Positions 1 to 39,892 of a DNA stretch of 39,892 nt are shown one piece after another. Where the stretch lies: NCBI GenBank assembly GCA_029263035.1, contig JAJCYF010000057.1, forward strand, positions 1 through 39,892. The letters run 5' to 3'. A model generated the notes under the pieces. The model was given only the letters and a program-made list of their open reading frames with translations. It was not told where the DNA came from and did no database searches. Positions within the stretch are counted from its first letter, which is position 1. Each line of letters starts with the position of its first letter. Made by a program: the position numbers and the translations under genes. The stretch is from Actinomycetes bacterium. Lineage in GTDB: Bacteria > Actinomycetota > CADDZG01 > JAHWKV01.

Positions 1-118
1 CCGGGCACGCAGTCCCCCCGGGCACGCAGTCCCCCCGGGCACGCAGTCCCCCCGGGCACGCAGTCCCCCCGGGCACGCAGTCCCCCCGGGCACGCAGTCC
101 CCCCGGGCACGCAGTCCC
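1..118. repeat. Tandem array of a 17-bp unit CCGGGCACGCAGTCCCC, at least 7 copies (may continue past the window edge)
   Basis: Units start at 1, 18, 35, 52, 69, 86 and 103. Confidence 0.95.
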
Positions 119-172
119 TAGATTGCTCTGGAGGGGGCAGAGGTGCCCCACTGGAGCTGAAGCGGGCGTCCG

Positions 173-312
173 GCCCAGGGGAGCGACAGCCCAGGGGAGC
201 GACAGCCCAGGGGAGCGACAGCCCAGGGGAGCGACGGCCCAGGGGAGCGACGGCCCAGGGGAGCGACGGCCCAGGGGAGCGACGGCCCAGGGGAGCGACG
301 GCCCAGGGGAGC
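173..312. repeat. Tandem array of a 16-bp unit GCCCAGGGGAGCGAC(A/G), about 8.75 copies
   Basis: Units start every 16 bp from 173; the first three end in A, the next five in G. Confidence 0.95.
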
Positions 313-554
313 TTGAGCTGACCGTCAGTCAGGCCCCCTCTTGTCCGGGCTCTCACCAAGGTTGCGAGCATTTCCCGGGCGCCAATGCGGTACGCTTTGT
401 GTAGAGCCTATGTACAGCTACTTGATAGCGAACCCGGGTCTCTGTGGGAGCCTGGGCATGCGCCCAAGCTCCGGGATTAAGCGCAGTGCGACCTTACGAC
501 CAGAATTGGGCGCCCCCGGGGAGCCCATATTGGCAGGGAGCGACGACGGTCGGG

Positions 555-570
555 CGCTTCACGTGGAGCG
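555..570. promoter_or_regulatory. Degenerate parS-like palindrome CGCTTCACGTGGAGCG
   Basis: Core TTCACGTGGA matches parS (TGTTTCACGTGGAACA) with 4 symmetric transitions; 170 bp upstream of parA. Confidence 0.4.
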
Positions 571-736
571 TACCGTCCGATTAGAACTAAATTACAACAA
601 TGTGATTCAAATCCTTGACCTGACTTCAGGAGCCGACTAATGTGGAGATCGAACGAATTTGAGACTCTCGCCAAGCTGGCCTCAGGTCGGGCCACTCCTT
701 CAACCTCAGTCTTAACTAGAGGTTCAGTGTTGCTGT

Positions 737-1675
737 GTGAAACGGGAGGCGGCGTGCAACTTGGATGACCCAACCCCCGCCGGCGAGAGCCCTTCCTCCG
801 AGACGCGAGTCCTAGCGGTCGTCAACCACAAGGGCGGCGTCGGCAAGACGACCACTGCCGTAAACCTCGGCGCCTGGCTGGCCCTGGACGGACACCGAGT
901 CCTTGTCGTGGACCTGGATCCACAGGCCAATGCCACGACCGGCCTGGGAGTAGATCCGCGCCGGGTATCCAGCAACGTATATCAAATTCTGGTAAATGGA
1001 GCTCCCATTGAGGACGCTATCGAACCCACCGCGGTTCGAAACCTGTTCTGCGTTCCCTCGACGATCGACCTGGCGGGTGCCGAGATCGAGCTCGTAACCG
1101 CCTACTCACGAGAATTGAGGCTGAAAAAGGCGCTGTCCTCGCTGGATGGGGAGTTCGACTTTGTCTTGATCGATTGCCCACCCTCGCTTGGCTTGCTTAC
1201 GGTCAATGCCCTGGCCGGTGCAACCGAGGTGATCGTCCCTATTCAGTGCGAGTACTACGCCCTGGAGGGGCTCGGCCAGCTACTTAAGAACGTAAATTTG
1301 ATCAAGACCAATCTGAACCCCCAGCTGCGCCTGTGCGGCATCGTTCTAACGATGTACGACGGCCGGACGAGACTTTCCGAGCAGGTAGCCAATGAGGTGA
1401 GGTCGCACTTTCCCGGAAAGGTCTTTCACACCGTGGTTCCGCGGAGCGTACGGTTGTCGGAAGCCCCCTCCTTCGGCCAGCCCATCGCGTTGTACGACCC
1501 CAAGTCACGGGGATCCGACGCCTACCGGACACTTGCAGAAGAGGTTGCGATAGCGGACGCCTCGGGTACGCTGTCTCCTCCTCCGAGCGCCCAGCCGGCC
1601 GTTATGCGCTGGCGGCGCGGGAGCAGGCGGGATGACGACGAGAGCGAAGTTGGCGGCCGGATTGGTCTGGGCTAG
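737..1675 (+). CDS. parA: Chromosome partitioning ATPase ParA/Soj
   Basis: Deviant Walker A KGGVGKTT, DLDPQANAT, IDCPPSLG, RLSEAPSFG; start could be GTG 737 or TTG 761. Confidence 0.96.
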   Translation: MKREAACNLDDPTPAGESPSSETRVLAVVNHKGGVGKTTTAVNLGAWLALDGHRVLVVDLDPQANATTGLGVDPRRVSSNVYQILVNGAPIEDAIEPTAVRNLFCVPSTIDLAGAEIELVTAYSRELRLKKALSSLDGEFDFVLIDCPPSLGLLTVNALAGATEVIVPIQCEYYALEGLGQLLKNVNLIKTNLNPQLRLCGIVLTMYDGRTRLSEQVANEVRSHFPGKVFHTVVPRSVRLSEAPSFGQPIALYDPKSRGSDAYRTLAEEVAIADASGTLSPPPSAQPAVMRWRRGSRRDDDESEVGGRIGLG

Positions 1676-1689
1676 ACGCGGATGACGTC

Positions 1690-2565
1690 TTGAACGCCAA
1701 AGGCGGTCTCGGGAGGGGGCTGGGAGCGCTGATCCCGGCGGGGGCCACAAGCCTGGAGGAAATCGCCCCCGGCGAAATTGTGCCCAACACCCGCCAGCCC
1801 CGCAAACACTTCGATCCCGAGGCCCTGAACACCCTCAGTGCCTCCATTCGCCAGCTCGGGCTGCTTCAGCCGGTGGTGGTACGAAGAAGGGGCAACTCTG
1901 GTTACGAGCTTGTGATGGGGGAGCGGCGCTGGCGAGCGGCTCAGCAGGCGGGGCTGTCGGCCATCCCTGCGCTGGTCATCGACACCGACGACCGGGGTTC
2001 GCTGGAGCGGGCGATCGTGGAGAACGTCCACCGGGAGGACCTGAACCCAATCGAGGAGGCGGCCGCCTACCGCCAGCTGGTAGAGGAAGCCGGCCTCACC
2101 CACGAACAGCTTGCCGAACGCGTCAGCCTGTCCCGATCGACGGTGGGCAACGTAATGCGGCTTCTGGATCTCCCGGACTCGATTCAGGCGATGGTTCTGC
2201 AGGGCAAGCTCACCGGAGGCCACGCCAAAGCCCTGCTGGGACTGCTGGGGCATCCGCTGCTCGAACGGATTGCGCAAAGGGTGGCTTCCAGCGGGCTGAG
2301 CGTCCGGGAAACCGAGGATCTGGTGCGCCAGGAGCGGGAGGAGCGGGAGGAGCCGGCTTCCATTGAGGCTCCCGTCCGTCGCCAGGCCCAGGCCCGCGCC
2401 GATTCCGGGCTGCTGGAGATCTCGGATGCGCTTTCGGACCACCTGGAGACCAGGGTCCAGGTCAGCAAAGGGCGCGGCAGGGGCAAGATAGTGATCGAGT
2501 TTGGTTCCGACGAGGACCTGGTCCGCATCTGGCGGAGAATTTCCGGCGGCACAGCCGCCGGCTGA
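1690..2565 (+). CDS. parB: Chromosome partitioning protein ParB/Spo0J
   Basis: GLGRGLGALI N-terminus, GERRWRA, ENVHREDLNPIEEA, HTH; follows parA. Confidence 0.96.
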   Translation: MNAKGGLGRGLGALIPAGATSLEEIAPGEIVPNTRQPRKHFDPEALNTLSASIRQLGLLQPVVVRRRGNSGYELVMGERRWRAAQQAGLSAIPALVIDTDDRGSLERAIVENVHREDLNPIEEAAAYRQLVEEAGLTHEQLAERVSLSRSTVGNVMRLLDLPDSIQAMVLQGKLTGGHAKALLGLLGHPLLERIAQRVASSGLSVRETEDLVRQEREEREEPASIEAPVRRQAQARADSGLLEISDALSDHLETRVQVSKGRGRGKIVIEFGSDEDLVRIWRRISGGTAAG

Positions 2566-2568
2566 GAG

Positions 2569-3636
2569 CTACTGGTCCGGCTCGTACTCGAAGTACCGCT
2601 CCAGGGCTTCCATCAGCGATCGAGCCAGGTCGTCCATGGTCTCCACCAGCTCGGCGAACTCCTCGGGGTTGGTGATGAACCCGGGCTCCACCAGGACCGC
2701 AGGCATCTGGGTTTCCCGCAGGATCGGGTAGGCCTTCCCGTGGGTATTGCAGTCTGCCCGCCCGGCCTTGATCAGGGCCTCCTGGATCAGTTCGGCCAGG
2801 TGCTCCCCGGGCTCGGATGCCACCGTTCCGCCCTGGAAGTAGTAGGTCGCTGCTCCGGCGGCGATGGGGGTCGGGTGGGAGTTGAGGTGGATCGACAAGA
2901 GCAGGTCGGCGCCGAAACGGTTTGCCAGCTGGGCCCGCGACGACACGTGAGGGCCGTCGTTGGGTCCCCGGGTCAGCATCGGGTAGGCCCGGCGGCCGTC
3001 CAGCAGCAGGCCGAGCTTGGCCGACAGCCGGAAGACCCAATCCGCCTCGGTGAGCCCGTTGGCATCGATACCGCCGGGATCGTCTCCTCCGTGACCGGGG
3101 TCCAGCGCGATGCGCTTGCCGGCCAGACCGGGGGGGTCCGCGCGGCGGGCTTCTCTTTCCGTGATGCGCGCACCCAGACCCGGCTTGATGACCATCCGCA
3201 GCCTTTCCAGGGCCCGGAGAGTCTCGTGGCCGACGATCCCGTCCTCGTCGACGGCAAGGTTTCGCTGAAAGTCCCTGAGGGCGGCCGCCGTGCCCAGCCC
3301 GAAGATGCCGTCATGTTTGCCGGCGGTAAACCCCAGGGCGTTGAGCTGCGACTGCAGGTCCCGTACGTCGTCCCCCCTCAAGAAGGGCTGGCTCAGCCGC
3401 AGGGGGCGATCACCCAGAGTCCAGGAGCTTTCGACGAGGGCTTTCCACGTGTTCTCGCCGACGATTCCGTCCACGTCCAGGCCGGATCGCTGCTGGAACT
3501 CCTTTATGGCCATCTCGGTGGTCGGCCCGAAATCCCCTCCGTGTTCCGGGGCATCGATCGCGTAACCCAGCTTTTCCAGGCGCGTCTGAAGGTCGGCCAC
3601 CGCTTGGTCCCGGCGACCCCGTCGTATGAGATCCAC
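2569..3636 (-). CDS. N-acetylmuramoyl-L-alanine amidase with two N-terminal peptidoglycan-binding domains (CwlM-like)
   Basis: Two PG_binding_1 repeats (DGIVGENT, DGIVGHET); Amidase_3 motifs DPGHGG, LTEAD, SIHLNS, VEPGF; occupies the cwlM position between parB and trxB. Confidence 0.9.
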   Translation of the reverse strand: MDLIRRGRRDQAVADLQTRLEKLGYAIDAPEHGGDFGPTTEMAIKEFQQRSGLDVDGIVGENTWKALVESSWTLGDRPLRLSQPFLRGDDVRDLQSQLNALGFTAGKHDGIFGLGTAAALRDFQRNLAVDEDGIVGHETLRALERLRMVIKPGLGARITEREARRADPPGLAGKRIALDPGHGGDDPGGIDANGLTEADWVFRLSAKLGLLLDGRRAYPMLTRGPNDGPHVSSRAQLANRFGADLLLSIHLNSHPTPIAAGAATYYFQGGTVASEPGEHLAELIQEALIKAGRADCNTHGKAYPILRETQMPAVLVEPGFITNPEEFAELVETMDDLARSLMEALERYFEYEPDQ

Positions 3637-3670
3637 GCGTGCAGCTTAGTAGGCAGGAGACCAAATGCAA

Positions 3671-3694
3671 AAGGCGGCCACAAAGGGCCGCCTT
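3671..3694 (-). terminator. Intrinsic terminator after trxB
   Basis: 9-bp stem AAGGCGGCC/GGCCGCCTT with 6-nt loop, followed by TTGCATTT on the minus strand. Confidence 0.7.
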
Positions 3695-3705
3695 GCGGGA
3701 CTAAA

Positions 3706-4668
3706 TTATCGGCCCTGGGTCTCCAACCAGCGCTCGGCGTCGATCGCGGCCTGGCACCCCATCCCGGCGGCGGTGATCGCCTGGCGGTAGGTGTGGTCGA
3801 CAACATCGCCGGCTCCGAAGACCCCCTCGATGCTGGTCCTGGTGGCGTATGGGGAAGCCTGGTCCCAGTCGTTCGACAGCTTGTCGCCCACCACCAGGTA
3901 CCCGGCGTCGTCGAGCTCCAGCTTGTCGACGAAGAGCGACGTGTTCGGGGTGTGTCCGATGGCCACGAACAAGCCCCTCAGGGGCAACTCGCGGGTTTCG
4001 CCGGACCGGGTGTCGGTGAGCTGCAGTCCGCTGACGCTCTGGTCTCCTATCACGTCGTTGATGACCGAGTTCCAGTGGAACTCGATCTTGGGATTGGCCA
4101 TCGCCCGGTCCTGCATAATCTTCGAAGCCCGCAGGATGTCCCGGCGGTGGACGACGTTGACCTTGCTGGCGAACCGGGTGAGGAAGTTAGCCTCCTCAAT
4201 TGCCGAGTCGCCGCCTCCGGCTACCGCCAGTTCCTGGTCCCGAAAGAATGCGCCGTCGCACGTGGCGCAGGTGGAGACGCCCCTTCCCATGAGACGCCTC
4301 TCGTTGTCCAGGCCGAGCATCTTGGCCGAGGCCCCGGTGGAGACGATGACCGCGTCGGCGGTGTACTCGTCGTCACCGACCTTGATCCTGAATGGGCGGA
4401 CGGAAAAGTCCACCTCGGTGACGTCCTGCGAGATGTAGGTGGTGCCGAACCGGGCAGCCTGCTTGCGCAGGGTGTCCATCAGCTCGGGACCCATGACGCC
4501 GTCGACGAAGCCGGGAAAGTTCTCGACCTCGGTGGTCAGCATGAGTTGCCCTCCGGCCTCGAATCCCTCAATGACCAGGGGCTCAAGGTTGGCGCGGGCG
4601 CTGTAGAGCGCTGCGGTCAGACCCGACGGGCCGGACCCGATGATTACAACTTTATGGTGGTTTGTCAT
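3706..4668 (-). CDS. trxB: Thioredoxin reductase
   Basis: GSGPSG FAD motif, CATC redox motif, GGGDSA NADPH motif, RQAITAAG; start set at ATG 4668 (TATGCT -10 lies 7 nt upstream). Confidence 0.96.
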   Translation of the reverse strand: MTNHHKVVIIGSGPSGLTAALYSARANLEPLVIEGFEAGGQLMLTTEVENFPGFVDGVMGPELMDTLRKQAARFGTTYISQDVTEVDFSVRPFRIKVGDDEYTADAVIVSTGASAKMLGLDNERRLMGRGVSTCATCDGAFFRDQELAVAGGGDSAIEEANFLTRFASKVNVVHRRDILRASKIMQDRAMANPKIEFHWNSVINDVIGDQSVSGLQLTDTRSGETRELPLRGLFVAIGHTPNTSLFVDKLELDDAGYLVVGDKLSNDWDQASPYATRTSIEGVFGAGDVVDHTYRQAITAAGMGCQAAIDAERWLETQGR

Positions 4669-4681
4669 GGCTGTCAGCATA

Positions 4682-4707
4682 AACGTCGGAACGGTTTTGT
4701 TTATGCC
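4682..4707 (-). promoter_or_regulatory. SigR/SigH-like promoter for trxB (GGCAT-N18-GTT)
   Basis: One mismatch to the GGAAT-N18-GTT consensus; trxB is a classic SigR/SigH target. Confidence 0.45.
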
Positions 4708-4723
4708 CCGGTTGCTCAGACCC

Positions 4724-5362
4724 CTAACCGTGGGGGATGTCCAGGACCAGCCGAAGGGGGGTGCTCAACTTGACCGCCTCGATGCACCGGGGCGCCTTCA
4801 GGCCGATCCCCCACGACAGCACGTTCTCAAAGTCGCCGGCGTGCTCGAGTTCGGTCAGGACCGGGAAGCCGGGTTTGAACTCCCTAGGCCCGGTGTAGGT
4901 CTGTACGACCTCGGACCCCGACAGGTCCACGCCCGAGGCCCCGTGCATTACCAGCGAGTAGAGCGCCTGCCCGTCCATCTGAACCCGGTTGCCGCTGCCG
5001 TCCTGGGTCACCTCGTCGACCTCGGTGATCGTGAACCTGGGCAAGGTGTCGGCCGGCGACGGGGGCTGGGGAGGAGCGAACTCGAAAACGATGCGGTCGT
5101 ACCCGTCGTGGGTGCCGACCCGAACCTCCACCAGCTTTACGCTCGTGCCTTCCGATCCCCCGGTTACGGTGCCGCAGGTTGCCGGCGGGGAGAGGGGCGA
5201 ACGGCCGGGCGTCGGGAGGGGCTGGGTGGTAGGGGAGGCGGAGGGAGAAACCGAAGGCGTCGCCGAGGTGGGACTTGGGATTGGAGAACCTGCCGGGTCA
5301 GGGTCTGCGCCGCAGGCAAAAAGCAGAACCAGCAGGATCGGGGCGAGTTTGCGGGGATTCAT
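4724..5362 (-). CDS. Lipoprotein with Pro/Ser/Thr linker and AMIN-like domain
   Basis: Lipobox LLFAC; VRVGTHDGYDRIVFEF, GDFENVLSWGIG and PLRLVLDI resemble actinobacterial AMIN-like lipoproteins. Confidence 0.75.
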   Translation of the reverse strand: MNPRKLAPILLVLLFACGADPDPAGSPIPSPTSATPSVSPSASPTTQPLPTPGRSPLSPPATCGTVTGGSEGTSVKLVEVRVGTHDGYDRIVFEFAPPQPPSPADTLPRFTITEVDEVTQDGSGNRVQMDGQALYSLVMHGASGVDLSGSEVVQTYTGPREFKPGFPVLTELEHAGDFENVLSWGIGLKAPRCIEAVKLSTPLRLVLDIPHG

Positions 5363-5408
5363 CACACCGAATATACGTCTGAGTCCAAGGAAGGGTTACC
5401 ATTTTTTT

Positions 5409-5885
5409 ATGGCCACCGAAGATGTCGAGCTCATCTGTGCAAGACATCCCCGGTCGACGACCCTGATCAGGTGCGCCAACTGCGATACCCCTATCTGCGT
5501 CAAGTGTATGCAGGAGACTCCGGTGGGGATGAAATGTCCCGACTGCGCACGCATGGAGTATCGCAAGAAGGGAGGATGGCGCCAGTACGCCGCCGGCGCC
5601 GCCGGGCTCCTTACGGCGGCAGTGCTCGGCTACGCCGCGTTCAGTGTGATGGGGCGGGTGAGCTTTCTGGTGGCCCTGGCGCTGGGGGCCGCAACCGGGT
5701 TGGTGGTGCAGAAGTTGGGTGGGCGCCGAAGGGGCCTGGGAGGAACCGCCGCCCTGGCGGCAATCTTCGGACTGGCAATGGCCGCCCTAGCTTTGGGCGC
5801 CGAGCTGCCCTACCTGGCCACCCCGATGTTCCTGGTGCCGGGAGTTGTCTCGGCGGCCGCAGCCGGCTTCCTGGCAACCAGATAG
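5409..5885 (+). CDS. B-box-type zinc-finger membrane protein
   Basis: CARHP...CANCDTPICVKC...CPDC followed by about 4 hydrophobic helices; ATG 5409 lies 6 nt after a TACCAT -10. Confidence 0.75.
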   Translation: MATEDVELICARHPRSTTLIRCANCDTPICVKCMQETPVGMKCPDCARMEYRKKGGWRQYAAGAAGLLTAAVLGYAAFSVMGRVSFLVALALGAATGLVVQKLGGRRRGLGGTAALAAIFGLAMAALALGAELPYLATPMFLVPGVVSAAAAGFLATR

Positions 5886-5908
5886 GACCGGGTCCGGAGC
5901 GCCGCCAA

Positions 5909-6108
5909 AAGGACGCACCTTCTAGTACGAAGAAGCGGGAGGGTCTCGTGCCGGCGACTCCAGCCCAACGCCGTTTTAAGGACGCTGCCTTCTAGTACGC
6001 AAGAGGTCGGGGAGGTCCTGTGCCGGCGACTCCAGCCCAACGCCGTTTTAAGGACGCACCTTCTAGTACGCAAAGAAGCGGGAGGGTCTCGTGCCGGCGA
6101 CTCCAGCC
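5909..6108. repeat. Three imperfect ~70-bp direct repeats
   Basis: AAGGACGC...CCTTCTAGTACG...GTGCCGGCGACTCCAGCC starts at 5909, 5978 and 6050. Confidence 0.9.
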
Positions 6109-6138
6109 TTCGGAGCCAGCATGAGACCCTCCCGCTTC
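6075..6138 (-). terminator. Long hairpin/terminator after glnK
   Basis: 16-bp perfect stem GAAGCGGGAGGGTCTC/GAGACCCTCCCGCTTC, followed by TTT on the minus strand. Confidence 0.7.
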
Positions 6139-6151
6139 GTAAGCCCAGTAC

Positions 6152-6505
<354 letters not shown>

Positions 6506-6528
6506 CTACTAGTTGAACTTTAAGGACC

Positions 6529-6557
6529 CTACCCCGGCCCCAGACGGGCCGGGGTAG
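6529..6557. other. Perfect 12-bp intergenic hairpin between amtB and glnK
   Basis: CTACCCCGGCCC-cagac-GGGCCGGGGTAG; no U-tract. Confidence 0.6.
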
Positions 6558-6572
6558 CTGCACACCGTGTGC

Positions 6573-7835
<1,263 letters not shown>

Positions 7836-7903
7836 CTTCTCCTCTCGATTCGTCGGCGGGCAGCCGAAAAGCTTCCGCGTGGGAGGGACGTTACCGGACG
7901 GGT

Positions 7904-7942
7904 GTTTCCTGATTGTTACGGACTATGTTGCGAGAATGTTAA
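7904..7942 (-). promoter_or_regulatory. GlnR boxes upstream of amtB-glnK
   Basis: Minus strand TTAAC-n6-GCAAC-n7-GTAAC-n6-GAAAC; the proximal pair matches GTnAC-n6-GAAAC exactly; TAACGT -10 just downstream. Confidence 0.75.
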
Positions 7943-7966
7943 GAAACCCAACCGCGCTTTCGGGGT

Positions 7967-8914
7967 TCAGGAAGGGTTCGAGAAGGACCGGTAGAGGGCC
8001 CGGCGGGCGAGTTCGTCGCCGCTGAACAGCCGGCAGTCGGTGGGGTCCACGAGCCAGCTTTGCCACTGATCCAGTGCGGCCCGGCCGGAGTCCTCGGGAC
8101 TCCAGGCGTACACGAGCAGCCACGCCGCCCGCCCCTGAAACGAGGCTTCACGCGCCAGCAGGGGGACCATTGGGTAGGTCTGGGTGCCGGCGACCCGCGC
8201 CAGGCAGTCGGCGCCGGCGCCGTCGGTGAAGCGGCCGGTAACGGCCCTTTCAGTCGCCGAGCCGGCCGGCGGAACGGCCGAATTGTCCTGCTCGGACTCG
8301 GGGGCCGGATTCGCCGCGTCGGACTCGGTGCGCGCCAGGGGAGCGGGCCCGCCGGATTCGCCGGTGGTCGATCCGGCGAACGAGTCCGCCGCCGTGGCCG
8401 GGTCGCCGTCTTCGTCCCGGGTGGTCTCTGCGTCGCCGGCGCGGTAGCGGTTCAAGCCATCGGTCACCTGGGGGAGAGCGGCCACAGTGCGGTCGACCTC
8501 CTCGCCGGTGGTGAAGTTAAAGACCGGGCCGCCGCCCACCGCGGGAGCAGCTGCCTCGGTTAGTGCTTCTTGTTGCCCCGAGTCGCCGCCGGGTCGCAGG
8601 AACGAGACTGCCAGGACCGTCACCGCAACCAGCACGAGGCCTCCGGCCAGGGCCCATTGGGGAAAGCCCAGCCGAAAGCCCGACTTCGAAGGCCGTGAGT
8701 TTAGAAGCGCCTGCCGCAGCGACCGGTGCTCGTCCACGGTCATGGTGACCGGCTCCAGGGATGCGACCGATCCCATAGCCGCGGAGAGTTTGGACAGGGC
8801 GGCGGCACAGCCGGCGCAGGAACCGAGGTGCTGGTCCGCCGCCGCCCGCTCGCGTTCATCCAGCTCACCGTCCAGGTAAGCACTCAGCGACTCGGGTGGT
8901 AGGTGGTCTCTCAT
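7967..8914 (-). CDS. Membrane anti-sigma factor with zf-HC2 domain (RsmA-like)
   Basis: LSAYLDGEL...HLGSCAGC (HxxxCxxC), single TM, extracytoplasmic tail; ATG overlaps the sigma stop (ATGA). Confidence 0.88.
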   Translation of the reverse strand: MRDHLPPESLSAYLDGELDERERAAADQHLGSCAGCAAALSKLSAAMGSVASLEPVTMTVDEHRSLRQALLNSRPSKSGFRLGFPQWALAGGLVLVAVTVLAVSFLRPGGDSGQQEALTEAAAPAVGGGPVFNFTTGEEVDRTVAALPQVTDGLNRYRAGDAETTRDEDGDPATAADSFAGSTTGESGGPAPLARTESDAANPAPESEQDNSAVPPAGSATERAVTGRFTDGAGADCLARVAGTQTYPMVPLLAREASFQGRAAWLLVYAWSPEDSGRAALDQWQSWLVDPTDCRLFSGDELARRALYRSFSNPS

Positions 8915-9498
8915 TCTTTCCCCGTTAGACGGCCGGTCCCGCTGCCCGGTTCCCGGCCCTCGGACATCCCCAGCAGATCGATCAGGCGCATGCGCCCCCG
9001 GGCGATGCGGCTTTTCACGGTTCCCGACGGTGCTCCGGTGGCGGCGGCAATCTCCTCGTAGGTCATGCCGTAAAGGTCTCTCATCACTATGGGTACCCGC
9101 TGATCTTCGGGCAGACTCCGCAGCGCCTGCTCGACGATGAGCCGGCTGTCTGCCTCGCCCTCGGTTCTGGTGAGCTGGGCGGGCAGTGTCTCCACCGGCA
9201 CCGGGGTTCGGGATTTGCTCCGACCAATATCGTGACACGCATTGGTGGTCAGCCGGTACAGCCAGGTGCTGAACGCGGACTGGTGCCGGAAAGACGACGC
9301 CCGGCGGAAGACGGTCAAAAAGACGTCCTGCGTGGCATCGAGTGCATCGGCCCGGTTACCCAGGATGCGGTAGGCCAGGCCGAACACCCGGGACTCGTGC
9401 CGGGCAAGAAGGACCTCCAGCGGCGCCTGGTCGCCGGTCTTGACGAACGCGGTTACCAGCGCCTCGTCGTTCTGCAGCTCCAGATCGCGCTTGGCCAT
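8911..9498 (-). CDS. sigM: ECF sigma factor, SigM-like
   Basis: DALDATQDVF, FSTWLYRLTTNAC, GTVKSRIARGR; occupies the sigM position between murJ/kinase and trxB. Confidence 0.85.
   Translation of the reverse strand: MAKRDLELQNDEALVTAFVKTGDQAPLEVLLARHESRVFGLAYRILGNRADALDATQDVFLTVFRRASSFRHQSAFSTWLYRLTTNACHDIGRSKSRTPVPVETLPAQLTRTEGEADSRLIVEQALRSLPEDQRVPIVMRDLYGMTYEEIAAATGAPSGTVKSRIARGRMRLIDLLGMSEGREPGSGTGRLTGKE
8928..8953 (-). promoter_or_regulatory. ECF (SigM-type) promoter inside the sigma gene 3' end, facing the anti-sigma gene
   Basis: GGAAC-N17-CGTC(TAA), ending 14 nt before the anti-sigma ATG. Confidence 0.6.
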
Positions 9499-9538
9499 GG
9501 GCCCGATTATGAACGGCCCCGCCCCCGGGGACCGCCGG

Positions 9539-11230
9539 CTAATCCGCCTCCAGGGGCTCGATCTCGCGGATGGCAACGGCGAAAGCGTTGTTCGAGGTGC
9601 CCTCACCCGGCGTCTCGACCAGCCGCGTGATCCAGATCATCCAGTAGCGGTGGGAGCCGACGTTGGTTTCGAAGGTGTGGTCGGCAGCGACGGTCTGGGA
9701 GGACCCCGGGTTGCTCCAGGTCCGCCCGTCGTCCGACACGCGGACCGACGCCTGCCAGCCTCCGGCGACCGAGGTCACCCTGATCCCGGACAGCTCGCGG
9801 GCGGAACCCAGGTCGACGTAGATCCCGACGCCGTCCTTGAGTCCCCCCAGGTCCGCCCGGCTGTAGGACGAGGTCGCCCAGGAGGTATCGGGGTCACCGT
9901 CGACCGCCTGCGGCAGGCGGCGGGTGGTCTCCTCTCCGTCCCCCGGAGGCGGGTCGTAGGCGGCAGCCCGTGAGATCTCTACCGGTTCGGCCTGGGAATC
10001 CTCCTGCTCCGGCGAGACCACGTTGCCTATGCCGGTGCGAAGCGAGGGAATGGAGAACACGATCGCTGCCGCTGCGGCGATCACCAGGATCGTCGGCAGC
10101 AGCCAGCGGCCTTCGGTTCGAAGGAACGACTCGCCCCTGGCCGAATGGGCCGGAGCTCTTGGGACCTCGGCCATCTCCGGCCCGGGCGGGCTCGGCCGGG
10201 AAGCGGGGCCGGCCGGGGAATAGGGGGCCGCGGGCGGCGGCGGGGGCGGGGGCGATGCCGACCCGGTTAGCCGGGTCTGCTGTCCGGCCGGGGATTCCGG
10301 GCGGTTGGGCCTTACCCGTGGAGCAACCGGAACTGCGGGAGCCGGCGAAGCCGGACGCCCGCCGGCCAGCGGTCTCAGAGCCTTCTCCAGGGCCCGCGCG
10401 CTTTGGAATCGAGCATCCGGATTCCGCTGCAAAGCCCCGATGATGGCCATATCCAGATCGTCGGACACCTCGGGCCGAAGGTCCTTGGGGCTCGGGGTCC
10501 GTGGTTTGTCCTCGGAGGGGGGACCGGAGGCGGCGGCAGCCCGGGCCGCCGCGGGCGGCGTCACTCCCACCAGGCACTCATACAGGATGACCGCCAGTGC
10601 ATACAGGTCGGAGCGGGCATCGGGCCCCGATCCGCTCGCCAGCTCGGGGGCGGCGTAGGCGCTGGAGCTGAAGGTGCCGTCGGGATCGGTCAAGCGGGGA
10701 TTGGCCAGGGCGGCCTTGGCGATCGCAAAGTCGGAGACCTTGAGATGGCCGCCCTCAGTGAACAGCACGTTTTCCGGACGTATGTTTCCGTGGACGATGC
10801 CGAGCTTGTGGGCGTGGCCGAGAGCGGCGCAGGCATCGGCGCCCAGCCCGGCCACCTCCTCGGGGTCTAAAGGTCCCTTGGCCAACCGGTCGCGCAGGCT
10901 GCCCCCTCCCAGGTACTCCATGACGATGAAGGGAGCGCCGTCGTGTTCGCCGGTGTCGAAGACCGAAACGATGTTGGAGTGGGTGAGGCGGGCCGCCGCC
11001 ACGGCCTCTTTGCGAAACAGGCGCTTGATGACGGAGTCGCTGACCAGCTGCTGCCGCAGTATCTTGGCCGCCACCGGGCGGCCGAGGACCTCATCCTCAC
11101 AACGCCAGAAGTCGGCGAGGCGGCCCGGAGCGATCCTGGAAGTAAGCAGGTAGCGGCCGGCGAGCTTGACCTCACCGGTGCCGCCGGAGGATGGGTTCAG
11201 CGGCGCCGCTTGACGATTGTCGAGATCCAC
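9539..11230 (-). CDS. Hanks-type Ser/Thr pseudokinase with Pro-rich linker, TM helix and extracellular discoidin/F5-8-like domain
   Basis: VAAK present; Gly loop reads APGRLA, HRD reads HGN, DFG reads DFA; AVDGDPDTSW in the C-domain; GTG 11230 preceded by GGAGGAG. Confidence 0.85.
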   Translation of the reverse strand: MDLDNRQAAPLNPSSGGTGEVKLAGRYLLTSRIAPGRLADFWRCEDEVLGRPVAAKILRQQLVSDSVIKRLFRKEAVAAARLTHSNIVSVFDTGEHDGAPFIVMEYLGGGSLRDRLAKGPLDPEEVAGLGADACAALGHAHKLGIVHGNIRPENVLFTEGGHLKVSDFAIAKAALANPRLTDPDGTFSSSAYAAPELASGSGPDARSDLYALAVILYECLVGVTPPAAARAAAASGPPSEDKPRTPSPKDLRPEVSDDLDMAIIGALQRNPDARFQSARALEKALRPLAGGRPASPAPAVPVAPRVRPNRPESPAGQQTRLTGSASPPPPPPPAAPYSPAGPASRPSPPGPEMAEVPRAPAHSARGESFLRTEGRWLLPTILVIAAAAAIVFSIPSLRTGIGNVVSPEQEDSQAEPVEISRAAAYDPPPGDGEETTRRLPQAVDGDPDTSWATSSYSRADLGGLKDGVGIYVDLGSARELSGIRVTSVAGGWQASVRVSDDGRTWSNPGSSQTVAADHTFETNVGSHRYWMIWITRLVETPGEGTSNNAFAVAIREIEPLEAD

Positions 11231-12825
11231 CGCATCTCCTCCAGACCCAAAGCCTTGCTCAGTCCAGCGTAGAGCAAAACTCCAACGGTGGTCGCGGCCA
11301 TCACCTGCAGGAGCAGGCCGGTTATCGAGGAGTCGCCGACCACCTGCGCAGCCCCCCTGGCGGCCAGCCAGGCGCCGATTCCGGTTGCCACCGAGGCGCC
11401 CGTCATCCTGGCGAGCGCCGGGAAGTAGCCCCCGGCCGGACTCGTTCCGATCTTGCCCGAGATCGCCCTCAGCGCGAGCGCCGAGGCCACCACGTAGGAG
11501 GTACCGTGCCCGGCGGCCAGGCCGGCGATCTGCAGCGAGGGATCGTCGACCAGTGCAACCACCGTCAGGTTGAACCCGACGTTGACCACCAGGCCCACCA
11601 GGTTGATGAACATCGGAGTCCTGGTGTCGCCCAGCGCGTAGAAGCCCCTCAGCAGCACGTAAAAGGTGGAAAAGAAGAAGATTCCCGGAGCCCAGACCCG
11701 CAGGACCGTCGAAACCAGGTCGGTGGACGCCTCCGTTGTGACCCCGTGCTCCAGGAGCAGCGCCACTATCTGGGGGGCGATCGCAACGTATCCGGCCACT
11801 GCAGGAAGCACGAAATAGGCGACGCCCCGCAGGCCCCGGTTCAGCTCTTTTGCGAAGTCGGAGTGGTTGCCGGCCACCGCCTTCTCGGTCATTGCCGGGA
11901 AGATCGCGGTGGCGATTGATACGGCCAAGAGACCGTGCGGGAGCTGGAAGAAGACGTAGGCGTACTGGTAGGAGGCCACGCCGCCGGTCACCCGGCCGGC
12001 GAGTATGAGAGCCACCCACAAGCTCAACATGTTGGTGGCCACGTAACCGACCATGAAGCTCGACATCTTGAGCAGGCGCCCGAACCGGGGGTCCTTCAGC
12101 CCGTCCCGCCCGCCCAGCCGCAGGCCCATCCGCCGCAGAAAGAAGAAGGGAAGGATCCCCTGCAGGGCGACCCCGGCGGTGGTGCCCAGCCCGAGGATCA
12201 AAATCCCCTTTGTAGGCACCATCTGCGGAGTTCGCAGGGTCTCCGGGATGGAGTTTGCGAACCACAGCAGGCTGCCCGTGACCGCGAGGTTGTTCAACGC
12301 CGGCACGAACATCGGTATCCCGAACCGCCGGTGCGCGTTAAGGACACCGGTGGAAATGTAGGAGAGTCCGTAGAATAGGATCTGCGGGACAAATAGCTGC
12401 AGAAGGAAGGTTCCCAGCGCCTGCTGGGCCGCCCGGCCTTCGCCCTGGACTCCGATGGTGTAGAGGCTGAAGATCGCAGGAGCCGCCACGATGACGAGCA
12501 ATCCGATGCCGGCGAGCAGCAACATCGTAACCCTGGTCACCCGGCTGATGAACCTCCAGGCTTCCTCCTGCCCCTCCCTCGCCTTCACCTCGATGTAGGT
12601 GCGAAGCAGCACCGAGGACAGAACTCCTCCGATGATCAACTCCAGGATCATGTTCGGGGTGGTGTTCGCCAGGTTGTAGGTGTCGGCGAGGCGGCTTTCT
12701 GTGACCCCGAGCGCGTAGGTGGTGGCTCCTAGCCGAAGCAGACCGGTCGCCCTGCTGATCGCGGTGCCGGCGGTGGCGATTGCGGCCCCCCGGCCGGTGG
12801 CTTCGGCGCTTTGCTCTTCGGTCAA
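11197..12825 (-). CDS. murJ: Lipid II flippase MurJ/MviN
   Basis: SRATGLLR, ANTTPNMILELIIGG, FQLPHG, RGFYALGDTRTP; about 14 TM helices. Confidence 0.93.
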   Translation of the reverse strand: MTEEQSAEATGRGAAIATAGTAISRATGLLRLGATTYALGVTESRLADTYNLANTTPNMILELIIGGVLSSVLLRTYIEVKAREGQEEAWRFISRVTRVTMLLLAGIGLLVIVAAPAIFSLYTIGVQGEGRAAQQALGTFLLQLFVPQILFYGLSYISTGVLNAHRRFGIPMFVPALNNLAVTGSLLWFANSIPETLRTPQMVPTKGILILGLGTTAGVALQGILPFFFLRRMGLRLGGRDGLKDPRFGRLLKMSSFMVGYVATNMLSLWVALILAGRVTGGVASYQYAYVFFQLPHGLLAVSIATAIFPAMTEKAVAGNHSDFAKELNRGLRGVAYFVLPAVAGYVAIAPQIVALLLEHGVTTEASTDLVSTVLRVWAPGIFFFSTFYVLLRGFYALGDTRTPMFINLVGLVVNVGFNLTVVALVDDPSLQIAGLAAGHGTSYVVASALALRAISGKIGTSPAGGYFPALARMTGASVATGIGAWLAARGAAQVVGDSSITGLLLQVMAATTVGVLLYAGLSKALGLEEMRWISTIVKRRR

Positions 12826-15101
12826 CCGGGTTCCGGAGTGGACGCAGAGCCGGGATCGTCCCGGTCGGTCGCTACTGCGACCGGCTCAGGGGTGGCTTCC
12901 TCGTCCGGGCTGAGGGCGTCTTCTACCGGCAGGTCCTCCGCCGGCTCTTCATCCGCCGTATCGGGTTGCTCTTTCGCTGCTGTGCCCCGTGCGCGGAAGC
13001 GCCGCAGCCAGCCGACGAGCCACCATCCGATGATGAACAGGCCCGCAGCGGCCGTGATCCACAGGGCTACAACGTTGTAGGCAGTGGAGCGGATGGTTAG
13101 CTGGCTCTCCGAGATCAGGGTCCCATCTGGGGTGAACAGACTCACGTCGAGAGGGAAGGTCCCCGACGACTGGGTGATGGCCCGGACCTGGATCGTCTGA
13201 TTCGGGGGCTGAAGCTTGGAGATGGTGATCCGGTCGCCGTCCGGAAAGCGCAGCTTGTCCGAGTGGACCTGCAGCACCACGTCTACCGGGTAGCCCAACC
13301 CCGATCCGACCGATAGCGGGATGACGCCGGTTCTGGAGGTCAGGGTGATGGTCTGGGGGTCCGGCGCGTGCAGCTTGCTCAGCTCGCTGTTGATGGAGGC
13401 CGGGATTGCCTCGGCGAACGAGATTGCCCGTTCCAGCGCCGCCCGGCTGGTCCACCAGTCTGTGCTTTCTGCAATGAGCAACCGGCGCGAGAGCGAGCCG
13501 ATCCGTGCCGAGGGCGGCGAGAGGGCAGAGTAGCGGGAGATTGCCCGGCGTGCGGTGGACAACGCGGCGAAGTAGGACTGGGGAGGCAGTTCCGGACCGT
13601 TCTCCAGCACGTCTTCCGAGGTGGCGAGCCTTACCTGCTCGGTTTCGGGGGGCTCGAGGTCGGAGGTGATCGCGTCCGGGGTCGTGGGGCGCAGCCAGGA
13701 ACCGGCGGTCAGTACGTCCATCAGCTGCGAGGCAGAGTCGCCCTCGGCCTCCCAGCCGGCGGGGGCCACCGCGACCACGGCCCTGAACAGGCCGGGGGTT
13801 TCCAGGTGGATGGTGGCGGTCTCGGCGACGAAGCGCTGACGAGCCTCGATCGTCGCCAGCTCGCCGGTGCGCCTGATCTCGTTCCCCAGTCCCGCATCGG
13901 CCACCAGGGCTTCGGTCTCCACCCCGGTCAGGCCTTCGGTGGCCGAACCGGGTCCCCCTTCGAGCTGGACCGGCAGGGCCCGGGTGAACGGGTCGTCGGA
14001 CGGAGTGATCGAGCGCGAGGAGATGATCAACCGGTTGAAGTTGGTGCGGTGCAGCTGGGTGAGCGTCGGCTGGTCCAGGTCGCCGAAGGTCGGGAGGAGC
14101 CAGTTGTCGAGCGGCTCCGAGCGCAGAAGTCCGATCGGCTCTGCCAGCAGGACGTTGCGGCCCTCGGAGAGCTGGGTGGCGGCCAGCTCGGGCAGCCCGA
14201 AGCGGTTGAAGGCCGGGAGCGAGGCGGGCGAGTAGGTGGTGGTGATGACGCGGGTTGCCGGGCGGCCCGCCAGGCTCTGCAGACGGGCCAGCGTGGCAAA
14301 CGCGTTCTGGGCTCGGGGGTCCTCGGCCGGGACCTCCACCGGGCCCTCCGAGGTAGCCCGCTGATATCCGTCCGCCATGTCCTGCAGCATGCTGAGCAGC
14401 AGCCCGCTGGGAGCCAGGGTGACCGGCATCTCCGGGTGGCCCTCCAATGCATCCAGAATTCGGCTGAGCCTTCCGCCGCTGATGGAGCGCTCCAGCGAGT
14501 TGCTGGTGACCAGGTCGGGGCGTCCGCCGTCGGTGTAGATCGACGGCGAGTGCAGGGGCACTATCAGGCTGATCCCGAGGGGTCTTTCGGGAGGTTCGTG
14601 GAAGAACACCATGTGGGTATTGATCGCGTTCGACGTAATCCTCCCGGAGCGGACGACGACCCGAACCGGGTACGCGCGGTCCTGGGTTGATTCGCGGAAC
14701 TTGGCCAGCTCACTCAGCGGCTTGGCAATCTCGATTCGCCGGGTTCGGCCGGGCGCGATCGTTCCCTCCACCGGGATCGTGTCGACTGCAAGCGTGGTGC
14801 CGGGGCGGTTCTGGTAGGTCTGCTCCAGCCGGGAACGGCTGGTCACTCCCTGGTAGATCGTCAGAGCCACCTCGAGCTCACCGGCAGCAGTGCCCCCCGA
14901 GTTGGTGACCTCCAGCCCGACCGTCAAAGAGTCGGCAGGTCCCACGGACACGGGGAAGTCGACAAGCTCGACCTCGAGCTCGGCCTGCCGGCCGGCGGTG
15001 GGGCTCGGGGATGGGCTTTGCGCCGACGCCGAAGGTGCCCCGAAGACGGCCAGAATCAGGACGGCTGCGAGTGCGGCGGACAACGTGCGGGCGCTTTTCA
15101 T
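12822..15101 (-). CDS. DUF6049-family secreted, membrane-anchored protein
   Basis: Signal peptide, AYPVRV motif, C-terminal TM plus acidic tail; conserved position upstream of murJ. Confidence 0.75.
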   Translation of the reverse strand: MKSARTLSAALAAVLILAVFGAPSASAQSPSPSPTAGRQAELEVELVDFPVSVGPADSLTVGLEVTNSGGTAAGELEVALTIYQGVTSRSRLEQTYQNRPGTTLAVDTIPVEGTIAPGRTRRIEIAKPLSELAKFRESTQDRAYPVRVVVRSGRITSNAINTHMVFFHEPPERPLGISLIVPLHSPSIYTDGGRPDLVTSNSLERSISGGRLSRILDALEGHPEMPVTLAPSGLLLSMLQDMADGYQRATSEGPVEVPAEDPRAQNAFATLARLQSLAGRPATRVITTTYSPASLPAFNRFGLPELAATQLSEGRNVLLAEPIGLLRSEPLDNWLLPTFGDLDQPTLTQLHRTNFNRLIISSRSITPSDDPFTRALPVQLEGGPGSATEGLTGVETEALVADAGLGNEIRRTGELATIEARQRFVAETATIHLETPGLFRAVVAVAPAGWEAEGDSASQLMDVLTAGSWLRPTTPDAITSDLEPPETEQVRLATSEDVLENGPELPPQSYFAALSTARRAISRYSALSPPSARIGSLSRRLLIAESTDWWTSRAALERAISFAEAIPASINSELSKLHAPDPQTITLTSRTGVIPLSVGSGLGYPVDVVLQVHSDKLRFPDGDRITISKLQPPNQTIQVRAITQSSGTFPLDVSLFTPDGTLISESQLTIRSTAYNVVALWITAAAGLFIIGWWLVGWLRRFRARGTAAKEQPDTADEEPAEDLPVEDALSPDEEATPEPVAVATDRDDPGSASTPEPG

Positions 15102-15210
15102 CCTTAGAACAGTATTCCCGATACCCAGAGGCGGGCATAATCGCTCGATCGAAGGCAGGCCCCGGCGCCACGCCGGACCTTCCAGGCGCCAGCCCCTATT
15201 CTTGCCGGGT

Positions 15211-16608
15211 ATGCGAGACCTATCAGCCGACGCCGTTCCCCCCCTTGCCCTTGAGCTGGCCGGGCGTTTTCGAGATGCCGGCTACGGGCTGTGGCTGGTG
15301 GGCGGGTGGGTCCGCGACCGGCTTTTGGACCGCCCGGACGACGGGGACCTGGATTTTGCCACCGACGCCCGCCCGCCCGAAACCCTGCGCCTGTTGAAGC
15401 GCTGGGGCGGGTCCGCTCCCTGGACCTCGGGAATGGAATTCGGAACCATCGGGGTGGAGAAGGCGGGCACCCGGGTTGAGGTCACTACCTTCCGCAGCGA
15501 GGTCTACGAACCGGGGTCCCGCAACCCCAGGGTGGAGTTCGGCGACAGCCTGCAGACCGATCTTTCCCGGCGGGACTTCACGGTCAACACCATGGCGATC
15601 GCTCTTCCGGACGTGGAGCTGGTCGACCCCTTCGGGGGGATCTCCGATCTGGTCGCCCGGCGGCTGAAGACCCCGCTGGCGCCGAGCATCTCGTTCTCCG
15701 ACGACCCCCTGCGGATGCTGCGCGCCTTCCGGTTCGCCTCGACCCTGGGCTTCGACATCGATGCGGAAGTTCTGGAGGCGGTCCGTCAGATGCACGACCG
15801 CCTCGCGATCGTCTCCAGGGAACGTATCCGGGACGAGTTCTGCAAGCTGATGCTGGGGCCGGCCGTGAGCCGGGCGCTGGAGATGGCCACCGACGCCGGG
15901 CTGGCCGGCGAGTTCCTGCCCGAGCTGCCGGGGTTGAAGCTGGAGCAGGATCCCATCCACCGGCACAAGGATGTCTTCCACCACACCCTGGCGGTGCTGG
16001 ACAACGCGATCTCCGGCGAAAAGGACGGTCCCGATCTGGTGCTGCGCCTGGCGGCGCTTCTGCACGACATCGGCAAGCCGAGGACGCGGGAGATCACCCC
16101 CAGGGGCGTGACCTTCTACCACCACGAGGTGGTGGGGGCGCAGATGACGGAGGCGCGAATGCGTGAACTGCGGTTCCCGACCCGGATGATCGAGGAGGTC
16201 AAAACTCTGGTCTACCTGCACCTGCGGTTCCACACCTTCCGGCTGGGCTGGACCGATCGGGCGGTGCGCCGCTACGTCCGCGATGCCGGACCCCTGCTGG
16301 GAACCCTGAACGCCCTGGTGCGCTCCGACTGCACTACACGCAACCCCCGAAAGGCCGCCCAGCTCGACAAGCGAATGGACGACCTGGAGGAGTGGATTTC
16401 CGACCTGAGCTCCCGGGAGGAGCTAAAGCAACTGCGGCCGGCGCTGGACGGGAACGAGGTAATGAAGCACCTGAACCTCAAGCCGGGCCGGATCGTAGGA
16501 GAGGCGCTGGACTTTTTGATGGAGGTGCGGCTGGACGAGGGCGAGATCACCAAGCAGGAGGCGTACTCCCGGCTGGACGCCTGGTACGCCGAGAGGCAAA
16601 AGGAGTGA
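15211..16608 (+). CDS. CCA tRNA nucleotidyltransferase with HD domain (PcnA-like)
   Basis: LVGGWVRD, DLDFATD, RRDFTVN, DDPLRMLRA, LLHDIGKP. Confidence 0.93.
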   Translation: MRDLSADAVPPLALELAGRFRDAGYGLWLVGGWVRDRLLDRPDDGDLDFATDARPPETLRLLKRWGGSAPWTSGMEFGTIGVEKAGTRVEVTTFRSEVYEPGSRNPRVEFGDSLQTDLSRRDFTVNTMAIALPDVELVDPFGGISDLVARRLKTPLAPSISFSDDPLRMLRAFRFASTLGFDIDAEVLEAVRQMHDRLAIVSRERIRDEFCKLMLGPAVSRALEMATDAGLAGEFLPELPGLKLEQDPIHRHKDVFHHTLAVLDNAISGEKDGPDLVLRLAALLHDIGKPRTREITPRGVTFYHHEVVGAQMTEARMRELRFPTRMIEEVKTLVYLHLRFHTFRLGWTDRAVRRYVRDAGPLLGTLNALVRSDCTTRNPRKAAQLDKRMDDLEEWISDLSSREELKQLRPALDGNEVMKHLNLKPGRIVGEALDFLMEVRLDEGEITKQEAYSRLDAWYAERQKE

Positions 16609-17339
16609 GCGGGCCCAAACCACCCGAGGCCGGGTGGTACAACGCGGTTGCCGACCACCTGGGCTCGGCCTATCTGGGGTTCGAGTTCACCCAGGGGACC
16701 GAGCAGGAGGTCGACTTCCTCTACAACGCGCTGAGCCTCAAGCCCGGCGCCCGGCTTTTGGACGTCGGCACCGGCCCCGGGCGCCACGCGGTGGAGTTCG
16801 CGAAAAGAGGGGTCCAGGTCGTGGGGATCGATATCTCCTCCAGGTTTTTGGCCATCGCCAGGGAGCGGGCGTCGGAGGCGGGAACTCCGGTTTCCTTTTT
16901 TGAGATGGATGCCCTGGCTCTGCCCTTCGAGGACGAGTTCGATGTGGCAATCAGCATCTGCGAGGGGGCCTTCGGCCTGGGACTGGACGATCTCAAGATC
17001 CTGCGGGGGATGACTGCGTCGCTCAAGCCCGGCGGTCACGCCGCGGTGGCGTCGCCCAACACCTTCTATGTCCTGTCGCAGTTGGAGAACCCGGCCGAGT
17101 TCGACCCGGTGACCTCACTGTTTGCCCGCACCATGAAGGACGTACCCGGAGAGGACGGCAGCACCAGGGACCTGCAGATGTGGAGCTCGTGCTACACGCC
17201 GCGCGAGCTCGAGTGGATTGCCAACGGCGCCGGCCTGGATCCGGAGATTGTCAACGGCATCGCCCCGGGGGCTTTCGGGGCGGACATTCCAACCCGCGAG
17301 CACCCGGAGCTGCTGCTCCTGGCCCGCAAGCCGGCGTAG
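16605..17339 (+). CDS. Class I SAM-dependent methyltransferase
   Basis: LLDVGTGPGRH motif I, GIDIS, LKPGG; GTG overlaps the CCA-enzyme stop. Confidence 0.85.
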   Translation: MSGPKPPEAGWYNAVADHLGSAYLGFEFTQGTEQEVDFLYNALSLKPGARLLDVGTGPGRHAVEFAKRGVQVVGIDISSRFLAIARERASEAGTPVSFFEMDALALPFEDEFDVAISICEGAFGLGLDDLKILRGMTASLKPGGHAAVASPNTFYVLSQLENPAEFDPVTSLFARTMKDVPGEDGSTRDLQMWSSCYTPRELEWIANGAGLDPEIVNGIAPGAFGADIPTREHPELLLLARKPA

Positions 17340-17342
17340 GTC

Positions 17343-18440
17343 CTAACCGGCTGCCGGGATTTCGGCGACGGTGGAGTCGATGAACTCCTCCACCCGTTGC
17401 CGGGCGACGTCGTCCGAATACTGCTCCGGAGGGGACTTCATGAAGTAACTGCTCGGGCCGAGCAGGGGACCGCCGATGCCGGCGTCCTGGGCCAGCCTCA
17501 GGCACCGGACGGCGTCGATAACAATGCCGGCCGAGTTGGGTGAGTCCCAGACCTCAAGCTTCAGGTCGACGGAGATCGGCACGTCGCCGAACTCGCGGCC
17601 CTCGAGGCGGATGTGCGCCCACTTGCGGTCGTTCAGCCACGGAACGTGGTCGGAGGGCCCGATGTGGACATCCTCCGGCTGTAGTTCCCGGGCAAGCTGG
17701 GACTGCACCGACTGGGTCTTGGACTTCTTCTTCGATACCAGGCGCTCGCGCTCCAGCATGTTCATGAAGTCCATGTTCCCGCCAAAGTTGAGCTGGTAGG
17801 TGTGGTCGAGCTTTACGCCGCGGTCCTCGAAAAGGCGGGCGAGGACGCGGTGGATGATGGTGGCTCCCAACTGGCTTTTGATGTCGTCACCGATGATCGG
17901 CACGCCGGCAGCGGCAAAGCGCTGCGCCCACGCCGGGTCCGACGCCAGGAAGACCGGCATGCAGTTGACGAAACCCACGCCGGCCTCCAGCGCCGCTTCG
18001 GCGTAGAAGCGGGCGGCCTGCTCGCTTCCGACCGGCAGGTAGTTGACCAGCACCTGGGTGCCGGAATCCTTCAGCACCCTGACCACGTCGACCGGCTCCT
18101 CCGGGGATTCGGTGATCTTCTGGCTGTAGTAGTGGCCGAGCCCGTCCAGGGTGGGGCCCCGGGAGACCGTGACGTCCAGTTCCGGGACGTCGGCAAATCT
18201 GATGGTGTTGTTCGGCTCGGTGAAGAGGGCTTTGGAAAGGTCGGCCCCAACCTTCAGGGCATCCACGTCGAAGGCGCAGGAGAACTCGACGTCGGACACG
18301 TGGTACGGGCCGATATTCAGGTGCATGAGTCCGGGGAGTTCGTCGGCGGCGGTTGCTCCGCGGTAGAACTCGATGCCCTGGACCAAAGCGGAGGCGCAGT
18401 TGCCGGCCCCGACAATCCCCACACGGATCTTGCTTGTCAT
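17343..18440 (-). CDS. ino1: Myo-inositol-1-phosphate synthase
   Basis: [43 protein letters not shown]. Confidence 0.96.
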
Positions 18441-18469
18441 CTGTATAGCTCCTTAAAAAAGCACATCGA

Positions 18470-19012
18470 TTAGTTGGCGGTTTTGCCCTTCAGGTTTGTG
18501 ATGTTGAGCTTTTCCTCAGCGATCAAGCGATCGATCCACTCGATGTCGGCCCGGGTGGTGTCCACCCGGTGCTCCATGAGGCGGTAGGTGTAGTCGTCAA
18601 TCTTTTCTTTGTAGGACCGCAGCTTCTCCTTCAGGTCGGCAACGGTTTCGGTCAGGTACGCCCGGCGGCGCTCCAGAAGATCGACGCGGTCGTTGCAGTC
18701 CATGTAACGAAAGAAGGCGAACCTGACGCCGAAGCGGGCGTCGTCGACCACGGGGGTGCGTTCGCACAGGCGGCTGGTGAACAGCTCTTCGCCCTGCTGA
18801 GTGATCCGGTAGATGTTCTTGCGGCGGGTCACTTCCTCCTTGGGGTAGTAACGCTCGACCATCCCGTTCTTCTCCAGGCGGCGCACCGAGGGATAGAGGC
18901 TCCCATAGGAAGCCTGCCAAAATTGACCGAGTTGGGCGGTCAGCTCCTTCTTGAGCTCGTACCCGTGCATCGCTCGGTCCTTCAGCAGGCCGAGAATTGC
19001 CATCTCAATCAT
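18470..19012 (-). CDS. PadR-family transcriptional regulator (Rv0047c/InoR-like)
   Basis: MHGYEL, SYGSLYP winged HTH; upstream of ino1. Confidence 0.92.
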   Translation of the reverse strand: MIEMAILGLLKDRAMHGYELKKELTAQLGQFWQASYGSLYPSVRRLEKNGMVERYYPKEEVTRRKNIYRITQQGEELFTSRLCERTPVVDDARFGVRFAFFRYMDCNDRVDLLERRRAYLTETVADLKEKLRSYKEKIDDYTYRLMEHRVDTTRADIEWIDRLIAEEKLNITNLKGKTAN

Positions 19013-19061
19013 GGATGTATCTCCTCGATATATCGGTCCGATATATCTAACCGCTATGTCG
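19013..19061. promoter_or_regulatory. Four phased CGATATATCG-like boxes (13-bp period), probable PadR operator
   Basis: GGATGTATCT 19013, CGATATATCG 19026, CGATATATCT 19039, CGCTATGTCG 19052. Confidence 0.6.
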
Positions 19062-19134
19062 CAGGCGTGTCAACAGGCCGGGGACCCGGTCGCCATGCAG
19101 ATTTGTCACGCGGCTCGCGTACAATTGCTGGACC

Positions 19135-19542
19135 ATGCAGGGCTTCGTCGACTACACAATTGCCAAGCGGTCCGTCCTCGAGGGACTCCGCCGGGGATCG
19201 CTCGACCGGATGGACGTTTGCGACGCCCACCCCGAGCTGATCCGGGTGGCCCGCAACATCGGCCTGGACATCGAGCGGCCCTGTCCCGTCTGCGCCTCCG
19301 GCACCTTGAAACAGGTGCGCTTTGTCTACGGGCAGGCGCTGGGACACCTCTCCGGGCGGGCCGTCTACCCGAAGGATTGGGAACTGGAGCTCAACGACAA
19401 GTACGACGAGTTCCGCTGCTATGCGGTGGAGGTGTGCGTCGACTGTCAGTGGAACCACCTGGCTGCCTGCTACCTGATGGGCAAGCGGTTCCAGCCCAAG
19501 CCCCGGCGCCGGACTCCCCGAAAGGCAACATCCCGGGATTAA
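19135..19542 (+). CDS. DUF5318-family protein (Rv0049-like)
   Basis: DVCDAHPEL, CPVC, VEVCVDCQWNHL; divergent from padR. Confidence 0.9.
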   Translation: MQGFVDYTIAKRSVLEGLRRGSLDRMDVCDAHPELIRVARNIGLDIERPCPVCASGTLKQVRFVYGQALGHLSGRAVYPKDWELELNDKYDEFRCYAVEVCVDCQWNHLAACYLMGKRFQPKPRRRTPRKATSRD

Positions 19543-19598
19543 ACCGCCCGACCAAGCCAAGTAGAGAGACGCCGCCCGAGTGCACTAAAGTACCGCCC

Positions 19599-20414
19599 AT
19601 CGGATTCTTACTCGCTCCCATCGCAACGTTCCTGCTCTTGCTGGTCTCTGCCTTCCTATCGCCGGAATGGCCCAACCGGGAGCAGTTGTTGATGCACGCC
19701 CGGAATCGGGCATCGTTCGACACCCCGCAGGGCCGGGGAATTTTTGCCCTTATCCCGTTCGGCATATTCGTCGGCATCCCTGCCGCCCTGGGGCTTATCC
19801 CCGCCAACATAATGGTCCTCATCGGTTCGCTGGTGGCCTGCATGGTGGCCCGGGCCTACCTCTCCAACGCGCACGAGACCGGCCTGGGGGGCTGGACCCC
19901 CGCTCACGGCTGGTTTCTGGCCCTGACCTGGGCCATCCTGGCCCTGCCGCTGCACGTGAATAGCATGAACCTCATCGATGCCCTCGCCGCCCAGACGGCG
20001 CTTGGCCCGGCGCCGTTGGCCATCGGGCCTGCCGGTTCGGCGGCGATGTGGGTGGCGCTGATCGCCGGGCTGGCGGCAGCCTGCGGATGGTCGGAGGGGC
20101 AGCTGAAGCTGGCCCGGCCGGTGAGTGAGGCCAACGACGCTCTCGACACCTTCGCCCGCTGGGGCGAGAGCGCCCTGGCGGCCACCGCGGTCGCCGCCGT
20201 GGTCTGGGGACCGTCGTTGGGTGCTCTGGTAGCCGGACCGATAGACGGCAAGACCGTGGGAACCGCCGCCCTCTCCTACTTCGTGACGATGCTGGCGGTC
20301 GGGGCGGTTTCCTACTGCCGCAGATTCGTCGGGCACTCCGCCCAGTGGGCGTTCGCCGCCGGGTCCGGAATGATGGCGATGACGGCGATGCTGGTGGCGG
20401 CCTTTGTTCGCTGA
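19599..20414 (+). CDS. Multi-pass membrane protein, weakly NuoH/HycD-like; start uncertain (ATC 19599 or ATG 19692)
   Basis: About 7-8 TM helices; NSMNLIDALAAQ resembles the NuoH loop GSLNLxEIVxAQ. Confidence 0.6.
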   Translation: MGFLLAPIATFLLLLVSAFLSPEWPNREQLLMHARNRASFDTPQGRGIFALIPFGIFVGIPAALGLIPANIMVLIGSLVACMVARAYLSNAHETGLGGWTPAHGWFLALTWAILALPLHVNSMNLIDALAAQTALGPAPLAIGPAGSAAMWVALIAGLAAACGWSEGQLKLARPVSEANDALDTFARWGESALAATAVAAVVWGPSLGALVAGPIDGKTVGTAALSYFVTMLAVGAVSYCRRFVGHSAQWAFAAGSGMMAMTAMLVAAFVR

Positions 20415-20432
20415 TTTCGGGGGTTTTGCCCG

Positions 20433-21584
20433 ATGATGTTCCTGTTCCCGGTGGCGGCCGCCATCACATTCGGCGCCCTCTCCTGGGCGAATCTCAGGCG
20501 TTATGCGCCGTTCTGGGGACCGGCAGTACTGTTCTGGGCGCTGGCGATCGGCCGGGAGCCGTCGGTGATCTTTTTGATCCTGTTTCTGGTTCCCACCATT
20601 GTTCTGGGCGTTGCCGTCGCCCGCCACCGGCTGGCTCCGACGCCCTTTCTGCTTATGGCTCTCTCCGACATTGCGCTGGCCATCGCCTTTTCCATCTACC
20701 AATCCAAGACTGCACTTTGGACCCTGCCGGAGGTAGGAGGGTGGGGTTCGGGTGCCGGTCTGGCCGCCGGCGCCGCGATCCTGCGGCTGGGCGCCGCCGC
20801 CGACGTCGACGACCCCAAGGAGGGGGGACTGGTATCCGTGCCGTGGTGGCAGGGGGCAATGCTGGCCTACTGGGTGGGTGGACAGGGCGCTTCGGCCGCG
20901 GTCCTGGTGGTCGGCGGCATCCTTTTGTGGGGCGCGGCTGCCTACACCTCGCACTCCAACCTGTCGGCGCTTTCGCTGGCCGGAGGCGTCCTGGCCGTGG
21001 CCGCCGGCCTGGGAGGTGATCTGGCGGGGGTGATCGTGCTGGGGCTGGCGGGGACCGGCCTGGTGATGGGGGAGCGGGTGGTCTCGACCTGGATGGTTGC
21101 CATCCTTCCCTTGTCGCTGCTGACCCTGCTCACCCTTCCCGGCGGCCAGCTGATGGCCCTGGCCGCTCTGATCTTTCCCGGGGCCTGGGCCGCCATGTCG
21201 ACCCGGCTGAACACCGTCAAGCCGGCTGCCGAGGACGTTCCCTACCTGTCGTCGGCGGCAATGATGGTGGGAGTCGCCTACATTGCCGCGCTCGTTTCCC
21301 GGTTCGTGACCGGGCCGGGAGAGGTGGGCGAGGCCGGAATCCCGGTGGAGCTGATCAACGCGATCTGGCTGATTTATGGGGCAGGAATGGCGGCGATGGT
21401 GACCTTCTCCTTCGTCGGCAACCCGCAGGGCCTGAGTCTGGAGCCCCCGAGCGAGGGCCATTACTCCAAGTCGGAGCTGCTGCTTCCCAAGCTGCTCCCG
21501 CCGGTGGCGTGGTTCGGCTTCTTCGTGGCCGGCGTGGTCACCGCCCGGCTGTTGCTGGCCGGCTTCCGGACCGCCTTCCTCTAG
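20433..21584 (+). CDS. Multi-pass membrane protein, weakly NuoL/N/MrpD-like
   Basis: About 12-13 TM helices; LSDIALAIAFSIYQSKT and AILRLG resemble degenerate antiporter-like subunit segments. Confidence 0.6.
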   Translation: MMFLFPVAAAITFGALSWANLRRYAPFWGPAVLFWALAIGREPSVIFLILFLVPTIVLGVAVARHRLAPTPFLLMALSDIALAIAFSIYQSKTALWTLPEVGGWGSGAGLAAGAAILRLGAAADVDDPKEGGLVSVPWWQGAMLAYWVGGQGASAAVLVVGGILLWGAAAYTSHSNLSALSLAGGVLAVAAGLGGDLAGVIVLGLAGTGLVMGERVVSTWMVAILPLSLLTLLTLPGGQLMALAALIFPGAWAAMSTRLNTVKPAAEDVPYLSSAAMMVGVAYIAALVSRFVTGPGEVGEAGIPVELINAIWLIYGAGMAAMVTFSFVGNPQGLSLEPPSEGHYSKSELLLPKLLPPVAWFGFFVAGVVTARLLLAGFRTAFL

Positions 21585-21644
21585 GAGCCCCCGATTTCCC
21601 GAGGCCCCAACTCAGCGGCGGCCGAGGCCTCAGCCGGCCGTCAG

Positions 21645-23318
21645 GTGGAGCTGAGCCCTCCGGTCGGCCGGCGGCCGGTTGCGCTGCTGGTGCTTGCCGG
21701 TTGCGCCCTGGCGGTGGCAATGAATCCCTTGCTGGCCGCCAACCTCGACCGGCTTCCCGGAGATTCCGCCGACCGCATGTTCCAGGCCTGGCAGGTTGCG
21801 TGGAACGGATACGCCCTGCTTCACCAGCCCCTCGACCTGTTCGACTCGAACATCTACTGGCCCTTCGAGAACACGGTGGCCTTCTCCGACGCCCTGCTGG
21901 GCTTCACCCCGGCCGGCTTCATCGGGGCGGGAACCGAAGCCGCGCTCATCCGCTACAACCTGCTGTTCCTGTTCACCTATGCCTCGGCCTTCGTCGCGGC
22001 GGCGCTGCTGGCCCGGGAGCTGGGGGCCGGCTGGCCTGCGGCGGTGGTTGCCGGCGCGGCATTTGCGTTCGCGCCCTGGCGGCTGGCCCACCACAACCAT
22101 CTGCACGTGCTGGCGAGCGCACCGTTGGCGCTCAGCCTGTTCCTGCTGCTGCGTGGATATCGCAGACGGCGGCCCGGACTGGTCCTGTCCGGCTTCCTGG
22201 CGGCGACCTGGCAGGTGAGTCTGGGGTTCACCCTGGGACTCCAGGTCGCCTACCTGCTTGCGCTGCTCGGGGCGCTGTGGGGCGTCTACTGGTGGCGGAA
22301 ACGTCCGGAGGTGCCTCGCAGGGTCGTGGCCGCGACCGCAGCCGGGGCGCTGATCCTGGTGGCCTGGTCCGGGTTGCAGGCGTTTCCGTACCTGAAGGTG
22401 GTCGAGGAACATCCTCAGGTAAGACGGAGCGTTGACACCGTGAGGTTCTACTCTCCTCCGGCGGCAAGTTTTCTGACCGCCCCGCCCGAAAACCTGATCT
22501 GGGGCGATGCGACCGGCGCCCGGCGGGAGAGGATGGCATGGGCCCCCGAGATGGCGCTGTTTCCGGGGCTGACGATTGTGGCGCTTGCCCTGGCAGGCCT
22601 GGGGGCCTCCACCCTCTCCCGTCGCTGGCGGCTCGGTCTGGCGGCAGCAGTCGTTGGTTCGGCGGTTCTGGCCATGGGTTACTCGTTTTTGGGTGGAAGT
22701 CTCACCTATGGGTTGCTGCACAAGCTGCCCGGGTGGGCGTCGGTCCGCACCCCCGGCCGCCTGTTCACCGTCACCTCCCTCGCTCTGGCCTTGCTTGCCG
22801 GCGCCGGAGCCCACCGGCTGACGTCGGCGGCCGTTCGCAGGGCGGCCGGAACCGGCGGGCGGATCGCGGCGCTGGTGGTCCCGGCCCTGCTGACCGTCGC
22901 CCTGCTGGTGGAGGGATTCGGCTCGCCGGCCGGCGAGCTGGTTCGGCCTGAGCTGCGCCGGCTTCCTGACTCGGAGCCTCAAATGCATCTGCCCTCCGAA
23001 GACTTCGACGATGTCCGGTACCTGTTCTGGTCCATCGACGGGTTCCCCGAGATCGTCAACGGCTACTCCGGCTTCACCCCTGAGCTGCAGCTTTCCCTGC
23101 GGCAGGAGCTGGCGGGCTTTCCCGACGAGGCTACGGTTCAGCGCTTGAGCGACCTGGGAGTGCGTACGGTCGTCGTCCACAACGACCGTACCGGCGGGAC
23201 CCCGTGGGCCGGCGCGGATGACCGGCCCGTCGACGGGTTGCCGCTGGAGCGGTCGGAGCGGGGCCCCATGACGATCTATGAGCTGGAGCCGGGCGGCAAC
23301 CCGGGCGACGGCGGATGA
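21645..23318 (+). CDS. GT-C-fold (YfhO-like) membrane glycosyltransferase candidate
   Basis: FDSNIYWP, AFAFAPWR, VRTPGRL, IVNGYSGF, LGVRTVVVH; many TM helices. Confidence 0.7.
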   Translation: MELSPPVGRRPVALLVLAGCALAVAMNPLLAANLDRLPGDSADRMFQAWQVAWNGYALLHQPLDLFDSNIYWPFENTVAFSDALLGFTPAGFIGAGTEAALIRYNLLFLFTYASAFVAAALLARELGAGWPAAVVAGAAFAFAPWRLAHHNHLHVLASAPLALSLFLLLRGYRRRRPGLVLSGFLAATWQVSLGFTLGLQVAYLLALLGALWGVYWWRKRPEVPRRVVAATAAGALILVAWSGLQAFPYLKVVEEHPQVRRSVDTVRFYSPPAASFLTAPPENLIWGDATGARRERMAWAPEMALFPGLTIVALALAGLGASTLSRRWRLGLAAAVVGSAVLAMGYSFLGGSLTYGLLHKLPGWASVRTPGRLFTVTSLALALLAGAGAHRLTSAAVRRAAGTGGRIAALVVPALLTVALLVEGFGSPAGELVRPELRRLPDSEPQMHLPSEDFDDVRYLFWSIDGFPEIVNGYSGFTPELQLSLRQELAGFPDEATVQRLSDLGVRTVVVHNDRTGGTPWAGADDRPVDGLPLERSERGPMTIYELEPGGNPGDGG

Positions 23319-24613
23319 GCCGGGCGCACCGGCGGCCGGCATCGCGCGGACTGGCCCTGGGCATGGCCGCGGCGGGAATAGTGGCCGCGTTTGCTCTCAA
23401 GTTCCAGTGTGTCGCCAACGGCTGGGGCGACGGCTACCAGTACACCCACCTGTGCTACAACGAGATCCAGGCGTTGTTCGGGGTACGCGGCATCCAGGAC
23501 GGCCTGCTTCCGTACCGGGATACCGCCTTCGAGTACCCGGTTCTGACCGGTATGTTCATGGACCTGGCGGGCAGGGTGCTGCGGGGGCTGGTCGCCATCG
23601 GCCTGGCGCCGCAGAACAACGACAGTAGCTATCTGGTGGTGTCGTCGGTGATGCTTGCTCCGTTCTCGGTTGGGGTGACCCTCCTGCTGAGGCCGCGGGT
23701 GAGCGCTTCCCGGCTGGCGCTGTGGGCGGTGGGAGCCCCCACGATCCTGTACACGTTCCACAACTGGGACATCCTCGCCGTGTTCGGTGCGGCCTGGGGC
23801 CTGGCCGCGTTCGAGCGGGACCGCCTGGGACTGGCCGGCGGCGCCCTGGCGGTGGGTGCCAGCGCCAAGCTGTACCCGGCCTTCCTGGCGCCGGGGATGG
23901 TCCTGGCCCGGTGGGCCCGGAAGGACCGGCTGGGGTCCGTGCGGATGATTGCCGGATTTCTGGCGGTGTATGCCGCGCTTAACGTGCCCTGGATCCTGAT
24001 CGCCAACGGGCCGCCGCAGGTCTCACCAGGGGCCTTTCCCGGGGTTGACCTGCGGGACCCGCAGGCCAACGGATGGCTGGGCGTCTGGCTTTTCCACGCC
24101 GAACGCAGCCCCGATATCTGGACCATCTGGTTCTGGTTGGGAGACCGTGCCGACGGGCTGTTCCTCAACCCCTGGTGGGGCGGTTCGTACCGCGGATTTG
24201 TGAGCATTACCAGCTTTGTTCTGTTCGCCCTCGCCACCGCCTACGCCCTGCTCCACGGCTGGAAGCGCCGCAACGAACCGCAGGGGTACCCGGTGGTAGG
24301 GGTGGGCCTGGCGATCGTCGCGGCCTTTCTCATCACCTCCAAGGTGTACTCACCGCAGTACGCCCTGTGGGCGGTGCCGATGCTGGTGATGCTGGACATC
24401 CGGGTCCGGTGGGTTGTGATCTACTTCGTCTCCGAGTTCGCCGTCCTGGTCGCCGGCTTCGGATGGTTCACCGTCTTTGACGATCCCGATCCGGGCTGGA
24501 GGGCCCTGCTCGAGGTGGTGGTGGTGGCGCGGGCAGCGGTGTTGTGCGTGCTCTACTGGCGGGCGACCCGTGCCGTGAGGCTGCTGCCGGAAGCGCCGGG
24601 GAGCGCGGTTTAG
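23315..24613 (+). CDS. Glycosyltransferase family 87 (DUF2029, Rv0051-like)
   Basis: LCYNEI, EYPVLTG, NWDILAV, AKLYP, KVYSPQYALW. Confidence 0.85.
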   Translation: MSRAHRRPASRGLALGMAAAGIVAAFALKFQCVANGWGDGYQYTHLCYNEIQALFGVRGIQDGLLPYRDTAFEYPVLTGMFMDLAGRVLRGLVAIGLAPQNNDSSYLVVSSVMLAPFSVGVTLLLRPRVSASRLALWAVGAPTILYTFHNWDILAVFGAAWGLAAFERDRLGLAGGALAVGASAKLYPAFLAPGMVLARWARKDRLGSVRMIAGFLAVYAALNVPWILIANGPPQVSPGAFPGVDLRDPQANGWLGVWLFHAERSPDIWTIWFWLGDRADGLFLNPWWGGSYRGFVSITSFVLFALATAYALLHGWKRRNEPQGYPVVGVGLAIVAAFLITSKVYSPQYALWAVPMLVMLDIRVRWVVIYFVSEFAVLVAGFGWFTVFDDPDPGWRALLEVVVVARAAVLCVLYWRATRAVRLLPEAPGSAV

Positions 24614-24722
24614 AGGTTCCGCAGAAATCGTTTGAGATTTCTTCCCGGCCTGGGCATTCGGGTAGCGACGTTGTCATACCCCCTGCCTATAGTTGCTTGC
24701 GATGGACGCTTCAACCAGGCAC

Positions 24723-24842
24723 TGCTACGATTTCCAACAGACACTTGTAGTAACCCCTGCTCCCGATGCGCCGGCCTGTGTTGCCGGATTAGCGCCGAAG
24801 GGAGCCTTCCGGTTCGCCGGATGTCCGAAGGAGTAATCCAAT
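24723..24842 (+). promoter_or_regulatory. Extended -10 promoter and rpsF leader (S6:S18-binding RNA candidate)
   Basis: TGcTACGAT; CCCTGCTCCC...GGGAGC hairpin, then TCCGAAGGAG containing the SD. Confidence 0.55.
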
Positions 24843-25124
24843 ATGCGCAACTACGAGGCTGTGGTCATCGTCGACCCGAGGCTGGAAGAAGCCGATATTC
24901 AGCAGGCGGTCGATAAGCTAACCAAGGTCATACAGACCCGAGGTGAGATGGCCAAAATCGATCAGTGGGGCCGGCGTCGCCTGGCCTACGAGATCAACCA
25001 TCTCAAGGAAGGTCACTACTTCGTAGCCTCATTCCAGGCCGAAGCAGACCTCATCGCTGACCTCGACCGCACCATGAGAATCGGGGAGGAGTACATCCGG
25101 CACAAGATCGTCCGGATCCCCTAG
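24843..25124 (+). CDS. rpsF: 30S ribosomal protein S6
   Basis: MRNYEAVVI, WGRRRLAYEI. Confidence 0.96.
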   Translation: MRNYEAVVIVDPRLEEADIQQAVDKLTKVIQTRGEMAKIDQWGRRRLAYEINHLKEGHYFVASFQAEADLIADLDRTMRIGEEYIRHKIVRIP

Positions 25125-25155
25125 ACCGAAGGGATTCCCCTTCAGGAGGTGTGCG

Positions 25156-25584
25156 GTGTCGAACAACGTGACGGTGGTCGGCAATCTGACCAGAGAGCCG
25201 GAACTCAGGTACACGCCCTCGGGTGCAGCAGTCGTCAAGTTCGGGATGGCGGTAAACCGCTCCTACAACAACCGAAACGGCGACAAGGTTGAGCAGACAG
25301 ACTTTTTTGATGTAACCGCATGGCGGGAGCTCGGCGAGAACGTGGCCGAGTCCCTGTCGGTGGGGAGCAGGGTGATCGTGACCGGCCGTCTTCAGCAGGA
25401 TCGTTGGGAGAACGACGGCGGCGAGAAGCGTTCGAAGATCTACATCGTGGCGGACGAGATCGGTCCCTCCCTGCGGTGGGCCACAGCATCCATAACGAAG
25501 ACCACCCGTGGAGGCCCCGGCGACTGGCAGCAGTCGCAGGGTGCCCCGGGCAACATTGACGAGGAGGTACCAACTGGGGCGTAG
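25156..25584 (+). CDS. ssb: Single-stranded DNA-binding protein
   Basis: [18 protein letters not shown] fold, ADEIGPSL; atypical C-terminus DEEVPTGA. Confidence 0.95.
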
Positions 25585-25855
25585 AGACTCCCGGAGCTCA
25601 AACTCCGATTCCAAGGGAGCTAAAGGCGACAAGAAGGGCGGTAGGCCGCAGCGGAAGAAGGTTTGCTACTTCTGCAAGGAGAAGATCACCTACATCGACT
25701 TCAAGGATGTCGCAACAATTCGTAAGTTCGTTTCCGACCGGGGCAAGATTCGTGCCCGCCGGGTGACGGGGACCTGTGTCCGGCACCAGCATGAGGTGGC
25801 CTCGGCTATCAAGAATGCCCGAGAGGTGGCTCTGCTGCCGTACGTGGTCCGATGA
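25574..25855 (+). CDS. rpsR: 30S ribosomal protein S18 (Zn-binding C+ form), inferred CTG start
   Basis: [29 protein letters not shown]; GAGGAGGT SD 5 nt before CTG 25574. Confidence 0.9.
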
Positions 25856-26328
25856 AGGTCATCCTCACCCAGGATATGAGCAATCTGGGACACAAGGGCG
25901 ACGTAGTCGAGGTCAAGGACGGTTACGCACGCAACTTCCTGCTGCCTCAGAGCCGGGCCTTCAAAGCCTCCAAGGGGGCTTTGAAGCAGGCTGAGACCAT
26001 GCAAAAGGCCAGGGCGGCGCAAGAAGCCAAGGACCGCGCACAGTGGACGGCGCTCGCCGGCCGGATCGGCGGAGTTCGCCTGGTCACCAAGGCGACCGCC
26101 GGGGCCGAGGGCCAGCTGTTCGGGTCGGTGACCACCTCGGACATCGCCGAGATGCTCACCGCACAGCTGGGCGAGGAGATCGATCGCCGCAAAGTGATCC
26201 TTCCCGATCCCATCAAGACGGTCGGGTCGCACATCTACAAGGTGCACCTGCACGCCGACGTGGTGGCCGAAGGAAACATCGACGTCCAGGCGGACGGAGT
26301 AGCGCCCGCCTTCGACGCCGAAGCCTAA
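25852..26328 (+). CDS. rplI: 50S ribosomal protein L9
   Basis: [24 protein letters not shown]. Confidence 0.96.
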
Positions 26329-26508
26329 CCCCAAGCCGCAACCCTTCAACAACCGCCTCAGCGGGCGCCTTTTCGGCGCGCCCGAACCTCGTCCCCGCAC
26401 CGGCTCGAATGCACGTTCCACCGCCGCGCGTCAAGGACAAAAGTTGTTTCGCGCACTGCGAAGTTCGCCCTTCCCGGGCCGGGAAGAGCCCGTGTATCCT
26501 GCGTCGGA

Positions 26509-26554
26509 CCCCAACATGTTGCGCTACTAAGCAATAAGGCGCTACATGTTGTGG
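26509..26554. promoter_or_regulatory. Tandem NrdR-box-like motifs
   Basis: cccCAACATGTTGcg and gcgCTACATGTTGtg, 30 bp apart; resemble acaCwAtATaTwGtg. Confidence 0.4.
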
Positions 26555-26613
26555 ACAACGACGAGGAAAGGTTGTGAGCATCCTGTTGATTACCGACCGT
26601 AAGCTGTGGACAA
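26550..26613 (-). promoter_or_regulatory. Two perfect actinobacterial DnaA boxes (TTGTCCACA)
   Basis: TGTGGACAA at 26550-26558 and 26605-26613. Confidence 0.75.
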
Positions 26614-26681
26614 CGCCCGTAGATTCCTGGGGATTGGTTTATCCCAAATCCGCCGAATTCCGGTGGACATCCTCCATAATG

Positions 26682-26699
26682 ACCGAACATACGTTCGGT
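26682..26699. promoter_or_regulatory. LexA/SOS box at the dnaB promoter
   Basis: acCGAAC-ATAC-GTTCGgt, a perfect Gram-positive SOS box directly after a CATAAT -10 (26675-26680). Confidence 0.8.
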
Positions 26700-26707
26700 A
26701 GGAATTA

Positions 26708-28087
26708 ATGGCGATACGGCTAAGCGGTCAAACCAGCAGGACCGGGGCGGGCCCTGAGTTTCCCGGCCACGTGCCTCCGTACAACCTGGAGGCCGAGGAG
26801 TCGGTGCTGGGCGCATGCCTGATCTCACGGGAAGCCGTCGCAAGCGTGCTGGAGATCGTCAAGGCGGACGACTTCTACAAGCCTGCGCATGTCGAGATCT
26901 TCAACGCCATGCTGGAGCTGTACGGCCGGGGCGACCCCATCGACTTCGTTACCCTCACCGAGCTGCTGCGTCGCAGGGAGTCGCTGGAGTCGGTCGGGGG
27001 CAAGTCGTACGTCTACACCCTGGTCGAAACCGTGCCCACCGCCAGTTCCGCCGCGTTCTACGCCCGGATCGTTGAGGAGAATGCGCTTTTGCGCCGGCTC
27101 ATCACCGCCGCCCACGAGATCTCCGAGCTCGGCTACTCGGTCCCCGAGGACGTTGAGAAAGCCATCGACTCGGCGGAGGCGATGATCTTCCAGGTCTCGC
27201 AGAGAAGGGATGTCCAGGACTTCCAGCCGCTCAAGGACCTGCTGACCGAGGGCATGCAGATCGTCGAGAAGCTCTACGAGCAGGGCACGTCGATCACCGG
27301 TCTTCCCACCGGCTTCACCGAGCTGGACAACATCACCGCAGGGTTTCAGCCCTCCAACCTGATCGTCATTGCCGCCCGCCCGGCGATGGGCAAGTCGGCC
27401 CTGGCGGTTTCCATGGCCCAGCACGTAGCGGTGGAGCAGAACACGCCGGTAGTCATATTCAGCCTGGAGATGAGCAAGATGGAGCTCACCCAGCGCCTGA
27501 TGTGCGCCGAGGCCCGGGTCGACTCCAACCGCCTGCGCAGGGGCCAGCTGCAGGACTCCGACTGGCCGAAGCTGTCGCATGCACTCGGCCGGCTGGCGGA
27601 GGCGCCCATCTTTATCGACGACACCGCCAGCGTGTCGATCATGGAGATGCGGGCAAAGTGCCGGCGCCTGAAGGCCAAGCACGGCCTCGGCCTGGTGATC
27701 GTGGACTACCTGCAGCTCATGCAGCCCACCACGCGGAGCCGGGGCGACAACCGGGTGCAGGAGATCGGGGACATCTCCCGGTCGCTCAAGATCCTGGCCC
27801 GCGAGCTCGAGCTGCCGGTGATCGCGGTTTCCCAGCTTTCCCGAAACGTCGAGCACCGGACGGACAAACGGCCGATGCTGGCCGACCTCAGGGACTCGGG
27901 AAGCATCGAGCAGGACGCCGACATCGTGATGTTCATTTACCGGGACGAGGTCTACAACCCCGACTCACCACAGAAGGGCATTGCCGAGGTCATCGTGGCC
28001 AAACACCGAAGCGGCCCGATCGGCAAGATAGACCTGGCGTTCCTGGCGCACTACACCAAGTTCGCGAACCTGGCGCGGAGTCTGTAA
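26708..28087 (+). CDS. dnaB: Replicative DNA helicase, no intein
   Basis: PPYNLEAEESVLG, ARPAMGKS Walker A, VDYLQLM, LRDSGSIEQDAD. Confidence 0.97.
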   Translation: MAIRLSGQTSRTGAGPEFPGHVPPYNLEAEESVLGACLISREAVASVLEIVKADDFYKPAHVEIFNAMLELYGRGDPIDFVTLTELLRRRESLESVGGKSYVYTLVETVPTASSAAFYARIVEENALLRRLITAAHEISELGYSVPEDVEKAIDSAEAMIFQVSQRRDVQDFQPLKDLLTEGMQIVEKLYEQGTSITGLPTGFTELDNITAGFQPSNLIVIAARPAMGKSALAVSMAQHVAVEQNTPVVIFSLEMSKMELTQRLMCAEARVDSNRLRRGQLQDSDWPKLSHALGRLAEAPIFIDDTASVSIMEMRAKCRRLKAKHGLGLVIVDYLQLMQPTTRSRGDNRVQEIGDISRSLKILARELELPVIAVSQLSRNVEHRTDKRPMLADLRDSGSIEQDADIVMFIYRDEVYNPDSPQKGIAEVIVAKHRSGPIGKIDLAFLAHYTKFANLARSL

Positions 28088-28121
28088 GCGGAATGCCGGG
28101 AACTGGTCAAGGAGTTTTGCC

Positions 28122-28769
28122 ATGGGAGCGTTGATCCAAGCAATCATGCAGGGCGACGAGGCGACGGTGGCCGGGCTCGTGGAGTCGGATCGCCGGGTTG
28201 CCGAGGAAAGGGACGAGAACGGGGTCTCCGCCCTCATGCTGGCTCTTTACCGGGGTCAGACCGAAATCGCCGCAGTGGTCGCCGAGGCCAAGGGGTGGTT
28301 GGACGTTTTCGAAGCCGCCGCCATCGGTGACCCCGGGCGGTTGGAGATGGCCCTCAAGGAGAACCCCGAAGCCATCGGATCCTTCTCCGCCGACGGGTTC
28401 ACCGCCCTGCACTTCGCCGCCTTCTTCGGGCGCCGCCTTCCGGCGAACCTGCTCGTGCTGGCCGGCGCCGACGTCAACGCGGAGGCCCGCAACCCCAGCC
28501 GGGTCCGGCCGATTCACAGCGCGGTGGCCGGCCCCGACCCGATGATGGCGGAGATCCTGCTGGCCATGGGGGCCGACGTCAATGCCCAGCAGGAGGGGGG
28601 ATTTACCGCACTTCAGGCCGCGGCCAAGCAGGGCAACACCAAGCTGGTCGATCTGCTGCTGAGAGCCGATGCGGATCCCCGGATGGCCGCCGGTGACGGC
28701 CGCACCGCCGCCGATCTGGCCCGAACTGCCGGGCACGAGGCCCTGGCGGTCCGGCTGGAGGCTCGTTAG
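28122..28769 (+). CDS. Ankyrin-repeat protein
   Basis: GVSALMLA, GFTALHFAA, GADVNA, GFTALQAAA repeats. Confidence 0.9.
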   Translation: MGALIQAIMQGDEATVAGLVESDRRVAEERDENGVSALMLALYRGQTEIAAVVAEAKGWLDVFEAAAIGDPGRLEMALKENPEAIGSFSADGFTALHFAAFFGRRLPANLLVLAGADVNAEARNPSRVRPIHSAVAGPDPMMAEILLAMGADVNAQQEGGFTALQAAAKQGNTKLVDLLLRADADPRMAAGDGRTAADLARTAGHEALAVRLEAR

Positions 28770-30442
28770 GGCAAAGGGGCGTCGGTCTTGCGGGTGAAGC
28801 CGGATATCCAGCGGTAGCCGTAGCCGGGAATCCTCACGTTCTTATCGGCGATCTCATCCCCGGGCCCGCTGGATGGGTCGGCCAGCTGCACCTGGAGGTA
28901 CTCGGCATCGGTGCCGGCGAGTTTGCATAGATTGAGGTTGCGGGACTTGTCCGACAGGTTGTGCACCACCAGCACCAGGTTGGTCTCCCAGACGAACCGG
29001 TGCGCCAGGACGTCGTCATAGCCGGTTTCCAGCACCTCGACCGGTCCGTAGCCCACCGCCGTGCTCTGCCTGCGGACCTGAACCAGCCGGCGCATCCAGT
29101 GCAGCAACGAGTCCGGGTCATGCTGCTGGAGCCGCACGTTTACCTGCTTGGGCCCGAAGGGCTCTCCGGCCACGGGGCGGACGAGCTTGAACGACTCTCC
29201 GTTGGAGAAACCGCCGGTCTCGGAGTCGGTCCACTGCATCGGCGTGCGGGCGGGGAGGCGGTCGTCCAGGGTCATGTTGTCGCCCATGCCAATCTCGTCG
29301 CCGTAGTAGAGCATCGGCATGCCCGGGGTTGAGAAGGTAAGGCTGTACAGCAGTTCCAGCCGCTTGCGGTCTCCTTCGAAGATAGGTGCCAGTCGCCGGC
29401 GAATCCCCCGGCCGTAGATGCGCATGTCCTCTTCGGGGGCGAAGGCTTCGAACACCTTTTGTTTCATCTTCTCGTCCAGGGTGTCGAGGTTCAGCTCGTC
29501 GTGAAGCCGGGCGAAGTTCACCCAGCCGCACAGCTCGGGGACTGCAGGCAACTCTGCGAAGTAGTCGTGAAGCGGCTTGGCGGACCCAGTGGCGACGCTG
29601 GCCATCAGGGCGCCGTTCTGCATGAAGTTGAACAGCAGGTGAAGCTCGTGTCCTTTCCCGAAGAACCGGGCTATCTCATGCGGCGGCAGGTTCGCCTCTC
29701 CAAGCAGCACCGCATCCCCCCGCCGGCGCTTCACGAACAGGCAGAATTCCTCGAGCCACTCATGGTGCGGCTCGTTCGGCTTGCCGCTGACCCCTACGGT
29801 TTCGATCATGAACGGGGCCGCATCGAACCGGAAGCCGGCAACCCCCAGCTGCAGCCAGAAGCGCATGATCTGCATGATCTCCTCGCGCACCGCCGGGTTG
29901 GCGAGATTGAGGTCGGGCTGGAAGTTGTGGAACCGGTGGAAGTAGTACTGGCCGGTAGTGGAGTCCTGGGTCCAGTTCCGGTCCTGCAGACCGGGGAAGA
30001 TGATGGCCTCGGCCTCCTCGACCGGCTCGTCCGACCAGACGTACCAGTCCCGGTACTTGGAGTCCTTCGCGGAGCGCGAATCGACGAACCACGGGTGCTC
30101 CTCCGAGGTGTGGTTGACGACCAGGTCGATGATCACCCTGATCCCCCGCTCGTCGGCGGCGTGGATGAAGGCCACGAAGTCGCCCAGCGTTCCGTAGCGC
30201 GGGTCGACGGCGTAGTAGTCGGCGACGTCATAGCCGTCGTCTTCGCCCGGGGTCGGAAAGAACGGCATCATCCAAAGGCAGGTGACCCCGAGCGACTGCA
30301 GGTGGTCCAGTCGCTCGATCAGCCCGCGAAAGTCCCCGACGCCGTCGGCGTTGCTGTCCATGTAGGTCTCGACATCCAGCTCGTAGAGCACGGCGTTCTT
30401 CCACCACAGGTCACCGCTCTCCAGCCGGATGCCGGTGCTCAC
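28766..30442 (-). CDS. GH13 alpha-amylase family protein, trehalose synthase (TreS)-like
   Basis: DLVVNHTS, FRFDAAP, LLGEAN, LHDEL, YYGDEIGMG, RTPMQW. Confidence 0.88.
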   Translation of the reverse strand: MSTGIRLESGDLWWKNAVLYELDVETYMDSNADGVGDFRGLIERLDHLQSLGVTCLWMMPFFPTPGEDDGYDVADYYAVDPRYGTLGDFVAFIHAADERGIRVIIDLVVNHTSEEHPWFVDSRSAKDSKYRDWYVWSDEPVEEAEAIIFPGLQDRNWTQDSTTGQYYFHRFHNFQPDLNLANPAVREEIMQIMRFWLQLGVAGFRFDAAPFMIETVGVSGKPNEPHHEWLEEFCLFVKRRRGDAVLLGEANLPPHEIARFFGKGHELHLLFNFMQNGALMASVATGSAKPLHDYFAELPAVPELCGWVNFARLHDELNLDTLDEKMKQKVFEAFAPEEDMRIYGRGIRRRLAPIFEGDRKRLELLYSLTFSTPGMPMLYYGDEIGMGDNMTLDDRLPARTPMQWTDSETGGFSNGESFKLVRPVAGEPFGPKQVNVRLQQHDPDSLLHWMRRLVQVRRQSTAVGYGPVEVLETGYDDVLAHRFVWETNLVLVVHNLSDKSRNLNLCKLAGTDAEYLQVQLADPSSGPGDEIADKNVRIPGYGYRWISGFTRKTDAPLP

Positions 30443-31407
30443 CGGGCGCCTCCGATCCGGGGCAGCACCTTGTCACCGAAAAAGTCGATGAACTCCTCCT
30501 GGTTCCCGGCGACCTGGTGGACGTTGATGGTGGAGAAGCCCAGTTCGGCGTAACGCTCCAGGTTGTCGGCGTGCCAGGCGGCGTCGGACGAGATGTCGAC
30601 CGTCTTGACGACGTCTTCGGCCCGGATGAATTTGGCCGCCATATCGAAGTGTTCGGCCAGCCGGATGTCCTGCGCCAGCGGGCCGGGCAGCATGTTGCCC
30701 CGCCAGCTTTCCAGCGCCATCTTCTCCGCCGACTCGGTGTCTTCCGCCCAGCAGACGTGGACCTGCAGGAGCAGCGGCTTGTCCCCGCCCTGGTCGGCGA
30801 AAGCCTCGGCGATCGCTCGCAACTGCGGTTCGGGTTGGTTGACGGTGATCAGCCCGTCGGCCCAGGTGCCGGCCCACCTTGCGGTCTCCACCGACAGGGC
30901 GGCGCAGTACAGGGGAGGGGGCTTGGCCGGCAGCGACCAGATCTTCGCCTCGTGGACGGTGACCAGGCCGTCGTGGGTAACCCGCTCGCCGGCAAGCAGG
31001 CGCCGGATGACCGATACACACTCCGCCAGCCGGTCGTTGCGAACCGCCTTGGGGGGCCAGGGCCGGCCGGTGATGTGCTCGTTCATCGCCTCGCCCGAGC
31101 CGAGGGCGACCGAGAACCGCCCGGGGAACATCTCCTCCAGGGTGGCAATCGCCTGGGCGATGATCGCCGGATGGTACCGATCCCCCGGGGCGTTCACCAG
31201 GGTGAAGGGAAGGTCGGTGGCGTGCATGGCGGCACCCAGCCAGGCGAGGGCAAACCCGGACTCTCCTTGTTCGGCTCCCCACGGTTCGATGTGGTCGGAG
31301 GACTGCACCGCCTGGAACCCCGCACCGGCCGCACGGCGGGCCAGGGCCAAAAGGCGGGAGGGGGCAAACTGTTCGTGGGACGCGTGGTAACCAATCTTGA
31401 CGGGCAT
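30439..31407 (-). CDS. LLM-class oxidoreductase (TIGR03885-like)
   Basis: GYHASHEQF, SSDH, LGSGEAMNEHITG; overlaps the start of the GH13 gene. Confidence 0.88.
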   Translation of the reverse strand: MPVKIGYHASHEQFAPSRLLALARRAAGAGFQAVQSSDHIEPWGAEQGESGFALAWLGAAMHATDLPFTLVNAPGDRYHPAIIAQAIATLEEMFPGRFSVALGSGEAMNEHITGRPWPPKAVRNDRLAECVSVIRRLLAGERVTHDGLVTVHEAKIWSLPAKPPPLYCAALSVETARWAGTWADGLITVNQPEPQLRAIAEAFADQGGDKPLLLQVHVCWAEDTESAEKMALESWRGNMLPGPLAQDIRLAEHFDMAAKFIRAEDVVKTVDISSDAAWHADNLERYAELGFSTINVHQVAGNQEEFIDFFGDKVLPRIGGAR

Positions 31408-31642
31408 ACCGAACGGTTACCCGCTGCCGCCGCCACCCAACCCCCGCCCGAGGGAGACCGGTCTTAACAAACCGATGTCCGGCCGTTCACGGATGCGTTA
31501 CGGGCTCGTTCCCCGGTTGTCACAAGCCGCTTACCGATGCGTAACCGCGGCTGCCTAATCTCGTGAACATGGACAACCCGCAGGCGCCGCCTGGACGGGG
31601 GGTCCTCGGGGACAACGGGCATTCGCCCAAAAAGGAGGCCAC

Positions 31643-31717
31643 ATGCACTCGACCACGGATTCCATTTGCGACCGCCGGCCCCGCCGCCGGCGATGTTGGT
31701 GCCGCGTTGGTGGTTGA
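31643..31717 (+). CDS. Putative 24-aa leader peptide MHSTTDSICDRRPRRRRCWCRVGG
   Basis: AAGGAGG SD 4 nt before the ATG; stops 33 nt before the globin start. Confidence 0.4.
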   Translation: MHSTTDSICDRRPRRRRCWCRVGG

Positions 31718-31750
31718 TGCCCCACCGGGGCCTGAAAGGGGACTTTGAGC

Positions 31751-32860
31751 ATGGCAATGCGACGAGAAGATGAAGAGTTCGAAGGCACCACGCTGAACCT
31801 GAGCCCGCTGCTTATGCCGGTGGGCTCGACCGTTACTGCCGACTTCCACCCGCTGGCCGACTTCGCCGGTTTCGGAGAGTACGAGGCCATGGCGGTCGCG
31901 GACACCGGTGAGGACATCGCCTACCTGGCGGACGGACTCGCCGGCGACATTGCCGGCTACCTGGCCGAACGGCCGGAGATTTCGGAGCTCATGCGGTCCG
32001 TGCCCGAACCGGTCGACGTCGCCAAGATCAAGGAGTGGCTGACGGTCACGAGCCAGGGACCACATGACGGTGCGATGTCGGCTTATCTGCGTGAGGCGTC
32101 GCATCTTCCCGGGGGCGGGGCGACCTTTCCCGGGCTGGCCATGGCCCTGCCGCCTCAGATGCTGATCGCATTGGTCGGCTGGGTGGAGGGAAAGATCCTC
32201 GAGGCCCTCGCCGAGGTGAGCGACGAGAGCACGCTGACCGCAGTCGGCGGCGCCTGGATGAATCTGATGATGCTGCAGCTGTGCATCTTCGTCGAGCCGT
32301 ACCTGGAGGAGCCGACGGGGCCGATGAACCACTCGGGCGCCGCCGAGTTTCACCCGTTCGCGGACTTTGCCGGGTTCGGAGTATCGGAGAGCCGGATCCT
32401 AAAGGAGACCGGTCCGCTGCTGGAGCCGGCCGCCGGCGGGGTGATTGCGCTGGCGTACAACTACCTGTTGACCAGGCCGGAGTCGGCGAAGTACTTCGAC
32501 GAGGACGCCCACCTGGCCCAGCGCAAGAAGACGCTCAAAGCCTGGTGGATCCGCAGCACCACCCAGCCGATGGACGGCAAGTTCCACGACTACATGTCGA
32601 AGGTGGCCGACGCCCACGTGCCGGGCGGCGGTACCCATCCGCACGTGGTGATCCCCGCCGACCTGACCATCGCCCTCATGGGCTGGGTGCAGATGCGGGT
32701 GATGACCGCCCTCAACACGATCAGCCTGGACCCCGGCGGCTCGTACGTCTTCGGAACCATGGGCGAGCCGGCCGACACCGCCAACGTGGGCCGGGCCTGG
32801 ATGCGCATGCTGACGCTGCAGCTTGGCATCCTGATGGAGCCCTACCTGTCGAAGAAGTAA
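31751..32860 (+). CDS. Tandem two-domain protoglobin-family protein
   Basis: Internal duplication FHPxADFAGFG...AWMxxxxLQLxIxxEPYL; domain 2 has AYNYL (B-helix Tyr) and YMSKVADAH (proximal His). Confidence 0.78.
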   Translation: MAMRREDEEFEGTTLNLSPLLMPVGSTVTADFHPLADFAGFGEYEAMAVADTGEDIAYLADGLAGDIAGYLAERPEISELMRSVPEPVDVAKIKEWLTVTSQGPHDGAMSAYLREASHLPGGGATFPGLAMALPPQMLIALVGWVEGKILEALAEVSDESTLTAVGGAWMNLMMLQLCIFVEPYLEEPTGPMNHSGAAEFHPFADFAGFGVSESRILKETGPLLEPAAGGVIALAYNYLLTRPESAKYFDEDAHLAQRKKTLKAWWIRSTTQPMDGKFHDYMSKVADAHVPGGGTHPHVVIPADLTIALMGWVQMRVMTALNTISLDPGGSYVFGTMGEPADTANVGRAWMRMLTLQLGILMEPYLSKK

Positions 32861-32878
32861 CCGACCGCGCTCAATTGG

Positions 32879-32906
32879 GGGTCCGGGGAAACCCGGACCC
32901 TCTTTT
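32879..32906 (+). terminator. Intrinsic terminator after the globin gene
   Basis: GGGTCCGGG-GAAA-CCCGGACCC followed by TCTTTT. Confidence 0.8.
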
Positions 32907-32932
32907 GGTGCGGGCCTGCAAGAATTCTCTGC

Positions 32933-33484
32933 ATGAAGCCCTGGCTGGTAGTCGTGTGCGGACCTTCCGGGGGCGGTAAGTCCTCGATCGCCGGGCGCCT
33001 GTCGGAACGCCTGAACATTCCGTTGATCGGCAAGGACGAGTTGAAAGAGGTGCTGTTCGACAGCCTGGGATGGGGGGACCGGGAGCAGAGCCGGAAGTTG
33101 AGCGATGCCGCCTACGAGCTGATGTTCCACCTCGCCGAAAGGCACCTGGCAACGGGCAGTTCGTGCATCCTGGAGGCGAACTTCCGGCCCGAAATGGCCG
33201 AGAGGCTGGCCGCTCTGGCCGAGACCGGCCCGTTAAACGCGGTGACCGTCCGCTGCTCCGCCGATCCGCAGGTGCTGCGGGAACGCCTGAGGCTCAGGGC
33301 CGAGCAGGGGCTGCGCCACCCCGGCCACCTGGACGCTGAGTTGCTGGCGGAGGTCGAAGGTTTGATCGGCGAGGGGTCGGTGGAGCTCGGGGGACCGCTG
33401 CTGGAGGTGGACACGACCGAACCGTCGAGGGTCAACATCGAAGAAATCGCCAGACGGGTCAGGGATTTGACCGGTCGCACATAA
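32933..33484 (+). CDS. P-loop small-molecule kinase (AAA_33-like)
   Basis: GPSGGGKS Walker A, ILEANF, RxxxR lid, RHPGHLD. Confidence 0.85.
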   Translation: MKPWLVVVCGPSGGGKSSIAGRLSERLNIPLIGKDELKEVLFDSLGWGDREQSRKLSDAAYELMFHLAERHLATGSSCILEANFRPEMAERLAALAETGPLNAVTVRCSADPQVLRERLRLRAEQGLRHPGHLDAELLAEVEGLIGEGSVELGGPLLEVDTTEPSRVNIEEIARRVRDLTGRT

Positions 33485-33585
33485 AAAAGGGACCTTGAAC
33501 CGGGCCAAAGCTACAGCGGTCCGCGGGAGGCGGGGGCGATTATGACCTCACTCCGACCCGGTTCAAGATCCGGTACTTGTTGCCC
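33483..33585 (-). ncRNA. Putative sRNA A: long hairpin with C-rich loop and U6 tail, sigma28-type promoter
   Basis: Stem of about 25 bp whose mismatches become G-U pairs only on the minus strand; loop CCCCCGCCUCCC; TTAT-N15-GCCGATAT promoter at 33617-33591. Confidence 0.65.
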
Positions 33586-33683
33586 CATCTATATCGGCAG
33601 GAAGCCGCCGGCGATAAGCACTATTCGTGAATATCATCACTGAGAGTGGTAGGAAAGGTGGCTCAAGCGGCGAGCGAGCCTGG

Positions 33684-33768
33684 AGTAAACAGAGGCCGGA
33701 CCCGAGTGATCGCTGGGGGGCGGGGGTTGTAGTCCACACTCGGGTCCGGCCATCTGAATTTGTTGCTG
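33684..33768 (-). ncRNA. Putative sRNA B: hairpin with C-rich loop, sigma28-type promoter
   Basis: Perfect 15-bp stem 33694-33708/33737-33751; loop CCCCCGCCCCCC; TTAA-N15-GCCGATAA promoter at 33801-33775. Confidence 0.62.
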
Positions 33769-33832
33769 CTCTACTTATCGGCAGAAACTTAACATCGTTA
33801 ACCTGTCATTTCAAAATTGTTCGGTAACCCGG

Positions 33833-33860
33833 GGAACTTGGGTGCGGGGTTCGTCCGTCA
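33833..33860 (+). promoter_or_regulatory. ECF (SigM-type) promoter for the DUF4349 gene
   Basis: GGAAC-N18-CGTCA. Confidence 0.45.
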
Positions 33861-33917
33861 AATGGCCATTCAATCCATGAGCCTAGAACTATGAGCCCTA
33901 GACCAAGGAGCCGGGAA

Positions 33918-34916
33918 ATGCGGAAACGACTGATCGCAGGGATGGCGTTGCTGAGTCTGCTTATTCTGGCGGCCGCCTGCAGCCGGGGCGACGATAGTGC
34001 ACAGACCGAGCTCTCCGGACCGGTCAGGGGTGAGGCGCCCGCCGAGTCATCGGCAGAGGATGGCAAGCTGGCGGCCCCCGACGCCCCCACTGCCGACACG
34101 GATGTGACTCGAGGCGGCTCCGGTGGGAGCGGCGGCGGGGACGGAGGTGGGAGCGGTGCTTTTGCCGGGACTACCAGCGGAGGATCGGATCAAGCGTCCC
34201 TGCCGGGCATCCCGGAGGTTCCGCCGGCCGGCAGCGGGCGGGTTATCAAGAACATCTCGCTGGAGATCGAAGTCAAAGAGGACCAGTTCCAGCGCCAGTT
34301 CAGCCGGGCAGGATCGCTGGCGGAGCAGTTCGGGGGGTTCGTGACCAACTCGCAGGTGAGCGAGACGGACGGCGAGCTGTCCTCCGGCACGCTGACCGTC
34401 CGGGTTCCCTCGGATCGTTTCGAGGAGGCGGTCGGCCGGCTGAAGGACCTGGGCAAGGTGACTGCCGAGGATCGTAGCGGGCAGGACGTTACCAAGCAGT
34501 TCGTCGACCTGGAGGCCCGGCTCAAGCAGGCCAAAGCGGAGGAGGCCTTCTTCCTGCGCCTGATGGACGAGGCCGAAGGCATCTCCGACATGATCCAGGT
34601 GCAAAGCCACCTCTCCGGCGTCCAGCTACGCATCGAGGAGATCCAGGGACAGCTCAACTTCCTGAGAGATCAGACCGCCCTGTCCACCATCTCGGTCCGG
34701 GTTTATGAGCCGGGCGCCCCGGCGTCGGGCAATCCCCAGCCGCTGACCGAGGCGTGGGAGGGTGCGATCGACGGATTCCAGTCGGTGATCGGCAGCCTGG
34801 TGGTGGCGGTCGGGTGGCTGGCGCCCTTCGGATTGATCGCGCTTGCCGGGTTGTTCGTGCTGAAGCTCCGCAACCGGCCGAAGGTGGAGCCGGCGGCGGA
34901 TCCGCCTGCGGCGTAA
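33918..34916 (+). CDS. DUF4349-domain lipoprotein
   Basis: Lipobox LAAAC, Gly-rich linker, LTVRVP, QDVTKQFVDLEARL, C-terminal TM; AGGAG SD. Confidence 0.88.
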   Translation: MRKRLIAGMALLSLLILAAACSRGDDSAQTELSGPVRGEAPAESSAEDGKLAAPDAPTADTDVTRGGSGGSGGGDGGGSGAFAGTTSGGSDQASLPGIPEVPPAGSGRVIKNISLEIEVKEDQFQRQFSRAGSLAEQFGGFVTNSQVSETDGELSSGTLTVRVPSDRFEEAVGRLKDLGKVTAEDRSGQDVTKQFVDLEARLKQAKAEEAFFLRLMDEAEGISDMIQVQSHLSGVQLRIEEIQGQLNFLRDQTALSTISVRVYEPGAPASGNPQPLTEAWEGAIDGFQSVIGSLVVAVGWLAPFGLIALAGLFVLKLRNRPKVEPAADPPAA

Positions 34917-34919
34917 CCG

Positions 34920-34990
34920 AGCGGGTGAGGGGAATCGGACCCCCGCCTGAAGCTTGGGAAGCTTCCGTTCTACCATTGAACTACACCCGC
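34920..34990 (-). tRNA. tRNA-Gly(CCC); CCA not encoded; T-loop variant TCCGATT
   Basis: Acceptor GCGGGTG/CACCCGC, D-arm GTTC/GAAC, anticodon arm GAAGC-TTCCCAA-GCTTC, discriminator U. Confidence 0.93.
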
Positions 34991-35071
34991 GAAGCTGCCC
35001 GACCATAATACCTGGAGCCCGGGGGACGCCTGGTCCGCCCCCGGGATCCAACGGTTATAGGATTGGCTTCA

Positions 35072-35644
35072 ATGATCCTTTCCGACCGAGACATACGCGC
35101 CCAGATCGAGGCGGGAAGAATCAAGATCGACCCGTTCGACCCGGCCCGGGTCCAGCCCTCCTCCCTGGACGTACGTATCGACAACCAGTTCCGGGTTTTC
35201 CACAACCACCGCCACCGGGTGATCGACGTCAAGCAGCAGATGGACGACCTGACAGAGCTGGTCGCCGTCGAAGACGAACCGTTCATGCTCCACCCCGGCG
35301 AGTTCGTCCTGGGGTCCACCCGGGAGTGGGTCGAGCTGCCCGACGACATCGCCGGCCGCCTGGAGGGCAAGTCTTCGCTCGGCCGGCTGGGACTGGTCAC
35401 CCACTCGACCGCCGGGTTCATCGACCCCTCGTTCAAGGGTCACCTGACCCTGGAGCTTTCCAACCTGGCGACCCTGCCGATCACGCTGTACCCGGAGATG
35501 CTGATCGGCCAGATCGCCTTCTTCCAGCTGTCGTCCCCGGCGCAGTCCGGCTACGGAACGGGTGAGCTGCGCAGCAAGTACCAGGGCCAGCGGGGTCCCA
35601 CGCCCTCCCGCTACTGGGAGAACTTCAGCAGCGGGCCTGACTAG
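35072..35644 (+). CDS. dcd: dCTP deaminase
   Basis: [39 protein letters not shown]. Confidence 0.95.
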
Positions 35645-36021
35645 CCAGACCGGCTTTACCAGCCCAGCAGGGAGCGGTTGAACTCAGCCCCTTTCGACTC
35701 AGGATGATTGGGTAGTATGGCCCCCAAGCATTCGGTACTTTGGGAGCTATGCAGTATCAGTGCGGTGGTCCAGGATGTCTGAACTGGCGAGACGTACAAG
35801 CCCCGCACCTTTGGCGCTGAATAAGACTGATCTAATTGCCCTTATGTGCCGATACATACTGGACGAATAGGAGGCTGAGGAATAGCATGGCGCTCTCTCT
35901 AGCTGAACTAGGGAGTTTTCTTGTGTTCCTAAGCAACGGATGCGCAGCAAAGCCAGATGCTTGTGGGATTAGAAGTCTGGGTAGTAGATAATTGGTGCCC
36001 GACCCAATGAGGGAGAAGAGC

Positions 36022-36384
36022 ATGAGCGTAACTACAGAGTGGCTGATTGACCGGCCCTCGCCGCAGAGCAACCCTGTTGGTTACGTAGTGCTCAGGTTCA
36101 GAATTTATGAGGACCCAGAGACTGGTTTGTACCAGGGCGAGTGTTTGGATCTCGACGCAGCCAGCTTCGGTGAGTCGGTCGAGGAGGCTCTTGACGCGAC
36201 CATGGAAGCCACTGCACTGTATCTAGAAACCATCGATGACCTTGGTGAACGAGACCGCATCTTCAAGGAGCGAGGAATCGAGATCGTCACTAAGGAGCCA
36301 AGTGACGACACGACTCTTGAAGTCGTGAGTCATCCAAGCGAGATCATTTCCGTCCAGCGACTCGCTGTAGTGGTCGCGGCTTAA
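36022..36384 (+). CDS. HicB-like antitoxin without an obvious DNA-binding domain
   Basis: YQGECLDLDAASFGESVEEALDATMEATALYLE, a HicB RNase-H-like core; alternative start ATG 36007. Confidence 0.8.
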   Translation: MSVTTEWLIDRPSPQSNPVGYVVLRFRIYEDPETGLYQGECLDLDAASFGESVEEALDATMEATALYLETIDDLGERDRIFKERGIEIVTKEPSDDTTLEVVSHPSEIISVQRLAVVVAA

Positions 36385-36387
36385 GCA

Positions 36388-36648
36388 TTGAAGGAGCCCC
36401 CGCCAAGGGGCGAGCGACAAAAAGGCCTTCCACTTCTATCAAGCGGCCAAATCGTTCGAATACTTGAGCTCGCTGGATTTGTTGCGGTTCGTCAGAAGGG
36501 CTCCCACAAGTCGTTCAAGAAGCCGGGGAGCTCCACTGCCGTAGTCCCTATGGGCAAAAAGGTTGTTCCCCAGGGCACTCGAGACCACATCCTCTTACGT
36601 CAAGCGGGTCTGTCGATAAACGAGATTCGTGACCTGATCGACGAATAA
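36388..36648 (+). CDS. HicA-family toxin (mRNA interferase)
   Basis: ILELAGF..RQKGSH..VVPM..GT..ILLRQAGL; catalytic His retained. Confidence 0.85.
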   Translation: MKEPPPRGERQKGLPLLSSGQIVRILELAGFVAVRQKGSHKSFKKPGSSTAVVPMGKKVVPQGTRDHILLRQAGLSINEIRDLIDE

Positions 36649-37175
36649 TGGCGGATCTAGCGGTAATCGCAATCCCAATCGTTAGCTTGCTCATCGGCTG
36701 GACGCTGTCGCAAATTGGAGACGCTCGAAAGGACCGTCGGCAAGCAGCGCGCGACCGCGCTCTGTCAGAGGCCCAATCTGTTGAACGGATAACTGAGCGC
36801 AGAACTGCGTTTCAAAGGGAAACCTTGCTGGCGCTACAGGAGGCCATGGCGGGCTTAGTACGAGCCGCAGGCCGCATCCATTACGAGGACACACTTCAGG
36901 CGCGAGGACGAGCAGCTGGTGAGCCTTGGGGGACAGCAATGGTGACTGAGGAGTTGTCTGAAAGGCATATGGAAATGACCGTTCAGACCAGCAAGCTTCT
37001 CGTGAGGATCGAAGACGTTCAACTAAGGGAGCTAGTCGCGAATTTTGTGACATTTAGCAACGGAGTCGGACGTGCGCGGTCGAAGGACGAATCCCGAAAG
37101 TTGCTTTCTGAAACCATTGAGGCCCACACTTTGGCTACCGAATGCCTCGGGGCCCTCTTACGATCCGTTTACTAA
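36648..37175 (+). CDS. Hypothetical protein with N-terminal TM and helical cytoplasmic domain
   Basis: Hydrophobic residues 3-22; start overlaps the hicA stop (TAATG). Confidence 0.7.
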   Translation: MADLAVIAIPIVSLLIGWTLSQIGDARKDRRQAARDRALSEAQSVERITERRTAFQRETLLALQEAMAGLVRAAGRIHYEDTLQARGRAAGEPWGTAMVTEELSERHMEMTVQTSKLLVRIEDVQLRELVANFVTFSNGVGRARSKDESRKLLSETIEAHTLATECLGALLRSVY

Positions 37176-37291
37176 ATGGGACTCTAATCAACTGGGTCAA
37201 GTGCTAAGACTTTCTGGGGCAGCGAGAGCGGGGGAACCCAGTCGCGCGTGACCCAAGGCGTTTCCCCCTGCCCGCGGCTACGATGGGAATC

Positions 37292-38239
37292 ATGGACATA
37301 GGCGTCTTCATCGCGGCCGAGCCGCACGAGCGGGGTCCGGCCGAGGACCTGCACGAGATGATCGACCTGGCCCAGGCGGTCGAGGAGCTCGGCTACCGAT
37401 CGCTGTACACCGCATCCCGCCACTTCTCCTCCGGCTACGCCGCGGTGCCCTCCCCACTGGTGCTGTTCGCCGCAGTCGCCGAGCGGACCACCACCCTGGA
37501 GTTCGGCCCCTCGGTGATCACCCTTCCTTTGGAGAACCTGCACCGTCTGGCAGAGGACTTCGCCACGCTGGACGCGATCTCCGGGGGCCGCGCCATCCTG
37601 GGGGTGGGAAGCGGGGACGACCCGCCGGCCTTCGAGGCGATGGGGGTCGAGTTCGACGAGCGCGCCGGGATGCTCTCGCAGAACATCGGCGGATTCCTGG
37701 AGATCCTGCAGGGCGGCGATGCCGGGGCGGGCCTCACGCTCTACCCGCCCATCGACAACCCCCTGGACAAGGTGGCGCTGGGTGCGCAGTCGGCGCGGGG
37801 TGCGTCGTGGGCGGCGTCGTTGGGCATCGGCCTGCAGCAGGGCCGCTCCGAGCCCAACAGCTGGGACCCGACGGTCTCCCAGGTCCGGGCCGCCGAGGCC
37901 TACCGGGCGGTCCACCCCAACGGCCGCATCTCCACCGCCCGCAACGCCTGGATCGGCTCTCCCGACGACCCCGATTTGTGGGAGGGCATCCGCCGACACG
38001 ATGAGTTTCTCAAGGCCCGGGGACGCGCCGGGCTCCCGGAGGATCGCACAGAGGCCCTTCGCAAGATGAACATCCGGACCGGTACACCGGAGGGTCTGGC
38101 CATCGACCTCAAGGGAGCGGTGGCCTCCATCAAGCCCGATGAGCTGTTGATCACCGCCGACCCGGGCGGCCTGGAGGCATCGGACCGGCTGAAGCGCCTG
38201 ACCGCCCTGGCAGAGGCCTTCGGTCTCGGAGACCGCTAG
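37292..38239 (+). CDS. LLM-class flavin-dependent oxidoreductase
   Basis: AVEELGY, SRHF, PSPLVL, RLAEDFATLDAISGGR, LGVGSG; TACGAT -10 lies 7 nt before the ATG. Confidence 0.88.
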   Translation: MDIGVFIAAEPHERGPAEDLHEMIDLAQAVEELGYRSLYTASRHFSSGYAAVPSPLVLFAAVAERTTTLEFGPSVITLPLENLHRLAEDFATLDAISGGRAILGVGSGDDPPAFEAMGVEFDERAGMLSQNIGGFLEILQGGDAGAGLTLYPPIDNPLDKVALGAQSARGASWAASLGIGLQQGRSEPNSWDPTVSQVRAAEAYRAVHPNGRISTARNAWIGSPDDPDLWEGIRRHDEFLKARGRAGLPEDRTEALRKMNIRTGTPEGLAIDLKGAVASIKPDELLITADPGGLEASDRLKRLTALAEAFGLGDR

Positions 38240-38241
38240 CA

Positions 38242-38541
38242 GTGGCGGTTTCGCCGCTTGCGCCGATCAAAACCGACGACCCCTCCAACGAGGAGGACAT
38301 CAAGCCGGACCGGCCGTGGATCGTGCTGGTCTGGAATGACCCCATCAACCTGATGTCCTACGTGACGATGGTCTTCCAGAAGCTGTTCGGCTACTCGCTG
38401 GAGAAGGCGACCGCGCTGATGCTCGACGTCCACCAGAAAGGCCGGGCGGTGGTCAGCAGCGGCCCCCGTGAGAAGGCGGAGTTCGACGTTTCAAGGCTGC
38501 ACGCCCACGGCCTGTGGGCCACCATGCAGCACGATGTCTGA
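38242..38541 (+). CDS. clpS: ATP-dependent Clp protease adaptor
   Basis: VWNDPINLMSYV, LMLDVHQKG, GLWAT. Confidence 0.94.
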   Translation: MAVSPLAPIKTDDPSNEEDIKPDRPWIVLVWNDPINLMSYVTMVFQKLFGYSLEKATALMLDVHQKGRAVVSSGPREKAEFDVSRLHAHGLWATMQHDV

Positions 38542-39031
38542 GGCCGAGCCGGAGTACCCCGAGCCCCGTCCCCGGATCTCCCGAAAGGGCGCCGGTCGCT
38601 TTGCGCTTGAGATCCCCAAGGAGGAGCGGCTGCTGCTCCGGAATTTGCTGCCCGACCTGGGGCATATGGTCGAAACCCGGGACCCGGACACCAAGCGGCT
38701 GTTCCCCACGGCCTACCACGACGACCCGGACAAGGAAGCCGAGTACCAGGGCCTGATGGCGAACGACCTGGCCGCCGGCCGCCTGGCGGCCATCAAGACG
38801 GTTGAGGAGACCATCGATCAACCGGAGATCGAACTGTCCCAGCTTGAGTGCTGGATGGAGGCGGTCAACAGCTTGCGCCTGGTGCTGGGCACCCGCCTGG
38901 AGGTCGGTGAGGATCTGCCCCTGCTGGACCACGATGACCCCGACGCCCCCGCCTACGCGGTGTACGAATACCTGGGCTGGCTCATGGAGCAGGCGGTGCG
39001 GGCGATGAGTGAGGATCTGGCGCAGTCCTAG
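38534..39031 (+). CDS. DUF2017-family protein
   Basis: RLFPTAY, NSLRLVLGTRL, VYEYLGWL; conserved partner downstream of clpS. Confidence 0.88.
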   Translation: MSEAEPEYPEPRPRISRKGAGRFALEIPKEERLLLRNLLPDLGHMVETRDPDTKRLFPTAYHDDPDKEAEYQGLMANDLAAGRLAAIKTVEETIDQPEIELSQLECWMEAVNSLRLVLGTRLEVGEDLPLLDHDDPDAPAYAVYEYLGWLMEQAVRAMSEDLAQS

Positions 39032-39068
39032 GGATCGCCTTTTCTTCCGGCGGCGCTACACTTGTAAA

Positions 39069-39089
39069 GTTGACTGAAACACGCTCAAC
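39069..39089. promoter_or_regulatory. HAIR (HspR operator) upstream of dnaK
   Basis: GTTGACT-N7-GCTCAAC versus consensus CTTGAGT-N7-ACTCAAG, inside a longer inverted repeat. Confidence 0.7.
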
Positions 39090-39185
39090 TTTTACTATCG
39101 AAAGTAACTAAGGTCTGGAATACCTCACGGGAGCCGAGCGTTGATGCTCTCAGAAATCAAGTAAAGCAAGGGAAAGGAAACACGT

Positions 39186-39892
39186 ATGCCAAAGGCAGTC
39201 GGAATTGACCTGGGGACCACCAACTCTGTGGTGAGCGTCCTCGAGGGAGGGGAGTCGGTAGTCATCCCCAACGCCGAGGGCCATCGCACCACGCCGTCGG
39301 TTGTGGCGTTCACCAAGTCGGGAGAGATCCTGGTAGGTGAGGTGGCGAAGCGGCAGGCAATCACCAACCCCGATCGCACCATCCGCTCCGTCAAGCGCCA
39401 CATGGGCAGCAGCTGGAGCACCAATGTCGACGGGAAGGCCTGGAAGCCGCAGGAGATCTCGGCCCAGATCCTCATGAAGCTGAAGAGGGACGCCGAGGCG
39501 TACCTGGGCGACAAGGTCACCCAGGCGGTCGTCACCGTTCCCGCCTACTTCGGTGACTCGCAGCGTCAGGCCACCAAGGAAGCCGGAGAGATCGCCGGCC
39601 TGGAGGTCCTGCGTCTGGTTGCCGAGCCCACCGCCGCATCGCTGGCCTACGGACTGGACAAGGAGGCCGAGCAGACCATCCTGGTGTTCGACCTGGGCGG
39701 CGGCACCTTCGACGTCTCCATCCTGGAGATCGCTGAGGGCGTGTTCGACGTTAAGGCCACCAATGGCGACGCCCTTCTGGGCGGAGACGACTGGGACCAG
39801 AAGATCTTCGACCACCTTATGAAGGAAGTGAAGAACAGCCACTGTGTGGACCTGTCCAAGGACCGCATGGCGCTGAAGCGTATGCAGGAGGC
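39186..39892 (+). CDS. dnaK: Molecular chaperone DnaK (5' part; runs off the window)
   Basis: [48 protein letters not shown]; no stop before the window end. Confidence 0.96.

Follow-up and report, generated by a model that had tools for sequence, protein, structure and literature searches.

The question raised by this locus is whether a single polypeptide that holds two protoglobin domains carries one haem or two, and what the second domain would be for. In the available parts of PMC1457004 and PMC7475203, protoglobins are described as single-domain proteins, and the parts of the literature at hand give their cellular role as unknown. We found no report of a two-domain protoglobin in the literature searched; the words "two protoglobin" in PMC12442639 refer to two separate HemAT receptors. 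The gene analysed in the present study lies in a stretch of 39,892 nucleotides, called the window here, which is the contig JAJCYF010000057.1 of an Actinomycetes bacterium (assembly GCA_029263035.1). The reading frame and the signals next to it are as follows.

31734..31741, + strand: Shine-Dalgarno-like GAAAGGGG, 9 bases 5' of the ATG, taken from the sequence itself
31751..32860, + strand: tandem protoglobin gene, 369 amino acids plus stop, from the ORF list; GC3 0.88; PF11563 score 109.5 bits
32877..32912, + strand: terminator-like hairpin of 11 pairs (9 G-C) with a T-rich tail, between the tandem protoglobin gene and the next gene

The mechanical start of this ORF is an in-frame TTG at 31745. 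The ATG at 31751, chosen in the preliminary description, was kept as the start because the homologues open with MAMRRED.... Residue numbers count from TTG 31745, so that two must be subtracted for the ATG start, and the codon positions of the numbered residues were checked against the sequence. The frames that overlap the gene fail the same GC3/GC2 filter. The gene is probably monocistronic and would end at its own terminator-like hairpin, which is a consensus match only: the region has two such sites, and shuffled sequences lead one to expect 1.6. The P-loop kinase gene that follows (AAA_33, 32933-33484) was considered as an operon partner and rejected, because the hairpin with its T tail separates the two genes and they stand side by side elsewhere just in the two closest relatives, L001 and L002. 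The divergent oxidoreductase gene upstream (TIGR03885) has no counterpart at this position in L001. No RNA element was detected by an Rfam scan of 31000-34000 at E<=1, and a promoter scan of the + strand found no sigma-70-like site 5' of the gene.

The encoded chain could be divided into four segments.

31751..31825, + strand: N-terminal tail, variable and predicted to be disordered (model residues 1-25; pLDDT <50; poorly conserved columns)
31829..32314, + strand: domain 1, divergent protoglobin domain (residues 29-190; PF11563 33 bits)
32315..32338, + strand: inter-domain linker TGPMNHSG, without regular secondary structure in the model and set by the profile boundaries
32339..32857, + strand: domain 2, canonical protoglobin/sensor-globin domain (residues 199-371; PF11563 80.8 bits)

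The Pfam search found two PF11563 Protoglobin domains, both of which span almost all of the 158 profile positions. The N half (residues 33-189) scored 33.0 bits (E 7.5e-8) and the C half 80.8 bits (E 1.5e-22), both above the curated cut-off of 25 bits, and the two protoglobin repeats put forward in the preliminary description were thus recovered. Its proposal that the chain has no output domain also held, since Protoglobin was the only Pfam domain above its cut-off; MHB was sub-threshold at 13.6 bits against 27.4. The two globin domains cover all residues C-terminal to the disordered tail. When the halves were compared by BLASTP, 59 of 181 positions were identical (33%, E 4e-28), and the family profiles of the two halves aligned with 99.9% probability (E 4.5e-33, 158 columns). 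Judged by these comparisons, the homology of the two halves is far beyond chance.

In the AlphaFold2 model of the chain (mean pLDDT 88.2, pTM 0.88), both domains have the 3-on-3 sensor-globin fold, including the additional helix or extension at the N terminus. In this predicted model, domain 1 matched the HemAT sensor globin 1or4_B with a VIA Z of 12.9 and an rmsd of 2.3 over 151 residues, and domain 2 gave VIA Z values of 13.0-13.7 against 5ohe_A, 2w31_A and 2veb.

To follow the pocket residues through the family, a close-relative set of 121 tandem protoglobin sequences and a sister clade of 46 sequences were used. In domain 2, the three diagnostic positions are these.

32456..32458, + strand: Tyr238, distal Tyr B10 column; aligns with Tyr61 of M. 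acetivorans protoglobin; present in 121/121 relatives
32495..32497, + strand: Phe251, CD1 column; aligns with Phe74 of M. acetivorans protoglobin; present in 121/121 relatives
32615..32617, + strand: His291, proximal F8 column; matched in the alignments by His93 in 2w31 and His120 in M. acetivorans protoglobin; present in 121/121

Tyr238 lies in AYNYL and His291 in YMSKVADAH, and together with IAGYL and YLREASH of domain 1, all four motifs quoted earlier are present in the chain. Leu264 at E11 of domain 2 is also invariant (121/121 family members). The domain-2 profile matched 15 PDB sequences at E<=10, the best sequence match being 2w31_A (E 5.9e-7), and M. acetivorans protoglobin was matched at E 2.8e-4. 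By every sequence feature that could be tested, domain 2 appears haem-competent, as the preliminary description had it, with Tyr-B10, Phe-CD1 and His-F8 kept throughout. It would be an ordinary haem-b sensor-type globin whose proximal ligand is His291 and whose pocket has Tyr238 (B10), Leu264 (E11) and Phe251 (CD1); with such residues its iron would be expected to take up O2, CO or NO.

Among the known globins, MaPgb (2VEB and mutants) and ApPgb (Aeropyrum pernix, 7UTE) belong to the same Pfam family, PF11563, and share with the tandem protein an N-terminal extension before helix A. MaPgb aligned with domain 2 over 166 residues (Z 13.0), with Tyr-B10, Phe-CD1 and His-F8 at matching columns; its Trp-B9 and Phe-E11 are replaced in domain 2 by Ala237 and Leu264. 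Both are single-domain chains of about 195 amino acids, whereas the tandem protein has two domains in 369 amino acids, with the pocket residues kept in one of them, and so departs from the classical protoglobin with one globin domain per chain. The best structural matches for both domains were the globin-coupled sensors AfGcHK (5OHE), GsGCS (2W31) and HemAT (1OR4), with Z values of 13.7, 13.6 and 12.9. These sensors have a C-terminal transmitter (kinase, MCP or similar), which the tandem protein lacks; its second module is another globin. The distal pair of domain 2, Tyr-B10 with Leu-E11, presumably resembles that of AfGcHK. Tandem globin units in one bacterial chain have reportedly been described as multi-unit truncated haemoglobins (Hade et al. 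2017, IUBMB Life). Those proteins belong to the 2-on-2 truncated family, whereas the present chain belongs to the 3-on-3 sensor family: its best matches are all 3-on-3 sensor globins and its Pfam assignment is Protoglobin.

Domain 1 differs from domain 2 at each of the corresponding positions or in their immediate surroundings.

31952..31954, + strand: Ala70, Tyr-B10 column of domain 1, from the alignments; codon checked
31991..31993, + strand: Met83, Phe-CD1 column of domain 1; codon checked
32102..32104, + strand: His120, F8 column of domain 1, with a 2-residue deletion before the His relative to domain 2

The motif IAGYL places Ala70 at B10, a column occupied in the family by Ser (84), Ala (15), Thr (9), Cys (5), Val (4) and Phe (2), with no Tyr among these six commonest residues. 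At CD1, Met is found in 87 relatives, Leu in 19, Ile in 7, Val in 4, Thr in 3 and Phe in a single one of the 121. The motif YLREASH sets His120 opposite His291 with a gap of two residues just before it, and the F helix of domain 1 is two residues shorter than that of domain 2. The F8 column of domain 1 holds His in 100 sequences, Gln in 14, Arg in 5, Ala in 1 and Lys in 1, so that the His is replaced in 21/121. On the family tree it has changed at least eight separate times, and the relative P0006, which is 72-73% identical to the protein studied here, has Ala at this column. Since His120 is conserved in just 100/121, it is not a constrained feature of domain 1. Furthermore, the domain-1 profile found no match among PDB sequences at E<=10. 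Domain 1 has conserved features of its own, namely Arg116 (117/121), which stands four residues before the variable His, and the motifs TFPG and LPPQ. Its pocket columns stay hydrophobic (Ile69, Met83, Ile95), and such a pocket, as read from the alignment, suits haem or another ligand.

We found that the two domains also evolve at different rates. The mean pairwise identity was 0.666 for domain 1 against 0.823 for domain 2, the value for domain 1 being the lower in 7244 of 7260 pairs, and 15 of 162 columns were invariant in domain 1 against 54 of 170 in domain 2. Both domains are under purifying selection, with a median dN/dS over 865 pairs of 0.243 for domain 1 and 0.157 for domain 2, values that are rough because dS is near 1. 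The preliminary description had called the first copy degenerate. Its divergence throughout the family, and the dispensability of its His, bear this out in part, but the label is too strong for a domain that keeps the fold, shows its own invariant motifs and evolves under purifying selection.

The sequences of domain 1 group in a single clade of the domain tree (100/99), those of domain 2 in a second one (99/94), and both clades together are split from 11 single-domain relatives (98/94). The fusion, as this tree reads, is the result of one internal duplication. The family is known from metagenome-assembled Actinomycetota genomes alone (80/80 loci retained), and the tandem protoglobin was present in 2 of 401 sampled Actinomycetota genomes. 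All its carriers are uncultured Actinomycetota from soil and groundwater, and many of them have aerobic hydrogenases. The present protein belongs to an unstudied family of uncultured soil actinobacteria. NCBIfam holds no family for it, and an Atlas search returned its own cluster and single-domain protoglobin clusters, and nothing else. The preliminary description had raised the case that tandem protoglobins might be common and carry two equivalent haems; the family is indeed sizeable and the chain no one-off, but the halves are never equivalent.

These findings are best explained, in our opinion and with slightly more confidence than doubt, by an asymmetric pair of protoglobins joined in a single chain, with one canonical haem and with domain 1 as a structural or regulatory stand-in for a second subunit. 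An ancestral single-domain protoglobin would have been duplicated in frame, and the two copies would then have diverged unequally to give a soluble, stand-alone product. Domain 1 would have kept its fold and its selection while losing the distal Tyr and the CD1 Phe, its His becoming dispensable within its own clade. It would fill the position that a second subunit has in the usual protoglobin or sensor-globin homodimer, packing against domain 2 as in a dimer, and would be either haem-free or provided with a differently tuned ligand. According to the available part of PMC3313925, MaPgb, the best-studied protoglobin, is dimeric and binds its ligands with allosteric, two-state kinetics. Two protoglobins naturally fused, with one canonical pocket between them, would be a ready-made heterodimer for studying MaPgb-type allosteric behaviour: one site could be mutated without touching the other, and the contribution of the partner subunit could be asked for. 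The preliminary description had proposed a stand-alone gas sensor or carrier; the chain as a whole may be a sensor that works by way of a partner protein, or else a redox enzyme for small molecules.

A bolder form of this explanation, which we regard as clearly unlikely, is that the protein is the first natural single-chain asymmetric sensor globin. A haem-free domain 1 would here stand in for the other subunit of the dimer and offer an internal surface for output or regulation. Binding of a ligand to the single haem would be sensed as a change at the interface of domains 1 and 2 and not by a transmitter domain, and in the hydrogen-oxidising soil actinobacteria that carry it, the protein might link hydrogenase maturation to O2 or NO status.

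The alternative that survives best, although we consider it rather unlikely, is that both domains bind haem and the chain is a two-haem protein with non-equivalent sites. Domain 2 would then hold the Tyr-B10 pocket, and domain 1 an open distal pocket with a small residue (Ala or Ser) at B10, whose ligand affinity or redox chemistry would differ. Sensing might then be cooperative or cover two ranges, or the site might be enzymatic. His120 is present here as in the 100 close relatives, the domain-1 His is kept in 45 of the 46 sister-clade sequences, the fold of domain 1 is complete in the predicted model (Z 12.9 to haem-bound HemAT), and the hydrophobic pocket columns and the purifying selection point in the same direction. 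In the sister clade, moreover, domain 2 is without its His in 7/46, and in 11/46 a portion of its E-helix region is missing, so the asymmetry of the halves appears sometimes to be reversed; from this pattern, haem binding by domain 1 may occur in some members of the family at least. Against two haems, relatives that are otherwise alike have exchanged the domain-1 His for Gln, Arg, Lys or Ala at least eight times, nearly the whole family is without Phe-CD1 and Tyr-B10 in this domain, the F helix is two residues shorter beside the His, and globin profiles recognise domain 1 weakly (33 bits in Pfam, with no PDB sequence match). If both halves do bind haem, the chain would be a two-site globin with built-in non-equivalence, still a new sensor-globin architecture but a less unusual one.

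It is also conceivable, but quite improbable, that domain 1 has become a non-haem ligand-binding globin of the RsbR kind, in which a hydrophobic or anionic small molecule modulates the haem domain. The available part of PMC8717448 places non-haem members in the sensor-globin lineage, the RsbR N-domain and a Bacillus anthracis fatty-acid-binding globin sensor having such folds without the haem histidines, and by analogy these may be a model for what domain 1 has become. The motifs that domain 1 has of its own (Arg116, TFPG, LPPQ) would suit such a function, and so would the polar character of the Gln, Arg and Lys found at the His column. Unlike the RsbR-type globins, however, domain 1 still has its His here, the 21 of 121 relatives being without it; no RsbR-type or other non-haem globin was among the sequence and fold matches listed, the fold matches being dominated by domain 2, and the sequence gives no clue to a ligand.

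The remaining proposal, that the family serves aerobic [NiFe]-hydrogenases, for example by O2 sensing or buffering for hydrogenase maturation, is highly improbable. In the window, the neighbours of this gene are housekeeping genes with no hyp genes among them. The proposal draws on the related loci, where a HypB-like ORF occurs in 31 of 80, on the opposite strand every time. Of the 33 loci in which a protoglobin ORF was called and is followed by 3 kb or more of sequence, 13 have the HypB-like ORF within 3 kb, and five times it is just 13-35 bases away. Many orthologues adjoin hypB, hypA and hypF; Pfam confirmed HypB, HypA and HypF in one locus, L015. Furthermore, within the order to which the window belongs, a hydrogenase large subunit exceeded the cut-off in 9 of 11 genomes that carry the tandem gene and in 7 of 16 that do not, a count that takes in the unpublished genomes G099, G104, G111 and G112. 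On the other hand, the tandem protoglobin and hyp genes converge and therefore do not form one operon, and the counts of hyp-linked loci are not independent because syntenic loci are relatives of one another. In the genomes of the order, the tandem protoglobin and hydrogenase genes are on different contigs, and no hydrogenase large subunit (PF00374) was found in the genome of the present bacterium, which is 81% complete. Apart from any direct role in maturation, the family may give a lead on the handling of O2 or NO by trace-gas-oxidising Actinomycetota, because it is confined to uncultured members of this phylum, many with aerobic hydrogenases.

Additional protoglobin-like ORFs were noticed upstream in 16 of the related loci. 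Most of these were rejected as an artefact of single-linkage clustering, and profile searches showed that adjacent second protoglobin copies are real in three loci, L066, L068 and L072.

The gene under study encodes two protoglobin domains of unequal conservation in one chain, an N half (domain 1) and a C half (domain 2), and this unequal tandem, noticed in the preliminary description, was confirmed. Its reading frame and the motif ahead of it are as follows:

31745 (TTG) or 31751 (ATG) to 32860, forward strand: tandem protoglobin, from the list of open reading frames
9 bases 5' of the ATG at 31751, forward strand: GAAAGGGG motif

Since the homologues begin with MAMRRED..., the ATG at 31751 is the likely start, as had been proposed; residues are numbered here from the TTG at 31745, and ATG-based numbers are lower by 2. 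With a third-position G+C of 0.88, the frame passes a composition filter at which the overlapping frames fail. The Protoglobin profile (PF11563, curated cut-off 25 bits) matched twice, each time over positions 4-155 of its 158, with 33.0 bits (E 7.5e-8) in the N half and 80.8 bits (E 1.5e-22) in the C half, and the Pfam scan of the protein gave no other family at its own cut-off. The two halves share 33% identity (E 4e-28), and the family profiles of the two domains align with 99.9% probability (E 4.5e-33, 158 columns); on these alignments the internal repeat, claimed earlier as two repeats that a profile check of each half should recover, is judged real. In the available portions of PMC1457004 and PMC7475203, protoglobins are single-domain proteins of about 195 aa, whereas the window protein has two domains in its chain. 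The available portion of PMC7475203 also cites multi-unit truncated haemoglobins as a bacterial precedent of tandem globin units, and non-haem globins are reviewed in PMC8717448 (available portion). The full-text papers searched gave no description of a two-domain protoglobin; the Vinogradov 2013 census may list one, as may the supplements of PMC1457004.

The domain 2 profile matched 15 solved globins by sequence, the best being the Geobacter sensor globin GsGCS (2w31; 5.9e-7) and Methanosarcina acetivorans protoglobin (MaPgb; 2.8e-4), and a search with the domain 1 profile, run to E<=10, gave no sequence hit among solved proteins. Pocket equivalences were obtained by counting residues along the domain 2 alignments with 2w31 and MaPgb. 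The position names B9, B10 and E11 were taken from titles of PDB entries, and the position of MaPgb His120 and 2w31 His93 is the one we take to be F8.

Haem-pocket positions of the tandem protoglobin and of MaPgb
B9-B10: domain 2 Ala237-Tyr238; MaPgb Trp60-Tyr61; domain 1 Ile69, Ala70
CD1: domain 2 Phe251; MaPgb Phe74; domain 1 Met83
E11: domain 2 Leu264; MaPgb Phe93; domain 1 Ile95
F8: domain 2 His291; MaPgb His120, also 2w31 His93; domain 1 His120

The earlier motif reading, a lost Tyr and a displaced His in domain 1, was correct: Ala70 occupies the Tyr-B10 column, and His120 directly follows a two-residue gap relative to domain 2. Phe-CD1, beyond the motifs listed there, is likewise missing (Met83). 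Both domains also share an opening motif before helix A, (D/E)FHPxADFAGFG (window 31833-31877 and 32342-32386), whose His never varies in domain 2 (His203) and, in domain 1, is limited to the window's own subclade, most other relatives having Ala there.

A word-indexed protein search returned 241 proteins at E<=1e-3, of which the best 120 measure 321-406 aa and all have PF11563; their only names are 'protoglobin domain-containing' or 'hypothetical'. Over the query and these best 120 of 241 (121 sequences), Tyr238, Phe251, Leu264 and His291 of domain 2 are each present in 121/121. The six commonest residues at B10 of domain 1 do not include Tyr (Ser 84, Ala 15, Thr 9, Cys 5, Val 4, Phe 2), the domain 1 CD1 column holds Met 87, Leu 19, Ile 7, Val 4, Thr 3 and Phe 1, and its F8 column His 100, Gln 14, Arg 5, Ala 1 and Lys 1, with at least 8 switches between His and non-His on a tree of the 121 sequences. 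P0006, a relative with Ala at this F8, shares 72-73% identity with the window protein. Pairwise identity averages 0.666 in domain 1 vs 0.823 in domain 2 (lower in domain 1 in 7244 of 7260 pairs), and 15 of 162 columns are invariant compared with 54 of 170; by this measure domain 1 is the faster-evolving half. The median dN/dS, rough because dS is near 1, was 0.243 in domain 1 against 0.157 in domain 2 (865 pairs, dS<=1.5), greater in domain 1 in 817 of them, and about 0.075 for both in the closest pair. Domain 1 has conserved features of its own, Arg116 (117/121) and the invariant motifs TFPG and LPPQ. Judged from its sequence, domain 1 is not decaying.

The AlphaFold2 model (117-row alignment) had a mean pLDDT of 88.2 and a pTM of 0.88, with pLDDT below 50 only at residues 1-25. 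Foldseek placed the M. acetivorans and A. pernix protoglobins and the globin domains of GsGCS, AfGcHK and HemAT in its best rows; the whole two-domain model had no match at E<=0.001. Because domain 2 (model 198-366) aligned by VIA-align with AfGcHK 5ohe_A (Z 13.7, rmsd 2.1, 151 residues) and domain 1 (24-182) with HemAT 1or4_B (Z 12.9, rmsd 2.3, 151 residues), the prediction for both is a complete sensor-type globin fold. From the high pTM, their mutual arrangement seems to be fixed; that it would copy the G/H-helix dimer of protoglobins we only infer.

A domain tree, rooted at the midpoint only, was built from 15 domain-1 rows, 15 domain-2 rows (14 chosen of 46 aligned family members and both halves of P0128) and 12 single-domain relatives. 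Domain 1 formed one clade (support 100/99), and so did domain 2 (99/94), which also took in P0164, a long-branched 214-aa protein. Together these clades stand apart from the remaining 11 single-domain proteins (98/94), the branching order is alike in both, and branches of domain 1 are about twice as long. This topology fits a single in-frame duplication of a protoglobin domain, after which the two copies would have diverged unequally.

The reading we favour, with modest confidence, is an asymmetric pair of protoglobin domains in a single chain, whose one canonical haem would sit in domain 2; domain 1 would be a partner still under selection but retuned, its His dispensable in the window protein's clade. 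The preliminary interpretation is partly supported: two protoglobin domains with no other Pfam family stood, and calling one copy degenerate proved too strong, given the median dN/dS of domain 1. The main rival, that both domains bind haem and hold two non-equivalent haems, seems to us unlikely, and its main evidence is a second group of two-domain protoglobins, the relatives of P0123 (54 at E<=1e-20). In an alignment of 46 of these (>=300 aa, P0128 and P0131 included), domain 1 retains its His in 45/46, and domain 2 lacks the His in 7/46 (Gln 4, Asp 1, deleted 2) and an E-helix segment in 11/46. This complicates the one-haem reading, since the domain-1 His is kept and domain 2 is sometimes damaged; for some members this His is clearly important, and the family explores asymmetry in both directions. 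In P0123, P0181-P0189, P0128 and P0131, domain 1 retains a THV motif, part of the domain 2 E-helix region is lost and the proximal His of domain 2 is sometimes Gln or Asp, the reverse of the window protein. In three loci a sister-group gene is convergent with an adjoining main-group gene, as also in genomes G108 and G110:

L066:4400-6612, L068:1058-2576 and L072:1132-3408: tail-to-tail tandem-protoglobin paralogues, one per subfamily

In L072 the second paralogue is shortened in its domain 2.

The tandem architecture is rare, on counts over the phylum sample, yet forms a coherent family. Among 401 phylum-sample genomes, 40 had any PF11563 match, 2 a full-length protein match, and only the window genome two PF11563 matches in one frame; the other tandem carrier, G101, reaches the threshold by domain 2 alone. 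Within the window's class, 11 of 113 genomes had full-length matches, and all 11 belong to the window's order. Searching 1.84 billion cluster representatives without a profile gave 60 matches at E<=1e-3, 12 of them at E<=1e-30; apart from fragments and a few divergent forms with two domains, these amount to essentially a single large full-length cluster. One-genome-per-species contigs encoded a relative in 87 stretches, of which 80 were kept; all 80 came from metagenome-assembled genomes (titled Pseudonocardiaceae, Pseudonocardiales, Actinomycetota and the like), none from cultured strains. The window's own assembly (2.51 Mb, 251 contigs, 81% complete) has a single copy.

The window represents the region near the origin of an actinobacterial chromosome, with parA, parB, trxB, murJ, the CCA-adding enzyme gene, ino1, rpsF-ssb-rplI and dnaB. 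An alpha-amylase-family enzyme gene neighbours the tandem gene, as do the ankyrin-repeat and divergent oxidoreductase genes listed below; the genes downstream encode an AAA_33 protein resembling P-loop kinases, a DUF4349 protein and a dCTP deaminase. Other features are:

28122-28769, forward strand: ankyrin-repeat protein, 215 aa (Ank_2, E 5.6e-20)
30439-31407, reverse strand: divergent TIGR03885 'flavin_revert' FMN-dependent luciferase-like oxidoreductase (460 bits, cut-off 398.7)
32877-32912: hairpin of 11 pairs with a T tail, between the tandem protoglobin and AAA_33 genes
37283-38239: second luciferase-like gene
L015:7522-10964: tandem protoglobin/hyp neighbourhood, Pfam-verified in this locus and comparable in about 30 others

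Given the hairpin and T tail, the tandem gene is probably transcribed alone; an Rfam search at the gene found no element. Of the relatives, only the closest two, L001 and L002, share its gene order in the window. The larger Pseudonocardiaceae-labelled clade usually has genes for a GMC oxidoreductase, a 5'-3' exonuclease, an M24 peptidase and the tandem protoglobin in that order, followed by convergent hypB-hypA and divergent hypF, which are hydrogenase maturation genes. A HypB-like frame occurs in 31/80 loci, and within 3 kb downstream in 13 of 33 loci with a called protoglobin frame and enough flank. Above the Pfam cut-off, a hydrogenase large subunit was found in 9 of the 11 genomes of the window's order that have the tandem gene and in 7 of the 16 that lack it, tallies that take in the unpublished genomes G099, G104, G111 and G112; it lies on other contigs than the tandem gene, and none was found in the window's own genome (81% complete). 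We treat this link as a lead, short of a finding. Strong coding composition marks three consecutive frames (383, 557 and 432 aa) at 20433-24613 of the forward strand, between a DUF5318 gene and rpsF; none of the three matches Pfam at E<=1e-3. The ankyrin-repeat gene is kept near the protoglobin region in L001 and L002.

Follow-up and report, generated by a model that had tools for sequence, protein, structure and literature searches.

Results

Two minus-strand cassettes in one intergenic region

The window (the whole stretch of DNA analysed, 39,892 nt) carries, between an AAA_33 gene and a DUF4349 gene, two cassettes on the minus strand, RNA A and RNA B, each with its own promoter and at a distance of 184 nt from one another (Table 1). 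The AAA_33 gene is convergent with the pair, its stop codon sharing 2 nt with the RNA A U-tract, and the DUF4349 gene lies upstream of the pair in divergent orientation. The host is an uncultured actinobacterium, flagellum-less as judged by gene search. All sequence features that an earlier note had described for the two cassettes, which it read as sharing one architecture, were found: a promoter-like TTAW-N15-GCCGATAW site (TTAA or TTAT, a 15-nt spacer, and GCCGATAA or the same octamer ending in T), a GCAACAA leader following the -10 octamer after 8 nt in B and 7 nt in A, and a long hairpin with the loop motif CCCCCGCCYCCC. The hairpin of RNA A has the inner helix GGUC/GACC and is followed by the six uridines that had been pointed out; a U-tract is absent after the hairpin of RNA B.

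Table 1. Features of the RNA locus, in coordinates of the window.
Feature	Position	Strand	Details
AAA_33 (P-loop kinase-like) gene	32933..33484	+	Pfam PF13671, E 3.7e-17; convergent
RNA A (predicted ends)	33483..33585	-	leader GCAACAA 33583-33577; hairpin 33571-33490; loop 12-mer CCCCCGCCTCCC 33536-33525; U6 33488-33483
Sigma-70-like match (9/12)	33566-33539	-	inside stem A
Promoter of RNA A	33617-33591	-	TTATCGCCGGCGGCTTCCTGCCGATAT; -35 TTAT 33617-33614; 15-nt spacer; -10 GCCGATAT 33598-33591
RNA B (predicted ends)	33685..33768	-	leader GCAACAA 33766-33760; hairpin 33756-33690; loop 12-mer CCCCCGCCCCCC 33726-33715
Promoter of RNA B	33801-33775	-	TTAACGATGTTAAGTTTCTGCCGATAA; -35 TTAA 33801-33798; 15-nt spacer; -10 GCCGATAA 33782-33775
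DUF4349 lipoprotein-like gene	33891..34916	+	Pfam PF14257, E 4.5e-57; divergent, upstream of the RNA pair

The combination GCCGATA-N5-12-GCAACAA is matched twice in the window and not once in 100 shuffles, and a scan for further such units, as the earlier note had proposed, returned the same two cassettes and nothing else from the 2.51-Mb genome. On its own, the loop 12-mer is not improbable (4 matches against 4.8 expected when one mismatch is allowed); its exact form has seven copies in the genome, and none of the five other copies checked lies in a comparable hairpin.

Folding of both strands agrees with the claim that stem A favours the minus strand, on which hairpin A reaches -46.5 kcal/mol (z -3.4, 0/200 shuffles as good) against -38.9 kcal/mol (z -1.3) on the plus strand, a difference of 7.6 kcal/mol. 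Hairpin B folds on both strands (minus -40.8 kcal/mol, z -6.7; plus -44.8 kcal/mol, z -5.0), so its strand is not settled by folding alone. A covariance model, R1, gave 86-112 bits on the RNA strand versus at most 37 on the opposite strand, which is weak evidence because the model was built on the RNA strand; within the window it scored RNA A at 109.7 bits and RNA B at 33.6 bits. A terminator scan of the region reported 0 sites, since this hairpin has a loop above the 8-nt limit of the scan.

Distribution, conservation and paralogy

The A form is present in 11 published genomes, which represent four genera of a single Actinomycetota family, and one unpublished genome adds a fifth genus. Its position is constant, with the DUF4349 gene on one side and the convergent AAA_33 gene on the other; an AAA_33 homologue adjoins the RNA in 12/13 loci and a DUF4349 homologue in 10/13. 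A DNA search recovered the region from all six other genomes of the window's genus and from a second genus as well, and R1 detected A in 10/27 genomes of the order, 10/113 of the class and 0/86 of the sister family f4. A promoter-plus-leader pattern search added G017 (genus g12) and also matched contig C315 of an unpublished genome, G009; G014 and G017 were discovered without the loop and the promoter serving together as a criterion. Scanning of metagenome contigs gave 23 matches, three of which were judged real copies of A, the loop core having been part of the search pattern. An inner-helix-plus-loop scan of genome contigs gave at least 120 matches; among the matches listed, two have the promoter, and by eye these appear to be the G005 and G004 elements. 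The B form occurs in five of the seven genomes of the window's genus (G000-G004), and six of the 11 published genomes hold A without B. The RNA family does not extend beyond part of a single family of uncultured organisms.

The stem of A comprises 20 consensus pairs, six of them with compensatory changes. In an alignment of 13 sequences the share of pairing cells is 93.8%, falling to 63% or less when partners are slid, and the covariation score is 0.212 versus 0.119 in shuffles, with 0/500 shuffles as high. Five copies of B yield 13 pairs, two with compensatory changes. The outer stem has been swapped wholesale between genera with pairing preserved, the loop core CCCCGCC[CT]CC is found in 13/13 A rows and 5/5 B rows, and the leader of each RNA reads GCA(A/G)CAA. 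On the 3' side of the loop, GCGGACC is retained also in copies that lack its partner GGUC, for example in G017. At least four consecutive U follow the stem, by eye, in 6/13 rows of alignment A6 (G000, G001, G002, G019, L208, L201), and none of the five B copies has a clear U-tract.

The stems of A and B had been taken as unrelated. This view is contradicted by the 5' arm CCGGnnCGGAGUG, which is common to both RNAs, as is the loop (alignment A5): A and B are paralogous, and their stems are therefore not unrelated. Conservation in relatives, the lack of which the earlier note had named as fatal to its reading, is evident for both promoter and loop core in the copies examined. The region thus has the characteristics of stand-alone non-coding units (no conserved ORF, covarying stems and a conserved unpaired loop core), and on these sequence comparisons A and B are conserved, strand-specific genes for RNAs and did not arise as hairpins by chance.

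Promoters, sigma factor and regulon

The motif TTA[AT]-N15/16-GCCGATA stands at a constant spacing to the leader in 16/16 copies from published genomes and in 3/3 metagenome copies; A accounts for 11/11 and 3/3 of these, respectively, and all five B copies keep the form TTAA-N15/16-GCCGATA. The -10 consensus of sigma-28 (FliA/WhiG) promoters is given as GCCGATAA (PMC8325347), which is the sequence found in B, with GCCGATAT in A and GCCGATA in 19/19 copies. Published -35 sequences read TAAA or T(A/C)AA, at a spacing of about 15-16 nt (PMC2602773; PMC8325347; bioRxiv 10.64898/2026.01.14.699351); TTAA or TTAT, as seen here, is one base off this consensus, and the spacing of 15-16 nt fits. The genome contains only 11 sigma-28-type sites in total, the -35 of which starts with TTAA in eight, TTAT in two and TAAT in one.

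The presence of a fliA/whiG gene, which the earlier note had wanted confirmed, was established: the genome (G000) encodes a single FliA/WhiG-type sigma factor, which scores 260.3 bits with TIGR02479 against a curated cut-off of 189.6, and its gene, at G000:C241:16976-17653, adjoins rpsB. The gene is above the cut-off in 27/27 genomes of the order, four unpublished ones included. We infer that the sigma-28-type promoters of A and B are read by this WhiG. The motility regulon to which they had been assigned was not borne out, as flagellar genes were not found (flagellin in 0/6 genomes, FlhA in 0/5). The other sigma-28-type promoters of the genome precede genes for the Tad pilus, for secreted CAP-domain proteins and for an ORF-less G-rich RNA. 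Tad pili and secreted proteins, not flagella or spores, appear to be under the control of WhiG in this lineage. The sigma-28 promoter in the TadG leader is common to G002 only; the remaining genomes have the gene within an operon.

Loop composition and candidate partners

A C-rich loop complementary to Shine-Dalgarno regions had been proposed. The conserved C-rich core upholds one part of this proposal; its strict form fails, with the true anti-Shine-Dalgarno core CCUCC in only 2/16 genome copies. The remaining loops are pure C/G, and "anti-G-tract" is therefore the better fit. The 11 sigma-28-type promoters are followed, within 150 nt, by a total of five runs of at least six G against 0.46 expected, a result that should be interpreted knowing that a single RNA contains three of the five and that the test was devised after the data had been seen. 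The leader of the CAP-domain gene, which in G000 lies on C68, has a G6 run behind a sigma-28-type promoter in 4/5 genomes, and in three of those the run extends as GGGGGGCG. The ORF-less RNA, also sigma-28-driven and about 170 nt long (G000:C136:23125-23295), carries three to five runs of G5-7, the first of them in a hairpin loop. It was found by DNA search in 3/19 other family genomes; a promoter-plus-G6 pattern revealed no more copies in ten further genomes, and no Rfam match to it was found. In a target ranking by duplex energy (RNA.duplexfold, 2002 crudely called gene starts) the CAP leader came at the 7th percentile; the ranking was discarded as evidence, having no discrimination in a genome of 65% G+C.

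Comparison with known RNA families

Kinship with the actinobacterial 6C or F6 RNAs had been considered. At gathering thresholds, Rfam identified only a tRNA in the whole window; a permissive search of the region returned sub-threshold matches only, with no family, F6 included, reaching its gathering score, and for 6C (RF01066, a model of 75 positions) nothing matched within 33300-34000 even with E as high as 10. With no Rfam match, A and B are not 6C RNAs. The best 6C match in the genome lies at another locus with 20.8 bits against the 47 needed, in a search of limited sensitivity, given that the C. glutamicum control was also below the cut-off. A 6C RNA combines a pair of neighbouring hairpins, both with C-rich loops, in a single molecule. 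This layout is not seen here: A and B form one long hairpin per unit, with a 12-nt C5-G-C6 loop and a dedicated sigma-28-type promoter each, 184 nt apart. What they have in common with 6C (B11 in Mycobacterium) is an actinobacterial host and unpaired C-rich hairpin loops, and 6C, whose loops pair with G-rich ribosome-binding sites independently of a chaperone (PMC6486639), is the likely mechanistic model.

C-rich apical loops are also a feature of sX13 of Xanthomonas, which requires these loops and G-rich motifs close to the start sites of its targets, is Hfq-independent and, according to a section heading, affects type IV pilus mRNAs (PMC3771888). In contrast to A and B, sX13 is proteobacterial and has three stem-loops without sequence relation to them, and its abstract does not mention a sigma-28 promoter. 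The nearest Rfam models include two alphaproteobacterial sRNAs, Atu_C10 (RF02497, 17.1 bits vs 60 needed) and BjrC174 (RF02355, 15.7 vs 45; E about 1-3), the consensus hairpin of which also has a CCCCC-A-G-CCCCC loop; the likeness is compositional only, and the phylum a different one.

Small RNAs dependent on sigma-28 are described from Proteobacteria, namely UhpU, MotR, FliX and FlgO of E. coli and CjNC1/CjNC4 of C. jejuni (PMC10578931; PMC4626219). They are transcribed by a FliA-type sigma factor and feed back on the same regulon, and CjNC1/CjNC4 are, like A and B, a paralogous pair, Hfq-free in a reporter system. These RNAs belong to flagellar regulons, and those of E. coli are UTR-derived and Hfq-associated, whereas A and B are stand-alone genes with a C-rich loop as the putative seed, in genomes where no flagellar genes were found. 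Within the Actinobacteria, scr1906 of Streptomyces coelicolor loses its expression in a whiG mutant, but no WhiG-type promoter was found upstream and an indirect effect was proposed by the authors (PMC2602773); in A and B, by contrast, the promoter itself is a conserved feature. In the literature searched, as far as its available text goes, scr1906 is the only WhiG-dependent actinobacterial sRNA that we found.

Discussion

As judged from their sequences, A and B most likely depend on WhiG and act in trans, by pairing with G-rich tracts. As a whole, we consider it reasonably probable that they are paralogous small RNA genes which have their own WhiG-read promoters and most likely act in trans, tuning a non-flagellar WhiG regulon. 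In this scenario, RNA polymerase with the genome's single FliA/WhiG-type sigma factor would transcribe B and A independently, over about the extents given in Table 1, each from a TTA(A/T)-N15-GCCGATA(A/T) promoter. In each RNA, a short GCA(A/G)CAA leader would be single-stranded and precede one long hairpin that exposes CCCCCGCCYCCC in its apical loop, and this loop would pair with G-rich tracts of other transcripts, lowering their translation or stability, for which the chaperone-free pairing of 6C and sX13 provides a precedent. The RNAs would thereby tune the regulon that makes them, with the Tad pilus and the secreted CAP-domain proteins among its products. A tentative extension is that the WhiG regulon holds an RNA-RNA module, in which A and B and the G-rich RNA are made together and titrate each other in a sponge-like manner by loop-loop C:G pairing; such a module might set a threshold or delay for WhiG targets with G-tracts, for example the mRNA of the CAP-domain secreted protein and Tad-pilus transcripts.

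An action in cis, on the neighbouring AAA_33 gene, appears unlikely. Hairpin A would here be a bidirectional terminator, and the sigma-28-driven transcript would run antisense to the AAA_33 mRNA at its 3' end or in its 3' UTR, affecting processing or stability of that mRNA, with the loop incidental. The AAA_33 homologue does end within about 70 nt of the RNA 3' end at 12/13 loci in four genera, overlapping the U-tract in the window; many A copies have no U-tract, and read-through into AAA_33 is therefore plausible; and the leader, on the plus strand, reads UUGUUGC directly past the hairpin. These features have to be set against the conserved loop core and flanking GCGGACC, which are left unexplained, as is copy B, which lies 184 nt farther from AAA_33 with the same promoter, leader and loop. 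Moreover, hairpin A is the weaker one on the AAA_33 strand and is not followed by a T-run there, and the synteny may reflect collinear genomes, given that DCD, tRNA, DUF4349 and protoglobin genes are conserved neighbours as well.

It is also rather doubtful that the RNAs serve a protein or another non-mRNA ligand, for which the C-rich loop and the conserved GCGGACCGCUG beside it would form a recognition site, the RNA titrating or delivering the protein. Conservation exceeds what pairing needs, GCGGACC being retained in G017 in spite of its missing partner, and the energy-based mRNA ranking yielded no clear target set. Yet no candidate protein was found, and none is in a conserved operon with the RNA; the C-rich apical loops of 6C and sX13 are documented for RNA pairing, and G-rich candidate partners are present in the same regulon.

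That the cassettes are ordinary intergenic hairpins or terminators with chance promoter-like motifs was already disfavoured and is very improbable: the unremarkable frequency of the loop 12-mer when a mismatch is allowed and the equal folding of hairpin B on both strands would fit, but there is no minus-strand gene upstream to terminate, DUF4349 being on the plus strand, the GCCGATA-plus-leader unit occurs in none of the shuffles and nowhere else in the genome, and the promoter persists in every copy across four published genera while spacer and outer stem diverge. A small protein can practically be dismissed, and the earlier view that no ORF explains the region stands: two mechanical ORFs overlapping the region stay open in the window, one of 58 aa (minus strand) and one of 66 aa (plus strand), but stops or frameshifts interrupt both in G002, the nearest relative, other genomes align with them only in short fragments that match conserved nucleotide blocks, and the leader has 1- and 2-base indels among close relatives, on which grounds this reading was rejected.

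Published predictions of actinobacterial WhiG regulons have sought promoters only within 200 bp of a start codon (PMC8325347; bioRxiv 10.64898/2026.01.14.699351), and such predictions therefore cannot find RNA genes. The words sRNA, small RNA and non-coding do not appear in the main text of the preprint (bioRxiv 10.64898/2026.01.14.699351) in its available form, nor is small RNA mentioned in the available text of the PNAS paper (PMC8325347). If A and B are WhiG-dependent RNAs as we suggest, they would be the first small RNAs directly under a WhiG-type promoter in the Actinomycetota, and would extend regulation by C-rich-loop RNAs to a new RNA family. The conserved promoters and loops suggest that there may be a post-transcriptional layer inside WhiG regulons, which could be sought in culturable relatives.

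Two minus-strand cassettes

The RNA pair, cassettes A and B, occupies the gap between two plus-strand genes (see table), and each cassette carries the promoter-like site, leader, hairpin and loop, with a run of six U on A, just as the earlier note had described them. The window holds two matches to the pattern GCCGATA-N5-12-GCAACAA where 100 shuffles yielded none, and there is no further match in the 2.51-Mb, 251-contig genome to which the window belongs (G000). Little weight attaches to the loop motif by itself: at up to one mismatch, the 12-mer gave 4 matches against 4.8 expected, and G000 holds 7 exact copies, the other five of them outside such hairpins. Folding of both strands favoured the minus strand for hairpin A (-46.5 kcal/mol, z -3.4, against -38.9, z -1.3, on the plus strand), but for hairpin B it was near-equal on either strand (-40.8 and -44.8 kcal/mol). 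Two sigma-70-like matches (9 of 12 positions) came from a simple promoter scan, one of them within stem A.

Features of the hairpin RNA region and of associated loci (positions without a prefix refer to the window)
Feature	Position	Strand	Sequence or remark
AAA_33 P-loop protein gene	32933-33484	plus	stop codon overlaps U-tract of A by 2 nt
Cassette A, U-tract	33488-33483	minus	UUUUUU after hairpin
Cassette A, hairpin	33571-33490	minus	CCCCCGCCTCCC at 33536-33525
Cassette A, leader	33583-33577	minus	GCAACAA, 7 nt past -10
Cassette A, promoter-like site	33617-33591	minus	TTAT-N15-GCCGATAT
Cassette B, hairpin	33756-33690	minus	loop holds CCCCCGCCCCCC at 33726-33715
Cassette B, leader	33766-33760	minus	GCAACAA, 8 nt past -10
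Cassette B, promoter-like site	33801-33775	minus	TTAA-N15-GCCGATAA
DUF4349 lipoprotein-like gene	33891-34916	plus	
tRNA	34990-34920	minus	nearest minus-strand feature upstream, beyond DUF4349
Outer stem arms, G000			GGAUCUUGAACC/GGUUCAAGGUCC
Outer stem arms, G019			CUGGCAAGAACC/GGUUCAGCCAG
Outer stem arms, G014			CAAUCGAG/CUCGAUUG
CAP/Calx-beta gene leader	L169:1777-1843 (G000:C68)		orthologues L180, L181, L182, L284
C136 ORF-less RNA, ~170 nt	G000:C136:23125-23295	plus	
C136 RNA with promoter	L168:1597-1796 = G000:C136:23096-23295	plus	TTAA-N15-GCCGATAA
Sigma-28-type sites before protein genes	G000 contigs C68, C151, C152, C158, C186, C236		loci L169-L174

Conservation of stem, loop and leader

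RNAalifold on 13 A sequences (alignment A6) gave 20 pairs, 6 with compensatory changes, and 93.8% of cells pair in the consensus structure against 23-63% after the 3' partners are displaced by 1-3 columns. For covariation the score was 0.212 against 0.119 ± 0.017 in shuffles, none of the 500 reaching it, a comparison in which related sequences can beat shuffles. The outer stem is wholly replaced between genera with its pairing kept, and the 13-bp stem of B shows two compensatory pairs among five copies. The two cassettes had been described as sharing an architecture with unrelated stem sequences; the architecture is indeed shared, but the leader, the 5' arm CCGGnnCGGAGUG and the loop of A can be aligned with those of B (alignment A5), and the two are paralogues, so that "unrelated" is only partly right.

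All 13 A rows and all 5 B rows have the loop core CCCCGCC[CT]CC, which in A is followed by GCGGACC in 12 of 13 rows (GCAGACC in G014), while the exact GCAACAA leader is less constant (7/13 A rows, 3/5 B rows; variants GCAGCAA, GCAAAAA, GCAACGA, GCAGTAA, GCAGCAG and GTAGCAG). The C-rich part of the proposed anti-Shine-Dalgarno loop holds, but no more than two of the 16 genome copies have CCUCC (G000 A, G004 B), and the loop is therefore better read as anti-G-tract.

Distribution

A DNA search of 40 relatives (41 genomes in total, some unpublished) recovered the RNA region in each of the genus's six remaining genomes and in both genomes from a second genus. The covariance model R1, built from nine A copies, found A in 10/27 genomes of the order and 10/113 of the class, the latter total including unpublished genomes; by genus these were 7/7 (g1, window included), 2/2 (g11) and 1/2 (g9), and the 86 genomes from sister family f4 and the seven from families f2 and f3 gave no match. 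The promoter-plus-leader pattern alone led to a divergent copy in G017 (genus g12), and inspection beside DUF4349 to a similar one in G015 (genus g10), the fifth genus being represented by the unpublished G015 only. Where a different gene adjoins DUF4349 (G012, G010, G007, G011), no such RNA was seen at that site. A metagenome scan added three A copies (3 true among 23 rows), and a scan of genome contigs gave at least two true copies among the 120 matches listed, in "Actinomycetota bacterium" MAGs; by eye, these two appear to be the elements already counted in G005 and G004. Copy B was found in five of the seven genomes of the genus (G000-G004). The expected conservation in relatives is thus borne out, A in several genera of one family and B within the genus, and the distribution of the family is narrow.

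In one contig (L012:1620-1830, G019:C221) the 3' half of RNA A is repeated twice more after a run of N, which probably reflects an error of scaffolding or assembly and not a true tandem array.

Neighbourhood and alternative readings

Among the alternatives to stand-alone small RNAs, the least unlikely is that the element acts in cis on, or as antisense to, the convergent AAA_33 gene, this neighbour being constant in 12/13 loci. A protein-binding role for the RNAs is a further, likewise improbable, alternative. Were the hairpins plain terminators, a minus-strand gene should lie upstream, and none is there for them to terminate; a simple terminator scan reported no terminator, its loop limit excluding hairpins of this kind. 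A small ORF is the least plausible, as two mechanical ORFs cross the region and stops and frameshifts break both in relatives, in line with the initial statement that no ORF explains it.

The AAA_33 gene is itself adjoined, here and in several relatives, by a gene (31745-32860, plus strand) for a 371-aa protein with two matched stretches of protoglobin domain (PF11563). Upstream of DUF4349, at 33833-33860 (plus strand), GGAAC is followed 14-18 nt on by CGTC, a block that looks like an ECF-sigma-type promoter; by eye, a AAAGTTCC-like block (reverse complement of GGAACTTT) stands at the same place in the relatives inspected.

Promoter and putative WhiG regulon

Ahead of the leader, at constant distance, every one of the 16 published genome copies (11 A, 5 B) and of the 3 metagenome copies carries TTA(A/T)-N15/16-GCCGATA, with a spacer that varies in sequence. 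The -10 equals the reported flagellar/WhiG consensus GCCGATAA (PMC8325347), and the -35 differs by one base from the TAAA or T(A/C)AA given for sigma-28/WhiG (PMC2602773; bioRxiv 10.64898/2026.01.14.699351; PMC8325347). As anticipated, G000 has one FliA/WhiG sigma factor (260 bits against a curated cut-off of 189.6), whose gene adjoins rpsB; the gene is present in 27/27 genomes of the order, four of them unpublished, and its presence is therefore necessary without discriminating between carriers and non-carriers of the RNAs. That A and B are conserved RNA genes with sigma-28 promoters is, on these comparisons, very probable.

T[TA]A[AT]-N14-16-GCCGATA[AT] occurs at 11 sites in G000, two of them those of RNAs A and B. 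The others precede two genes for secreted CAP-domain proteins (one with a Calx-beta domain), TadG-like and TadE-like pilus genes, genes for a MEDS-domain protein, a zinc-ribbon protein and a C158 protein without Pfam match, and an ORF-less stretch on contig C136; one falls on contig C238, within a long open frame. The motility label that the earlier note had attached to the regulon is a misfit: the sites precede pilus and secreted-protein genes, no flagellin was found in G000 (81% complete) or five relatives (92-97% complete), and no FlhA in five genomes. The Tad-like pilus genes recall the WhiG control of type IV pili reported in Rubrobacter (PMC8325347).

The L241 locus (G018:C260:121-145, minus strand) has a sigma-28-type promoter and GCAACAA leader before a different, A-rich sequence without the C-rich loop, which may be another sigma-28-driven transcript sharing the leader.

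Candidate G-rich partners

The 11 promoters together have 5 runs of at least six G in the 150 nt that follow them, against 0.46 expected (Poisson 1e-4), in a post hoc test with three of the five in one RNA. In 4/5 genomes (G000, G002, G006, G003) the CAP/Calx-beta gene leader retains both its sigma-28 promoter and, ~15-20 nt downstream, a G6 run, upstream of a GGAGG ribosome-binding site; in G000, G002 and G006 the run extends as GGGGGGCG, an 8-nt complement of the loop sequence CGCCCCCC, and the G001 leader reads GGGGCGCG. The ORF-less C136 RNA keeps its promoter and a 14-bp 3' hairpin in G002, G004 and G006; of its three to five G5-7 runs, the first forms the loop of a kept 5' hairpin and two to four lie beyond. 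It has no Rfam match and was found in G000 and these three genomes only, by DNA search of the family genomes and a promoter-plus-G6 pattern search; the C-rich loops may have in it a partner or a sponge. When 2002 crude start regions were ranked by duplex energy, none of these candidates stood out, the CAP leader standing at the 7th percentile, and the targets are therefore hypothetical.

Relation to known small RNAs

No Rfam family reached threshold for the A/B region, and membership in 6C did not hold: the region failed the model test and does not have the two-hairpin architecture of 6C. The proposed loop pairing is nonetheless of the mode demonstrated for 6C (PMC6486639) and sX13 (PMC3771888), in which a C-rich loop pairs with G-rich tracts. 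Sigma-28-dependent small RNAs, including a paralogous pair, are reported from E. coli and Campylobacter (PMC10578931; PMC4626219), where they belong to flagellar regulons, whereas flagellin and FlhA were not found here in the genomes searched. Our literature search on WhiG and small RNAs found one relevant case, scr1906, whose authors saw no WhiG promoter upstream (PMC2602773), in contrast to the WhiG-type promoter of every A/B copy; two WhiG-regulon studies looked solely upstream of start codons (PMC8325347; bioRxiv 10.64898/2026.01.14.699351).

We propose that WhiG would transcribe A and B as a pair of stand-alone small RNAs, whose exposed C-rich loop would pair with G-rich tracts; this full statement, trans pairing included, we hold to be somewhat better than an even prospect. 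On the comparative evidence, A and B represent a real, conserved and previously undescribed family of predicted small RNAs of a known kind, the C-rich-loop sRNAs, here newly tied to a putative WhiG promoter. Judging from the genes behind its predicted sites, WhiG looks like a pilus and cell-surface regulator in these organisms, and A and B would in turn probably feed back on the transcripts made under its control.
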